Below, piece by piece: positions 1 through 64,000 of a DNA stretch of 64,000 bases. Source of the DNA: Nitrospinaceae bacterium (GTDB taxonomy: Bacteria > Nitrospinota > Nitrospinia > Nitrospinales > Nitrospinaceae); NCBI GenBank assembly GCA_965223665.1, contig OZ245011.1, positions 1,408,001 to 1,472,000 on the forward strand, written 5' to 3'. Position 1 is the first letter of the stretch. Each line of letters begins with the position of its first letter. The notes beneath the pieces are model-generated. The model was not told the DNA's origin. It saw only the letters and a program-made list of their open reading frames with translations, and did not search any database. The translations under genes were made by a program, and so were the position numbers.

Positions 1-41
1 AACTGCATCCGACCATGAAGGGAAAAATCGTACTCCATTAA
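1..41 (+). CDS. 3' end of a probable cupredoxin (plastocyanin/azurin-like) gene, truncated by window start
   Basis: Frame starting at nt 3 reads LHPTMKGKIVLH-stop, resembling the H-P-x-M-x-G-x-I-x-V C-terminus of blue copper proteins; only 12 codons visible. Confidence 0.4.
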   Translation, partial: LHPTMKGKIVLH

Positions 42-127
42 ACCCGTTTTTTGGGATGCGATACAAAGGCCTGCGTTAATTATTCAGGTAAACTCAGGAA
101 AGACGCGTGGATAGAGGGGAAAACCGG

Positions 128-766
128 TCACTCTTCTCGCGGAATGACCTTAAACTTGCAAACTTCACCTTCGCGTATAATGCATTCCTGGTGGTCAATG
201 TGGCTGTCTAACAAGGTTTCCAGCAAGGCGCGGTCCAGTTGGCAAACTTCTTCAAACTCGCTCGCCAGGTGATGGTAAACACAATTGTAGGCTTTAATGA
301 CGGGAAGGCTTTCGCCCTCGGCCTGAACGATTTTCGTTTCAAATCCCAAACCTTGCATGATACTTGAAACCTCCTCGATTTTTTCAATGAGGCTCATGCC
401 GGATAATTTGGATTTCAAACCTTTTCCAAGGTTTCTTCCAATTTCATCCATCTTGGTTTCAAGACCTTCGAATCCTAATTGCGCTTTGAGGGAATTCAAA
501 AGCAGCTCGGAAAACCAGGAGTATTGCTTGGGGAACAGGTCAATGCCTTTTTCGCTCAGTTTATAAACCTGGCTGGGGCGACCGCGCGTGGAGTTCAATT
601 CGCCTTTGACAATGTAGCCGCCTTTTTCCAGGGCCATCGTATGCTGCTGCACCGCGTTTCGGGAAATGCCCAGCTCGGTGGCCAGTTCATCGATGGTGAG
701 TCCCGATTTATGGAACAACAGTTTTTCCAACAATTCGCTTTGACGATGCCCAAATCCATAAAACAT
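128..766 (-). CDS. HTH transcriptional regulator, SufR/ArsR-like, with C-terminal Cys cluster
   Basis: N-terminal HTH (TIDELATELGISRNAVQQH...RGRP..VY.LS) and C-terminal NCVYH...EVCQLD...C.....C pattern typical of SufR-like regulators. Confidence 0.75.
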   Translation of the reverse strand: MFYGFGHRQSELLEKLLFHKSGLTIDELATELGISRNAVQQHTMALEKGGYIVKGELNSTRGRPSQVYKLSEKGIDLFPKQYSWFSELLLNSLKAQLGFEGLETKMDEIGRNLGKGLKSKLSGMSLIEKIEEVSSIMQGLGFETKIVQAEGESLPVIKAYNCVYHHLASEFEEVCQLDRALLETLLDSHIDHQECIIREGEVCKFKVIPREE

Positions 767-1059
767 AAAATCGTTCCTATTCAGAGAGAACTAACGCTTA
801 TCCAAATATAATTTTACCAAATATCTGTGGCCCGAGTTCGAAAAGTTTCACGCCGGATTTGAAAAAAAAAGCGCCCTCCGGCAAGGTGATTGTCAGAGGG
901 ATTTGCGGGGAAATTGGGCCACCCGGTCCCAAAAAAATAATTTTGTAAGGTGGCGGGTGGAGCCGAGACTAATAGGCTCTCGCATGATAGTCGCGAGGTC
1001 GGTGGACTTCCTCCGGCAAAATAAAATTAACAATCTGAGCCAAGTTAAGGGGGCATATC

Positions 1060-1359
1060 ATGAGTAATCGAAATGGAAATTTAGTCGGCGGCGATGCGGA
1101 ACATCCGGCATCGGGCCTGGTCAAAATAGAAGGCAACGTGGTGAAACTGGTGGACGTTCAAATTACAGAAGCGCCGGACGGACGCGTGATTCTGAGCAAA
1201 GATCTGGACGAGGCGAGCGGTGTGCGTTTAGGCAAACTGCAGGGGTTCACCGGAAGTCATGAGTACCCGATTCCGGAGGGCACCAATCCTGACGAGTACA
1301 ACAGCGTTCTCATCTGGTGCGACCAGTTTAACGTGCCCATCGGGAAAGTGGATTTATAG
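1060..1359 (+). CDS. DM13 domain protein
   Basis: H..SG.V, APD..V.LS, LG.L, Y.IP.G, SVLIWCDQF.V motifs; AAGGGG RBS upstream. Confidence 0.8.
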   Translation: MSNRNGNLVGGDAEHPASGLVKIEGNVVKLVDVQITEAPDGRVILSKDLDEASGVRLGKLQGFTGSHEYPIPEGTNPDEYNSVLIWCDQFNVPIGKVDL

Positions 1360-1517
1360 TTTCCAGCGTGACGCTGGACCCACTCACTCGCCGTGAGGGG
1401 CAACCAGGCCCCTCCTGGTGGGAACTTTATTTTTCATTGAATGATTGAGAATACAGAATCTGAAAATTTTTTCTAAAGTAAAGTTCATCTTTAGAAGAAA
1501 ACCAAAAAAAGAGAGCC

Positions 1518-2082
1518 GATGTGCCCCCTCTTTCCCAACCTGCGGTTGGATGCAAAAAGTATATTAAGAAATTGATGGATAGACGAACTGAATAGAGCCA
1601 TAGGATATTCCTACTTCCCCCAGGCGTTGCCTGGTGGGGTGATTCACATTCAGGGGTTTTATATTTTCCTTTAGAAGTGAATAAGGAAGGAAAGGACCAT
1701 GCGTTCCCCCTTTATGAAGGGGGCTAGGGGGATTTTTCCACTCTCCGTGGAGGCAACTATAATTTGCGATGATCGGTGATCCCTGCCGATCCCGCTAAAC
1801 CTTTTCCAAAGTTTAGTTTTCCTTTAGAAACCAATGAAAGAGAGAAAGGGGATGTGCCCCCTCTTTCCCAACCTGCGGTTGGATGCAAAAAGTATATTAA
1901 GAAATTGATGGATAGACGAACTGAATAGAGCCATAGGATATTCCTACTTCCCCCAGGCGTTGCCTGGTGGGGTGATTCACATTCAGGGGTTTTATATTTT
2001 CCTTTAGAAGTGAATAAGGAAGGAAAGGACCATGTGTTCCCCCTTTATGAAGGGGGCTAGGGGGATTTTTCCACTCTCCGTG
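1518..2082 (+). repeat. Near-perfect 232-bp direct repeat (1518-1749 and 1851-2082) built of dispersed-repeat modules
   Basis: Manual alignment shows one mismatch (tgcgtt/tgtgtt). Confidence 0.9.
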
Positions 2083-2099
2083 AAAACAACTAGGATTGT

Positions 2100-2612
2100 T
2101 CACTTTTTAGCCTGCGCCTGCCGCCAAAAGTTTTGCGCCGTTTGATAAAACTGGTTGAACTGTTGCTCGGAAGAGAAACTGCGCTTGGGAATGATGTGGA
2201 ATAAGTAACTAGATATTCGGAAAAGCAGGAAGGATTTCACAACTTTTATCTCTTCAATCCCTCCCCACAGGCTGGTCCCTTCATTGGCGGTTGTCTTTTC
2301 ATGCAATCCTTTTTCATCGATTTCATAATGGTGCTCACCTAGAATTCCATTCGACTTTTTGGACGACGCCAGAATAATGCAAAAACTAATAATTACCCCC
2401 ACAAGCATGGCAATCAATCCGACTGTTACTGATACAAAAATATTTATCAACCAGTCTTTAAGACAATTGGGGACCCCGTAGAGCCACAAATTAAACATAA
2501 AAGAAAAAAATATTATATATCCTAATGCTTTATGGTTCGCCTTCAATTTATAAAATATTGAAAGGTTAAACTGAAGCAAGTCTTTTCGAGTAAGATCTGT
2601 CGTTACTTTCAT
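2100..2612 (-). CDS. YcxB-like membrane protein
   Basis: Two TM segments, then ...W..I.EI...K.F.L......IIPKRSF.S..Q...F C-terminal pattern. Confidence 0.7.
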   Translation of the reverse strand: MKVTTDLTRKDLLQFNLSIFYKLKANHKALGYIIFFSFMFNLWLYGVPNCLKDWLINIFVSVTVGLIAMLVGVIISFCIILASSKKSNGILGEHHYEIDEKGLHEKTTANEGTSLWGGIEEIKVVKSFLLFRISSYLFHIIPKRSFSSEQQFNQFYQTAQNFWRQAQAKK

Positions 2613-2629
2613 CGGATTCCATTAATGAG

Positions 2630-3070
2630 TGTGAAGCCGGTGTGCACCCTCTTTCCTAAAGAGGGCTGGGGTGATTCACATTCAGGGGTTTGAAATTATT
2701 TTAAAAATCTACTGGAGGTAAAATCCCCCTGGCCCCCTTCATAAAGGGGGAACACATGGCCTTCATTCAATAATTTCTTCTGAAGGTTAAACATCAAAAT
2801 CAAAAAAGTTTTCATAATTCTGTCAGCAAGTAACCTCATCGCACATAAATTATGAGTGCAGCATCACGCTGCCGTCGCAAATGAATGCTGCCGCCGGCCG
2901 GGCCAGGGTAACGCTGAACCCGAAAATTATTTACTATGGTCTGCGATAACAACTGAATCCACCTAATATTTCTAAAGTTGAGTTTTTCTTTAGAAACAAA
3001 TGAAAGAACGAAAGGGAATGTACCCCCTCTTTCCTAAAGAGGGCTGGGGTGATTGACCGCCTGGGAATTT
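2630..3070. repeat. Cluster of modular palindromic dispersed repeats
   Basis: CCCTCTTTCCTAAAGAGGGCTGGGGTGATT (twice) and AAATCCCCCTGGCCCCCTTCATAAAGGGGG modules that recur across the window. Confidence 0.85.
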
Positions 3071-3092
3071 TCGTTTTTAATTTCATATTAAA

Positions 3093-3785
3093 CTAGGCCT
3101 TTCCAGTGCCGGAGCGCACGCGGATTTTCGCCGGCGTTTTCGGCGAAGACATCACCGGACAGTTGTACAGTTTCGCTTCTACCTCATAATGCGAAAAGAA
3201 ACTGCGGTCACCCACTTTATACAGTTTATTCACTTCGTGCATATAGGCGGTGTTGGCGTTATCATCGACGGCGGCTTCACGGACTTTCATTTCCACATAA
3301 TGAATGTACATGTCATGCTCCGATGCTTTGCCAACGTACTTGCATCCCAACGGTTCATCATAGATGAGGTTGACCTTGAGTCGGGGATCCATCACAAACT
3401 TATCTTTGTTATGACAGCGATACGCCTGCGCGATGCCGTTCAAGTAAGGTTCCTTATCATAACCTTCGGAAGCCTCCATGGTTTTCCATCGCTTGAGAAC
3501 CTGAAACGTGTCGCCACCCACCTTGCCGGTTTTGTTGGTGAAGAACTTGGTGAACGCATCGAAGTTGTACTCCTCGTCATCGTACTCGGGGAAGTCGAGC
3601 ATCTTGATCGTGCCGAGGTCGATGCAATCCGACGGAGTCGCATTAACCTCTTTCACATGCTTGGCATGGGGACGCACCGTTCGAAACAAATTGCCCTGCA
3701 TGGCGCATCCCACGAAGAGCGAGGTTATATAAATGACAATAAGACCTTTGGCGAAATGGACCATGACCACCCGGTATCCTTTCAA
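3093..3785 (-). CDS. Lipoprotein with two DUF4156-like Cys-containing repeats
   Basis: Lipobox FVGC; two repeats P..C..(L/V)G ... (A/L)Y(R/N)C. Confidence 0.55.
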   Translation of the reverse strand: MKGYRVVMVHFAKGLIVIYITSLFVGCAMQGNLFRTVRPHAKHVKEVNATPSDCIDLGTIKMLDFPEYDDEEYNFDAFTKFFTNKTGKVGGDTFQVLKRWKTMEASEGYDKEPYLNGIAQAYRCHNKDKFVMDPRLKVNLIYDEPLGCKYVGKASEHDMYIHYVEMKVREAAVDDNANTAYMHEVNKLYKVGDRSFFSHYEVEAKLYNCPVMSSPKTPAKIRVRSGTGKA

Positions 3786-4102
3786 TCGATAGTTTTGTTG
3801 TAGAGAGAATTTTGAGATCAGAACTTATTTCGAGCCTAACCTATTATCCAGAGTAACGGATACCCAAAAAGGTGTAAAGCGCCCGTGCCGCCGTAGATTT
3901 TAAGTAAGGGAATTTGAGGGGGATTGGAGTGAATATTTGCCCTTTAAAAATAAACATGAACCCTAAAAGGCCCCAAAGTTGTACCTCAATTAAGCCATCA
4001 AACCTTCATATTTTATTAGCCCAAATTTTCCTTGATTACCAAAACGGATTTGGGTAGTGTTGAGAAAATAAATCTCTATTCTAAAAATCAGGGAGCATTA
4101 TT

Positions 4103-4981
4103 ATGGCAGTTCCACAAGGGTATGGGAATAAAAATACCGAAGGGGAAAAAGCTTCTAAAAATCAGAGTAAACAGTGTTTTGTAATAGCACCAATTGGAGC
4201 GGCAGACTCCGAAACCCGAAAGCGTTCAGATCAAGTATTAAAATATATAATTGAACCGCCCTTAAAAGAATTGGGATATGAAACAACTCGGGCTGACAAA
4301 ATTAGTGAACCTGGAATGATTTCAGGGCAAATTTTGCAATTTATTGAAGAAGCGGACCTTGTAATTGCAGATTTAACAGAGAGAAATCCTAACGTTTTTT
4401 ATGAGATTGCCTTTAGACACCTAATAAATAAACCTTTTATACATCTAATTCAAGATGGAGAAAATATACCATTTGATGTTTTTGATTTAAGAGCAATTCA
4501 TTTTAATCATAAAGATTTAGATAGTGTGGATCGAGCAAAAACCGAAATTAAATTACAAATAGAAGCTATTGAAAAACCCGATTTTGAATTAACTACACCT
4601 TTTTCAAATTCTATAAACTTAGAAAAACTTCAAAATAGTGAGAATTCGGAAGGCCAAGCAATTGGTCAAGTAGTGGAGGGCTTGCATCATCTAATTCGGT
4701 TGATTAGCAATTCAAATGAGCGACTAGACCGATTGGAAAACCTTCAACAAATCCAAAAACCGAATTATTTAGGTATGGGAAGCTCTGATCTAAGAGTTTA
4801 CACTCCATCATCACCTCCTGAATGGATTAAATACATTAATGAATTTTCTTTGGGGGGGAAAGCAACGGGAGAAAAAAAATTGAATAAAGATACAAAATTA
4901 AAAAATAAAGCATCGGGAAACCTCAAAAAAGAAAAAGACATAGAAAAAGAAAACTTAGGAAAAAGCAAGCCAGGACCATGA
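4103..4981 (+). CDS. Nucleoside 2-deoxyribosyltransferase-like (TIR-like Rossmann) domain protein with C-terminal coiled coil
   Basis: CFVIAPIG, RADKI..PG.I, ADLVIADLT.RNPNVFYE, IPFD motifs; AT-rich. Confidence 0.7.
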   Translation: MAVPQGYGNKNTEGEKASKNQSKQCFVIAPIGAADSETRKRSDQVLKYIIEPPLKELGYETTRADKISEPGMISGQILQFIEEADLVIADLTERNPNVFYEIAFRHLINKPFIHLIQDGENIPFDVFDLRAIHFNHKDLDSVDRAKTEIKLQIEAIEKPDFELTTPFSNSINLEKLQNSENSEGQAIGQVVEGLHHLIRLISNSNERLDRLENLQQIQKPNYLGMGSSDLRVYTPSSPPEWIKYINEFSLGGKATGEKKLNKDTKLKNKASGNLKKEKDIEKENLGKSKPGP

Positions 4982-5088
4982 TAATTATTCACACCAGCAG
5001 TGTTGGCAACTAAAATCATCTTCCGAAAGATAACCACTAGCATCTTGCACACTAATATCAATTATCCAATCTGTATTCCCATCGCCAA

Positions 5089-5483
5089 TTACACAAAATG
5101 GATTTCGAGGTGGTTGGTGTCGGGGTCGTTGAAGTCCATGGCGATCCCATCTCAGCGGACCACAGGACCGGACCCCGTCCGGTCGGTAAATTTAATCTTC
5201 GATGAGTATCAGTAAATACGGTATCGTCGCAATGTTTTCGAAAATCTCAGTTGCCTCTGGCGGCTAGCCAGTCCTCACTCAGTTTGTCGATTTCTTTCGT
5301 GGTGTCTAAATCGGGGGCTTCGAACAGGGCCACGGCGGACGGACCCACCCTCACCATAATGTGCGGCGCTCCGGTTTCCAGGCGCATGAATACTTCGAAT
5401 CCTAAAACCTTCGTGTAAAAGTCTTCGGCGCGTTTGAGGTTGCGTACGTTCAAGGCAATGTGGTCGACTCCTTCGATTTTCAT
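5089..5483 (-). pseudogene. Disrupted VOC/glyoxalase gene
   Basis: N-terminal half (DHIALNVRNL..AEDFY..VLG) ends prematurely. C-terminal GPVVR*DGIAMDFNDPDTNHLEIHFV* lies at about 5170-5089 with an in-frame stop. The middle is replaced by repeat-like DNA. Intact paralogue at 55477-55902. Confidence 0.75.
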
Positions 5484-5982
5484 AGTTTCAACTCTTTATT
5501 TTAAAGTTTATTAATAAGGTCAATCACCCCAGCCCTCTTTAAAAAGAGGGAGCACATTCACCTTCGTTTTCTAATTTTTCTTCTAAAGGCAAACTTTACT
5601 TAAGAAAGTTTTGTGATGATTCTGCGCTCGCCACGGATCATCGAAAATAAAATATTCCCTCCAGGCGTGGCCCGGAAATCCCCCTAGCCCGCAGCGTGAC
5701 GCTGCACTCGGAATTAATCTTCAATGTGTTTCTTTGGAAACTGTATCTACAGAACTTCCCACAACGTCTTCTTTCATTTAGTTTAAAACCCCTGAAGGAA
5801 AAATCCCCCTAGCCCCCTTCATAAAGGGGGAACGCACCCACTTCTATCCTAATCTTCTTCTAAAGACCGGACCCCATCCGGTGGGAACATTTAATTTTCG
5901 ATTTATATAATTAGATGCAGAATCGGAGAGAAGTATTCAAAATTTATTCCGCGTATTGTTCCGGATCCCTAAAAGAACCACT

Positions 5983-6594
5983 TCAAATAGGTTTTCCGGA
6001 GAGGTATAGATCGACTGATCCTAAAGGATCTTTCACGGGGAGAGCGTCCTTGCCTACTTTCTTGGTGCCGGGTGTGAAGTTGCAGGGATAAATTTCGACA
6101 TTCACTTTCACCTCCGGTCCCATCACGGAGTCCAGCAGGTCACTGGCCGCGTACCGAATATCCAGATCCAGCGGAAGCGTCGTTCTGGTTTTGGGTGGAA
6201 AGTTGAGTCGGTATTCAAAAGCATCCAGAAACGGGTTGGACCAGTCCAGTATCTCGTAAGGCTTTCCCAAAATGTGCACCGGCGCAATGGCTTCGTCAGA
6301 TTGTGTTTTGATGAGTCCGCACAAGGTGGAGTAATTGAACATGTGCAGGTCGATATTCGCTTTATTCGATACCACCAGATGGCCGATTTGAGTTCTGAGA
6401 CGTTTGTCGTATTTTACCGAATCCAGAAATTTAAAATAGACTTCGTGCCTGTCGTTATCCGCCACCATTTGAGTCAATTGAAACCGAAACGCGTTTTCGT
6501 AATCGGGGTCCGGGCTCATAGAGCACGATGTCAGCATCAGGCACATTGCCAACTGTCCCACAATTTTTAGGAATTGAGAAAATATTCGTTTCAT
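5983..6594 (-). CDS. Hypothetical lipoprotein
   Basis: Open frame; MKRIFSQ... signal peptide with LTSC lipobox suggests start at 6594 rather than 6666. Confidence 0.6.
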   Translation of the reverse strand: MKRIFSQFLKIVGQLAMCLMLTSCSMSPDPDYENAFRFQLTQMVADNDRHEVYFKFLDSVKYDKRLRTQIGHLVVSNKANIDLHMFNYSTLCGLIKTQSDEAIAPVHILGKPYEILDWSNPFLDAFEYRLNFPPKTRTTLPLDLDIRYAASDLLDSVMGPEVKVNVEIYPCNFTPGTKKVGKDALPVKDPLGSVDLYLSGKPI

Positions 6595-6887
6595 TATTAT
6601 AAAAAGCCTATCCTCGTTTTTGATGTATCCAGTATAGGGTTTCAAAGTAGGTGGATCAATAACCACACCAGGCCACGCCTGGAAGAAGCAAAAATTTCAT
6701 AAGGTACCTTTCGGACCCTCTATCCATAAACTATTGAATATCCCTTTTGCCGCCACGGCGAGTGGTCAATCACCCCAGCCCGCAGCGTGACGCTGCCGGC
6801 TCACAGCCGGTGGGAATATTTTTTTGCGATGAGTTACTGTGTAGACCGAATCTTCAGAATCATTTCTTTACGTTTTCTCCACTCAAC

Positions 6888-7046
6888 ACTAAACCCCCAA
6901 GTGGTCAATCACCCCAGCCCTCTTTAAAAAGAGGGCGATCATCGACTTCCGTTTTAATATTTTCTTCTAAAGAATCCGCTCTATATATAGAACAAACTGA
7001 ACTTACGAAAAAGCTCTCAAGATTCTGCGTTAACCACCGATCATCG
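6888..7046 (+). repeat. 159-bp direct repeat, copy 1 (copy 2 at 11087-11245)
   Basis: Manual alignment, only a few mismatches. Confidence 0.85.
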
Positions 7047-7257
7047 CTAATAAAAGTTGCCTCCACGGCGAGTGGAAAAATCCCCCTGGCCCCCTTCACA
7101 AAGGGGGAATACATCAACGCTCTATTAACATTTTTTTCTAAAGAACCAGCGTTATATATAGAACAAACTCAACTTAGGGAAAGGTTCTAATGCTTCTATT
7201 TGCAAGTAAACACATCGGAGATAAATTTCCCCGTCGGCCGGGGGCCGATGTGGACGG

Positions 7258-7872
7258 TTATGATTGATTCAGCGTTTGCAGGAAGGTCGCGATTTCCAGA
7301 CTGAGATCGGTGAGGGTCTGGTTCATAGCTGCCACAATGCCTTTAAAGTCAGCGGAAGGAACCTGTTGCCGAAAGTCGGATTTTTTCATGACCAGGGTAT
7401 CCTTTCCGTTATTGGTGAGCACCGTCCACCTGGCTTTCAAAATACTGCCCTTCCCCATCATCCCAATAAATTCGGTGACCTCGACTATGACCTGGTAGTC
7501 GATTGGCGTTGAACCTCTCCATGGGAAAATTGAAATCCGATCCGTTTTCATCAGCGCGGAAAGGTTTTCAGCCAATACTCTTGAAAAATTACCCTCCAGA
7601 GGCTCCGCCCATTGGTGAAACTCAGACAGATCGACATTATTCTGATTGGTGCGCGTTACAATTTGTGGGCGGTTGAGGTGTTCGGGAAGCTCCACGGGAC
7701 CAATTCCCAGCGCCAGATTCGATTGGGGCGTAGCAGTGATAGCATCGGCATTGCTGCCAGTTTCCAAAGGTGAAAGCACGTAAAATTTTGCTGGAACTGA
7801 TGAAGAACCTCCACATCCCGACAGGAACAACAGCATAACGGAAAGAACTAGAACGAACCAACGAAACATCAT
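7258..7872 (-). CDS. PqiC-family ABC transport auxiliary lipoprotein
   Basis: Lipobox LSGC; YVL, GIGPVELP..L.RPQIV, WAEPL motifs; follows MCE gene. Confidence 0.85.
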   Translation of the reverse strand: MMFRWFVLVLSVMLLFLSGCGGSSSVPAKFYVLSPLETGSNADAITATPQSNLALGIGPVELPEHLNRPQIVTRTNQNNVDLSEFHQWAEPLEGNFSRVLAENLSALMKTDRISIFPWRGSTPIDYQVIVEVTEFIGMMGKGSILKARWTVLTNNGKDTLVMKKSDFRQQVPSADFKGIVAAMNQTLTDLSLEIATFLQTLNQS

Positions 7873-7877
7873 AAAAC

Positions 7878-8990
7878 CTATCTCCTTTTGGGTGCGCCGG
7901 CCTTGCCGTAGAGCAAAGCGTCCGGATGCCGGGCGAGATAATCGGACAATATACGGATTGATCGGGCGGCGGTAGACAGCTCCCTAAGAGCATTGTCGAG
8001 TTCAAAACGCAGGGTCGAGTCAGTATCGACGGCTTCCTGAACAAGCTTGAGCGTTTTCTTACCTCCGTCCACAGCTTCTTTCGTAGACTTCAGAGTTCCC
8101 GAAAGCTGGGTGGCGAGAGGATCGACCTTGTCGTTAATGTTTTTAGCAAGAGTGCGGGCCTCCCGCATGGCCTCCGAAAATTCCTGTTCCATTTCAGAGA
8201 GTGACTGTTTGCCCTGTTTAAGATCCACTTGAGCCGCTTTCAGGGTTTCATTCATTTCCATGGTCACCGCGGAAATGTTGGCTAAAATCGGCGAAGCTTG
8301 ATCGCTGATTTTTTTCACCAGGTCGCGTGTCTCCTTCAAACTGTCGCGTGCCAAAAGGATAGTTTCCTTCAGTTCACCCGCACCCACTATTTTATCTATC
8401 GACTGCACCATATTATCCATCGACTGTACCATGTGCAGGGTGGCCGTCACCAGATCGTTGAGAGGTAGTTTTTCGAGTCGCTCTCCCAGTTCCTGGATTT
8501 TAGAAGGAATCGTGGGAAACTCCGGCACACCTTCATAGGCCCCCACCAGATTAACCGGGGCGTCGGGATAAAAATCATACTCCACCGCAAGCTGACCCGT
8601 GACAAAGCTTTGGGTCACCAACTGCGCCCGAAGCCCCCGCTCGATCAATTTATAAGCAAAATCATCGTCCTTGTCAAAGTCCACCTTCTCGCCGTTCACC
8701 AGGGTAATCCGGTTTGCTTCTATTTGAACAATTACCGGCGTTCGCACATCCACCTCCTCGTAATTCACCTGCATCAGAATATCTACAACTGAGCCAATCT
8801 GCACTCCACGAAAGTTGACGGGAGCCCCCACGTACAAACCCGCAACCGAACTGTCGAAAAACATCACCCATTTTTTGGTTTTTGTAAAAAACTTTCCTTG
8901 GGAAAAAAAGATCAAACCAAATATCATGAGCAGGATGGCACCTACGACAAATCCTCCAATCAATGTCGGATTGGCTTTCTTAACTTTCAT
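7878..8990 (-). CDS. mlaD: MlaD/MCE family substrate-binding protein
   Basis: N-terminal TM; FDSSVAGL.VGAPV.FRGVQIG.V MCE motif; long helical tail ending HPDALL.GK. Confidence 0.85.
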   Translation of the reverse strand: MKVKKANPTLIGGFVVGAILLMIFGLIFFSQGKFFTKTKKWVMFFDSSVAGLYVGAPVNFRGVQIGSVVDILMQVNYEEVDVRTPVIVQIEANRITLVNGEKVDFDKDDDFAYKLIERGLRAQLVTQSFVTGQLAVEYDFYPDAPVNLVGAYEGVPEFPTIPSKIQELGERLEKLPLNDLVTATLHMVQSMDNMVQSIDKIVGAGELKETILLARDSLKETRDLVKKISDQASPILANISAVTMEMNETLKAAQVDLKQGKQSLSEMEQEFSEAMREARTLAKNINDKVDPLATQLSGTLKSTKEAVDGGKKTLKLVQEAVDTDSTLRFELDNALRELSTAARSIRILSDYLARHPDALLYGKAGAPKRR

Positions 8991-9757
8991 CGCGCCTCCA
9001 GAGTTGGAGAACTCCGGGTCAGGAAATTCCGAACCTTCGGCTCTGTGGATTCCGCTAAAAGTTTTTTGGGATTCCCCTGGGCGATCATGGTTTTGGATTC
9101 CGCATCCAGGAAGATGGAATCGTCTCCAATCGCAAAAATGCTTTGCAATTCATGAGTGACCACAACCACAGTTGTTCCCAAACTGGACTTCAGTTCAACA
9201 ATCAGGTCGTCCAAAAGGCGGGCGCTGATGGGATCCAGTCCTGCAGAAGGTTCGTCGAAAAACAAAAGTTCGGGGTCCAGGGCCATAGCGCGTGCAAGCC
9301 CGGCTCGTTTCTGCATCCCCCCGCTGATTTCAGAGGGATAAAATTCCTCAAATCCTTTAAGCCCGACAAGAGACAGTTTGAGTATGGCCACCTCTCGAAT
9401 CTGCGAGGGAGTGAGGTCTGTAAACTCGGAAAGCGGCAAAGCCACATTTTCCGCCAGCGTCATGGAACTCCATAGTGCTCCTGCTTGATAAAGCACTCCA
9501 AACCGATGCATCATCCGCTCCCGTTCCCAGGGATCGGCCTCCCAAAAGTTTTCTCCGTTATAAAAAATCTCTCCCTGGTCCGGTTCAATCAGACCCACCA
9601 GGTGTCTAAGCAAAGTACTTTTGCCACAGCCGCTGCCTCCCATGATAATGAACACCTCACCCCGCTTTACAGTGAAATTAAGATTGCGTTGGATAACGAA
9701 ATCCCCATAGGCCATATCCAGCTGCTCTACGCGAATGTGAGTCTCTGTTTCAGTCAT
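8987..9757 (-). CDS. mlaF: MlaF-like ABC transporter ATP-binding protein
   Basis: Walker A GGSGCGKST, signature ISGGMQKR, Walker B LFFDEP, H-loop VTHE. Confidence 0.9.
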   Translation of the reverse strand: MTETETHIRVEQLDMAYGDFVIQRNLNFTVKRGEVFIIMGGSGCGKSTLLRHLVGLIEPDQGEIFYNGENFWEADPWERERMMHRFGVLYQAGALWSSMTLAENVALPLSEFTDLTPSQIREVAILKLSLVGLKGFEEFYPSEISGGMQKRAGLARAMALDPELLFFDEPSAGLDPISARLLDDLIVELKSSLGTTVVVVTHELQSIFAIGDDSIFLDAESKTMIAQGNPKKLLAESTEPKVRNFLTRSSPTLEAR

Positions 9758-9778
9758 TGCGGTTATCGATTTCCATTT

Positions 9779-10927
9779 TTAAAAATCCAGAATATTGAAT
9801 ATGACCGTAAACACGGATGTCGCGATCACAATAAATACGATTCCCGTTACCACCGCAGAGGTAGCGGCGTTACCTACAGCGGCAGAACTCTTTCCGCACT
9901 GCATACCGCGGATGCATCCGGATACTGCCACTAACACTCCAAAGGCCGCGCTTTGGATCAACCCGGAAAGAAAATCATTCATATCGATAGAGTTCTTGGT
10001 CTGAATGAAATACTCCATCGGTGAAATGTCGAGCATACTCCATCCCACGAAAGCGCCCCCCAGTATTCCAAGAAAATCCGCGTACAGGCACAATAACGGC
10101 ATCATCAACATAAGCGCCAGCAAACGTGGCAGCACTAGAAATTCCATCGGGGAAATACCCATCGTGGTGAGGGCGTCCATTTCCTCATTCACCCGCATGG
10201 TTCCAAGCTGAGCTGCAAACGCCGCCCCGGTACGACCCGCCATAATGATCCCGGCCATCATGGCACCCATCACACGCACCATACCAAGGCCGACCAGGTT
10301 GGCCACATAAATCTCAGCGCCAAATTGCTGCAGTTGCACCGCCCCCACAAATGCTAAAGTGAGCCCCACTAATACGCTGATGAGGGATACGATAGGAAGT
10401 GCCTGCGCCCCGCATTCGTAGAGAACCAAAAATAAATCTTTTTTCTGAAACCGGGCTTTCCCCTGAAGGAGTTTGAGGAAGGCCAAAAACGCCTGGCCTA
10501 TGAATTCGAGCATCTCCCCGGTCGTACGGATGATGTTGCAAGTTCCCATACCGATGCGACTGAGCAAAGGATCCGGTGAATCCACAAGTTCGCTTTCGAT
10601 ACGTTTTGGCACCGCATGGGCTAATTCGAAAAGACGGCGTACACCTTGAGGCAAACCCGTAGAATCCAACTGTACCTTCCGGGAATGGCAATAAGCTTCA
10701 ATATGATTCAGAAATGTCAATAGACCTGTATCCCAGGACTCTAACGCACGGGTATCGAAAACCACACGCTTCGGAGTTGGCCAATTTAAAAACTGATTTT
10801 TAATTTCCACAGTGGAAGGCAGATTCCCAGCCAGCTTCCAACTGCCGGACAGTTCCAGGCACAGAGATTCGGCAGCGGTGGGGATAATTTTAAAATTCCA
10901 GGATTGCGTTTGCGACAATGGAGCCAC
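9779..10927 (-). CDS. mlaE: MlaE-family ABC permease with N-terminal STAS-like domain
   Basis: AGRTGAAFAAQLGTM.VNEE.DAL.TMG..P..FLVLPR motif; N-terminal WDTGLL STAS-like region. Confidence 0.9.
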   Translation of the reverse strand: MAPLSQTQSWNFKIIPTAAESLCLELSGSWKLAGNLPSTVEIKNQFLNWPTPKRVVFDTRALESWDTGLLTFLNHIEAYCHSRKVQLDSTGLPQGVRRLFELAHAVPKRIESELVDSPDPLLSRIGMGTCNIIRTTGEMLEFIGQAFLAFLKLLQGKARFQKKDLFLVLYECGAQALPIVSLISVLVGLTLAFVGAVQLQQFGAEIYVANLVGLGMVRVMGAMMAGIIMAGRTGAAFAAQLGTMRVNEEMDALTTMGISPMEFLVLPRLLALMLMMPLLCLYADFLGILGGAFVGWSMLDISPMEYFIQTKNSIDMNDFLSGLIQSAAFGVLVAVSGCIRGMQCGKSSAAVGNAATSAVVTGIVFIVIATSVFTVIFNILDF

Positions 10928-11086
10928 GCCTACCTCTCATTGGAGAAAAAAAACCGGTGGTCTTAGTTTTTCAAAATCTTCGCTATAAGGGTGGAGATGA
11001 TATTTTCCGCATCATATAAAAAAAAAGAAGGGAAATCAATATACTCCCAACGACCCCAAGTCCACCCTGCAAGTTTTTTTCATTCG

Positions 11087-11245
11087 ACTAAAACCCCAGG
11101 TGGTCAATCACCCCAGCCCTCTTTAAAAAGAGGGCGATCATCGACTTCCGTTTTAATATTTTCTTCTAAATAATCCGCCCTATATATAGAACAAACTGAA
11201 CTTATGAAAAGGCTCTCAAGATTCTGCGTTAACCACCGATCATCG
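11087..11245 (+). repeat. 159-bp direct repeat, copy 2
   Basis: Matches 6888-7046. Confidence 0.85.
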
Positions 11246-11324
11246 AAAATCATTTTTGCTTGCGGGCGCTGGCCCGCTGCCTCTCACGGCGAGTGAGGGT
11301 CTGCAGGCTCTGGCGGCGAGCCAG

Positions 11325-11753
11325 TTACTGTGTGTGAAAGGGCAAGGGCACTTTGCCTTCGTGGTAAATGAGTCCGAGGAGGATGCCGAAAATTCCGAAC
11401 TGGAACGTCAGGTAAATGGTTTCCATGACCATGAACTGGAGTACGTGTTGGACCGACTGCTTGGCGACAAACGCCAGCACGTGCGACGTCCAGAAAAACG
11501 CTCCCACCAAAAAGGCAAACTTCACGCCGCGCATAATGGGGATTCCATAAAACTTGACCAGCGGAAATAACACGGACAACGCAAACCCCTGCAACAGTAT
11601 CGTTAAAAAACCAAGAGAAAAACTCGGCTCGCCTTCAATGTAGCCAAAAGCACGATACCGTTCCTCGAACAATCCCACATGCCACACCACCGCTAAGATA
11701 AAGGTGCTGACCGTATACGCCACCGTTCCCCAAAGCACTCTTTTAATATTCAT
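11325..11753 (-). CDS. Four-TM hypothetical membrane protein
   Basis: Four hydrophobic segments; directly downstream of the TPR gene. Confidence 0.65.
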   Translation of the reverse strand: MNIKRVLWGTVAYTVSTFILAVVWHVGLFEERYRAFGYIEGEPSFSLGFLTILLQGFALSVLFPLVKFYGIPIMRGVKFAFLVGAFFWTSHVLAFVAKQSVQHVLQFMVMETIYLTFQFGIFGILLGLIYHEGKVPLPFHTQ

Positions 11754-11758
11754 GAATT

Positions 11759-13252
11759 CTATTCCTTATTCATTTTTGTTTGAAGGGGGATGAGCCAGGA
11801 GTCTACATCCTTCACCATATGGTTCAAACCAAATTTTTGGTAAATGGCTCGCGCTTTTTGATAAGCTTCCAGCGCCGCCTCATAATTGTTTTGCCCCTGG
11901 TAAGCGTAGCCGATATTATACCAACCGGTTGCCACCCATGGGTGAGATTCTCCCAAAGTTTGTTTATATATTTCTAACGCCTTTTTATAATACTCAATGG
12001 CTTTGTCAAATTTTTTTTGTCGAATCCAAACTAAGCCAAGGTCACTTAAACTCCATCCGATATGAGGATGAGGCCCTTTAAACAATTTTTCTCTGACTGC
12101 CCTTGATTTCTCATGGTAATCAATGGCCTTATCATATTCCCCCTTGGAATCCCAAGCTTGCCCCAGGTTACTCCAACGAATGGCAATTTTGGGATGCTCT
12201 TCGCCAAAAGTTTTAAGATCGCTGTCCAAAGCCTTCTCATAATACTCAATGGCTTTGTCGTAATCCCCCTTATTATTCCAGGCCCACCCCAGGTTGTTGC
12301 GACAGGTCGCGACATTGGAATGCTCCTCACCATAAGTAGTGAGATCACTCTTCAGCGCTTTTTCATAATACTCAATCGCTTTGTCGTAATCTCCCTTATT
12401 ATTCCAGGCCAAGCCCAGGTTATTCCAATTGGTGGCCACATGCGGATGATCCTCACCATAGGTTTTAATATTACGAGCCAAGGCCTTCTCGAAATAATCT
12501 ATCGCCAGATCGTAATCTCCCTTATGATTAAAAGCCAGGCCCAGGTTGTTCCAACTGGTAGCAATCTCTACATGATCTTCTCCATACGTTTTAATATTGC
12601 AGGCGAAGGCTTTTTTGAGATACTCAATAGCCTTACTGTATTTACCTAACGTATCAAAGATAAGTCCAGTCTCATTCAAATACAATGCATTCTCCGGGTC
12701 CAGTTGGGTAGCCCGCTCAAAATATTTTAGCGCCTTGGCGTAATCGAGTTTATTTTCCGCCAATCGTGCAATTTCGTAAGCCGCTTCGGCGGCCTGCTGT
12801 TTCGATTGGTCCAATTGTTTTTCGGATTTCTCAATATACTTAACATTTTCATCCAACGCCTGTTGGAACAGAGCTTCCGCTTTCTCGGTTTTTCCTTTAT
12901 TTAAATGTTCCTGCGCGTCGGCAATTTGGTCCTCCGGGATCGAAGGCTGCCGCTTTAAAGCTTCTTTGGTTTCCGCCAACAGCTTTTTGGTTTTTTCCAA
13001 ATCCGCTTCAACATCATTCAACCGCGCTTCCGTTAAACTCGAGACTTTTTCCAGCAGAGAAATTTTTTCCTGATCGCGCTGTTGACCTTTTTCATATTCT
13101 ACCTTCAACTGATCCTGAACTTTGCGAACCTCTTTCTCCAGTTCCGCCTTGTGCTCCTGAAGAGAAATGCCGATCTTATTCCCCTGGACGATGTCGCCAT
13201 CGGCGTGAATATTTCCTTCTGCATGAATGGATCTGTTACTCTTACTCATCAT
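11759..13252 (-). CDS. TPR repeat protein (paralogue 1)
   Basis: Repeated VAT.WNNLG.AW..KG.YDKAIEYYEKAL units; N-terminal coiled coil. Confidence 0.9.
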   Translation of the reverse strand: MMSKSNRSIHAEGNIHADGDIVQGNKIGISLQEHKAELEKEVRKVQDQLKVEYEKGQQRDQEKISLLEKVSSLTEARLNDVEADLEKTKKLLAETKEALKRQPSIPEDQIADAQEHLNKGKTEKAEALFQQALDENVKYIEKSEKQLDQSKQQAAEAAYEIARLAENKLDYAKALKYFERATQLDPENALYLNETGLIFDTLGKYSKAIEYLKKAFACNIKTYGEDHVEIATSWNNLGLAFNHKGDYDLAIDYFEKALARNIKTYGEDHPHVATNWNNLGLAWNNKGDYDKAIEYYEKALKSDLTTYGEEHSNVATCRNNLGWAWNNKGDYDKAIEYYEKALDSDLKTFGEEHPKIAIRWSNLGQAWDSKGEYDKAIDYHEKSRAVREKLFKGPHPHIGWSLSDLGLVWIRQKKFDKAIEYYKKALEIYKQTLGESHPWVATGWYNIGYAYQGQNNYEAALEAYQKARAIYQKFGLNHMVKDVDSWLIPLQTKMNKE

Positions 13253-13271
13253 CGTTGTTGCTTATCATTGA

Positions 13272-14582
13272 TTATTTTTTCTCAAGGCGGTCGAGAAAGT
13301 AATCTACTTCCTTTACTATATGGTCCTGACCAAATTGCTGGTACATGGCTCGGGCTTTTTGATAGTTTTGAAGTGCTTTCTCAAATTTCTTTTGCAATTC
13401 AAAAGTATAGCCGAGGTTAAATAAATCCCTCGCAATATCCGGGTGACTCTCGCCATAGTTTTTACGGTCCGTTGCCAAAGCTTTTTCAAAGTACTCGATT
13501 CCTTTTTCAATATTGCCTTTATTGACCAAAGCCGCTCCCAGGTTATTCCAACCGGTGGCCACCCAGGGGTGCCGCTCTCCCAGAGTCTGTTTATAGATTT
13601 CTAATGCCCTCTCATAATATTCCACCGCTTTATCATAATCCTTTTTTCGATCCCAAACCATTCCCAAATCGCTCAAGTTGGATCCAATATGAGCATGCGG
13701 TCCTTTAAACAATTTTTCTCTCACCTGCAAAGCTTTTTCATAATACTCAATCGCCTTGTCATAGTTCCCTTTTTCGCACCACGCTTGCCCCAGGTTGTTC
13801 AAATTGATTGCCACCTGCGGGTCTTCTTCACCATTTAATTTAATGTTGCAGGCCAAAGCTTTTTCATAATACTCAATCGCCTTATCAAACTGCCCCTTAT
13901 AACTCCAGGCGCGTCCCAGACCATTTAAGTTGATGGCAACGTCAAAATCCTCCGCTCCTTTTAATTTTATATTTATATCCAGAGCCTTCTCATGATACTC
14001 AATGGACTTATCAAAAAGTCCCAGCGTAAAATAAAGCGACGCAATAGCAGTCAAATAAACCGGATTGTCAGGAGTCAATAGCGTGGCGCGCTCGAAATAC
14101 TGCAGCGCTTTTGGAAAATTAAGTTTGTTTTCTGCCAACCGCCCGATTTCGTAAGCCGCTTCGGCCGCCTGTTCCGTCTTCTCATCCAGCGCCTGCTGGA
14201 ACAGGGCTTCAGCTTTCTCGGTTTTTCCTTTGTTTAAATGTTCCTGCGCTTCGGCGATCTGGTTGGCGGGAATCGATGACTGCCGCTCTAAAGCTTCCTT
14301 GGTTTCCGCCAAAAGTTTTTTGGTTTTCTCCAAGTCTTCTTCAACATCATTGAGTCTTGCTTCCGTTAAACTCGATACTTTTTCCAGCAGAGAAATTTTT
14401 TCCTGATCGCGCTGTTGACCCTTTTCATATTCTTCCTTCAACTGCGCCCGAACTTTTCGAACTTCTTTCTCCAGTTCCGCCTTGTGCTCCTGAAGGGAAA
14501 TGCCGATCTTATCTCCCTGAATAATGTCTCCACCGGCGTGAATATCCCGCCCGGCATGAATTGATTTTTTATTCTCGCTCAT
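13272..14582 (-). CDS. TPR repeat protein (paralogue 2)
   Basis: Same TPR units; first ~130 aa nearly identical to paralogue 1. Confidence 0.9.
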   Translation of the reverse strand: MSENKKSIHAGRDIHAGGDIIQGDKIGISLQEHKAELEKEVRKVRAQLKEEYEKGQQRDQEKISLLEKVSSLTEARLNDVEEDLEKTKKLLAETKEALERQSSIPANQIAEAQEHLNKGKTEKAEALFQQALDEKTEQAAEAAYEIGRLAENKLNFPKALQYFERATLLTPDNPVYLTAIASLYFTLGLFDKSIEYHEKALDINIKLKGAEDFDVAINLNGLGRAWSYKGQFDKAIEYYEKALACNIKLNGEEDPQVAINLNNLGQAWCEKGNYDKAIEYYEKALQVREKLFKGPHAHIGSNLSDLGMVWDRKKDYDKAVEYYERALEIYKQTLGERHPWVATGWNNLGAALVNKGNIEKGIEYFEKALATDRKNYGESHPDIARDLFNLGYTFELQKKFEKALQNYQKARAMYQQFGQDHIVKEVDYFLDRLEKK

Positions 14583-14817
14583 AATTTTTTTCAGGTCATT
14601 AATGTTCTTTTCATTCAGTGGGAGCCAACCCCTAAAACCAGAACAACAGGTCCGTATTTATTCAAACCCTACTCTCTTCGGCTAACGGATGCAACTACAA
14701 ATGCTGCATTCCCACTCCTTTAAAAAGGGGAGACACATCGTCCTCCTTTTTATAAAGTTTTATTTGAGTCCGCAGTGATGTCGTTATACTAAAAGAAAGG
14801 ATTTTTCAGGGAACCGC

Positions 14818-15933
14818 ATGTTGAGTTTAACCAGAAACCAAAATAAAAAACTGTTAAATAAAAACGCCTTCCTTAATGGCATTGTATTTATACTGTGTCT
14901 CTTTTTTTACAACGCCTGCTCGAACTCTTCTTCGCAACTCACCCATGCCGGGAAAGGAAAACGCATGCTCGGTATTCAGGCGAACATGGGAGCCGAAGGA
15001 GATTTCGATGCGCTGTTCGATGAATCGCTGGAGGCCGGGAACGAAACGCAGGTGCTCTCCATGGACTGGCGAGAAATTGAAACCACTCCCGAAACTTTCG
15101 AGCCACAGGTGAATTTTCTGGCCATCGGCAATTATTTTTATTCCAAGCGCGGGATGCCCATTCACGTGACCCTGCGTCCCATTCACACCAGTCAAAAGGT
15201 TGTGCCTTCGGATTTAGCAAACCTTCCGATGGATGATCCGCAAATGATCGCTCGGTTTAAAAAACTTTTGGATTGGACGGCGGAACAAATCACCAAAGTG
15301 GAACTGGTCTCGCTCACCATCGGTTCCGAAGTCGATATTTATATGTGGGGAAATGCAGAACGTTGGGAAGAGTGGATTCGGTTTTACTCAGAAGTGTCCG
15401 CATATGCCCGCGAAAAATTTCCCGGAACATTTATTTCCTGCGAAACCACTTTTGCCGCTTTTACCGGAGCAGATTTGGAACGACTGCGTCGGCTGCACCA
15501 GTACAGCGATGCAATTGGCGTTTCGTATTATCCCATGCAACAAAAACTGGCCTCGGTAAAATCGCCAAATGCGGTGCATGACGATTTTGCAGCAGCGGTG
15601 AACGCCATTGAAGACAAACCGATTTTCTTTTACCAAATCGGCTATCCCTCCAACCCTGCCCTCAAGAGTTCGCTGCAACAGCAAGCCGAGTTTATTACCG
15701 AAACTTTTAAGGCCTGGGATGAGCATGCAAACCGCATTCGTCTTCTTAATTTTCAGTGGATGCATGAAGCGCCCAGCCATGGCGTGCAGAAGTATGTCGA
15801 CTATTACCAATATGACTCGCAAAGTTTCCGCGCGTTTCTGGGGAGCCTGGGACTACAATCCTGGACCGGCGAACCCAAACCCGCCTGGAAACGCTTACAA
15901 CAGGAAGCCCACTCCCGCGGGTTTGGTCATTAA
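14818..15933 (+). CDS. Putative glycoside-hydrolase-like TIM-barrel lipoprotein
   Basis: Possible lipobox (YNAC); W.EIE, IGSEVD, IGVSYYP, KPIF..QIGYP motifs reminiscent of clan GH-A; the nucleophile position appears to be Q. Confidence 0.5.
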   Translation: MLSLTRNQNKKLLNKNAFLNGIVFILCLFFYNACSNSSSQLTHAGKGKRMLGIQANMGAEGDFDALFDESLEAGNETQVLSMDWREIETTPETFEPQVNFLAIGNYFYSKRGMPIHVTLRPIHTSQKVVPSDLANLPMDDPQMIARFKKLLDWTAEQITKVELVSLTIGSEVDIYMWGNAERWEEWIRFYSEVSAYAREKFPGTFISCETTFAAFTGADLERLRRLHQYSDAIGVSYYPMQQKLASVKSPNAVHDDFAAAVNAIEDKPIFFYQIGYPSNPALKSSLQQQAEFITETFKAWDEHANRIRLLNFQWMHEAPSHGVQKYVDYYQYDSQSFRAFLGSLGLQSWTGEPKPAWKRLQQEAHSRGFGH

Positions 15934-15987
15934 AACAAAACTTTTAAATTCTTAATAAGAAAATAACTTATCCTCGATTGGGCAAAC

Positions 15988-16491
15988 CTAAGATAAATAC
16001 AACCATGTTAAAACTAAAACTCGTCCCTGGAGAATTGGGTAAAATTTACGGCTACCTCGTGGGTGGGTTATAACTTTTATACAATAGGATTGGGAGAGAT
16101 TAATATAATTATCTATAAGAGACGCATTAGGAGACCTATATAATTGCCCTTCTTGAACTCGATAATCTTTTAATTGATCACAATGCAGGTCCCTGGCAAA
16201 ATCCATTGGGAGACGATATGCCACTGAGTGCACCCCTCCTCCAATCCAACTTTGCTCAGGATGATATTCATCTAACTTTTCAGAAAAGAAGGAAACGGCA
16301 AATCCGGCAAGTTCTTTCTCACTTTCTTTGGAAGAAAAATAACTATATATTCCAGTTGTAAGATAAAAAATTAAGAAAACACTCGTCAAAAGCACAACGA
16401 TATAAACAGAATATCTATAATCCTCGTTTTGCCAAAATCGTTTCCAAAATAATTTATCGACCTGCATACATTCCCTGGTATTCAATTTCAC
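15988..16491 (-). CDS. Hypothetical membrane-anchored protein
   Basis: AT-rich ORF with a single N-terminal TM helix. Confidence 0.5.
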   Translation of the reverse strand: MKLNTRECMQVDKLFWKRFWQNEDYRYSVYIVVLLTSVFLIFYLTTGIYSYFSSKESEKELAGFAVSFFSEKLDEYHPEQSWIGGGVHSVAYRLPMDFARDLHCDQLKDYRVQEGQLYRSPNASLIDNYINLSQSYCIKVITHPRGSRKFYPILQGRVLVLTWLYLS

Positions 16492-16896
16492 TCAAACTAT
16501 GGCCTCAATACGTTTCCCAATCAGGCTAATTGAAAAATAGAATCCTTTTCATTATATAACAAACCCTAACCTAAAAAGAATTAATAGAATCTATCTCCAA
16601 GCGAGTTTAGAGTATTCCTTTTTTTAAAGAGACCATTGCATAAGTCAAATTATTGAATGAACCACTAAAAATATTAAAAAGTGAAATCAATGTTCCCCCT
16701 CTTTCCTAAAGAGGGTCGGGGTGATTCACCTTCAGGGGTTTTAAGAATAAGGTAAAATCCCCCCAGCCCCCTTCATAAAAGGGGGAGCACATCGGTCGCA
16801 TTTTTATGTTTATTGTATTTTGTTTCATAGTTTCTATTATACAAAGCTCTCTTGAAAAAAATTAGAGCGGACTGAGTCCGCCCTAATTCCCATGGA

Positions 16897-17880
16897 TTAA
16901 GAAATACTTGCAAGCGCCTGTTCGATGCGGTGGTACTGTTCCTCGGTGACAAAACTGGTGAGGACTTTGTTGAAGTGCGGTTGTTGCGCGCCCATAATAA
17001 TGTGCTGCCATCGGTACGCTTTTAAGATCAGCGCTTCCACCGGCCGCCATTGATCCACGGTGAGCACGCGACCACAAGTCCGCGCAAAGTATTCGGCATC
17101 GGCCTGCGACTGCATTTGCAGAATGCCGTCCACCGCGCCGACCAGTTCAATGAACTCGTTCACGCCTCGGTCGCGGCCTTCCCATGAGGTTTGTCGATTG
17201 CAGCGATCCCATTCCAGTTCGTCCATAATGGCGTGCTGACTTTCTTCCATCCAGTGATAACGAAACACATCCTTGAACAGCGGCGACAGACCCTTCTCTA
17301 CTCCAATGCTTTGGCGATAGTGCACCAGCACCACCACTTCAATATGCAGGGTGAGCGCCAACACCGCCCACGTTCCTTTTTCCAACACCACCTGCGCCAC
17401 TTCGTTTGCGTCAGGGACAAATGTGTAACCAGGCGCCATTTGTGAATCGGCCAACTGTTCCAAACGACGGAACATTTCCTGGTGCTTTAATTCTTCATCA
17501 CTGAACCGAATCAGCGCTTCCAGTGCGGTTTGGTCTCCAAACCGGTGATCCTGACTCACTTCCAGCACTTTCGCATTCACAAACCGTTCGGCCATATGGA
17601 AAATGTTGCAGTAAGTCCGACCCTGAATTTGACTCAGGTACCGTTGCTCCGCCTCGGTTAAAAAACCCAATTGGGAAACGAGGGACAGTCCATCGGGCAG
17701 GAACTTCTGAGAGAGATCAAAGGACCGGCCGCGGATCACGTCCTGCTCGATATCCCAGCGCACCGATTTCGATGCCTCAATGCAGCGGGCATAGCGGGAG
17801 GGTTCCTCCCGGCGGGACTCCGCAGTTTGAAAAGGTTCTATATTAATAGCGATGTTTGTTGATGTGGTTTGCGTGGTCAT
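16897..17880 (-). CDS. Ferritin-like diiron protein (AurF/N-oxygenase-like)
   Basis: Paired E...EExxH motifs (DEELKH, EESQH); GGAGG RBS. Confidence 0.7.
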   Translation of the reverse strand: MTTQTTSTNIAINIEPFQTAESRREEPSRYARCIEASKSVRWDIEQDVIRGRSFDLSQKFLPDGLSLVSQLGFLTEAEQRYLSQIQGRTYCNIFHMAERFVNAKVLEVSQDHRFGDQTALEALIRFSDEELKHQEMFRRLEQLADSQMAPGYTFVPDANEVAQVVLEKGTWAVLALTLHIEVVVLVHYRQSIGVEKGLSPLFKDVFRYHWMEESQHAIMDELEWDRCNRQTSWEGRDRGVNEFIELVGAVDGILQMQSQADAEYFARTCGRVLTVDQWRPVEALILKAYRWQHIIMGAQQPHFNKVLTSFVTEEQYHRIEQALASIS

Positions 17881-17915
17881 GAATCATCCTCCTCTTTGAA
17901 TGATGTAAAATTAAA

Positions 17916-17929
17916 ACTAACTGGTTAGT
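17916..17929. promoter_or_regulatory. Palindromic operator-like site upstream of the diiron gene
   Basis: ACTAACTGGTTAGT near-perfect palindrome about 35 bp before the start codon. Confidence 0.45.
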
Positions 17930-18289
17930 AAAGTTATTAGGTAAAAAAACCGTCCACTCCGGCCTGGATGCCTGATAAAGCCCCTCTTTTTGATATAACC
18001 TTGCCAAAAACAACGGTTTTCAATAATATTTGGCTCCGGACTTTCTGGAGAGCCGCCTCCAGGTTGGCCTCTACGAGTGGGTTTAATTTGTCCGATTTCA
18101 TGTCGTTTTCTTTCTTTATTAATAGACCTTTGAATTACCCCGAACTAAGCAAAATACAACAAGTTTAAACTTGAGAACCCATGCGCTCCCCCTTTATGAA
18201 GGGGGCTGGGGGGATTTTACCTCCAGGGGTTTTTCAATTTATTCTTTTGCAAAGCTCTCTTTAATCCCGTCCGTCCAGATGGTTTCAAT

Positions 18290-18362
18290 TATTTCTGAAC
18301 GATAAGTGATTAAAACATATCTCTCCCGAGGCTGTCAACATATTTCTGAACGAAAGGTGATT
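18290..18362 (+). promoter_or_regulatory. Two 22-bp direct repeats upstream of the TetR gene (candidate operators)
   Basis: TATTTCTGAACGATAAGTGATT (18290) and TATTTCTGAACGAAAGGTGATT (18341). Confidence 0.5.
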
Positions 18363-18402
18363 TATTTTGATTTTTCCACTAACTCTTTGATATAGTGACC
18401 TT

Positions 18403-18984
18403 ATGGGACGCAAAAAAGAGTACAACCGAGCCGAGGTTCTGGAAAAAGCCATGGAACTGTTCTGGCACAAGGGCTATGAAGGGACGCATTTGCAGGAACT
18501 GGTGGAAGTCACCGGCCTCAACCGGTTCGGACTTTATAAAGAGTTCGGCGGTAAAGCCGGGTTATTCGACGAAGCAATGGACCTTTACCTGGGCCAACTG
18601 TCGAACACTGCCAAACCGCTTTCGCGAGAACCACGCGGAATGGGAAATATTCTGGCTTATTACGACGAATTAAAAATGGATCTCTTTCTCCACGGATGCT
18701 TTTTGGCTAATTCGTTGACAGAAAAACACGTCATCGATAAAAAAACCTATGACAAAATGATCCGAGCCATCACGGAATTCCAGAAAGTATTGAAGGACAA
18801 CATAGTCGCGGCGAAAGAAGCAGGCAACTTGAAACCGGGTGTCCACCCGGACAGCCTCATAAAGTTTTTAACCGTGTTTGACCTCGGCATGGTCGTCTAC
18901 GAAATCAACGCCGCCCCCGGCGACAAAGACCAAATCATCACCCACATCAAATCCTACCTCACTTCTCTCATTAAACCTGTATAA
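18403..18984 (+). CDS. TetR/AcrR family regulator (NemR/ComR-like)
   Basis: MGRKKEY...LEKAMELFW.KGYEGT..QELVEVTGL....LY..FG.K..LF HTH; GCF..NS. Confidence 0.9.
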   Translation: MGRKKEYNRAEVLEKAMELFWHKGYEGTHLQELVEVTGLNRFGLYKEFGGKAGLFDEAMDLYLGQLSNTAKPLSREPRGMGNILAYYDELKMDLFLHGCFLANSLTEKHVIDKKTYDKMIRAITEFQKVLKDNIVAAKEAGNLKPGVHPDSLIKFLTVFDLGMVVYEINAAPGDKDQIITHIKSYLTSLIKPV

Positions 18985-18994
18985 ATTTCACGAG

Positions 18995-19127
18995 TTAATC
19001 TTTCGTCAGCACAATACGATATTTAGGGTTGCCCTGGCGGAGGTGCTCCATGGCGTCGTTGACTTTGCTCAGGGGAAACTCATCCGTCACCGGTTGGATG
19101 TTGTGCCGCGCAGAAAATTCCAGCATC
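18995..19127 (-). pseudogene. Orphan 3' fragment of the alcohol/aldehyde reductase gene (duplicate of 25445-25573)
   Basis: Translates [43 protein letters not shown]; about 9 mismatches in about 129 nt versus the intact gene. Confidence 0.85.
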
Positions 19128-19632
19128 CTATAAACCCTATCCACACCATCACCGGAGAAGCGGTAGCAATATATTTTGCAGAGGATTGGATTTCATCCCT
19201 TTCAACATCTTGACATTCCAAATTCGCCTCAAATTTACATGCCTGAGTTTTATTTTTAGAGGAACGCAATTAGACCCTCCCGATTACTGTCGATTTAAAA
19301 TCAAAAAGCCCCTCTCTCGCATGAATAGTTTGCCAGTTTAACCATTTAAGTCTATCCGAATAGACATAAAATATAACTTTTTTATAGGATAACGGTTTTC
19401 TTGAAAAGCGAAAATTCCAAGCCAAACAGGACCCTAAAATCCGATTAGAAGGCGTTTTTTCAATGAATTTCAAGTTATCCCACCTAGAGTGCTAATTGGG
19501 CGAAAACAGATAGTTCTGATATTGAATTAAAAAAAATTGTTTTTACCGAAATTTTTCTTTATTACAATTTTTCGGTGTGGTAATGTATTTACATTCAGAA
19601 GGCCAATCTAAGTTTCGTGGAGGGACGAACTT

Positions 19633-20013
19633 ATGAAAGAGGATTCTGTCACAAGGGCGTATTACCAGGGCATTGCTGATTATGAAGCCGCTCTATTCGA
19701 AACAAACGTTGACCCCGGTTCAGAACCGGACCCCCTACCTTCCTACGAAGACCCAACAAACCTATCATCTCATTACACCACACAACTAAATAGCGACTGG
19801 GAAACTGTCATTTCTGAATTCCACCAAAGCTTACAATCCATTGAACGGGCTGTGCACGAGTTCCATACCATTTATGATTCCACACAAACTCTTGAAGAGT
19901 CTGAACTAGATAATCAACTACAAGGCTACAAAGAATATTTGCAAAATTTATCAGAAACTAACAGCCAACTAATAAAGACCATTAAGGAGTTTCTAGATAC
20001 AGAATCAAACTAA
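19633..20013 (+). CDS. Small acidic protein sharing the precursor leader motif (AYYQGIADYEAAL) plus a coiled coil
   Basis: GGAGG RBS; N-terminal motif matches the AYYQGMADYEASL repeats of the next gene. Confidence 0.8.
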   Translation: MKEDSVTRAYYQGIADYEAALFETNVDPGSEPDPLPSYEDPTNLSSHYTTQLNSDWETVISEFHQSLQSIERAVHEFHTIYDSTQTLEESELDNQLQGYKEYLQNLSETNSQLIKTIKEFLDTESN

Positions 20014-20031
20014 AAATTTAGGGAGGGTGAC

Positions 20032-21501
20032 ATGTCTACAAATGAAGAATTGGAAGCTTATTATCAAGGGATGGCAGACTATGAAGCGTCTTTAGCCGAA
20101 GAGGAAGGCACTGAAGAAGAACTCTCTGCTGAAGAAGAAGCCTACTACCAAGGGATGGCAGACTATGAAGCGTCTTTAGCCGAAGAGGAAGGCGCTGAGG
20201 AAGAACTCTCTGCTGAAGAGGAAGCCTATTACCAAGGGATGGCAGACTATGAAGCGTCTTTAGCCGAAGAGGAAGGCGCTGAGGAAGAACTCTCTGCTGA
20301 AGAGGAAGCCTATTACCAAGGGATGGCAGACTATGAAGCGTCTTTAGCCGAAGAGGAAGGTGCTGAGGAAGAACTCTCTGCTGAAGAGGAAGCCTACTAC
20401 CAAGGGATGACAGACTATGAAGCGTCTTTAGCCGAAGAGGAAGGCACTGAAGAAGAACTCTCTGCTGAAGAGGAAGCCTATTACCAAGGGATGGCAGACT
20501 ATGAAGCGTCTTTAGCCGAAGAGGAAGGTGCTGAAGAAGAACTCTCTGCTGAAGAAGAAGCCTACTACCAAGGGATGGCAGACTATGAAGCGTCTTTGGC
20601 CGAAGAGGAAGGTGCTGAAGAAAGTGAATTTTCACCTTTGAATGACCCAGCTGACGTGATAACTGGCCCTATAACTCGCCCAATCACAAGACCTTTAACG
20701 CGTCCGTTGACACGGCCAATCACAAGACCCATAACACGTCCGTTGACACGGCCAATCACAAGACCCATAACACGTCCGGTGACTCGACCGATCACAAGAC
20801 CTATAACACGTCCGGTAACTCGACCGATCACGAGACCCATAACGCGTCCGGTGACTCGACCGATCACGAGACCCATAACGCGTCCGGTGACTCGACCGAT
20901 CACAAGACCCATAACGCGTCCGGTAACTCGACCGATCACGAGACCCATAACGCGTCCGGTGACTCGACCGATCACAAGACCCATAACGCGTCCGGTGACT
21001 CGACCGATCACGAGACCCATAACCCGTCCGGTAACTCGACCGATCACGAGACCCATAACACGTCCGGTAACTCGACCGATCACGAGACCCATAACGCGTC
21101 CGGTAACTCGACCGATTACCAGACCCATAACGCGTCCGGTGACTCGACCGATTACCAGACCCATAACGCGTCCGGTGACTCGACCGATCACGAGACCCAT
21201 AACGCGTCCGGTGACTCGACCGATCACGAGACCCATAACGCGTCCGGTGACTCGACCGATCACAAGACCCATAACGCGTCCGGTAACTCGACCGATCACG
21301 AGACCCATAACGCGTCCGGTGACTCGACCGATCACAAGACCCATAACACGTCCGGTAACTCGACCGCTTACCAGGCCCGTAACACGTCCGGTGACTCGAC
21401 CGCTTACCAGGCCCGTAACACGTCCGGTAACTCGACCGCTTACCAGGCCTATTATTCGTCCTGCAACCCGACCTCTTACGAGACCGGTGGGACCTTTTTA
21501 G
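20032..21501 (+). CDS. Putative repetitive RiPP precursor: 7 acidic 28-aa repeats + 68 x-T-R-P-type tetrapeptides
   Basis: GGAGG RBS; repeats vary mostly at synonymous positions in this frame; directly upstream of rSAM and S8 protease genes. Confidence 0.8.
   Translation: MSTNEELEAYYQGMADYEASLAEEEGTEEELSAEEEAYYQGMADYEASLAEEEGAEEELSAEEEAYYQGMADYEASLAEEEGAEEELSAEEEAYYQGMADYEASLAEEEGAEEELSAEEEAYYQGMTDYEASLAEEEGTEEELSAEEEAYYQGMADYEASLAEEEGAEEELSAEEEAYYQGMADYEASLAEEEGAEESEFSPLNDPADVITGPITRPITRPLTRPLTRPITRPITRPLTRPITRPITRPVTRPITRPITRPVTRPITRPITRPVTRPITRPITRPVTRPITRPITRPVTRPITRPITRPVTRPITRPITRPVTRPITRPITRPVTRPITRPITRPVTRPITRPITRPVTRPITRPITRPVTRPITRPITRPVTRPITRPITRPVTRPITRPITRPVTRPITRPITRPVTRPITRPITRPVTRPITRPITRPVTRPLTRPVTRPVTRPLTRPVTRPVTRPLTRPIIRPATRPLTRPVGPF
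20056..20622 (+). repeat. 84-bp coding tandem repeat x7 (last copy partial), unit AYYQGMADYEASLAEEEG(A/T)EEELSAEEE
   Basis: Copies start at 20056, 20140, 20224, 20308, 20392, 20476 and 20560. Confidence 0.95.
20671..21486 (+). repeat. 12-bp coding tandem repeat x68 with 36-bp superstructure (ITRP-ITRP-VTRP)
   Basis: 816 bp = 68 tetrapeptides, nearly all (I/V/L)TRP, with IIRP and ATRP variants near the end. Confidence 0.95.
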
Positions 21502-21902
21502 GAAGGAAGTGAGTCTTTAAATCATAGCAACCAGGAGGTGGTACTTTTTAGAAATACAAATAGATAAGATGACTGAAGATCAGGTTTTCAACAAAACATT
21601 TATCAGTCTGAACTCTTGAGCGTATTTCAAAAGAAATGTAATTTTCCACATCCTTTGCTCAATAAGTTCTCTGGACCCAAAGCAGGACGCTTAGGTCCAG
21701 AGCCAAAGGCAAATATTTTTAATGTTGTCCGAGTTTTAACGATAGAAACTTTTGAACCGGAATCACAAGGCAAGCTTTTATGAACATAACATAGTTACGC
21801 TCTAATGGATTCAGCGTTTATTTTTCTATTTAAAAATACTTTGAGATTAAATAAAACACAATACATAAACTATGTTTAGATGGGTAGGAATCGAGGGGAA
21901 AA

Positions 21903-23756
21903 ATGGATAAGAATAAAGTTTTATTAATTAATATGCCGTTTTCTACTACAAAATGGCCCGTTGTAGGGATTAGCATTTTGAAAGGTCGGCTACTAGAAGA
22001 AGGCATTCCTTGCGACATAAAATATTTTAATTTTGATTTTGCAGAAATGATCGGAATCGATTTATATGAAGAAATCAGTTTAGTACCTCCACAGTTAATA
22101 GGGGAAAGACTGTTTGCACAAGATTTTTTCGGCAGTCAACTGGCCGACCAGGAGCATTATAAGGCGCATCTGCGAAAGGTTTACACGGGACCGGAAAGCT
22201 ACGTGGACAAAATCTTTGGAATTAATAAATTTATAAAACCCTTTTTAGACCGATGCATGCAAACCCTTCCATGGGAGTCCTATAAGATCATTGGCTTTAC
22301 CAGTATGTTTGAACAAAACTTATCTTCAATTTCACTTGCGAGCCGAATCAAAAAACAATATCCGGATAAAACGATTGTATTTGGTGGCGCCAATTGCAGC
22401 GATGAAATGGGAGAAGAGTTACATCGCTCCTTTCCCTTCATTGATATAATTTGCAATGGTGAAGCCGATTTTAGTTTTCCTGAGCTGGTGAAACGAATCC
22501 TAAGCCAAGAATCCTATGAAGAATTACCGGGAGTTATTTATCGTTCCAATGGGGAGTCTATAATAAATCCCGCTACCCCTATGGTTGATAATATGGACGC
22601 ATTGCCTTGCCCTAATTATGATGATTATTTTTCTCAAATGGAAAAATTTCCATTTTTACAGTGCGAAGAATTGCATATGGAAACCTCACGAGGTTGTTGG
22701 TGGGGAGCGAAACACCATTGCACATTTTGTGGATTAAATGCAGAAACCATGGGATTTCGGGCAAAAAGCAAAGACAATGTGATTGACCAAATCAAACAAC
22801 TGACTGAGAAGTATGCGAGCAAATATAATATTGGACGCATTTCCATGGTCGATAATATTCTAGACATGAGTTACTTTAAGGAATTGATTCCGGAACTTAA
22901 GAAAAAGAAGTTTAATACAGAGTTTTTCTACGAAGTGAAAGCCAACTTAAGTGAGCACCAAATCAAAATGATGAGTGAGGCCGGAATCACTTCAGTTCAA
23001 CCGGGAATTGAAAGTCTCAGTACCAACATTCTTGGTTTGATGAAGAAGGGAATCACCAGTTTGCAGAATATTCAGTTTCTAAAATATTGCAAACAATTCA
23101 ATGTTTACCCTACATGGAATATTATTTTTGGATTTCCGGGAGAGAAGCAAGTAGACTATCACCAAACGGTGGAAATGATATATAAAATCACCCATCTGGT
23201 TCCCACTGAAGCAGTCATTCCACTTTCTATGCAAAGGTTCAGCCCCTATTTTATGAACCCGGATCTCTATGGCATTACCAATTTAAGACCGGAAAAAGTT
23301 TATGGTTTAATTTATCCATTTAAAGAAGAACGCATTTCCAAATTAGCTTACTTTTTTGAGTATGAATGTGTTGATGATTTCAAACCTGTTAATAATAAAG
23401 ATGAATTGATGGAAGCTGTCGACTTTTGGCGGGATTGTTATAATAATGGCGAAGGGCTTTACTCAATGGAAATGGATCCGGCAAACATCCTGATTGAAGA
23501 CAGCCGAACGAATTCAAAAATATCGCAAATGATCTTAGATGATGAACAAAAAGCAGTATACGAATACTGCAATACGGTTCGCAGCTTTCCTGCCATTCTT
23601 AAATTTGTTCGAAAGGAATTTCCTAATGATCCGGTAAGAGCAAGGGATGTTAAAGATTTTCTGAACGAAATGGTTGAATTGGATTTAATGGTCAGCGAAG
23701 AGGATAAATATTTAAGCTTAGCCATTTCAAACCAGGAAGAAAGCCGAGCTGCATAA
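21903..23756 (+). CDS. Cobalamin-dependent radical SAM enzyme, RiPP-maturation C-methyltransferase type
   Basis: N-terminal LINMPF...P..G.S.LK; B12-binding region GFTSMFEQ...VFGGAN...GEAD; ETSRGCWWGAKHHCTFCGLN (Cx7Cx2C); VQPGIES; WNIIFGFPGE; RFSPYF; C-terminal PqqD/RRE-like winged helix. Confidence 0.9.
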   Translation: MDKNKVLLINMPFSTTKWPVVGISILKGRLLEEGIPCDIKYFNFDFAEMIGIDLYEEISLVPPQLIGERLFAQDFFGSQLADQEHYKAHLRKVYTGPESYVDKIFGINKFIKPFLDRCMQTLPWESYKIIGFTSMFEQNLSSISLASRIKKQYPDKTIVFGGANCSDEMGEELHRSFPFIDIICNGEADFSFPELVKRILSQESYEELPGVIYRSNGESIINPATPMVDNMDALPCPNYDDYFSQMEKFPFLQCEELHMETSRGCWWGAKHHCTFCGLNAETMGFRAKSKDNVIDQIKQLTEKYASKYNIGRISMVDNILDMSYFKELIPELKKKKFNTEFFYEVKANLSEHQIKMMSEAGITSVQPGIESLSTNILGLMKKGITSLQNIQFLKYCKQFNVYPTWNIIFGFPGEKQVDYHQTVEMIYKITHLVPTEAVIPLSMQRFSPYFMNPDLYGITNLRPEKVYGLIYPFKEERISKLAYFFEYECVDDFKPVNNKDELMEAVDFWRDCYNNGEGLYSMEMDPANILIEDSRTNSKISQMILDDEQKAVYEYCNTVRSFPAILKFVRKEFPNDPVRARDVKDFLNEMVELDLMVSEEDKYLSLAISNQEESRAA

Positions 23757-23796
23757 GATTAAGTTTATTTTTAGAGACAGTCATGGGAGAAAAAAG

Positions 23797-25338
23797 ATGA
23801 GTTCAAAAAAAAGATTTCTGATTGGACACCAAGGCAGTTCCGTGATGCCGGAAAGTTTAACCGAAAGTGTAGATAGTTTCGTCAATGAAAATAAAGATGT
23901 TAAATGCCTCCGCAAATTAAAATCCGGCCAGTGCATTATTGAAATGACTGAAGATCAAGCTGAGAAGCTAGCTCAACAACGCACAGATCTAATTATTGAG
24001 GAAGATCAAGAATTAGAAATGTTTTTCCCGATGCCAGGCCTTTCTCCTTTAGTGTCTGCAGACGAAGAGCTTTCTATTAAATTTAAAGTTGTAAACGAAA
24101 ATAAAAAACCCATCAGCGATGTCACCATTTTTTGTATGGGTAACCAAGTCACTTATAAAGGAAAGACAAATAAAAACGGTCTCGCCACTGTCAGGGTATT
24201 TGAATCGAATTTCAAACACATCATTGCTTCCCCCAGAGCGGATTATTGGTCGCAGGTACAATCTTCCGTAAAAGCTAAAAGCGACAAAGAAATTCAATTT
24301 CAGCTTAAAAAAATTCCAATCAGCGGTGATTATGACTGGGGTCATGTATTGTTGGGAGTAGATAAGGTGAAAGATTCCTTTACCGGAAAGGGTATTAAAG
24401 TAGCCGTTATTGACTCGGGCATTGTAGATCATGAAGATTTAAAAACTGCGGGTGGCTATAATACGTTAGACGGTCAGGACCCTAAAAAATGGGATCAGGA
24501 TGACAACGGCCATGGAACCCATTGCGCTGGAGTCATTGCTTCTCAACAAAATTCCTTGGGTGTGATAGGTGTGGCACCGGAAGCAGAAATATATTCATTG
24601 AAAGTATTTCCAGGGGGCCGATTCAGTGATCTTATGGAGGCCGTAGATTGGTGCATTGAAAATTATATCGATGTGATCAGCATGAGTTTAGGAAGCCGCG
24701 TTCCCTCGAATCTAATTGAGACGTCTCTAATAGAAGCTAATGCTCGAGGAATCACATGTATTGCCGCTGCAGGAAACAATTATGGCAAACCCGTATCCTT
24801 TCCTGCAAAATACGATCATGTCATTGCCGTAGCCGCTATGGGACAACTCGATACCTTTCCGGAAGACAGCGGTCACCAATTAAAAATCGGGAATCATTTT
24901 AGTCCTGATGGAAAATTATTTTCGGCAAACTTCACCAACGTAGGACATGAAATTGATGTATGTGCTCCCGGAGTAGCCATTCTCTCTTCTGTGCCGGGCG
25001 GGTATGCGTCTTGGGATGGAACCTCCATGGCCTGCCCCATTGTTTCAGGTTTGGTCGCCTTAATTCTAGAGGCGTATCCCGAAATCCGGACAGGAGATAG
25101 TCATCAACCTTATTTTGTCCGTGAAATTCTTAAAAGTACTGCAACGGATTTAGGGTTGCCTTTCAACAGGCAGGGAGCGGGTTTACCCAATGCGGAATTA
25201 GCCCTGGAAAATGCCATGCAACGGCTTAGTTATGAAGAAGAAATTGTAAAAGAAAATCGGGAGCGCTTGGAAGCCTTATTACAAATCGCGAATGAAAATG
25301 CCAAGAACATTAAAAGTGCCTTGGCTAAATTACCTTGA
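23797..25338 (+). CDS. S8 (subtilisin-like) serine peptidase, no signal peptide
   Basis: Catalytic triad VAVIDSG / NGHGTHCAG / GTSMACP; oxyanion AAAGN; N-terminal propeptide and beta-sandwich-like insert; C-terminal coiled coil. Confidence 0.92.
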   Translation: MSSKKRFLIGHQGSSVMPESLTESVDSFVNENKDVKCLRKLKSGQCIIEMTEDQAEKLAQQRTDLIIEEDQELEMFFPMPGLSPLVSADEELSIKFKVVNENKKPISDVTIFCMGNQVTYKGKTNKNGLATVRVFESNFKHIIASPRADYWSQVQSSVKAKSDKEIQFQLKKIPISGDYDWGHVLLGVDKVKDSFTGKGIKVAVIDSGIVDHEDLKTAGGYNTLDGQDPKKWDQDDNGHGTHCAGVIASQQNSLGVIGVAPEAEIYSLKVFPGGRFSDLMEAVDWCIENYIDVISMSLGSRVPSNLIETSLIEANARGITCIAAAGNNYGKPVSFPAKYDHVIAVAAMGQLDTFPEDSGHQLKIGNHFSPDGKLFSANFTNVGHEIDVCAPGVAILSSVPGGYASWDGTSMACPIVSGLVALILEAYPEIRTGDSHQPYFVREILKSTATDLGLPFNRQGAGLPNAELALENAMQRLSYEEEIVKENRERLEALLQIANENAKNIKSALAKLP

Positions 25339-25437
25339 GCGTGTAAAACCAGAAGACTCTATGCAATACAAATTTTTTCTCGATACTTTTTCTTTATATC
25401 GTTTTCCAACATCCAGTAACTGTCCTGGCAACAATGA

Positions 25438-26451
25438 CTAACCGTCCTTCGTCAGCACAATACGGTATTTGGCGTTGCCCTGGCGGAGGTGTTCCATGGC
25501 GTCGTTGACTTTGCTCAGGGGAAACTGTTCCGTCACCGGTTGGATGTTGTGCCGCGCCGAAAACTCCAGCATCTTCCTTATGGTATCGGGACTGCCCACC
25601 GGTGAACCGCTCGCCGAGTATTGATTGAACAGCATCGGAAACACATCAATATCCAGCGGATCCATCAGCGCGCCCAACACATGAAACCGTCCACGCGGTT
25701 TCAGCGTACTCATGTAAGCGTTCCAGTCCAATTTCACGTTGACTGTCGACAGCAAAATATCAAAACTTCGTGCCGCCGCTTTGATGGCTTCGACATCCCG
25801 CGAGTTAATCGTATCGTGCGCGCCCAGTTCCAAAGCTTCTTTCGTTTTCGCTTCGCTGGAAGTGAACGCGGTGACGTGACAGCCCCAGGCGTTGGCGAAC
25901 TTGAGCGCCATGTGGCCCAATCCGCCAATTCCAATGATACCGACATGATCGGTTGGGCTCACATCAAATTGCACCAGAGGATTGAACACGGTGATGCCGC
26001 CACAGAGCAACGGACCCGCCGACGCCGCATGCAATCCATCCGGAAGTTTAATCGCACTGGGTGCCTGCACTCGCACCGTATCGGCAAAGCCGCCATGCCG
26101 ACCGACAATGACTCCGGTGGCGGTGGCGCACATGTTATGATCGCCATTCATGCATTGTTCACACACCATACAATAGGCCGAATGCCAGCCGACGCCCACA
26201 TGGTCTCCGACGGCCAAATGCGTCACGTGTTCTCCCACTGCGGAAACGGTTCCGATGATCTCGTGTCCCGGAACAAAAGGAAACGTGGTAATGCCCCAAT
26301 CGTTTTGCAGCATGCTGAGGTCGCTGTGGCAGATTCCGCAGCTTTCGACGGCCACATCGACGTCAAATGGACCGATCGGTCCCAATTCATAGCCAAACGG
26401 TTTTAATTCTTTTCCCGCGGCTTCGGCGGCATAGGCGCGAACGGTCGTCAT
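25438..26451 (-). CDS. ahr: Zn-dependent NADPH aldehyde reductase / cinnamyl-alcohol dehydrogenase family
   Basis: CGICHSD, PGHE, structural Zn C..C..C...[20 protein letters not shown]. Confidence 0.85.
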
Positions 26452-26502
26452 GATACTTTTTCCTTCCTGCGTTTTCGTCGTTTCATTTATTGGGTTAACA
26501 CC

Positions 26503-27030
26503 CTATTCGTAAGTTCCCCGGATCGGATAGTTATTTTCCTGAATCCATTCCACGGTTTCAACCACTTCAACCAGATCGGCCCTATGGAACGGTGTGTTGG
26601 AGATATCAATCAACTGAACGTTTCCTTCTGCGTTCACAGCAAACATGCCCGGCTCCGAAAAGGGTCGATCAGTTTCATCCGGAGAACGCGGATTGGATAT
26701 ATAGAGCCCTAACTCTTTCATTTGTTCAATCGAAAGATCAAAGGCCACGGGAAACGTAAGTCCATGGGCCTCGACCATTTTTAAAGCTTTGGGTTCAGGA
26801 TCGCCGGACACAGCGACCACTTCCGCATTAAATTTTAAAAATTGATCTTTCAGGCTTTCCAGTTTCGTTAAGTATTGTTTACAAATCGGGCAATGGAAAC
26901 CGCGGTATACAAAAACCAGTTGCCAGTTCCCTTCCGTTTCGGGTTTTCCCAAAGTCACCGAACCGCCTTTCACGAGCGGCAGGGTAAACTCAGGAAGTCG
27001 CCCTCCCGATGAAAGTTTTTGCGTCGCCAT
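26503..27030 (-). CDS. Peroxiredoxin-like AhpC/TSA family protein
   Basis: [12 protein letters not shown] redox motif; VVAVSGD; FSEPG.F. Confidence 0.85.
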
Positions 27031-27209
27031 ACGTTCTCTCCATTAAGGGATCTCTCATTTGTCTCTGAAAAACTCTCATTTCATAAACTATCTACCGTTG
27101 GGTAGTGAATTATTCTCGATATTTTACCACACCTGATATTTATGGATTAGATCACCCGTATTGAAACCAAAGGCGGAGTGTTTTAATATATGCCAAACAA
27201 CAATTCCTT

Positions 27210-27941
27210 GTGATGATTCTAAAAAAAATTACAATTCAAATTCACGCCGCCATTTCCGTAGTGATCCTCTTATTCATGGTCTATGGTTGCGGTGAAGAAG
27301 CCAAGCACTCAACACCTATTAAAGTGGTCGCACGTCCTGGATCTGTCGCGGTTGTTCCCTTCAGGCAATCTGTCGAGGGTTCCCCAAAGCGCGCACTCAG
27401 CCTCGTTCCAGCGCACGCGTTGATTGACCCGAATTCGTTATATCAAGGCGCACGTGTTCTACAGTCTAATCTGAATTTACACAACAGTGGTGTGGTGCGC
27501 GGCCAACTTTTAATACTCGTGCCACCAACGGCGCAAGGCGATATCCCATTCTCTCTGTCGGCTTCCGGAGGTGGGCGGGGTCAGTCGGCGAGTGCGGTCT
27601 CCTTCAAAACCCAGCCGGTGAAAGTCACGCTAACTGTTAAAGGCGAACCGGTTTCCGAGAGTCCACCTTCTTTGGCAGGCGACTGGCAAAATAAAAATGA
27701 CACCTGGAATTTTTCTGCAGCTCCCGAACGAAAGTTAACCAAACGCTATGCCAGTGGAGAGGAAAAAGTCGAGGTGTATGACATCTATCCGGATAGCACC
27801 GGACGCTGGTTGTTGGTGTGCGTCAATCCAAAAGATGGAACTTACTGGGTAGAACTCGGCAAGGAGGGATCTCTCTCCGTGGCCCATCCCGGGAAAGCAT
27901 TTAAACCTTTCGCAACCATGACTCCCCTTCCTTCCAACTAG
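27210..27941 (+). CDS. Hypothetical lipoprotein
   Basis: Signal peptide with VYGC lipobox; no family recognised. Confidence 0.55.
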   Translation: MMILKKITIQIHAAISVVILLFMVYGCGEEAKHSTPIKVVARPGSVAVVPFRQSVEGSPKRALSLVPAHALIDPNSLYQGARVLQSNLNLHNSGVVRGQLLILVPPTAQGDIPFSLSASGGGRGQSASAVSFKTQPVKVTLTVKGEPVSESPPSLAGDWQNKNDTWNFSAAPERKLTKRYASGEEKVEVYDIYPDSTGRWLLVCVNPKDGTYWVELGKEGSLSVAHPGKAFKPFATMTPLPSN

Positions 27942-28013
27942 TATTATGGCTCTTAAATTTTTTCCTTAGAAACCCCTTAGCCAATACAATTGCTTAGGTT
28001 TACTCAATAGGCT

Positions 28014-28646
28014 TTATTCCTTTTTTGGAGCAAGCCTGTAAAGTTTTATTTTGTCTTCAGTTTTTGCAGATTGGGAATATTTTCTCAAGTAGTCATAGAC
28101 ATCTTTATTTTGACGACAACTTGACGAATAGGTCCACTCAATACAGTGACGACATGCTTTGTCATAATGCAAATAATTTGTAATTAACCTGTCAAGCGCC
28201 TCGGTATTACCAGTTGCTGAAAACCAGGCCCAGGTTGCGTCTACTTCGTAAGGTTCCACTATGGTTGGATTTATTGCATCTGAAAATTTTTCAAGGGCAG
28301 CTTTTTCAGTGAATGTCCCATCCTTACATTTGAAAAGGTAAGGTTTCATTTTTTCCAGAACAACCTTTTTTAGTTCCACTCCAATCGCTCCATAGAAACG
28401 TTCACAATCAAAATAGGATTCACGGCCAACAGGCACTAAGCTTAACAACACTTCACCAATGTAAAGTGATTTGGGTCTAGTCAAAAAGCCTAATTGCACC
28501 ATTTCAATGAGTAGATCTGTGATTTTTTCATCATCCACTTTATAAACAGCATGAGCCTGACTAAGAAGATTGTTTTTAGGGTTTGGATTGGGTTGGGACG
28601 CGCATCCGGAAATCAATATGACTAAAATTAAGAATATATGTATCAT
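28014..28646 (-). CDS. Hypothetical lipoprotein
   Basis: ISGC lipobox; Cys-containing; AT-rich. Confidence 0.6.
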   Translation of the reverse strand: MIHIFLILVILISGCASQPNPNPKNNLLSQAHAVYKVDDEKITDLLIEMVQLGFLTRPKSLYIGEVLLSLVPVGRESYFDCERFYGAIGVELKKVVLEKMKPYLFKCKDGTFTEKAALEKFSDAINPTIVEPYEVDATWAWFSATGNTEALDRLITNYLHYDKACRHCIEWTYSSSCRQNKDVYDYLRKYSQSAKTEDKIKLYRLAPKKE

Positions 28647-29152
28647 TTTAGAAAAATCACAGTCATTAAAAACAGGATTATTAAATTGAGAAGTCTCTAT
28701 ATTAACATTATTAGGATTATGAAACAGAAGGATCTAATCCGGTTATATTTTTTATCCCTGGCCCATCCAAAAATCCTTAAAATTAATCCACCTATTTTCC
28801 AAATTTCAGAATTTACCCAGAATACACAATTCGGTTTAAAAATTCTTGTTTGCCATACAACCAGTATTGTGTAAAATCAAAGTTTTTGAACACGATGACC
28901 TTGAGTCTACAATCTAAAGCGGACATTCTCATAAAGAGTAAAAGATGGCTGCCTCATTCAATTGCTAATTCCACCAGGGGGTAATGAAGACCTGTTTCCT
29001 TCCTGAAGCAAAATACCCAAGAGTCTGTCTTTAACCAAAAACTTAAAAACCGTATCGAAACGAGTGAATTGGTTTGAATCTCTGGAGAAGGGCGTCGTCG
29101 GCTCTATTCGCTTTGTGGCCTATGCCATGAGGCCTGGTATCCAAAAAATATT

Positions 29153-29956
29153 ATGGTTTCTTTTCTTCAACGGATCTTACTGATCGCCCTGGTTCTTGGG
29201 TACCCCCTCGCAGGAGGGGCAGAAACCCCGGCCTTCACTACCGACCGACCCTCGCAGTCGGATGCGAGTTCCCTGGTGCCGCCGGGCTACCTGCAGTTCG
29301 AATCGGGTTACACCTTCGCCTACGACGATACTTCCAATATCGAAATGACCCAACACAACCTTCCCAACCTTGTTCTCCGATACGGTCTGCTGGAACCGCT
29401 GGAACTGCGTTTGGGATGGAACGGTTATTTCTGGAACAGTCCCAACCCCGGCGCCACGCAAAAAGGATCTGGCGATGGTCAGATCAGTGCCAAGTGGCAA
29501 ATTTTTCAGGAAGCAGACGGACTTCCCGAAACCACTCTGCTGTCCGGCGTCAGTCTCCCTTGGGGACAGAGCGGTTTTTCTTCGAAACGTATTGATCCGT
29601 TCATCCGGGCGCTCTTGACCTGGACCTTGCCGCAGGGATTCAGTCTTGCTTCCAATTTGGGCGCTACCTGGACTACCCGCAGTGAGGGTGGGCACAAGGA
29701 CACCACGGCGGATTTCATCTACACGGTGCTTCTGGGCTACGCGTTGACACCGTACCTGAACGTATTCGGCGAGTTCTTTGGATCGGTGCCGTTGGAGGAG
29801 GGGGGCGACCGGCATGGCTTCGACGCCGGTTTCGCCTGGTGCGTGCTGCCCACTGTGCAGATCGATCTATCCGCAGGTGTGGGGTTGAACGAGGCCGCCA
29901 CCGACCTGTTTGTGATCGCGGGCCTGTCCTTCCGTCTTCCCCGGATAGTTCAATGA
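29153..29956 (+). CDS. Outer-membrane beta-barrel 'transporter' (MetA-pathway/phenol-degradation-like family)
   Basis: Signal peptide; TDRP, VP.G..Q.ESGY, LRYGL...LELR motifs; C-terminal GLSFR. Confidence 0.75.
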   Translation: MVSFLQRILLIALVLGYPLAGGAETPAFTTDRPSQSDASSLVPPGYLQFESGYTFAYDDTSNIEMTQHNLPNLVLRYGLLEPLELRLGWNGYFWNSPNPGATQKGSGDGQISAKWQIFQEADGLPETTLLSGVSLPWGQSGFSSKRIDPFIRALLTWTLPQGFSLASNLGATWTTRSEGGHKDTTADFIYTVLLGYALTPYLNVFGEFFGSVPLEEGGDRHGFDAGFAWCVLPTVQIDLSAGVGLNEAATDLFVIAGLSFRLPRIVQ

Positions 29957-30353
29957 CTGGGTTGAATCAGTTGCCAAGAGAAACGCATTTCTGTTTCGAA
30001 TTTAGAGAATATTTTTATTTTTCGGATTGGTATTGGATTCAAATCAAAAATATAAGAGGAGATTCCCCCCAGCCCGCAGCGTGACGCTGCACCCAGAATA
30101 AATTTTCATCAGGTTTGTCCAAATATCATTTATCCACAAACTTTTAAGAATCCTTATTGCATCCAACCGCCAGGTTGGGGAAAGAGGGGATATATCGCTC
30201 TTTCTTCGAATATTTTTTTCTGAAGGAAAGCTCAACTTATGGAAAGGTTTTGAAGATTCTGCGTTTACCGCCGATCATCGAAAATTAATTCTGCCCCTCA
30301 CGGCAAGTGAGTTTCCTCCGGCTGGGAGCCGGGCCGCTAGGGCGAGTGGCCCG

Positions 30354-31466
30354 CTATTCCACAAAGGGGCCGCCCATGAGGAAGTTGCCGATAGCAAACT
30401 CCTGTTTGTGCGATTGCAGCGGATGAAACTCGCCGGCGAGTAAATCGCGATAGAGTCGTTCCAGCCCCACTTTCCTAAAATAGGAATAACCACCCAACGC
30501 TTCCATCGCGCACTGCGCACTTTGCCGTCCGTGCGAAGAGACGATCGACTTCCCTTGAATGGCTTTACTTGCGCTCGTGGTGTCAGGACTGATGTCAAAG
30601 TTATTCACGCGGCGGACCATATCCTCGATGGCCCATTTCGTAATCTGGTAATGGTTATTCATCTTGCCGATGCATGCGGTTGAGACAGGATCTTTTTTAG
30701 CGCGCTTGGAAAACAAGTCAACCGTTTTGTCATGAATGGCTTCCACCACTCCGGCGTAGGGCGACATAAAAATCGGAAACGCCAGGGTGCACACCACGTC
30801 CCACACCGGATGCCACTTACCGCGCTCGCGGATGAGGCCCACTTTTTCTTTTGGAATAAACACGTTTTTAAAATCGATGGAATGCGATCCGGTACCGCGC
30901 ATGCCCATGGCATCCCAGTCGTTTAAAATCTCCACCCCTTCCGCATTCAGTGGAGTGGAAAAATGGAGCACGTGTTCGCTTTCTCCATCGTCATATGCGC
31001 AGCTCATGACCGCGACATTGCCCAGAGGCGCGCCACTGCAAAACGCTTTGCGGCAAGTGATGCGATAGCCGCCGTCTACTTTTTCCGCCGACCCGTTAGA
31101 CGAAACCCAATCGCCGCCGCCGGTGCTCACTAAAATCAAATCGTTCGCCACAACCGCCTTTAAGGTGTTGGTGGAAGGGCCGTCGCCTTTCAGGTGCTTC
31201 AAGGTCAGAACCGCGACTAAATGCTGGTGCATGGACAAAGTTAAAGCAGTTGAGGGGCAAAACTTTGCGAGGTCTTTGAGAAATACGCAAAGGTCACTGT
31301 AGGAAACACCGCCTCCGCCCAGGTCGGCAGGAATAAGCGCTTTATAAACCCCCGCCTCTTGTAACTTTAGAAAATTTTCTTCTGCAAATTTGTTTTCCTG
31401 ATCCAGCTCGGGTGCGCGTTTCTCGAACTCCGGCCCCCACTGGTTCAGCACCGATTGTAAATCCAT
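30354..31466 (-). CDS. Acyl-CoA dehydrogenase family flavoprotein
   Basis: IP.DLGGGG, K.FCSG, WDAMGMRGTGS, GG.SY.R..GLERLYRD motifs. Confidence 0.85.
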   Translation of the reverse strand: MDLQSVLNQWGPEFEKRAPELDQENKFAEENFLKLQEAGVYKALIPADLGGGGVSYSDLCVFLKDLAKFCPSTALTLSMHQHLVAVLTLKHLKGDGPSTNTLKAVVANDLILVSTGGGDWVSSNGSAEKVDGGYRITCRKAFCSGAPLGNVAVMSCAYDDGESEHVLHFSTPLNAEGVEILNDWDAMGMRGTGSHSIDFKNVFIPKEKVGLIRERGKWHPVWDVVCTLAFPIFMSPYAGVVEAIHDKTVDLFSKRAKKDPVSTACIGKMNNHYQITKWAIEDMVRRVNNFDISPDTTSASKAIQGKSIVSSHGRQSAQCAMEALGGYSYFRKVGLERLYRDLLAGEFHPLQSHKQEFAIGNFLMGGPFVE

Positions 31467-31800
31467 ACAACTCTCCCCTCATTTTAAAAGTCATACAGTT
31501 ATGGATAGCACTCCACAGGTTGGAATCTCACCTGCCTGAATTCTAGCACCAGAAGGGTGTTACCACAATGCCCCTAACGGTCTACACTCTCAACCTTTAG
31601 TTTCCAATAAGGGGACCCTTAGGATCACAATTGCCATTGGGTAAAGACCTTTTCCCAGTATCGAGATTTATATCGGTGATCCAGTAGAAACAGCAAGGCG
31701 TAGAAGAAATCGATTCCCAAGGACTTTTTACATAAGTTCACTCAACTTGTATAATATATGAACTAATTTTAAACTTTCTTCCAATTAATATGGAGATTTC

Positions 31801-32775
31801 ATGGCTTCTCATTCTTCAAAAAAAGTAATTTACGCTGCGCTGGCAGGCAACGGATTAATCTCCGTGACTAAATTCTGGGCCGCGGCTTACACCGGAAGTT
31901 CTACCATGTTCAGTGAGGCCATCCATTCCCTGGTCGATACCGGAAACCAGTGGCTGTTGTTATACGGTTTAAAGTCTTCAAAAAAACCGGCCGATGAATC
32001 CCACCCTTTTGGGTATGGAATGGAAGTTTACTTTTGGAGTTTTGTGGTCGCGATTCTTATCTTCGGACTGGGTGCGGGGATTTCCATTTATGAAGGCATT
32101 GTCAAAATCCAATCGCCTACTCCGGTCAGCAATCCGATGATCAACTACATCGTGATTGGAGTCGCCATTCTTTTTGAAGGCGCGGCGCTGGCGGTGGCCA
32201 TTAAAGAGTTTCGCAAAGTGAAGGGAGATCGAGGTTGGTTGCAGGCGGTAAGAAGAAGCAAGGACCCGGCTGTGTTCACGGTGCTGTTTGAAGATTCTGC
32301 CGCCTTACTGGGTCTCGTCATTGCCGGTGCCTGTATCTATTTCAGTGAACAGCTGAACATGCCCATTCTCGATGGCGTGGGTTCCATTTTAATCGGACTC
32401 ATCCTTGCTGCCACGGCATCGTTACTGGCGTTCGAATGTAAAGGGTTACTCATTGGAGAAGCAGTCAGCAGGGATGTGCAGAGAGAAATTCGAGAAATCA
32501 TTCTGAAAGAACCCAAAATCCTTCACATCAATGAAGTGTTGACGCTGCACTTTGGGCCAAAGGATGTGTTGCTGACCATCAGCCTGGATTTTGTCGACAA
32601 AATTTCATCGGAAGATATTGAACAGTCTATTTCGCGAATGGAGTTTCAAATCAAAGAACGGTTTGAACAGGTGCGGCGTGTATTTATTGAAGTGCAAAGC
32701 TGGCGGGGTCACCTGGTGGACAAAAACATGCACAAATCCAAAGAAGAAGAGGAAGACAAAGAGGAAAAAAAATAA
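31801..32775 (+). CDS. Cation diffusion facilitator (CDF) transporter
   Basis: SEAIHSLVD, HPFGYG.E, VLFEDSAA motifs; six TMs plus cytoplasmic domain. Confidence 0.9.
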   Translation: MASHSSKKVIYAALAGNGLISVTKFWAAAYTGSSTMFSEAIHSLVDTGNQWLLLYGLKSSKKPADESHPFGYGMEVYFWSFVVAILIFGLGAGISIYEGIVKIQSPTPVSNPMINYIVIGVAILFEGAALAVAIKEFRKVKGDRGWLQAVRRSKDPAVFTVLFEDSAALLGLVIAGACIYFSEQLNMPILDGVGSILIGLILAATASLLAFECKGLLIGEAVSRDVQREIREIILKEPKILHINEVLTLHFGPKDVLLTISLDFVDKISSEDIEQSISRMEFQIKERFEQVRRVFIEVQSWRGHLVDKNMHKSKEEEEDKEEKK

Positions 32776-32795
32776 AAGGGTTTTTGTTTAAAGAC

Positions 32796-34463
32796 TCAAT
32801 TCAGTTTCTTTAGGGGGCTGGGAACTTTAACCGTATTTAATTCCAAACACTTTTCAGTCATTTCTTTAACCTTGCGATCCATGCTCACAATGACCAACGT
32901 CCAGGGGCATTCGTCTGAGCACAGGTCCTTGATCAATGGGTCTCTCAAGGGCCGTGGAAGTTTATGGAGCGCTCCATCCAATACTAAAAGCGAAGGTCGT
33001 CCCACAATCGCCCGTGCCACCAGAATTCTAAGCCGTTGACTTGGGGTAAAATATTTTCCACCCTCAATGACCCGCGTTTCTAAACCATCCGGAAACTTTT
33101 CCAGATCCAGGTGTGCCATGGTTAACGCCCATAACAAATCTCTGGTTTCAATATCCCTTCCCATTAAAATATTCTCGGCAATAGTTCCATCGAATAAATT
33201 AAGGTCTCTGGCAAACACAATTCCGCGCTGCGCATTTATCTGACGTGTGGATAAACTTTTTAAGTCAATCCCGTTGTACTTAATGATTCCCTGCGGAATG
33301 TTATCCAATCCTGCCAACGCCAAAGAGACACGCATACGAACCGATTCATTGGGACAGATCAAAGACCACTTCTCCCCAGGCATCGCTTCAAAATTAATAT
33401 TAGAAGGCACTCCCCTGCCGCCGGGCCAGTTTAAGTTGTGGCAACTCAAATGCAGACCCGGGCTCTCAGATTGAGGGACCACCAACCCGGATCCTTCTGC
33501 ATTTTTCTCCTGCGACAAAGCAAACATGTGATCCAGTTCGGTAAGCGCTGTAAAAAAATAAAACATGACATAAGTCCGCTTAACAACAGAATCCAGATTG
33601 AGAAGCAGACTGGCAACAATCACTTCCGCAGCAACCAGTTGACCCAGCGTTAATTGCCCCTGACTGAGCAGCCATCCCGCAGTTCCCAACAACCCGGTGT
33701 GCATCACCACCTGAAGGAAAAGCGATCCAATATATTGTCGAAGCAAAGAACTAAATCGATGTTTACGGGCTTCGACATAATTGGTGGCCAGGGTATCGGT
33801 TTTCTTCAGGATCAGGTTTCCGCAATTGGTGGCTTTAAAATGCAATAGATTGTCTGCCACTTCCTGCAGCCATTGGTAAGCATCGTATTTCGCCTCCGAC
33901 ATCAGAATCGTATTGCGAAATCCACCTTTACCCAACACGGCGATGATGATCACGGAAAACAGCAGGAAAATATCAAAGATGATAAAGTAAGGATGGTACA
34001 ACGCCAGCAAAACCATTCCAATAAACCCACCCACCAGCACGTTGGTCAAATCCACAAATAAGCTGGAAAGTGCCCGTTGGAGAAAAACCGTTTCAAAAAA
34101 CCGGCTCACAGAATCGGTGCGAAACGACTTTTCCACAAACCGAGGTAACGATTCGGCTAAAGCGAGAATCACCCGAACAAAGACACGTCTTTCCAGAATG
34201 TCGGTCGCGTAGAATTGCAGCACTCTGAAAATCCCGACGAGGAACAGCATGCCCGCCATAATTCCCACCAACGTGACCACCATAATGGGAGTGACCGCAA
34301 ACGCAAATGTGTTCACCAACTCTTGAACCGTAAACGGAATGATCAGGGAAAACAGCCCAACGGCAATCGCGTAGACAAATATAAAAAAGAAAAGCTTGCG
34401 CTCTTTATCTATAAAGTTTCCCAGGCGATCCAGGGTTTCTCTTAATGATGGGGGTTGATTCAT
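32796..34463 (-). CDS. Type I secretion-like ABC exporter with degenerate nucleotide-binding domain
   Basis: ABC TM domain (GQLTLGQLVAAE); NBD with LFDGTIAENI but Walker A, signature and Walker B all degenerate. Confidence 0.8.
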   Translation of the reverse strand: MNQPPSLRETLDRLGNFIDKERKLFFFIFVYAIAVGLFSLIIPFTVQELVNTFAFAVTPIMVVTLVGIMAGMLFLVGIFRVLQFYATDILERRVFVRVILALAESLPRFVEKSFRTDSVSRFFETVFLQRALSSLFVDLTNVLVGGFIGMVLLALYHPYFIIFDIFLLFSVIIIAVLGKGGFRNTILMSEAKYDAYQWLQEVADNLLHFKATNCGNLILKKTDTLATNYVEARKHRFSSLLRQYIGSLFLQVVMHTGLLGTAGWLLSQGQLTLGQLVAAEVIVASLLLNLDSVVKRTYVMFYFFTALTELDHMFALSQEKNAEGSGLVVPQSESPGLHLSCHNLNWPGGRGVPSNINFEAMPGEKWSLICPNESVRMRVSLALAGLDNIPQGIIKYNGIDLKSLSTRQINAQRGIVFARDLNLFDGTIAENILMGRDIETRDLLWALTMAHLDLEKFPDGLETRVIEGGKYFTPSQRLRILVARAIVGRPSLLVLDGALHKLPRPLRDPLIKDLCSDECPWTLVIVSMDRKVKEMTEKCLELNTVKVPSPLKKLN

Positions 34464-34466
34464 AAT

Positions 34467-35975
34467 TTATTTTTTCTTTCCTTTGATGGGTGTAGGATCT
34501 TTAATAAACCCATAACCGTTCACCCACTTGCCGATGGCCCAATTGTAAAAAGCCAACGCTTTTTGATAATCGGCCATTCCGTAAATCCACGATTCATTCG
34601 CCTCAAGCACATTGCGCTCCCGAATATTCACCACCAGCAAATTAGATGCTCCCAAATTGAAACGGGTACGTTCTCCCTCTTCCAGTTGTCTCGCTAACTT
34701 CAAACCTTTATCTAATAACTCAATACGTTCCTCCGCACGAGCTACCGCCGAACGGGAATCTGCTACCTCCATTGCCACCTGCTTCTTTCGATAGTCTTTG
34801 AGAAGTCTTAAGCGTTCTGCCTTCCCTTTAATTTTCAGGATATCGCCTCGCGCCTGGCGCTGGAATATAGGAATGCTCACCTGAACTCCAAACCGATACC
34901 CAAGACCCAGCACAAACTCCCCCGGTTTTCGAGTGGGTTGTGCCTCCAGAGACAAATCCGGGAGCAAATTATTTTCGGCGACATCCAAATCAATGTTGTT
35001 GAACTGAGCCTCCAATTTGACCAGCTTAATCTCAGGGCGTGTCAAAGCGGCTTTTTGTTTTACAGACTCCAGATCGTGCGGCCATTTCTTCGATTCCATC
35101 GCAGGGAACGCAGGCACCTTGCGTTTTTCGGGAACCTTCACTTCATCGCCTTCCCACAAAAACAGAGCCAACTTGTACTTTTCTTCATCGACTTTCCGCT
35201 TGGCTTTAATGAGTTTGTCCATTCGCCATTGCACTTCCTGGCCGGCATCAATCGCATCGAATTCCGCCCGAGCTCCTTCTTTAACCTGTTTCGTAATTTG
35301 TTTCAGACGATCCTTCGCCACCTTGACCGACTTTTCCTGAACATCTTTTACTTTCCAGGCGGCCACCCAATTCCAGTATTGAGTCGCCGCTCCCAGATAC
35401 AAATCCTGCCGCGCCTGCTGTATTTCAAGATTCACCTGCTCTTTGGCCAGGGACGATTTTTTGATTTCTGCACTTTCCGGGTTGGTGATAAATCCGCGCA
35501 GCAGTGGAAACACAATTCCCAACAAAGGCTGATGCTTCGTGTCTATTGCCAGGTCCGCAACTTCTACATCTCCAATTCCAAAACGAAAACCGGCAAACCC
35601 TTTCACCCCTGAAGGATGACGCAACTCCACAAACGTATCATTAAAACCCACACTTTTCGTAGACCCATCCTTTACCAGACGTTCCAGTTCCCAATCGTTA
35701 ACAAGTTTCGGATCAAATTTTCCGAGCGCTTTCAGCACTCTTCCGCGGGCGAGCATCATATTGGCCTGGCTTCTCTTCAGAAGCGGATGCTGTTTTTCCA
35801 AACGCTCAAACACCGATTGCAGGGTCAGCAGGGAAGTGGGAGTTTCTTTCTCAAAAGGCTTGGTCACACTTTCTGCCCGCAGGGGAATTGCCAAAGCAAT
35901 CATAAACACCAGCAACGCAGTCCTGTGAAAATTTTTAGCCAAATGTAACCCTCCCTTTAAAATTGAAATCATCAT
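34467..35975 (-). CDS. TolC family outer-membrane efflux protein
   Basis: Signal peptide; HP.L, RPEI, LLPDL, ER.RF.LG.S.LL.VN.RE motifs. Confidence 0.85.
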   Translation of the reverse strand: MMISILKGGLHLAKNFHRTALLVFMIALAIPLRAESVTKPFEKETPTSLLTLQSVFERLEKQHPLLKRSQANMMLARGRVLKALGKFDPKLVNDWELERLVKDGSTKSVGFNDTFVELRHPSGVKGFAGFRFGIGDVEVADLAIDTKHQPLLGIVFPLLRGFITNPESAEIKKSSLAKEQVNLEIQQARQDLYLGAATQYWNWVAAWKVKDVQEKSVKVAKDRLKQITKQVKEGARAEFDAIDAGQEVQWRMDKLIKAKRKVDEEKYKLALFLWEGDEVKVPEKRKVPAFPAMESKKWPHDLESVKQKAALTRPEIKLVKLEAQFNNIDLDVAENNLLPDLSLEAQPTRKPGEFVLGLGYRFGVQVSIPIFQRQARGDILKIKGKAERLRLLKDYRKKQVAMEVADSRSAVARAEERIELLDKGLKLARQLEEGERTRFNLGASNLLVVNIRERNVLEANESWIYGMADYQKALAFYNWAIGKWVNGYGFIKDPTPIKGKKK

Positions 35976-35989
35976 GATGAAATTTGAAC

Positions 35990-37450
35990 TTATTTCCTCG
36001 GCCTTCCTGCTTTGGGTAAAAATAATTCCTTCAGGTTAATATCACCCGACTCATAATCCGCCGGGAACAAATTAAAACGACGCCAGATTTCATACCATAA
36101 CGGCACACGATTCAAAATCACCCAGCCGATGACTCGTGTGCCCTGCCGAACATTTTGCTGAGGCGGCCATTCCCGGCGTTTCGTATCGGGTGTGACCCAA
36201 AACCGAAACTGTCCATTCGTAGAAGCTGCCTGGTCCACCACCTGAATGGTTCCATCATAAGTCCCTGCCATAAACTCAGGCCAGGCCGGAAGCGGAATCG
36301 CGGGCACTCCGTTAAACAAAATTCGGACAGGACGACCCGGTTTTAAAAGAGGCGCATCGATGGCATTGCTCCACATTTCTATAGCCGGAGTCACCTGTTG
36401 CGGAACCAGTGTAAACAGTAAGTCTCCAGAATGTACAATTTCCCCCTGACCAATGGGCGAAATACGCACGATCTTTCCGTCGAACGGAGCAATCACCTGC
36501 CCGGCCTTTTGTCTTTCAAGTGCATTCGATCGGTTCAATTCCAGGTCGGCCAATTCCTTGGAGGCCTTGGCAAAATCACTGAGCGCGGTCACCCGCTTGG
36601 ACTTGGTATCCAGTAAACGTTGAATCAATTCCGCATCGATCTGTTCACTTTGGTGTGCCAGCGCACGACGACCCTCTTGCGCTTCATTCAATTTAGCCTG
36701 CACCGCTTTGACTTCTGCCTTCGCCTCTGTAACTGCCTGGATGGCGAGTTCCAGTTCACGCTGTGAAACTAATCCTTTTTCTCGAAGAGCACGCAACCGT
36801 TCCAGGTTGAGTTGCGCTGTCTCTAAATTTCCTTCGGCAGGAGCTAACCGTTGCTCGGCATTCAATACTTTATTATCGGCTTCGGACACACGGGCCTGGG
36901 CGGAAGAATTGGTCGCTTTGGCTAACGCTTCCATTTCTTTAATTCGTTGCGATAAAATTTCTGCCTGATCCTGGGCGGCCTTTTTTTGCTGTTCCAGCGC
37001 CTGCCGTGATTCGTCTAACCGGTGAATCAGATCCGGTGCCATAAACCTGGGATTAATGTCTCCCAAACTTAATATCAGATCATTCTTATTAACTTCATCC
37101 CCTTCATTCACATGCCAATTGACAATTTTCCCATTGATCTGAGCATGAATTTCCTGAGGTCGATCTTTAGGTAAATACGAAGAAAGCCGACCTTGAACCG
37201 TTATCGTCTGCGTCCACGGAACAAAGCTGACAGTGACCACCAGTAATATAAAAATTAAAAATGCCGTTCGGGACCAGGCTTTTAATCGGCGAGGAATTTT
37301 TACGGATTCTATAGAGCGCAGGCCAGAAGCATCTGGATTAAGAATAATAGAAAAAGGCCCGTTACCGTGGCCGGAATTGTTAGTTGTGGTGTTTTGGGTT
37401 AATTGAATGTCGGCCATAATTTTTCCGATCGTTTTCTGAGGTGAATGCAA
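35990..37450 (-). CDS. HlyD family membrane fusion protein (start uncertain, perhaps MADIQ at 37417)
   Basis: VPWTQT...G; lipoyl halves (I.A.I.G.I..W.V.EGD.V and V.APFDG.I); long coiled coil. Confidence 0.85.
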   Translation of the reverse strand: MHSPQKTIGKIMADIQLTQNTTTNNSGHGNGPFSIILNPDASGLRSIESVKIPRRLKAWSRTAFLIFILLVVTVSFVPWTQTITVQGRLSSYLPKDRPQEIHAQINGKIVNWHVNEGDEVNKNDLILSLGDINPRFMAPDLIHRLDESRQALEQQKKAAQDQAEILSQRIKEMEALAKATNSSAQARVSEADNKVLNAEQRLAPAEGNLETAQLNLERLRALREKGLVSQRELELAIQAVTEAKAEVKAVQAKLNEAQEGRRALAHQSEQIDAELIQRLLDTKSKRVTALSDFAKASKELADLELNRSNALERQKAGQVIAPFDGKIVRISPIGQGEIVHSGDLLFTLVPQQVTPAIEMWSNAIDAPLLKPGRPVRILFNGVPAIPLPAWPEFMAGTYDGTIQVVDQAASTNGQFRFWVTPDTKRREWPPQQNVRQGTRVIGWVILNRVPLWYEIWRRFNLFPADYESGDINLKELFLPKAGRPRK

Positions 37451-38308
37451 AATTATTTAATGATTGCAGGAATCTTATATTAGAAAATTACAGCCTCGAA
37501 ACGCCGGTAACACCCAGTTTACCAAGCGCTAATTGTCTCATAAAGTAATATTTTTTATTTCTTTTGATTCAAACCAATTCCATAATTCCATATCCCATTT
37601 TTGATTTTACCATTCCATTGGAATCAACTCATCACTCCCAGAGGGACAAGACAAGATGCCGGTTATGATCCCAATGGAGATGGCAAGATCAGTATATATA
37701 AAATATCGAATCCGCAAGACTCTCCGGTACGAGTCCACGTGTTTCAATATTGTAAGTATAGACGGATTCCATCCATTTAAGTTCTTTGAATGTTTTAATA
37801 GGATAATTTAATAATATTAAACGGTTTAAATAGAAAATGAAAGGGATACTCCTAAAAATCGAGTTGAGTTGTTTCTATATATATACCTGTCTTTAAAAGG
37901 CAATTACTGAGCAAGAATCGGATGGGAAGAAAGACAAAAAATATTAAATGAGAAATCGATGCGCTCCCTCTTTTTAAAGGAGACCTTTGCGTAAATCATT
38001 AAATTGGAAACCCCTGAAGGTGAATCCCCCTAACCCGCAGCGTGACGCTGCACTCAATCTTTGTCCTCGTGGGGTGGTTTACACTTTATTTCTCCACAGA
38101 AAATTGTAAATCCCATTTGCCTCCAACCGCTAGGTTGGAAAGAGGGAATACACTGTTCTTAATAAACAATTTATTGTGTTCAGTTCAATAGTAATTGTTA
38201 CGTAAAGGTCTCTATAATGAATCCGGAGTGCGTGGATCGCAAGAATCGGATTGGAAAACGATTGGCTCTGGTTTAGAGTAAAGGTCTCAAGCATGGGGAG
38301 ACGATTCG

Positions 38309-39169
38309 ATGGCCTTGGCCGCATTGCAAAAACAATCGATAGATTATCAGCGCATTGAGCAGGCAATCCATAATTTAGAAGACTCGGCACTGGATCAACC
38401 GGATTTAAAAAAGCTTGCCGCAAGTTTGAACCTGAGCGAATATCATTTTCAAAGACTGTTCAGCCGTTGGGCCGGAGTCAGTCCGAAACGGTTTTTGCAA
38501 TTCCTCACTTTGGATTACGCCAAGTCCATTTTAAACCAGTCCAACAATTTACTGGACGTCACGTTGGAAACGGGACTCTCCAGTGTGAGCCGCCTGCATG
38601 ATCTGTTCGTTCAATGCGAATCCGTCACCCCTGGCGAATATAAAAATAACGGGCAAGGTTTGACCATTTCTTATGGCTTTCATCCGACTCCTTTTGGCGA
38701 GTGTCTGTTAGCAACAACTCATCGTGGAATATGCGGACTCACTTTTCTTCAACAGGGAAAGCGTCGTCCCGCACTGGACGACTTGAAACGTCGATGGCAT
38801 CAGTCCACTTTAAAAGAAGACGCACGCCAAACGGAAAAAGTTCTAAAAACCATTTTCAATAAAAATCCAAATCCGCAAAAGCCTTTGTACCTGTTTGTCA
38901 AAGGCACTAATTTTCAAATTAAAGTCTGGGAAGCTTTGGTGCGAATTCCGCAGGGCGCGTTGGTTTCTTATCAGAATGTGGCGCGCTCCATCGGGGCGCC
39001 TCAAGCCTCACGCGCCGTGGCCAATGCCGTGGCGCACAATCCCATTCAGTATGTCGTTCCCTGCCATCGTGTGATCCAAAGCATCGGAGCCTTTGGCGGC
39101 TATCAAGCGGGACCGAACAGAAAAAAAGCACTCCTCGCCTGGGAAGCTGCACAAGCGGAAACCGGGTAG
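38309..39169 (+). CDS. ada: AraC-HTH / methylated-DNA-protein-cysteine methyltransferase (Ada-like, lacking the N-terminal Zn domain)
   Basis: LSEYHFQRLF.RWAGVSPK HTH; GTNFQ.KVW.AL..IP.G; active-site VPCHRV. Confidence 0.85.
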   Translation: MALAALQKQSIDYQRIEQAIHNLEDSALDQPDLKKLAASLNLSEYHFQRLFSRWAGVSPKRFLQFLTLDYAKSILNQSNNLLDVTLETGLSSVSRLHDLFVQCESVTPGEYKNNGQGLTISYGFHPTPFGECLLATTHRGICGLTFLQQGKRRPALDDLKRRWHQSTLKEDARQTEKVLKTIFNKNPNPQKPLYLFVKGTNFQIKVWEALVRIPQGALVSYQNVARSIGAPQASRAVANAVAHNPIQYVVPCHRVIQSIGAFGGYQAGPNRKKALLAWEAAQAETG

Positions 39170-39447
39170 AACTCAGCCAAGTGGAGTGACCTCTCGTTGA
39201 TCCCCCTAAGGGCAATCACCCCGACCGCGGCCCCCGGCCGCTGGGAAAATAAATTTTCGTAAGGTTATTTGCGGTCTTTTTATTGACTAACTTTTGAATA
39301 TCCCGGTTGCCTCCAACCGCCAGGTTGGAAAAGAGGGAGCACATCTGCTTCAAAATTTTATATTTTCTACTGAAGACCGGCTTTTAAATTGTTTCTGATG
39401 TAAATAACCAATTACCCAAAGTTATTTTAAGTAGAAATTAAGTGATC

Positions 39448-39855
39448 CTACGTAACCTTCACCACCGCTTCGCCTTCGATGACGATGGTTCCCTCCTGAT
39501 TAACGCAAGCGGTACGCAAAGTGATTATGGGTTTGTCATCGCGAATATGAGTGATCTTCACCATGGCGGTGATTTCATCGCCAATAAACACCGGCGCTTT
39601 AAACTTCAACGTTTGCCCTAAATATATCGAACCTTCTCCGGGAAGCTCCATGCCAATCAATCCCGAGAACATACTCGCCACCAACATGCCATGCGCAACG
39701 CGTTTTCCAAAGACAGTCGACCTTGCATAAACCGAGTCCAAATGAATCGGGTTGCTGTCTTTAGACATAATGGAAAACTCAACGACATCCGCTTCGGTAA
39801 ATATTTTGCTCATCGAAGCTTTATCACCCACCTTAAAATTCGTTTTCATTATCAA
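39448..39855 (-). CDS. MaoC family (R)-specific enoyl-CoA hydratase
   Basis: D.NPIHLD..YA, AHGML, LPG.G.IYLGQ.L.F.APV.IGD. Confidence 0.88.
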   Translation of the reverse strand: MIMKTNFKVGDKASMSKIFTEADVVEFSIMSKDSNPIHLDSVYARSTVFGKRVAHGMLVASMFSGLIGMELPGEGSIYLGQTLKFKAPVFIGDEITAMVKITHIRDDKPIITLRTACVNQEGTIVIEGEAVVKVT

Positions 39856-39944
39856 GAATCCTTTAAATTGGAAAAAATTGTTTAATGTGGTAATACGTTA
39901 GAATCAAAATAGTCTTTATTTAGTCCTCATCCAGATGACGCTTT

Positions 39945-40742
39945 ATGAATTTTATCACTAAATGCAAAAAATATTTTCTATTCTTACTGCTTATTAAGAG
40001 TTTATATTTGGGAGGTTGTGCCGCCATCACAGACGTTCCACTCTTGACGAACAAAAACTCTGATCCACTAGATAATATGGAAGGGTATTATTATCTGCTG
40101 GATACCAATGGGAAAAAATCCAAACCTATTTTTTTTCAAATTCAAAAATTTCCAGAAGACGGAAAGAATTTATACAAAATTTTAGTAGCCAACCCAAAAG
40201 ATACCACCCTCTTAAGATTTAAAAAACTTAGTGGCAATTGGATATTATTGGAATCAAAGGAAAGTAATTTGGTTAATTCCAAATCCCGTTATTTAAGCTT
40301 CCTTGAATGGCAAGATAAAAAGGGAACCTTTTTTGTACCAAGTGACAAATTACCCACTGATTTGTTGAGTTCTTATCATAATCTGAATGGACATGTAAAA
40401 ATCAAAAGCAACTACCTTATTTTTGATGAAATCGCGGTTACAAAATATGAAAGAGAGATCCTTGGTTTTATACAGAGAGAATTCACTGAAAATAAGGATC
40501 GCTTGAAACCTGTCGCAGAAATGTTTGGATCTGATGAAAAGGCCACTATCAGCCACTGGTGCAAAGAACTAACAAAGATTTTTGACTCAAAAGAGTTTTC
40601 AGAAAACTCTCGGCAAACTCAAAAAATAAATTCCGCCATAGATAAATGCAAGCGAGCCGTTGAGCTGAATCCTGAATCCGCCGAACTAAAATCTCTTTAT
40701 GAAAAAGCTTTAGCAAAAAGGGACGCTACCCAAAAACAATGA
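39945..40742 (+). CDS. Hypothetical lipoprotein with C-terminal TPR-like helix pair
   Basis: LGGC lipobox; AI..CKRAVELNP at C-terminus; AT-rich. Confidence 0.6.
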   Translation: MNFITKCKKYFLFLLLIKSLYLGGCAAITDVPLLTNKNSDPLDNMEGYYYLLDTNGKKSKPIFFQIQKFPEDGKNLYKILVANPKDTTLLRFKKLSGNWILLESKESNLVNSKSRYLSFLEWQDKKGTFFVPSDKLPTDLLSSYHNLNGHVKIKSNYLIFDEIAVTKYEREILGFIQREFTENKDRLKPVAEMFGSDEKATISHWCKELTKIFDSKEFSENSRQTQKINSAIDKCKRAVELNPESAELKSLYEKALAKRDATQKQ

Positions 40743-40949
40743 AAAGGAAACAATGACCTGCTCCCCGTTTCGTGTAAAGGTCGATGCATTTCCTCTTTTC
40801 CAAATTGATAATGGAATATTGCACGTGAAGGAGAGGAACACGTCATAAATAATGCCAACGGCTCCTCACACCTTCCATGCAAAAGAAGATCATCAATAAT
40901 CAGTTACGATCATCACTCGTTATAGAGCAATAAGAACGGGTTTTTGTCC

Positions 40950-41951
40950 TCATTGGACTTTCGTCAAAGTATTGATGCTGATATGAGGCCACTGCGCTCG
41001 TCCCGGAAGACCGTCAGCTCGAGGTATAAAGAAATCGAGCATAACCACTTGCGAATATTGCATCCTCAAACCAGGTTTACCCTGTTTATAATCGCCTTCC
41101 AATTCTTGAATCCAAAAAATCGATTTCATACTGACGGGTTCCGCCTGTTTAACGACAAAGGGTATATTCGAAATCCCGGCATCTTGACGGGTTGAATCCA
41201 CCGTAAGAATAGTGGTCTTCTTTATATCCACATTTTGATTCGCAAATCTCAGGATCTCATTCATATCGATGGGAGAAAATCCCGGAAACCCCGGAACGCC
41301 GACAACATTTCCCATAAAAGGTTCGTCTCGATAATGCTTGTACGGTTCTAAATAGATATCAGTATCCAGATCATCAAATCGACCGATGGGCAAACCGCTG
41401 ATCCGTGGAATTTCCGGAGCTCCGTCAATAACCTTCTGAGTTCCCAGCGCCAGAACCGAGTTGCCGTGCGGGATGGTGGCTAAGCGAGCGACTTCCAATA
41501 CTGCATCACCAGTAATATCTTTATCGGTCGTCCGCAGGTTCTTCATATAAAGCCATAACCCCGGCTCATGGTGAATCGCTAATCCGGCATCACCGGCTAA
41601 ACCGCTTTCAGGAAAATCATCCGCATTGGTTTGTTGAATGGTTTGTTGATAATCCAGCGTAGCCGCAAATTGATCGTCCTCACCGGAGTCGTCGATAATC
41701 CCGGCAAGACCTCGGTTGGGAACATTGTCATCCACAAAGGAAAACTTCAATTGCTCATCATACTGATTCATCAAAATTCGATATTTCGCCTTACCCGGAG
41801 GCGCATCATTAAAAGGCAACGCAATCATATTCCAACCGGTTCCCTCTCCTTTCCACTCTCCGGGAAGTTGGGCGAGAGGCCCTAAATCTTTTGCATCCTT
41901 TAAATCAACTGGGTCCTTACAAAATTTGCGAACAAGTTTTTTTAGTTTCAT
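40950..41951 (-). CDS. Putative heme-binding beta-barrel protein
   Basis: LGPLAQLPG.W.G, GWNMIALP, VPNRG, IH.EPGLWL, RLATIPHGNS, LQYSQ.V.L.F, WPHIS.NTL motifs recalled from a conserved family; function uncertain. Confidence 0.55.
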   Translation of the reverse strand: MKLKKLVRKFCKDPVDLKDAKDLGPLAQLPGEWKGEGTGWNMIALPFNDAPPGKAKYRILMNQYDEQLKFSFVDDNVPNRGLAGIIDDSGEDDQFAATLDYQQTIQQTNADDFPESGLAGDAGLAIHHEPGLWLYMKNLRTTDKDITGDAVLEVARLATIPHGNSVLALGTQKVIDGAPEIPRISGLPIGRFDDLDTDIYLEPYKHYRDEPFMGNVVGVPGFPGFSPIDMNEILRFANQNVDIKKTTILTVDSTRQDAGISNIPFVVKQAEPVSMKSIFWIQELEGDYKQGKPGLRMQYSQVVMLDFFIPRADGLPGRAQWPHISINTLTKVQ

Positions 41952-42426
41952 TGTTCCTCCCTCATTAATGAATGATTAATTGTATGAGCTGCCTTGGGGA
42001 GGCCCTAAAGCTTAAATAGGAAATTCGAAAACTCAGGGCAAACCATCAGCTTTCCGAACAAAATTCCATAACTCCATAACCCCTTCAAAACAAGTTCTTT
42101 AAAGTAATTTCGCTTTAAATAAGGTTTTTTTTGGTGCTAGAATGAATTCTTCCTGAGGAACTCAGGAATCTAATCTAACTTAGTTATGTTAAATTAATTC
42201 GATATACAAAATCTATCATACCGAACAAGGGATAGGAACACTTTTTTTGTGTAGGGGTTATTTTTCTACTCGCCGTGGCAGCCGGGGGCCGCGGTTTGAG
42301 GCAATGGGGGTTACCCAATTTGGACGGGTTCCTGTTTGATGGCCTATGATACAATAACTATACAATCCAACCCCATAGAAAACGGATTAAGTCCTTCAGC
42401 AAATTGATTCGAATAGGAGAGCTCGT

Positions 42427-43149
42427 ATGAGTTTCGACCCCAATTTGTTTGAAACACCCATCAACCGAAGGGATTTTATTTCTACCACCTCCACCCTGGC
42501 GGGAGCGCTTACTTTCGGCTCCGTTCTTTCATGGCCGACCCGTCTGCCGGCCGAACCCAAAGTGGTCTCCCCCGACACGGTGCTTGAAATCCTGCATGCA
42601 GGGAACAAACGTTACCTGAACGGCAATACCCACAAGCACGATTTTCACGAAGATCGGGCCGAACTGACCCAGAGTCAGCACCCCATTGCCGCAGTGCTCA
42701 GTTGCTCGGACTCCCGCGTGGTTCCGCAGTTTGCGTTCGACCAGGGTTCCGGCAAACTGTTCGTCGTCCGCGTGGCAGGTAACATCGCCAATGCTCACGG
42801 AATTGCTTCGCTCGAGTATGCGGTCAAATACCTTAAAACTCCACTGATTTACGTTTTGGGACACACCTCCTGCGGTGCCGTGGATGCCGCGATTAAAGTG
42901 GTGAAGGATGGGGCAGCGTTTCCCGGGGAACTTCCGGGGCTGGTGTCAACCATCGCCCGGGCCGTGCATGCCACCAAATCGAAACCGGGAGACATCTTGA
43001 CGAACACGGTTCACGAAAACGTGCGTTTGACCGCGGCTCACCTTATAGTTTCGAGTCAAATTATACAATCCCGGGTGGAATCGGGTCAACTCCGAATCGT
43101 GGGTGGAGTTTACGACCTGGCCACCGGTAAGATCTCTCTGTTGTCTTGA
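42427..43149 (+). CDS. Beta-class carbonic anhydrase with Tat signal peptide
   Basis: RRDFI twin-arginine motif; CSDSRV, RVAGN, SLEYAV, LGHTSCGAV zinc ligands. Confidence 0.92.
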   Translation: MSFDPNLFETPINRRDFISTTSTLAGALTFGSVLSWPTRLPAEPKVVSPDTVLEILHAGNKRYLNGNTHKHDFHEDRAELTQSQHPIAAVLSCSDSRVVPQFAFDQGSGKLFVVRVAGNIANAHGIASLEYAVKYLKTPLIYVLGHTSCGAVDAAIKVVKDGAAFPGELPGLVSTIARAVHATKSKPGDILTNTVHENVRLTAAHLIVSSQIIQSRVESGQLRIVGGVYDLATGKISLLS

Positions 43150-43179
43150 GCGGTGCCACACCCTCAGTTAAAGTTTGGC

Positions 43180-43220
43180 CCTGGTGTGACGGTCCCCTAA
43201 CACGGGAACGTTACACCAGG
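43180..43220. other. Stem-loop downstream of carbonic anhydrase
   Basis: CCTGGTGTGACGGTCCC...GGGAACGTTACACCAGG imperfect inverted repeat; no U-tract. Confidence 0.4.
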
Positions 43221-43667
43221 ACACAGGGTGATTGACCACTCGCCGTGGCGGCAGAATTTATTCCCGATGATCAGTAGTTAAAACTGAATCTCCAGATTCT
43301 TTCCTAAAATAATTTCTCCCTTCAAAAAAAAATAACAGAAAAAAGAAAGATGTACTCCCTCTTTCCTAAAGAGGGCTGGGGTGATTCACATTCAGGGGTT
43401 CTAAAAATGATAAAAAAAATAATGCGAAGTTTTTGACTATCCCGTTTGCAAGCAAACACATCGAAGAATTATTCTGAGTCCAGCGTCGCGCTGGCCCCCT
43501 CTTTCCCAACCTGGCGATTGGATGCAATAAGGATTTTCAAAAGTTAGTTAATAAACAGACCGCAAATAACCTTACGAAAATTTATTTTCCCGGCGGCCGG
43601 GGGCCGCGGTTGGGAACAGAAGGAACATTCTCAAACTTTCCTTTCAAAGTTGACCTCAAGTCAAAGC

Positions 43668-44156
43668 TCAGGAAAGCTTTTCGTTGGCCTTTTCGCCTTT
43701 GCTGTAAGAATCGTAGACCACCACGGGAATATTCAGGTCGGCCAGGTTTTTCTGGATTAACGGTTCGACCTCACTCCACTCCAGCCCTCCGACTCCTGTA
43801 GCCAGCCGCGGCAACGCAATGGATGTAATTCCCTGCTCCTGAATGATGCCGCATAAATCTTTAAGAGCATGATTGATATTTTTCACACTGGCTTTTCCCG
43901 GATGAGCCTTGTTGTTCGGCGCCGGTTCCTGAGTCATCAGATTGATCACTACCTTCTCGGCTCCGGCCCATAACCAGGCATGGCCCGGTTTCGGATTTTG
44001 CTGATGACAGTAATGACGAAAATCTTTGACCATCGCAGGAAAACGTTCCCGCAGGGACAACGCCAGTCCCTGGTCAAAGTGATCATGAGGAGCAACGCCG
44101 TGGGCAATTGCCTTTGCTTCCGTTAAAAGAATATCGCCGTGAACTTTGGTAATCAT
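43668..44156 (-). CDS. Macro domain protein (TARG1/DarG-like ADP-ribose processing)
   Basis: GDIL...A.AIAH.V, GLA..LRERFP, VINL.TQ, SIALPRLATG.GGL.W..V. Confidence 0.85.
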   Translation of the reverse strand: MITKVHGDILLTEAKAIAHGVAPHDHFDQGLALSLRERFPAMVKDFRHYCHQQNPKPGHAWLWAGAEKVVINLMTQEPAPNNKAHPGKASVKNINHALKDLCGIIQEQGITSIALPRLATGVGGLEWSEVEPLIQKNLADLNIPVVVYDSYSKGEKANEKLS

Positions 44157-44503
44157 ACTCTGGCCTCATTTCTGTTGTGGAATATTCATTAAATTAATGT
44201 GCATGTGCCTGCTTTCTCTTTTCAGCCGCCCTGGAATTATACCTCCCCTATTAATAAAGATCGACAGGTGTCGGGTTTTATTCCAATCCCTGAAAGAAAA
44301 GAAACTGAAAATCGGACCCTTGTGCTAAAACTCCGACAAAAGGGGTAATACCGGGGGAAGACGCCCGCCAGGGATGAGATTCACTCAATGAAATCCTGCC
44401 TTCAAAAAAACTTTATTCCTGAAAATCAACCGTTAAACTATTTATAAACACTGGTGTCTTTGGATTCTAATTTCTTAGGGAGGGATTGGGAAAGGGGCTT
44501 TTC

Positions 44504-45235
44504 ATGGGAAACAAGTTTGTTGGATTCTTGATTGCCGGAATTGCTTTTATCCTTGCCTCTGTGCTGATGCTGCAATTCTTTGTCAAACCCAACCCGTATC
44601 CCGAGGGCGTTGTCACCCGGCTTCCCGCAACCGGAGACTGGATTTATCCTCAAAATACTGCCGAAGTTTTAGCCAAAGAACTGACGACCGAGCAATTGAT
44701 CGACCGCTGGAACCGGTGGCCGCAAAAACCCGATAAGGAAGGCTTCCATCTGGTTTACGCGGATGCTCTGGCACTGCACGGGGAAGACGCGGTTTCCGCA
44801 GTGGAGCCCCTGGCCAAAGCCGTCAAACATTTCGATCCGAATCTTCGAAAAAGCGTCATGAAAGCACTGGCCGCCATTGGCGAGGAAGGCATCCCGCCTT
44901 TGATAGAAGCGTTGAAATACTGGCCCGACGAAGATCCCAACAACTTCGGACAGGAAATCCGTGGGGACGCGGCCAATTACCTGAAAGAGGCGGCACGCGA
45001 GGAAGTCTACATTGGACTTGCCCTGCCCACTCTCAGTGCGTATCTGGTCAATGAAAAGTGTTCCGTTCACACTCGCCAGGAAGCGGCCCTCGCCCTGTCA
45101 TGGATGGGCACACCCGAAGCCGGCGAAGCTCTGAAGAAAGGACGCGACTGGTATTTCTCCCTGGACGGTTTGACCCTGGAGGAAAACCAGGTCCTGGAAA
45201 AAATCAACCTGGGCCTGCGCCGATTAAACACCTGA
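44504..45235 (+). CDS. Membrane-anchored HEAT-repeat protein
   Basis: N-terminal TM; AVEPL..A, LR..V..AL.AIG...IPPLIEAL, RQEAALAL..MG..EA HEAT/PBS-lyase repeats; ATG start at 44504 preferred. Confidence 0.7.
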   Translation: MGNKFVGFLIAGIAFILASVLMLQFFVKPNPYPEGVVTRLPATGDWIYPQNTAEVLAKELTTEQLIDRWNRWPQKPDKEGFHLVYADALALHGEDAVSAVEPLAKAVKHFDPNLRKSVMKALAAIGEEGIPPLIEALKYWPDEDPNNFGQEIRGDAANYLKEAAREEVYIGLALPTLSAYLVNEKCSVHTRQEAALALSWMGTPEAGEALKKGRDWYFSLDGLTLEENQVLEKINLGLRRLNT

Positions 45236-45264
45236 ATGGACTCGCTCCGAAACTATAAACCCTC

Positions 45265-45684
45265 ATGAAAGAATTTAATCCCGTCGAAGACGTAGAGGAC
45301 AGCGCACTGATTCTGGATAACGGCCAGTGGCCCAACTTCCACGATGCCGAGATTCATAATTTAAATTTGTGGCGCGGCGATGTACGACCGGAAGATAATG
45401 TATGGATCGGCCCCGTCCTGGAAATCACACTAGAGTTATGCGCCTTGAGAAATCCATACATGGTGGTTTTAAAGTTTCATGATTGTGAATCGATCAAGTT
45501 TACCGACTTCAATCACCAAAACGGAGTCTACGATTTGACCTTCCAATATGAAGATCGAGGCACCCTGACCACCGGTGAAAAATTAACGCCCTACATCGTT
45601 GTGAACTTCGAGCAAGGCTTCGGCGCCTCCCTCTCCTTCAAGTGTTTCAAAGTCCAGGCCATGAACGGCAATAAAGTCAATTAA
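45265..45684 (+). CDS. Imm50-like immunity protein
   Basis: WPNFHDAEI..L.L.R N-terminal motif and FNHQN...L pattern. Confidence 0.65.
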   Translation: MKEFNPVEDVEDSALILDNGQWPNFHDAEIHNLNLWRGDVRPEDNVWIGPVLEITLELCALRNPYMVVLKFHDCESIKFTDFNHQNGVYDLTFQYEDRGTLTTGEKLTPYIVVNFEQGFGASLSFKCFKVQAMNGNKVN

Positions 45685-45689
45685 CCGGG

Positions 45690-46190
45690 CACTCGCCGCG
45701 GCAGCGTGACGTTGCACTCAAAATTTATCTGCGATGAGTTTCTGTGCAAACCAAATCCGCAGAATCTTTCCCAAAGCAAACCTTCCCTTCAGAAAAAAAT
45801 ATTAAAAGAAAAGCAATGTACTCCCTCTTTCCTAAAGAGGGCTGGGGTGATTCACATTCAGTGAAAATTGTCAAAAGAAGAAATGATGCGTCCCCCCTTC
45901 CAGTCCACGACTGGAGGGAATATTTTATTCTCGATGAGTTAGCTGCAAACTAAATCCCCAGATTCTTTCCTAAAATAATTTCTCCCTTCAGAAAAAAATA
46001 ACAGAAAAGAGAACGATATGCTCCCTCTTTTTAAAGAGGGCTGGGGTGATTCACCTTAGTGCGGAATTTAATAATAAATTTTGCCTCCCTCGCTAGAGGG
46101 TGAAGAGGGCTAGGGGGATTTTTCCTCCAGGGGTTTTAGGAGAAAGATGTATCCCCTCTTTCCTAAAGAGGGCTGGGGTGATTAACCTTA
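45690..46190. repeat. Dense cluster of dispersed palindromic repeat modules
   Basis: Three CCCTCTTT..TAAAGAGGGCTGGGGTGATT modules plus GCAGCGTGAC-type and GGGCTAGGGGGATTTT modules. Confidence 0.85.
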
Positions 46191-46194
46191 AATG

Positions 46195-47235
46195 TTATTG
46201 GATTATTCTTGAAACATTTTTAATAAATTCTTTTGTATCTAAGAAATAATTTGGATATGCTTTTTTTAAAGAATTAACCGAACCAACTGAAACCAATACT
46301 ACTTCGCTGGCTTCCCCTTCACTTACTTTCGTTTCCAATTCTGCATATGCTTTTGATGCTTTATGTAATTGATCTCTTCCATATGCTTGGAGGGTTATTG
46401 TCTTTTCTTCGTAGTTCAAATTAATTAAATGATAGGTATATGCTTTTTGACCTTTTTTATCCAAAATAAAATCTGCAGCAAGTGAAAACCCTTTCAACAT
46501 ATCCAAAACCTTCAAATCTCTTTCAATTTTTTTTACCTTTTTAAATATTTCACTTTTTGAGAAGTTTTCATAACCTGGGACCGGGGTTGTTCTTTCAATA
46601 TGAGCAAATGCAGAACCAACTAGTTTAAAATAATCCAACCATTTTTCTTCTCCCTGACTTGATTTTAATGATTGCTTTAAAAAAGTACCCATAGTTTCTA
46701 CCGCCGTTGCCCAAGCATGTTGAAGCTTCGTTCTTACCTGTAATTCAACCATCAAACCATTATATTTTGGAACTAACTTATTTTGGTAACGATAAATAAG
46801 ATGGATGCACCTATAACCATCCTGTTTGGGGTTTTCTATATAGTTTTTGGTAGTAATTAATTCATGTTCAAATCCACCTGGACGTGTGTATTCTTTGACT
46901 ACTTGATTTACTTTTCTTAGAGACGAGACAATGGCTCGCAAACCTCCTATATCTTGCATCCTTGATAATTGCATTGATTTAAATCGTTTAAGTTTATTTA
47001 TTATTGAAGGTGCCCGCTTTAAACGTTGGGCAACAATCGCATGTCTGTCAATTTTATTTAATCTATTTCTTAGGGTAGAATTAAAGGTATTAATTGGATA
47101 ACCATGACAAGCTCGCCAATTTTCCAATACTTTATTAGCCCACATTAAATCTTCTTCCCTCGGGCTATCTTTAATTAAAATTGACCCGGCCTTGGAAACT
47201 TTATTTTTTGAATACTGTAAGGTTGGAAAAGCCAT
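46195..47235 (-). CDS. RelA/SpoT synthetase-domain protein (small alarmone synthetase)
   Basis: RLKR..SI..KL, MQDIGGLR, YI.NPK.DGYR..H, ELQVRT.LQHAWA; no hydrolase domain; AT-rich. Confidence 0.88.
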   Translation of the reverse strand: MAFPTLQYSKNKVSKAGSILIKDSPREEDLMWANKVLENWRACHGYPINTFNSTLRNRLNKIDRHAIVAQRLKRAPSIINKLKRFKSMQLSRMQDIGGLRAIVSSLRKVNQVVKEYTRPGGFEHELITTKNYIENPKQDGYRCIHLIYRYQNKLVPKYNGLMVELQVRTKLQHAWATAVETMGTFLKQSLKSSQGEEKWLDYFKLVGSAFAHIERTTPVPGYENFSKSEIFKKVKKIERDLKVLDMLKGFSLAADFILDKKGQKAYTYHLINLNYEEKTITLQAYGRDQLHKASKAYAELETKVSEGEASEVVLVSVGSVNSLKKAYPNYFLDTKEFIKNVSRIIQ

Positions 47236-47730
47236 GTAATTTTTATGAATTTATTTTGCTTTAACAAAATACAATGATTTTCAGTTGCCTGATTATAAAA
47301 GAAATACATTATTTATCTAAATATTTTTTTGACAACAAATCTTCTTAGCCTCATTCGTAAAAAGTTTATTTCGAAGCGCCAGTTAAAAAACCAAAATTAA
47401 AATAAAACAGGGAAACTCGTTGGCAACTCTTTTGCTCCCTCTTTCCTAAAGAGGGTTAGGGTGATTCACCGCTAATAGCCCTTCTTAGAATTAGAATCCT
47501 GTCAACCTTCCCGAACCCACCTTTTTAAGTTAATTTTACCCAAAAATAGTTACTTTTGAGACGAATCTACCGCTAATATTTAAATGTGCCCAAATTTACC
47601 TTGATTGCCCATACAGAATGAATTAGGGTTGAGAAAAATCATCAGAAAATGCCTATCAAATTTAATTTAGATATAAATAAGACTACTTCCGACCCTTTGA
47701 GGATGTTCAAAAAAATTCAAAAGGCTTATA

Positions 47731-48186
47731 TTGAAAAAAATAATAGTATTTCACATATTAATTTTAATAACTATTGTTGCACTATGGATACAAGAACCTA
47801 TAGGAAATATTCCAAATTGGTTAAATAGTTATTTATTAGCAATCCAATGTGTACTGATTGCGGCGGCAGGAGGGTCACTTTATTGCCTACGAGCTATATA
47901 TGTTAATAAATGTGTAAAAAAAAAATGGGATGTCGAATGGGAGACTTGGTATTACCTAAGACCAATTGCTAGCTCATTAAGCGGATTTGCAGCATATATC
48001 TTTTTAAAAGCCGGCTTGCTTATCTTAGAAGCTTTTCAAGAAGCTAATTCTGGAAATTATGGCTTTTTAGCTGTTGCATTTATAGCTGGTCTAAATGTAG
48101 ATAAATTTGTACAGAAAATTGAGGATATTGCAAAATCTACATTTGGGATTGATAAATCCAGATCATCAACCGAAGAGGAATCGTAA
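47731..48186 (+). CDS. Four-TM hypothetical membrane protein
   Basis: GG.LYCLRAIY...WD..W..WY.LRP and AFIAG pattern; AT-rich. Confidence 0.7.
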   Translation: MKKIIVFHILILITIVALWIQEPIGNIPNWLNSYLLAIQCVLIAAAGGSLYCLRAIYVNKCVKKKWDVEWETWYYLRPIASSLSGFAAYIFLKAGLLILEAFQEANSGNYGFLAVAFIAGLNVDKFVQKIEDIAKSTFGIDKSRSSTEEES

Positions 48187-48187
48187 A

Positions 48188-49012
48188 TTGGAGTTTAAGT
48201 TATTTGATGTCAAGCACGGATTTTGCGCAGCACTAATGAGCCAAAATTATTTGACACTAATCGATTGTGGTCATAATTTCTCTGATGGTTTTAGGCCCCT
48301 ACAATGGCTGTATGATAAAGGATATCGACATATAGACTCTTTGGTGATAAGTAACCTTGATCAGGATCATATAAGTGACATTAAGGCCATTAGAGATTAT
48401 TTCACTGTTGGCAATTTAGCGGTAAACCCCACAGTTTCTTCTACGACTTTGCGCCAAATAAAAATAAAAGGCGGTCCAATAAGTGAGCAGATGGAAATAC
48501 TTTTGAAAAGTATGGACAATCCAGAGTTGAATTCCGTATATTTTGTTCCATATCAAACAAAAGAAGTAAATTTAGAGTTTTATTGGGTATGTTATCCATA
48601 TGAGGAGGACACAAATAATCTTAGTGTTGTATCATTTATTAGTTTTGGAACTTGCGATATTATTTATCCAGGTGATCTGGAAAAAAAGGGTTGGTATCGG
48701 TTTCTACAAGATCAAAATTTCCGGTCTAGAATTACTAAAGTAAATGCATTTATTGCTTCCCACCATGGAAGAATTGATGGATATTGCAAAGAAGTTTTCG
48801 ATTATTGCAAACCTCAGATTGTTATTATCTCGGATCAAGAACGCAAGTTCACAACACAAGAACACGATCTTTACTTAAAACACGCGACCGGAATGAAGTT
48901 TCAATCCATTTTGCATAACACTACTACTCGCAAGGTTATGACTACAAGGAATGATGGGCATCTGACCATTTTTGAAAGATCAGGCATTTCTTACATAAAA
49001 AAGGGTCTTTAA
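48188..49012 (+). CDS. ComEC/Rec2-like metallo-beta-lactamase-fold hydrolase (probable TTG start at 48188)
   Basis: FDV.HG, LIDCG, SNLDQDH (variant HxHxDH), N..S.V, PGDLE, SHHG, T...G motifs. Confidence 0.8.
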   Translation: MEFKLFDVKHGFCAALMSQNYLTLIDCGHNFSDGFRPLQWLYDKGYRHIDSLVISNLDQDHISDIKAIRDYFTVGNLAVNPTVSSTTLRQIKIKGGPISEQMEILLKSMDNPELNSVYFVPYQTKEVNLEFYWVCYPYEEDTNNLSVVSFISFGTCDIIYPGDLEKKGWYRFLQDQNFRSRITKVNAFIASHHGRIDGYCKEVFDYCKPQIVIISDQERKFTTQEHDLYLKHATGMKFQSILHNTTTRKVMTTRNDGHLTIFERSGISYIKKGL

Positions 49013-49132
49013 CAAATAATGTCCATTTTTGGTCGAAACCTGCCATTTTAATTTACCTAATTCTCTTCCAAAATTAGCCCTTAATATATAGAACCAACTC
49101 ATTAAGGGTTTCGTCACAATATTTGATACAGT

Positions 49133-50590
49133 TTACTGATGGCTTTTGGCCTGGTGGCTTTTTGCGGGGCAATGGTCCCGCGGGGACCGAATGAACAACA
49201 GCGGATGGTCCCGCCATTTCCGGCTCAAATATTGAGGATCTGCGGCAGGCGGTCGAGTCTGGTACCAGTAGCGATAGTAATTCACCCGGCGGAATTTTTC
49301 TGACTGGTACACGCACTCCAGCACCAGAGGTTGCGATTCGATCACCGCGTTGACGTCGTCCTCGTACATCTTGCGGGCGCGCGGGTTGTTCAAAAAATCA
49401 GCGAACGTCTGGTACAGGTGCCAGCGGCCGAACGGGGAGACCTCGATCTCCAGCAGTTGGCCCGGTGTGATTTTTTCCATCTTGATTCGTAATGCCCGAT
49501 TGGGCGGCAGGTTCGGAATCGGCGGCACATACCCCTCCGGCACATCGCCATAATCATACACCGTGAACTTTTTCTTTTTGCCAATGGTGGGGTCGCCGAC
49601 CTTCCCTTTCACCTTGGCATTCCGTTGGACACGCTTTTTTTCCCAGTAATTGATCTGCTTTTGGTTGTTGAAGTCGTAGACCACATACATACTTTTCAAG
49701 TTACTGGCACTTTGGTTGTCGGTTGGGTCCAGAGTGTGATGCGCCTCAAAAGCGGCCATGGCATAGAACATCGCCTTCGAATGCGACGGTTTGCCACGGC
49801 GCAGGTTCCACAAAAACTTGTGGCCGCAGTTATGGTCTTTCTTCTCTATTCTGACGCGCTCCGGATCTTTGCCTCGCAACTCCCATTCTCGACTGGCGAC
49901 GAACCGCGCAAAAGTAAAATCGGATTTTTTCGTCCTCTGGCGGCGGCGCTGTTTTCGCCAGCGACCTTCAAACACCTGATAGCGCGGCATACAGACATCA
50001 CTCATGTCCATATCCTTGAACTTGCGTGCCGCTATCAACAACACCAGATCCAGATTTTCTTCAGCCAGTTTCTTCGCTTCTGCTTCCAGTTGGTTTATCT
50101 CGCGACCGATTTGGTCGAGTTGGCGTTGTTGCTCCTCAGACCTTACAAACGGTTTGGGGATATCCTCTGCACTGGCAAAGCGAACCGCATTGGGGAGGTC
50201 CACGGTTATAGACAAAGCGGGTGTGAGCCGGATGGGGTTTTTGGGGTGCTTGGGTTGAATGACACCTTCCACTCGAATTACCTGGCCGACCAGTTGCTGC
50301 GCATGCTCATCCCGTTTGACCGGAGAACGGACATAGGCGTTATCATAAAAAATCAGGCCGAAGCGGTTGGAGCCTTCAAAGTACACATAAAAATAATGGC
50401 CGCCCATTGGCGTTTTCCTGGGTCCCCCGCTGGCCCAGACCACCTTACTCACTTTGCCGTAGACGACCTGACTTTTTCCCACCGAGCGCTCCACTGCATC
50501 GGCGTCGGTGACAGCGATGCCGCGATTGGCCGCATGGGCGGTGGTGATCCCGATGACCACAGTCAACAGGTAGGTGAATAACGTTTTCAT
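49133..50590 (-). CDS. Hypothetical secreted protein with N-terminal OB-fold-like region
   Basis: Signal peptide ending AHA; VG....V.GKV..V ... G..IRV.G.I pattern; basic; relatively GC-rich. Confidence 0.6.
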   Translation of the reverse strand: MKTLFTYLLTVVIGITTAHAANRGIAVTDADAVERSVGKSQVVYGKVSKVVWASGGPRKTPMGGHYFYVYFEGSNRFGLIFYDNAYVRSPVKRDEHAQQLVGQVIRVEGVIQPKHPKNPIRLTPALSITVDLPNAVRFASAEDIPKPFVRSEEQQRQLDQIGREINQLEAEAKKLAEENLDLVLLIAARKFKDMDMSDVCMPRYQVFEGRWRKQRRRQRTKKSDFTFARFVASREWELRGKDPERVRIEKKDHNCGHKFLWNLRRGKPSHSKAMFYAMAAFEAHHTLDPTDNQSASNLKSMYVVYDFNNQKQINYWEKKRVQRNAKVKGKVGDPTIGKKKKFTVYDYGDVPEGYVPPIPNLPPNRALRIKMEKITPGQLLEIEVSPFGRWHLYQTFADFLNNPRARKMYEDDVNAVIESQPLVLECVYQSEKFRRVNYYRYWYQTRPPAADPQYLSRKWRDHPLLFIRSPRDHCPAKSHQAKSHQ

Positions 50591-50723
50591 GCTGTCATGA
50601 CCCCTTGAAGATCAACTCGGAATTTTTATTGAGAAAATTTTTTCTACCCTATCAACGGAAGGCTATTTTTTCAACCCCAATCCCATCGGCTTGTGAGAGT
50701 TGAGCCCTGCCGAAATAATGGCT

Positions 50724-50865
50724 TCTATATATAGAACCCACTTGCTATTTTTTTAGAGTACATTCAGGTAATGCGAAACTTTGGGGCGGGAGGATTCCAC
50801 CTGAAAGGACCAGGCTTTTTCCTGAAGGGTTTTGTCCGCATGGGTCACGCGGTTGTGCTGGCGCA
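50724..50865 (+). repeat. 142-bp direct repeat, copy 1 (copy 2 at 51661-51802)
   Basis: TCTATATATAGAACCCAC...GGTTGTGCTGGCGCA, differing mainly in a short central patch. Confidence 0.85.
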
Positions 50866-50922
50866 AATACTCGGCCCAGGACTCTAAAGCTCAATTATTA
50901 AGGAAATTTAAGTCTTTAAAGT

Positions 50923-50957
50923 AAAAAAAAAGGACCGGTCATTAAACCGGCCCTTTT
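50923..50957 (-). terminator. Rho-independent terminator of the cold-shock gene
   Basis: Minus strand AAAAGGGCCGGT-TTAATG-ACCGGTCC followed by a long T run. Confidence 0.75.
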
Positions 50958-51019
50958 CTAAAAATCAGGGTAAAAACTCAAATTAAATAACAAGATTACA
51001 AGAGTAAACCTTGTAATAA

Positions 51020-51220
51020 TTATATGGCAGTAACCTTAGTGGCACATGGTCCTTTCTGACCCATACCTTCTACAAATTCAACCAATTGACCCTCAACAAG
51101 AGTTTTATAGCCGTCGCCTAGAATTTCTGAAAAATGCACAAAAATATCCTTGCCGCTTTCACACTGAATAAATCCAAACCCTTTGCTTTCGTTAAACCAT
51201 TTTACTGAACCTTTAGACAT
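51020..51220 (-). CDS. Cold-shock protein (CspA family), 66 aa
   Basis: [18 protein letters not shown]...DIFVHFS RNP motifs; start at 51220 with GGAG RBS. Confidence 0.95.
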
Positions 51221-51660
51221 AATAATCTCCAAATATTTACGAGCATAAATTGGCGAATGCTCGCACAAAGCATGCTCTTTATTTTTAATGGGGCTGAATT
51301 TAATCAAGAAATTCTAGGAGGAGTACTTCGAGAAAAAACTAACAATTCTTAAACTACAAAACCAAGCGGCTTTTACAACGTACCAAAAGAAGAGAAACTT
51401 GAAGGAATCAACTAAATTTTAATCTATACAACCCAAATGACATAAGAAGATTAGCATCAAAAGAGAGGAAACACAAATTTATTTTTCATAAGGATAGCAT
51501 TACTGAGATTATGATTATCCAACCGGCCTCCAATTTTAAAACAAAATAGGTTATTCTGAATAAAAACTATTGGGCGCCAGATTATTTACTGTCGAATTTT
51601 CCACCAATTCAGGGGAGTTAATCGATTTTCTTCCTCCAACATTTTCTTCTAAAGATTGCC

Positions 51661-51802
51661 TCTATATATAGAACCCACTCGCTATTTTTTTAGAGTACAT
51701 TCAGGTAATGCGAAACTTTGGGGCGGGATTGGTTGATGTGAAAGGACCAGGCTTTTTCCTGAAGGGTTTTGTCCGCATGGGTCACGCGGTTGTGCTGGCG
51801 CA
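51661..51802 (+). repeat. 142-bp direct repeat, copy 2
   Basis: Matches 50724-50865. Confidence 0.85.
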
Positions 51803-52143
51803 GGGGCTCGGCCCGGAAATCCCTGAAGGTGAATCCCCCGCAGCGTGACGCTGCACCCAGACTTTATTTGCGATGTGTTTACTTGCTAACGGTAACATTA
51901 AAATTTTTTCTTTCATTTCTTTCAATTAAACAAAGCCCCTGGAGGAAAAATCCCCTTAGCCCCCTTCATAAAGGGGGAACGCATCGCTCTCTCACTCAGT
52001 AGTTTTTTTCTGAAGGCAAACTTTACTTTTGAAAAGGTTCTGGCGATTTTGCGTTCACTATCAATCATCGGAAATATAATATTCCCTCCGGGCGTGGCCC
52101 GTGCAGCGTCACGCTGCTTCACGGCGAGTGAGTCATCGAGAAT

Positions 52144-52779
52144 TTATGTTCCCACCGGCCGGGGGCCGAGGCCGGGGCCGTCGAGGGAATTGAGTTTCAC
52201 GATTTCTTCTATCGGTCGGCGAGCATCCCGCGGTCGCGGTTCGTTTTTCTCGTAGCCTAAAACCAAAAGCATGACCGGGATCACATTGGGAGTCAGTTTC
52301 ATCAATTTGGAAGCCGCTTTCGGGTCGAATCCGATCATCGGGCCGGTCGCCCAACCGCGATTTTTCGCCGCGTACATTAAAGTCATTGCCGCCATGGACG
52401 CACTGCGAATGGCTTCGTCTCTCTGCAACTGGTCCTTGCCTTCGTAAAATTTTTCAATCATGGGAAACATGCCTTCCCGCACTTCCGCGGGTGCGTTCTT
52501 ATGAATTTCCGGCGCATCTTTGTAAGCATCCAGTTTGCCGCACACCAGGAACGCCACCGAGCAGTCTTCCACTTGCTGTTGTCCCCAGGCCGCTTCTTTC
52601 AATAATGTTTTCTGCGCAGGATCTTTGACCGCGACAAAAGTCCAGTGCTGGAGGTTGAACGAACTGGGACTCAACACCACCTCTTCAAAAAGTTCTTTGA
52701 GTTCTGCATCACTGATGGTTTTTTCCGGGTCATACGATTTAACACTGCGACGCTGCTGAATAATTTCTGAAAATTCCAT
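52144..52779 (-). CDS. Nitroreductase family protein
   Basis: RRSVK.YD, SPSSFNLQ.W.F, GWATGPMIGFD. Confidence 0.92.
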   Translation of the reverse strand: MEFSEIIQQRRSVKSYDPEKTISDAELKELFEEVVLSPSSFNLQHWTFVAVKDPAQKTLLKEAAWGQQQVEDCSVAFLVCGKLDAYKDAPEIHKNAPAEVREGMFPMIEKFYEGKDQLQRDEAIRSASMAAMTLMYAAKNRGWATGPMIGFDPKAASKLMKLTPNVIPVMLLVLGYEKNEPRPRDARRPIEEIVKLNSLDGPGLGPRPVGT

Positions 52780-53019
52780 GATAGTTTCCTTATCTCTTTT
52801 TTATATTAAGGTGAATCACCCCAGCCCTCTTTAGTAAAGAGGGGGTACATTCACTTCCGTTTTATAATTTTCTTCTAAAGACAAACTCAACTTAGGCAAA
52901 GTTTCTGAGCGTTTGGTTCAATTAATAAATCATCGCAAAATTAAACTGCCCCTGACGGCGAGTCAGTCATCGAAAATTAATATTGGGTCCACGTCACGCT
53001 GCCCTTCACGACGTTTGAG

Positions 53020-54045
53020 TTATTTTTTTGAAATTTCTTTGTAGGTGTTGGGGATGTTAACTCCCGAGTGCACCCAGCCCCAAAGCGCGTAACCCTGAAA
53101 CTCTTTCATGGTGATTTCTTTTTGTGCCAGCTCCAAAGACGTGCCGCTTCTCACCGCATAGTCAACTTCGTCGTGAAGTTTTTCCAGGTACTTGATGGTG
53201 AAATCGAGATCGGCCGGTTTCACCGGAACGCCATGACCGGGAACCACGGTGGCATCCTCCGGAAGAAAAGCTCTCACCTTTTTCATCGTCGCTAAAACTT
53301 CCTGAAGTTTTCCATCCAGTAACCAGGGCAGCGCCGGCGGCATGGCCACCAACGGGTTGCCGGTCCAGAATACTTTTGCGCCCGGAACCCAGACAAACAG
53401 ATCGCCTTCCGTTTGTGCAAACCCCATGTGCATGATTTCTACTTTTACATTTCCCAGGTCGATGTTTTTTTTATCATCGACAATGATGTCTGCCGTTCGC
53501 GCCACCACATCTTCAATCCCGCGGTTAGCACCGAAGTACTGCACCATGAATTTTTTATCCGCTTCAAACCCTTTTTGATTTTCCATGAACTCTTTGGTCT
53601 TGCTGTGCTGAATGATCTTTGTCGATTTGGGAAACACATAGTTTCCGTAAGCGTGGTCGCCGTGGTAGCTGGTGTTGATGACATAGAGGATCGGTTTTTT
53701 CGTTACCTTTTTCACAAAGCCCATGACCTGGTCTGCCAACCGTTTGTTCACCATGGATTCGATGACCAACACGCCTTTGTCACCGATCACAAACCCGCCG
53801 GAGGTGGCAACGGGATAGCCTTTAGGATTTTTTTCTTTCGCATCGGTCGGGTAAAGGGCATACACTCCTTTGGAAAGTTTTTCCATTTTTAGTTGAACCG
53901 CTCCGGCATCCCAAACCAGTTGCTGCTTTTTTTCTTTCTTCGCCTCGGCATGACTGGATGAAACCGCAAAGAGAAAGGCCAACGCTGTGATGTATAAAAG
54001 TAATCCTCCAAAAGAAAAACTTTTTTTTGCATAATCCATTTTCAT
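53020..54045 (-). CDS. Secreted MBL-fold metallohydrolase (cyclase-like)
   Basis: Signal peptide; INTSYHGDH..GN, T.GD..VW.P, VVPGHG. Confidence 0.85.
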   Translation of the reverse strand: MKMDYAKKSFSFGGLLLYITALAFLFAVSSSHAEAKKEKKQQLVWDAGAVQLKMEKLSKGVYALYPTDAKEKNPKGYPVATSGGFVIGDKGVLVIESMVNKRLADQVMGFVKKVTKKPILYVINTSYHGDHAYGNYVFPKSTKIIQHSKTKEFMENQKGFEADKKFMVQYFGANRGIEDVVARTADIIVDDKKNIDLGNVKVEIMHMGFAQTEGDLFVWVPGAKVFWTGNPLVAMPPALPWLLDGKLQEVLATMKKVRAFLPEDATVVPGHGVPVKPADLDFTIKYLEKLHDEVDYAVRSGTSLELAQKEITMKEFQGYALWGWVHSGVNIPNTYKEISKK

Positions 54046-54109
54046 GATCCCTTCCCTTTGCTTTTAAGTTGGTTGAGTTTAAAAAATTTTTGATGATTCT
54101 GCATTAACC

Positions 54110-54670
54110 ACCGATCATCGCGAATAAATATTGCCCGCGGCGGTTCGCCGCAAAACCCCTGGTGGTCAATCACCCCAGCCGCGGCCCCCGGCCGCTGGGA
54201 ATATTCATTTGCGATGTGTTTACTTGCTAAAAGCATCTGCAGAAACTTTTCGAATATTGCTGCTGCTTCCAACCGCCAGGTTGGGAAAGAGGGAGCACAT
54301 CGACTTCCGTTTTCTAATTTGTTTCTAAAGACCAAATTAACTTACGAATAGTTTCTAATGATTCTTCAATGTCTATTGATCATCGAGAATTAAATATTCC
54401 CTCCGGGCGTGGCCCGGAAATCCCCCTAACCCCCTTCATAAAGGGGGGACGCATCGTTTCCCCCCTCATCAGTTTTTTCTGAAGGTAAACTTAACTTACG
54501 AAAAATTTTTCTTGGTACGGCTTACACAGAAACTCATCGAAAGTCAATTTCGCCCCTCACGGCGAGTGAGTCATCGAGAATTAATTCTGCTGCGGGCGCT
54601 GGCCCGCTGCCTCTCACGGCGAGTGAGTCATCGAGAATTCATGTTCCCACCGGCCGGGGGCCGGCGAGTG
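54110..54670. repeat. Dense cluster of dispersed repeat modules incl. tandem CACGGCGAGTGAGTCATCGAGAATT
   Basis: Several module types seen elsewhere in the window; CACGGCGAGTGAGT repeated. Confidence 0.8.
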
Positions 54671-54672
54671 AG

Positions 54673-55464
54673 TTACTCGCCGTACAAGGGATAGTCCACG
54701 GTGGCCGGGACTTCGATGATGGCCAGGCGAAAGCTTTTCTCCGAGTCGGCTTTAAAGGAAACGGTTCCCTCCGCTTTCGCATGGACCACGGCAAAATCTT
54801 TTTTCTGAACAGAGTCCTTGCGGCCATTGGCTTCGTCCTGAATCAAACCGCTGCCTTCGATGACCACAACCGCCAGAGAATAGTTCTCCTTAAGATCCCA
54901 GGTGAACTGGTGATCGGAAGCAATGGTAATATCTTTCATCACCACTTCGGTTTTAATCGAAACCGGACCGCCCTCGCCTATCACCGATTTAATGCTGACG
55001 CCTTCACGCGACTCCACCGGAAACGCTTCCGGAGACAACTCGCGATAGGTCGGAGTCTGGTGCATGGTCTCGCTCAAGTTGGGATCGAACCAGATTTGAA
55101 AAAACTCGTTGTGCTCGCCCAACGTCTCTTCTTCATGCGAAACGCCGGAACCGGTTTGCATCACCTGCGCGCCGCCGGCTTTCACGCGGCTGCGATTGTT
55201 CAGCGTATCGTAATGGCCGATCTCACCTTCCAACGCGTAACTCATAATTTCAAACGCGCGGTGCGGATGCAGTCCAATTTTTCCATAGCCCTTCGCCGTG
55301 GCCCAGGCCCAGTAGAACAGCGGGCCGACGTTGGACACATACGGACCTTCTCCCGGAAAGGCAATCGGTTTGGTCTCGGTGATTCTTCCCCCGTCAAACT
55401 GCCCGATGCCTTGAACATCGGTGGGGTAAATTTTTATATCCAAGGCTGTCGTGTCTTTAATCAT
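54673..55464 (-). CDS. Pirin family protein
   Basis: HPH..FEI.SY...G.I.H.D, QVM.TGSGV.H.E, FQIW. Confidence 0.9.
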   Translation of the reverse strand: MIKDTTALDIKIYPTDVQGIGQFDGGRITETKPIAFPGEGPYVSNVGPLFYWAWATAKGYGKIGLHPHRAFEIMSYALEGEIGHYDTLNNRSRVKAGGAQVMQTGSGVSHEEETLGEHNEFFQIWFDPNLSETMHQTPTYRELSPEAFPVESREGVSIKSVIGEGGPVSIKTEVVMKDITIASDHQFTWDLKENYSLAVVVIEGSGLIQDEANGRKDSVQKKDFAVVHAKAEGTVSFKADSEKSFRLAIIEVPATVDYPLYGE

Positions 55465-55476
55465 GACTTCGTTCCT

Positions 55477-55902
55477 TTATTTTACAAAATTGATTTCCAA
55501 CTGATGACCGTCGGGATCTTGAAAATAAACGGAAACACTTTTTCCCCAATCCCGCGGTTTGCCGTCCAACTGTACACCGGCCTCTTCAAGACCCTGCAGG
55601 GTGGCATCGTACCGATCATAAGAACCGTCGAACGCAAAGTGCAGGTAACCGTCCTCGGTCATCGTTTGGTGCGCCGCTTCCAGATCCAGGTCGGGCGATT
55701 CAAACAGAGCGATGGCTACGTTGCCGGCGTCCACTTCAATGTGCTGCTGTCCCGCCTTCGTCTGCGTTCGCATTAGAACCGGAAATCCCAGTACCTCGGT
55801 GTAAAATTTTTCGGCGCGTTCCATATTTCTAACGTTCAATGCAAAATGGCTGATTCCATTCAGTTGAACTTTGGGTTTATTTATTGTTGTTTTGGTATTC
55901 AT
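55477..55902 (-). CDS. VOC/glyoxalase family protein
   Basis: HFALNV.NMERA..FY..VLG; HFAF; VYFQDPDGH.LE. Confidence 0.9.
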   Translation of the reverse strand: MNTKTTINKPKVQLNGISHFALNVRNMERAEKFYTEVLGFPVLMRTQTKAGQQHIEVDAGNVAIALFESPDLDLEAAHQTMTEDGYLHFAFDGSYDRYDATLQGLEEAGVQLDGKPRDWGKSVSVYFQDPDGHQLEINFVK

Positions 55903-55963
55903 TATGTCCTCCCTTCAGTACGGGAATTTAAATTTTTTATAAATCTTAATAATCTGAAACCGG

Positions 55964-56112
55964 AAACCCATGTGCTCCCTCTTTTCCAACCTGGCGGTTG
56001 GAGGCAACCGGGATATTCAAACGTTAGTCAATAAAAAGACCGCAATAAACTTTGCGGAAATTTTATTTCCCAGCGGCCGGGGGCCGCGGTCGGGGTGATT
56101 GACCGCCTGGGG
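55964..56112 (+). repeat. 149-bp inverted repeat, left arm (right arm 56886-57034)
   Basis: The reverse complement of 56886-57034 is identical by manual comparison. Confidence 0.9.
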
Positions 56113-56336
56113 CTTTTAAGTCTAAGGAAAAATCCTCCTAGCCCGCAGCGTGACGCTGCACCCGGAATTAATCCTCGATGAGTTTCGGTAGATTCCATGT
56201 TACCAGAAACCTCGCGGAAATCTCGGTTGCCTCCAATCGCTAGATTGGGAAAGGGGGGACGCATCAACTTCCCTTTTAACATTTTCTTCTAATAACTTTG
56301 CATTATATATAGAACAAACTCAACTTGGCAAAGTCA

Positions 56337-56564
56337 CTACCTACTATGCGTTCCGTCGCAAAATGGAGAGTTTCCGGTTTTTCCACAACCACAGATGGCG
56401 ACCGTTTTCGCTTCGGTTATTTCCGCTGCGGCGGGAGACTTCCCCGTGTTTTTCGTTTCGTGCGACCCGTCACAGTACGGTTTGTTGGCCGACTCGCCAC
56501 AGGTGCAATAATGTTTGGTTCCCGGGGTTTCATCAATCACATGCGGTTCATTTTGGTAAGCCAT
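56337..56564 (-). CDS. CDGSH iron-sulfur domain protein (two CDGSH motifs, MiNT-like)
   Basis: CTCGES.NKPYCDGSH and CGCGKT.NSPFCDGTH. Confidence 0.92.
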   Translation of the reverse strand: MAYQNEPHVIDETPGTKHYCTCGESANKPYCDGSHETKNTGKSPAAAEITEAKTVAICGCGKTGNSPFCDGTHSR

Positions 56565-56612
56565 CTCTCAACTCCATTTCAAAGGTTTAAGTTTCGATGT
56601 CACTCATAGTAG

Positions 56613-56628
56613 AGCAACACCCGTGCCA
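56613..56628 (-). promoter_or_regulatory. Sigma-54 (-24/-12) promoter
   Basis: TGGCACGGGTGTTGCT on the minus strand matches TGGCACG-N4-TTGCW; about 50 bp upstream of the CDGSH gene. Confidence 0.85.
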
Positions 56629-56695
56629 AACCGATGGGCTTATCATAACCCTTTTTTTTATGAAGAGTTAGCGCGATTCCGACCGACGGTTGATT

Positions 56696-56790
56696 ACTAC
56701 GGTTTTACGTAGTCTACTGTTTTCAGTAGCACTGTTACGCAAAACCGTATATAATAATGAGCAGGCATACCAGGATCTTTGCGTAACAGT
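56696..56790. promoter_or_regulatory. Candidate enhancer (UAS) palindromes for the sigma-54 activator
   Basis: ACTACG-GTTTTA-CGTAGT, CTACTG-TTTT-CAGTAG, and inverted pair ACTGTTACGCAAA / TTTGCGTAACAGT, 70-160 bp upstream of the promoter. Confidence 0.55.
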
Positions 56791-56885
56791 AACTATGGAA
56801 CAAAACACAATAAACTTATAGAGATGACCGATGTGCTCCCCCTTTCATGAAGGGGGCTGGGGGGATTTTACCTTATTCTTAAAAA

Positions 56886-57034
56886 CCCCAGGCGGTCAAT
56901 CACCCCGACCGCGGCCCCCGGCCGCTGGGAAATAAAATTTCCGCAAAGTTTATTGCGGTCTTTTTATTGACTAACGTTTGAATATCCCGGTTGCCTCCAA
57001 CCGCCAGGTTGGAAAAGAGGGAGCACATGGGTTT
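56886..57034 (-). repeat. 149-bp inverted repeat, right arm
   Basis: See left arm; diverged copies also at about 39213-39343 and 43497-43610. Confidence 0.9.
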
Positions 57035-57061
57035 TCAAATTTAAATTCAGGAGACCTTCAA

Positions 57062-58510
57062 GTGGGCAAAACGTTCAGTCCAAAGAGCACACTCAAACTC
57101 GCCGAGTTCACCATTCAGCAATCCGGCGATGGCATTATCTTCCATGATTGCCAGGGAAACATTTTAAAAGCCAATCCCTCGGCGTGCCGATTGTTCGGCT
57201 ATTCTGAAAAAGAGTTTACTCAACTGTCGGTTCGAGACATCAACCCGCAATCCACTAAAAAGTCCTGGCAAAAGTTTTGGAAGGATCTTAAAAAATCCAA
57301 AACACAATCCTTTGAAGAGTTGCATCGCTCGAAGGATGGAAAAGACATTCCTATAGACGTCACAGTGAACTTTTTGGAATTTGGTGGAGAAGAATTCGCC
57401 GTCTCCTTTGTTCGCGACATCACCTGCCGCAAACATATTGAGGAAGAAAAAGAAAAAGCCTATGCAGAAATTTGCCGACTGCGCGGTCAACTGGAACTGG
57501 AGAAAGAATATCTCTATGAAGAGGTGCAGGAGCTTCAGTCCTTCGGCAACATCATCGGCAAAAGTCACTCGCTGCAAAACATTTTACAGCAGATCCAAAT
57601 GGTCGCCTCCACCGATGCCAACGTTCTGATCACCGGAGAGTCCGGAACCGGCAAGGAACTCATCGCCAACGAAATTCACAAACAAAGTCCACGGTCCACG
57701 CGATCTTTGATAAGAGTCAACTGCGCTTCCATTCCCAGGGAACTTTATGAAAGCGAGTTCTTCGGCCACGTGAAGGGCGCGTTCACCGGTGCCATTCGCG
57801 ACCGGGTGGGACGGTTTGAACTGGCCAACGGCGGCACGCTGTTTCTGGATGAGGTTGGAGAAATTCCGCTAGACCTGCAAAGTAAATTGCTGCGCGTGCT
57901 GCAGGAAGGCACCTTCGAGAGAGTGGGCGAAGAAAAAACGTTGACCACCGATGTGCGAGTGATCGCCGCGACTAATCGAAATCTGAAACGAGAAGTGGAA
58001 CATGGAAACTTTCGCGAAGACCTGTTCTATCGCCTCAACGTGTTTCCGCTGGAGGTGTCTCCTTTAAGGGAACGCAAGGACGACATTCCTTTACTGGCCA
58101 GCCACTTTTTACAAATCGCGCAGGAGAAATTCAATCGCAAAGGAATCCAGTTTTCCAGAGCGAATATGATCACGCTGGAGAATTACAACTGGCCCGGCAA
58201 TATTCGGGAACTGCAAAACGTCATTGAGCGCGCGGTGATCATTGCTTCGTCCAGTAAGCTGGTGTTGGATTTACCCAAAGGTCCGGCTGCGAAAAAAGTT
58301 TCTTCGCGCAGTCCCGCCGGGCAATCGCTGGACAAAGTGATGACGTTTGATGAGATCAAGCATCTTGAACAGAGAAATATTCTTAAGGCACTGGATCAAA
58401 CGCGCTGGAAAATTTTCGGCAAAGACGGCGCCGCCGAATTACTTGGAATTCCCCCCACTACTCTAACCACCCGCATGAAGCGGATGGGCCTGACCAAACC
58501 CACCGAGTAA
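57062..58510 (+). CDS. PAS-domain sigma-54-dependent transcriptional activator (Fis-type HTH)
   Basis: PAS (AC.LFGYS..E); Walker [47 protein letters not shown] start at 57062 after AGGAG preferred because the upstream extension is repeat DNA. Confidence 0.92.
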
Positions 58511-58581
58511 CGATATAGCCTTCCCTTTTGCGATAGGTTATAATTTCAAATAAGTTGTCATTAATCAGATATCGATCCAAA

Positions 58582-59043
58582 ATGAGTTATTACAATAGGC
58601 TAAGACCTTTCACACAAACAGAAGCTTGCGAATGCGATCAAATCACCGGCCTTTTGCTCGTCTACATTCTCACAAGAAATCCAATACACTGTATCCAATG
58701 TAAAAACGAAATTGACCCGGAAAGACTGAAGTTATCTGCAAAGATGGTTGATAAAATTGCGGATTGGAATCGAGCCTATGGCTCTCTCTACGAATTGTGG
58801 TTGGATTCCGGAGAATATGAAATTTGGGCAGAACAAAAGCTTCTCGATCCAAAGGGTCAGGGGAATACTCAAGGAATGGCAATAGTCAAAGAGCTATCCG
58901 ATCAATGGCCGACTTACTTTTGGTGGTTTGATGATGCGGCGATGGATGGGGAAGCAACCTTTTGCCCTAATTGTGGAGAAAAACTGAGCGAGGAGACTAT
59001 TTTTGAAAAGAAAAAATGCAAACCCTGTCGAATAATTGTTTAA
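58582..59043 (+). CDS. Zn-ribbon protein, DUF2310-like
   Basis: P..C..C, LWLDSGEYE.WA..L, C-terminal CP.C...C..C. Confidence 0.6.
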   Translation: MSYYNRLRPFTQTEACECDQITGLLLVYILTRNPIHCIQCKNEIDPERLKLSAKMVDKIADWNRAYGSLYELWLDSGEYEIWAEQKLLDPKGQGNTQGMAIVKELSDQWPTYFWWFDDAAMDGEATFCPNCGEKLSEETIFEKKKCKPCRIIV

Positions 59044-59171
59044 CGACAGCAAATTCCACCACAAAGCAACGAATGATATATAATATAGAAGCATTAGAAA
59101 TAAAAAGGGAACGCCTTTAAGCTGACTTCTCTCACTTAAATTATTAACCACAATACCGATTCATAGCCGCT

Positions 59172-59948
59172 ATGGTGATTTACTCTCTCGTCGCGTACGC
59201 GATTATCATTGTATCCGCAGGATTTTTAATCTGGAAACGCCAGCATGAACTTCCGGTGTTTGTGAACGGCATGATTCCCGCGATGCCCACAACTGAATCG
59301 TTAGCCGAGAGTGGGTCGACGGTCTACCTTTTCTTTTCAGATACCCACGAAGAAGATGAGAACCGGGATATTTTTCGAGGCTTTGCGAATGATAAGGGTG
59401 TGGTCCATACCACGTTGCCCATCTCCAGCGTGGGCCGGCCGGTCACCATTCGCATCCGGCATGACGGTCTTACGTTTGAAGACACGGAGATCATTGTTAA
59501 AAAACACGGTTTGTTTTTCACGGCACGACTGAAGCGGGACCAGCCGGGCGATCAACCTGTCGCGGGTTCGCAGGTTAAAGACCTGGCCGCCCATTTTCGC
59601 AGGTCCAACGTTATTATGGAAAGACTGCGAACGAACGCACTCGGCCTCGCCCAAACATTACAGCTAAAGGTCAGTTTTGTTCCGATTCTTTATTGGCTGA
59701 TTTTTTACACCATCCTGATCGTGGGCTTCGCTCTGGATTACTGGATGAACAGCGGCTCTTTCAGCTCATCCTTTGAGTCGCTCTGGCACGCCACTTATTT
59801 CAGCGTCGTCACCATCACCACACTGGGATACGGAGATTTATACCCAACCACCGATTTAATGAGAATGCTGTGCTCTGTGGAATCGGTATCAGGGATCGTG
59901 ATCATCGGGTTATTTTTAAATTCTTTGGTTTATGAAAATCGACCATAG
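59172..59948 (+). CDS. Potassium channel family (2-TM pore) protein with N-terminal extra domain
   Basis: YFSVVTITTLGYGDLYP selectivity filter. Confidence 0.85.
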   Translation: MVIYSLVAYAIIIVSAGFLIWKRQHELPVFVNGMIPAMPTTESLAESGSTVYLFFSDTHEEDENRDIFRGFANDKGVVHTTLPISSVGRPVTIRIRHDGLTFEDTEIIVKKHGLFFTARLKRDQPGDQPVAGSQVKDLAAHFRRSNVIMERLRTNALGLAQTLQLKVSFVPILYWLIFYTILIVGFALDYWMNSGSFSSSFESLWHATYFSVVTITTLGYGDLYPTTDLMRMLCSVESVSGIVIIGLFLNSLVYENRP

Positions 59949-60131
59949 CTTTTCTCCCACAAATTGTTACAATAGCGGAATATTGAGAAGTGACAATTCT
60001 GGCTTCTCTTCAAGATGCGTTTCCGAGTTATTTCAGTTTTGATCCTGGTTTACTTAAAGATTTAAACGGTTCAGATCAACAGGGATTTGAACAAAGTTTT
60101 TTTTCGATAATTTTAACTAAGGAGAAACATT

Positions 60132-60338
60132 ATGGCTGCAGACAAATTTCATCTGACAAAAAAAGGCGACGAATGGAGGCTGGAAAAAGCAAAATCCAAC
60201 CGCCCTATCGTAAGAGCGAGCACCAAGAAGGAAGCGATGCAGAAAATGATGAAGTACATGGCAAATCGCGATGGTTCCGTTCGCATTCATAAAGAAGACG
60301 GCAAGATTCAGGAAGAACGCACCTACCACAAAAAATAA
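60132..60338 (+). CDS. DUF2188 family protein
   Basis: H+....W.......R......TK.EA......V.IH..DG.IQEERTY pattern; AAGGAG RBS. Confidence 0.8.
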   Translation: MAADKFHLTKKGDEWRLEKAKSNRPIVRASTKKEAMQKMMKYMANRDGSVRIHKEDGKIQEERTYHKK

Positions 60339-60515
60339 ATCCCAGGGAGAGTAATAGATTACTGCACTATCCGAAAGTGCCCCACAGGAAACAAACAGTC
60401 CGGCATTATTTTGAATGAAATTTTCCTGAGTTGTGGGGCTACTTTTGGTTGAAAATAATCATTTTTGCTTCTAACCCCGTGCGGACTTGAGCTGAATACC
60501 CACTAAAATCAAAAA

Positions 60516-61067
60516 ATGGAACTATTCAAATTTGGAGAATTAAATGGTCAAGTCGAATGGGTATGGGATGATGTTTACCAACGCGAGGTATATCCAAATT
60601 TTGAACGTCTTTTGATTGGTTGCAAGTCCAAAGAAATTCCTCTGATACTGGATTTATGTAAATCCCTAGATGGACCTTTTGGAATTTTGTACGTACTTAT
60701 TGTTTCGAGGTTAGGGAATTTACCCGGTCGTTATCAAAGTCCTGATGCCCTTAGTTTTAATGACTTGGAATTATTTCTCTATGAGTATCAAGAATATTTC
60801 GAACAAGATGGCCGACATCACTTGTGGGTTTCCTCAATCAATAGTGCTGATCAGTTCATTTATGATAAACATAACTTCATATACGCTTATGGCAATTTGG
60901 AAAAGCATATAGAATGTTTAACAAAAAATAATTTTGTTGAGGGGAAAATCGAGATACCCAAACCGCATTGCCACCATTATCATAATCAATTTGACAATGA
61001 AGAAAGCCACATATTAAAAAAGTGGGATTGGATCCATTACCCTTTAGAGGATGGGGATGATCGATAA
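60516..61067 (+). CDS. Hypothetical protein
   Basis: Clean ORF; GRYQSP, E.DGRHHLW, YD.HN..YAYG, PH.HHY His-rich motifs; AT-rich. Confidence 0.7.
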   Translation: MELFKFGELNGQVEWVWDDVYQREVYPNFERLLIGCKSKEIPLILDLCKSLDGPFGILYVLIVSRLGNLPGRYQSPDALSFNDLELFLYEYQEYFEQDGRHHLWVSSINSADQFIYDKHNFIYAYGNLEKHIECLTKNNFVEGKIEIPKPHCHHYHNQFDNEESHILKKWDWIHYPLEDGDDR

Positions 61068-61188
61068 AATCTACATTAACAACAGTTTGCCATTAGCTAA
61101 ATGCCAAACTATCTGCTACCAATCTATATAAAAACCCGAGAGACAATTTTAAACTGCAATAAATTTATCATTCCATTGGAGGGAACCT

Positions 61189-61425
61189 ATGAAAACGATG
61201 ACTTGCAAACAGCTTGGGGGCCCATGCGACAAAGCTTTTCAGGCAAATTCTTTTGAAGAGCTTGCCGAAATGAGCAAAGAGCATGGTTTGGAAATGTTCC
61301 ATAAAAAAGATGAAGCGCATCTCGTAGCAATGGCCAAAATGCAGGAACAGATGCAAGATCCAGCAAAGATGAAAGCCTGGTTCGATAATATAAAAAAAGA
61401 ATTTGAGGCATTACCCGAGGATTAG
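61189..61425 (+). CDS. DUF1059-like small metal-binding protein (paralogue 1)
   Basis: MKTMTC..LGG.CD..F.A..FEE......H; GGAGG RBS. Confidence 0.8.
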   Translation: MKTMTCKQLGGPCDKAFQANSFEELAEMSKEHGLEMFHKKDEAHLVAMAKMQEQMQDPAKMKAWFDNIKKEFEALPED

Positions 61426-61561
61426 AAATGCTGTGTCCACCGATTGGCCTTTTTGAATTTCTTAAAGAATGTTCGAACCTATAATTCCAGTTAACTATCT
61501 AATATAGATACTTCGCAGTTTTACCTTAAGCTCCATAAATGTCTTTACCGGGGGGAAACTT

Positions 61562-61798
61562 ATGAAAACGATGACTTGTAATCAGCTGGGAGGAGCCTGC
61601 GATCAAAAATTCCAGGCCAATACGTTTGAAGAGATGGCTGAATTGAGCCAACAGCATGGAATGGAAATGCTCAAAAAAAATGATGCGGCGCATCTCGCGG
61701 CCATGGGCAAAGTGCAGGAACTGATGAAAAATCCGGAAGCCATGGCCGAATGGTTTGAAGATAAGCAAAAAGAATTTGAGGAACTACCCGAGGATTAG
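61562..61798 (+). CDS. DUF1059-like small metal-binding protein (paralogue 2)
   Basis: Same length and motif as the upstream paralogue. Confidence 0.8.
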   Translation: MKTMTCNQLGGACDQKFQANTFEEMAELSQQHGMEMLKKNDAAHLAAMGKVQELMKNPEAMAEWFEDKQKEFEELPED

Positions 61799-61934
61799 TT
61801 TAAAAGCCAGAAGCTGAACAACATCCAACATTCAATTGTCCTTAGACTTAAATTTTGTGGAGTACAATAAAGCGAATAATATTTTATGTCCGCCATTGAT
61901 TTGAATAAAGTCATGTGGCTACAGGAGGGGGAGT

Positions 61935-62411
61935 ATGTCCGGCAAAAAAATAAAATCTTGGGAAGGGAGTTCATTTAGTGCCGTTGCTCTGGGTCATTTT
62001 AAGAACCTAGACGAATATTCATACACACTGCCGGCTTTGTCGATGACAGTCAATGGAAAGGTCTTCTTAAATGAATTACTCGATTTGACTGGAAGTGAAA
62101 TTTCGTTCAATAAACTCCCTCCCAAAAAATCGATGCCCTTCTACCACAAACATCAAAAACACGAGGAGGTGTACATCTTTTTATCCGGCAAAGGACAATT
62201 TCAAATTGATGGAAAGGTGTTTCCGGTAGAACAGGGAACGGTGGTACGGGTCAACCCGGAAGGCGAACGAACCTGGAGAAACCTGTCGGATTCGGATGAT
62301 TTAATTTTCATTGTAATACAGAGTCCAGCGGGACAGATCGAAACGACGAAAACTAATGACGGGGTGGCCATCGAGAAAAGAGTCAGTTGGGTCAACAAAG
62401 AAACTCTCTAG
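61935..62411 (+). CDS. Cupin domain protein
   Basis: PF.H.H...EEVY.FLSG.G...IDG....V..G..VRV.P...R; AGGAGG RBS. Confidence 0.88.
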   Translation: MSGKKIKSWEGSSFSAVALGHFKNLDEYSYTLPALSMTVNGKVFLNELLDLTGSEISFNKLPPKKSMPFYHKHQKHEEVYIFLSGKGQFQIDGKVFPVEQGTVVRVNPEGERTWRNLSDSDDLIFIVIQSPAGQIETTKTNDGVAIEKRVSWVNKETL

Positions 62412-62462
62412 TCGCAATTGTATAAACTAAATATTTCATAACAAGGAAGAAAGAAACACCAC

Positions 62463-64000
62463 ATGGAAGAAATACACGCACTGCAACCGGCCATCATTTT
62501 ACTGTTGGCGGGAATTTTAGCGGTCACCCTGATGCGGCCCTTCAAAATGAGCCCGATTGTCGGCTACCTTTTGGCGGGCATCCTCATTGGGCCCAACGGA
62601 CTGGGGTTGATGCAAGAAAGTGAAACCACGCACCTGCTTGCCGAGCTGGGTGTGGTGTTTTTACTTTTCGATATTGGACTGCACTTTTCCCTCGAACATA
62701 TCTGGGATGCGCGTCGGGAAATTTTAGGATTAGGCCCCATCCAGGTCCTCTTTTGTGCCGGCGCTTTAGGCGGACTGGCCATCGCATTGGGTTATGATAC
62801 CATACTCGCTTTCATCATTGGCGCGGGGCTGGCCCTGTCTTCCACCGCCGTGGTAGCGCAGGTCCTCGCAGGGTACAAGCAAAACAGTTGCCCCATTGGT
62901 TCCGCCGCGATGGCGGTTCTGATTTTCCAGGACATCTGCGCAATTTTTCTTTTGATTGTGGCGGACTCCTTCGGCAACGAAGGCTCTTCTTTATTATCGA
63001 CCATGGGCACCGCCGCGCTCAAAGCATTGGGCGCGTTTGTCATCACAGTCATCATTGGACGGTTCCTCGCGACGCCAATTTTCCGAGGGGTGGCGAACCT
63101 CAAGAACGAAGAAATTTTCACAGCCACGGCACTCTTGATTGTTTTAGCCACCGCCGCGGCGACGGGTTTTCTGCATTTGTCGCTCACGCTCGGTGCGTTT
63201 CTGGGCGGGATGATGATTGCGGAAACGCCTTACCGACATTTCATTCAGAACGAAGTCAAACCGTTTCGAGGTTTGTTGCTCAGTTTCTTTTTCATCACCA
63301 TCGGCATGTCGTTAGACACCATGACCCTGCTGAAAGAGGGGTGGCAGATTCTTCTGATTGTCGCGGTACTCATTTTAATCAAAACGCTTTTCATTTATCT
63401 CGCAGCGCGGACCTTGCGTTCTTCTCACCGGGTTTCGTTGCAACTGGGCTTTTTACTTTCGCAGGGAAGCGAGTTTGCGTTTGTGGTGTTTTCTTTGCCG
63501 CATGTGAATCAGTCGATGGGAGCCGAGGTCGCTTCCATTTTAATTTCCTCCGTCGCCATCAGCATGGCGCTGACCCCTTTCCTGGCCAGCTGGGGATACC
63601 GTTTGGCAGAAAAACTGGAAGGCAAAAAACCGGATTCCGGAGAAGAAGCAGCGAGCCAGGAAGAAGAAAAGAACGTCATCATCATTGGAATGGGAGACAT
63701 TGGCCGCTGCGTGGCCGATGCGTTGGAAGCTCAAAGAATTTCCTACAAGGCCATTGAAATTGATCACGACCGATTCATTCAGGCCACCCGCGACGGGTAT
63801 ACCGTGGTGTTTGGCGATGGCACCGACCTCCGTTTGATGGAGACGATTGAAATCGCCCACGCCAACACGCTGGTGGTGACCGAACCCAAGATCGAAGTCG
63901 CCAAAGAATTAACACCGGTTTCGCAGAAACGTTACCCGAACCTCAAGAGAGTGGTATCGGTAGAGAACGAAGAGAAACAGCAGCAGTTTGAGGCCCTGGG
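62463..64000 (+). CDS. Kef-type cation:proton antiporter (CPA2 + TrkA-N), runs off the window end; absent from the ORF track
   Basis: ATG at 62463 reads MEEIHALQPAII...SPIVGYLLAGILIGP.GLG...LAELGVVFLLFDIGL...LSSTAVV...LIFQD...LGAFLGG...SQGSEF...VIIIGMG..G..V...VVFGD.T. Confidence 0.9.
   Translation, partial: MEEIHALQPAIILLLAGILAVTLMRPFKMSPIVGYLLAGILIGPNGLGLMQESETTHLLAELGVVFLLFDIGLHFSLEHIWDARREILGLGPIQVLFCAGALGGLAIALGYDTILAFIIGAGLALSSTAVVAQVLAGYKQNSCPIGSAAMAVLIFQDICAIFLLIVADSFGNEGSSLLSTMGTAALKALGAFVITVIIGRFLATPIFRGVANLKNEEIFTATALLIVLATAAATGFLHLSLTLGAFLGGMMIAETPYRHFIQNEVKPFRGLLLSFFFITIGMSLDTMTLLKEGWQILLIVAVLILIKTLFIYLAARTLRSSHRVSLQLGFLLSQGSEFAFVVFSLPHVNQSMGAEVASILISSVAISMALTPFLASWGYRLAEKLEGKKPDSGEEAASQEEEKNVIIIGMGDIGRCVADALEAQRISYKAIEIDHDRFIQATRDGYTVVFGDGTDLRLMETIEIAHANTLVVTEPKIEVAKELTPVSQKRYPNLKRVVSVENEEKQQQFEAL

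Follow-up and report, generated by a model that had tools for sequence, protein, structure and literature searches.

A charge-segregated putative precursor of acidic and Pro/Arg repeat arrays in a RiPP-like cassette of a Nitrospinaceae bacterium

In a 64,000-nucleotide stretch of a Nitrospinaceae genome (the window), we found a cassette of four genes on one strand, centered on a precursor in which an acidic repeat array is joined to a cationic one (Table 1). The host genome (G000, 4.35 Mb) encodes a 1153-aa protein that matches nitrite oxidoreductase subunit A with 1710 bits, from which we infer that the host is a Nitrospina-type nitrite oxidizer. To our knowledge, little is known of the peptide chemistry of this group.

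Table 1. Features of the cassette, in window coordinates
Feature	Position	Strand	Properties
Helical partner of 126 aa with one N-terminal YYQGxADYE motif	19633..20013	+	conserved cassette member; no Pfam/NCBIfam family
Diblock precursor	20032..21501	+	489 aa; no Pfam/NCBIfam family over cut-off; without hydrophobic signal stretch
Acidic block	20032..20655	+	7 repeats of 28 aa, AYYQGMADYEASL helix and Glu-rich spacer; net -79; 21 Tyr
Single-copy linker with FSPL and LxxP motif	20626..20670	+	candidate RRE recognition and protease site
Cationic block	20671..21486	+	68 uninterrupted [I/V/L]TRP-type units; 272 aa; net +68
B12-dependent radical-SAM C-methyltransferase with Cx7Cx2C motif	21903..23756	+	TIGR03975, 645.6 bits against a cut-off of 281.85
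C-terminal RRE-fold domain of the methyltransferase	23451..23699	+	model pLDDT 90.4; three strands, then three helices
S8 subtilase with intact Asp/His/Ser motifs	23797..25338	+	PF00082, 174 bits; no signal peptide; conserved cassette member

The two blocks of the precursor are strictly separated in charge. An exact count gave 70 Glu and 9 Asp and not one Lys, Arg or His in residues 1-208, and 68 Arg with neither Asp nor Glu in residues 209-489, in full agreement with the first-pass annotation of this DNA, which had tallied about 79 acids without Lys/Arg followed by 68 Arg without an acid. The same annotation had estimated about 11 negative charges and about 10 cores per leader repeat. The proportions hold up (11 acids in each of repeats 1-6, 10 in repeat 7, and 9.7 tetrapeptide units per leader repeat), but the units (38 ITRP, 21 VTRP, 7 LTRP, 1 IIRP and 1 ATRP) follow one another without spacers and are therefore repeat units, so that naming each a separate core is unsupported. 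Pro and Arg make up 25% and 24% of the cationic block. At the DNA level, the arrays appear as an 84-bp period present 6.8 times (95% matches) and a 36-bp period present 21.2 times (93%), copy numbers that depend on the assembly because public contigs break inside both arrays.

Among the 2477 ORFs of at least 200 aa in the genome, the precursor ranks first in charge segregation (score 68; the runner-up, an ORF of 1861 aa, scores 47), and its sequence charge decoration is -77.8 compared with -0.5 +/- 1.1 in 200 shuffles. In an AlphaFold2 model (pTM 0.23), the acidic block consists of seven separate helices with no fixed fold. At 12.0% D+E and 11.5% K+R, the host proteome shows no acidic bias, which rules out a halophile-type composition as the cause of the acidic block, and a myosin-tail Pfam match of the precursor lay below cut-off and was dismissed as compositional. 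A Shine-Dalgarno-like GGAGG precedes the ORF; promoter and terminator counts at the locus equal those of shuffled sequence.

The neighboring genes suggest that this is very probably RiPP-type processing. Enzymes scoring comparably against TIGR03975 occur in a sister species (673.8 bits, G001 C13) and on a metagenome contig (662.4 bits, L100). In structural comparisons, the best match of the C-terminal domain of the methyltransferase was TbiB1 (Z 9.4, rmsd 2.6, 79 aligned), with lasso B1 at Z 8.5. RosR, a DNA-binding winged helix, tied with these RRE matches at Z 8.7, and Foldseek gave no match for the domain model at E 0.001. Homologues of the 126-aa partner lie upstream in both G001 haplotypes, in L117, in L100 (weakly) and in L004, and S8 orthologues with 44-51% identity are found in L100, L002 and L003. 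No signal stretch was seen in the precursor, the partner or the protease, and no transporter belongs to the cassette. An ABC/HlyD/outer-membrane exporter encoded 7.5 kb downstream was excluded from it because the exporter is on the opposite strand and about 23 kb away in G001. With neither a cassette transporter nor a signal peptide, a toxic exported product is therefore not evident. A graspetide, in which Thr would be joined to acidic residues, was ruled out, as the cassette has no ATP-grasp gene.

Several further features of the region were recorded. Between the precursor and the methyltransferase lies a 400-base gap (window 21502-21902) with no plus-strand ORF of 60 aa; the gap is similar in G001 C4 and only about 70 bases long in G001 C13. 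An AurF-like diiron protein, below cut-off, is encoded near the cassette (window 16897-17880, minus strand) and was not seen beside it in G001. Two tandem paralogous TPR proteins with near-identical N-terminal parts are found at window 11759-14582 (minus strand). The host genome has a second TIGR03975 gene (L082, G000:C1:4053137-4054984) that is distant in the enzyme tree and has no repeat precursor seen nearby.

The sister species G001 carries two versions of the cassette. The chromosomal version has 4 repeats and 34 xTPR units, and the other, with 5 repeats and 41 xxRP units, lies on a 13.5-kb contig that is syntenic with the chromosome and probably represents a second strain. Between these haplotypes, the upstream gene and the S8 protease are each 99.2% identical and the first 100 precursor residues 94% identical, whereas the core is ITRP in one and ITPR in the other, the methyltransferases share only 56.9% identity and their RRE strands differ. 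The window methyltransferase is 93% identical to that of the haplotype with the same ITRP core. Core and methyltransferase thus swap together while acidic repeats and protease stay, which argues that the enzyme is matched to the core; this swap is the best evidence that the methyltransferase acts on the core. The linker is kept in G001 C4 and replaced along with core and methyltransferase in G001 C13. Its LxxP motif occurs in the window and G001 C4, YxxP takes the same place in L100, and G001 C13 has neither. The haplotype comparison therefore indicates that linker, core and methyltransferase move as one exchangeable unit.

The swap bears on what the acidic repeats do. They might form a docking array, in which each YYQGMADY helix recruits one enzyme or one copy of the 126-aa partner and the charge match is incidental. 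The RRE fold of the methyltransferase, the same motif in the upstream partner and the far better conservation of the motif than of its spacers would all fit such an array. Yet the repeats stayed 94% identical while the enzyme fell to 57% and its RRE strands changed, which argues that they are probably not an enzyme-specific docking site and weakens an earlier proposal that they load several enzymes at once. The motif is also predicted to be helical, whereas the sequences that RREs recognize are, with few exceptions, bound in strand form (PMC12710340). Together with the evidence on spacers and core-less arrays given below, this leaves docking an unlikely explanation of the repeats.

A tree built from the window enzyme and the 76 BLAST hits, out of 84, that passed a length filter (77 enzymes in all) places the window, both G001 versions and L100 in one clade (SH-aLRT 99), sister to L001-L004. 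L100 has the same gene order, a PPxR/K core and an extra twitch/SPASM-like radical-SAM gene; its core (L100:7302-8348, minus strand) is a bacterial sequence with 14 P[I/V/F]RPP and 2 PIRXP motifs that resembles the animal peptide Bac5. In L001-L003, the precursors have acidic Gly/Tyr-rich repeats ahead of Pro/Cys/Arg repeats and are accompanied by YcaO and SagB genes; L002 and L003 have the same S8 type as the window. These Pro/Cys/Arg-core precursors (L001:9991-11442, L002:10018-11799, L003:9964-11007), beside YcaO, SagB, methyltransferase and S8 genes, likely represent an undescribed family of azole-containing polyproline RiPPs. The partner gene has a homologue in L004, an NRPS cluster. Elsewhere (L005, L006, L007, L011, L015, L020, L022), an S8 protein upstream of a TIGR03975-like enzyme bears a fused C-terminal Pro/Ile/Arg tail with an acidic end, so that protease and precursor may share one chain. 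Eight other loci (L039, L040, L052, L063, L067, L074, L075, L077) have short precursors upstream of the enzyme with a common leader and repeats with Cys at every fifth position, weakly matching CefA.

If the acidic block balances the charge of the core, the two should scale together, as the first-pass annotation had proposed for leader and core. In the four complete homologues, three of which come from one genus, the net charges of the acidic and cationic parts are -79/+68, -51/+41, -38/+35 and -26/+21, a cationic/acidic ratio of 0.80-0.92 over a threefold charge range (r 0.994; 1/24 permutations, n=4), and whole-protein net charge stays between -3 and -11 across lengths of 268-489 aa. This set leaves out P0014 (ends mid-array), L117 (core off the contig) and L001-L003 (a different acidic block); P0016 was not counted as having a core, since its tail is non-repetitive, with 32 Lys/Arg and 22 acids. 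The proposed co-scaling stands for these four and loosens beyond them. P0014 has a ratio of 0.46 (with two records of equal length, it may be complete), the four L001-L003 precursors have ratios of 0.37-0.89, and the correlation is 0.98 for 5 and for 9 precursors; computed over the 6 precursors from outside the genus, it is 0.72 (p 0.10). Length fits equally well: core residues per repeat are 40, 34, 39 and 35 (r 0.975), with a CV of 6.3% compared with 5.6% for the charge ratio. Docking would predict just such scaling, at about 35-40 core residues per repeat.

A match of this kind could also arise without coupling, if slippage-prone arrays varied independently and the agreement reflected chance, shared ancestry or assembly error. 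Complete motif-type precursors come from only two independent lineages, public contigs do not span the arrays and the ratios of the five other precursors are looser, all of which would fit such independence. However, the repeat units show varied synonymous changes in ordered patterns, and both blocks were rebuilt separately in two species, with ratios holding at 0.80-0.92 in all four homologues. The seven leader units of the window are 87-100% alike in DNA and 72-83% alike to those of G001, and only 2 core 12-mers are common to the window and G001 C4, a pattern showing that both arrays were rebuilt in the lineage of the window. We regard the uncoupled explanation as improbable.

The composition of the spacers offers a second line of evidence. 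Each repeat carries 10.2-11.0 acids in precursors with a core of about 25% Arg and 5.0 in L100, with its core of about 12% Lys/Arg; among core-less arrays the range is 2.3-8.0, with a median of 4.7 (32 rows, several redundant, after 3 of 35 were dropped for having fewer than three motifs). L117, whose core is off the contig, has 11 acids per repeat. This shift of acidity with core density is one independent contrast. Docking leaves unexplained why the spacers that accompany the denser core have twice the acidity.

The acidic module also occurs on its own. Only one of 24 matches obtained without a profile had a Pro/Arg repeat block, and of 29 metagenome motif loci, many of them near-duplicates, 27 encode motif proteins that end without one, one has a core (L100) and one is cut (L117). 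Many of the core-less proteins are encoded by sets of two or three genes, often sharing a small beta-rich domain, that lie before NRPS genes and genes that we take to be thioesterase-like. A core-less acidic family lies before NRPS/PKS genes at L096, L099, L095, L098, L092, L105, L106, L112 and L148, and no Pfam or NCBIfam model matched this YYQGMADY-repeat family. The array in G446 comprises 330 aa with 10-11 repeats and no Lys/Arg and precedes an NRPS/PKS cluster (L148:17822-19448); the genome, whose assembly may be incomplete, has no TIGR03975 protein over cut-off, a further point against docking on that enzyme. Because the module expands without a polycation in NRPS/PKS clusters, it has a function of its own and did not arise as a neutralizer. 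That function is probably self-association via a conserved helix face. An earlier idea that the acidic block neutralizes the polycation is thus supported by co-variation in the four complete homologues and limited by the occurrence of the module alone. Adenylation domains at L004:6076 and L150:2627, in motif-linked NRPS clusters, gave a rough proline-like read-out, which we take to resemble the proline code of such domains and which hints at proline-rich products. We also considered whether the core-less arrays might be paired with a cationic NRPS product and rejected this, since six rough adenylation read-outs, of low reliability, had no clear basic-residue code.

Contacts between Tyr and Arg and blockwise charge drive phase separation. 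A near-neutral Tyr/Arg diblock could therefore condense, gathering enzyme and substrate or forming a storage granule that the protease dissolves, and the core-less arrays would scaffold NRPS/PKS enzymes likewise. All four complete precursors have a net charge per residue of -0.01 to -0.03, strong blockiness and 13-21 Tyr in the acidic block. The Gly/Tyr-rich low-complexity repeats before the Pro/Cys/Arg cores of the sister clade, and the two- and three-gene sets of motif proteins before NRPS genes, would also suit a condensate. A dedicated methyltransferase matched to the core, though, argues for a defined product over bulk storage, and the cassette is rare (2/120 genomes of the phylum). We consider condensation doubtful as the main explanation; it is compatible with a charge-matched propiece rather than exclusive of it.

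With moderate confidence, we favor a model in which an older acidic helical module was recruited and enriched in Glu to become the charge-matched propiece of a methylated Pro/Arg polymer. The four-gene cassette would convert the precursor to a modified Pro/Arg polymer. The acidic block would bind the cationic block, holding the precursor near neutral and keeping the polycation off nucleic acids, ribosomes and membranes. The methyltransferase would dock via its RRE, most likely on the single linker. YxxP and LxxP are known RRE motifs (PMC12710340), and PoyC, whose Cx7Cx2C motif the window enzyme shares, is reported to methylate both Ile and Val (PMC11285071). By analogy with PoyC, the enzyme would C-methylate the repeat units most likely at Ile/Val, with Pro next, as in bottromycin. 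The cytoplasmic S8 protease would then cut at or near the linker, probably near FSPL, freeing a long, proline-protected polycation or fragments of it. Subtilisins favor FSPL-like sites and avoid bonds before Pro, which suggests a long product. In this lineage, spacer acidity rose to about double the family default, keeping pace with a core of one Arg per four residues. Antimicrobial action of the product is possible, given that L100 holds the Bac5 motif PIRXP twice, although the window has none. A bolder version is speculative and, we think, rather unlikely as a whole: the product would be a ribosomally made polycation, methylated and hundreds of residues long, with its length co-selected with the charge-matched acidic array; the YYQGMADY helix, as a general module for self-assembly, would build condensates in RiPP and NRPS/PKS clusters alike; S8 would be the release switch; and core and enzyme would form an exchangeable pair by which the polymer is diversified.

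The system appears rare and, as far as we searched, is an undescribed variant of RiPP. A motif profile found it in 2/120 genomes of its own phylum and 1/351 in the order of G120, with none among 381 genomes in each of two phylum samples and none in two small sets (0/4 and 0/5); a search with the N-terminal part of S8 found 1/351 genomes. The motif was absent from viral contigs and plasmids, and two ESM Atlas queries gave no usable match. A near-full-length protein search, its results crowded by Glu-rich candidates, returned no homologue, and one over longer lengths gave four matches, none with a Pro/Arg repeat block. Our search of mainly open-access literature found no description of the system, and the accessible parts of PMC12931638 and PMC9426513 describe nothing like it; genome-mining tables could list such clusters. 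The latter genome-mining study set TIGR03975 clusters aside as likely false positives (PMC9426513). Here, a substrate of the enzyme can be identified. The cassette offers a compact test system, with one B12 radical-SAM enzyme, one protease and natural ITRP/ITPR alleles, for how enzymes read repeat substrates, and its acidic motif family links RiPP and NRPS/PKS clusters.

Among known systems, the proteusin enzymes PoyB/PoyC (polytheonamide) are close to the window enzyme: TIGR03975 over cut-off, the Cx7Cx2C motif, and an adjoining Ile/Val/Thr-rich precursor and serine protease. Unlike proteusins, the cassette has neither a catalogued leader such as NHLP nor tailoring genes such as an epimerase, and its core is a 68-fold cationic tetrapeptide repeat. 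No NCBIfam model of NHLP/Nif11-type leaders matched its precursor, and NHLP models do respond to locus L059. In TvgA/TvgB and TigB/TigE, a radical-SAM enzyme with an RRE-type domain likewise stands beside uninterrupted Ile/Val short repeats (PMC10878394). Those maturases, however, belong to the SPASM cyclopropyl synthases, and TigB is a 60-aa peptide with at most five repeats (PMC10878394), whereas the window enzyme is of B12 type and not a SPASM maturase, and its substrate has 68 repeats and a repeated acidic block. Cyanobactins, in which a repetitive precursor is served by the dedicated S8 proteases PatA/PatG (PMC10885120), show a similar pairing, and S8 leader proteases are known (PMC10885120). 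The window units, however, have no recognition sequences between them, its S8 scores 54.9 against a PatA/PatG cut-off of 421, and it lacks the cyclodehydratase that sister-clade L001-L003 have.

Likeness to proline-rich antimicrobial peptides, raised by the first-pass annotation, holds for composition. Bac5-type peptides also consist of Pro/Arg-rich repeats (PMC6973051), and L100 shares their PIRXP. That motif is absent from the window core and both G001 alleles, and, unlike Bac5-type peptides, the window core extends over 272 aa and lacks an export signal.

The closest parallel to the proposed role of the acidic block is found in animals. Charge balance between propiece and mature peptide has been described for defensins and cathelicidins (PMC4571063, PMC7073735), and the propieces of alpha-defensins, cathelicidins and frog antimicrobial peptides share an acidic N-terminal part, a cationic C-terminal part and charges that co-vary. 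Anionic animal propieces are removed by a serine protease, the role proposed here for S8. They are secreted and short, with reported correlations from -0.74 to about -0.3 or none (PMC4571063, PMC7073735). The window precursor, which has no homology to them, is bacterial and cytoplasmic, has tandem arrays in both parts and carries charges several times larger. If our model is correct, propiece charge balance would also occur in a bacterium, where the co-scaling of two tandem arrays would bring it about.
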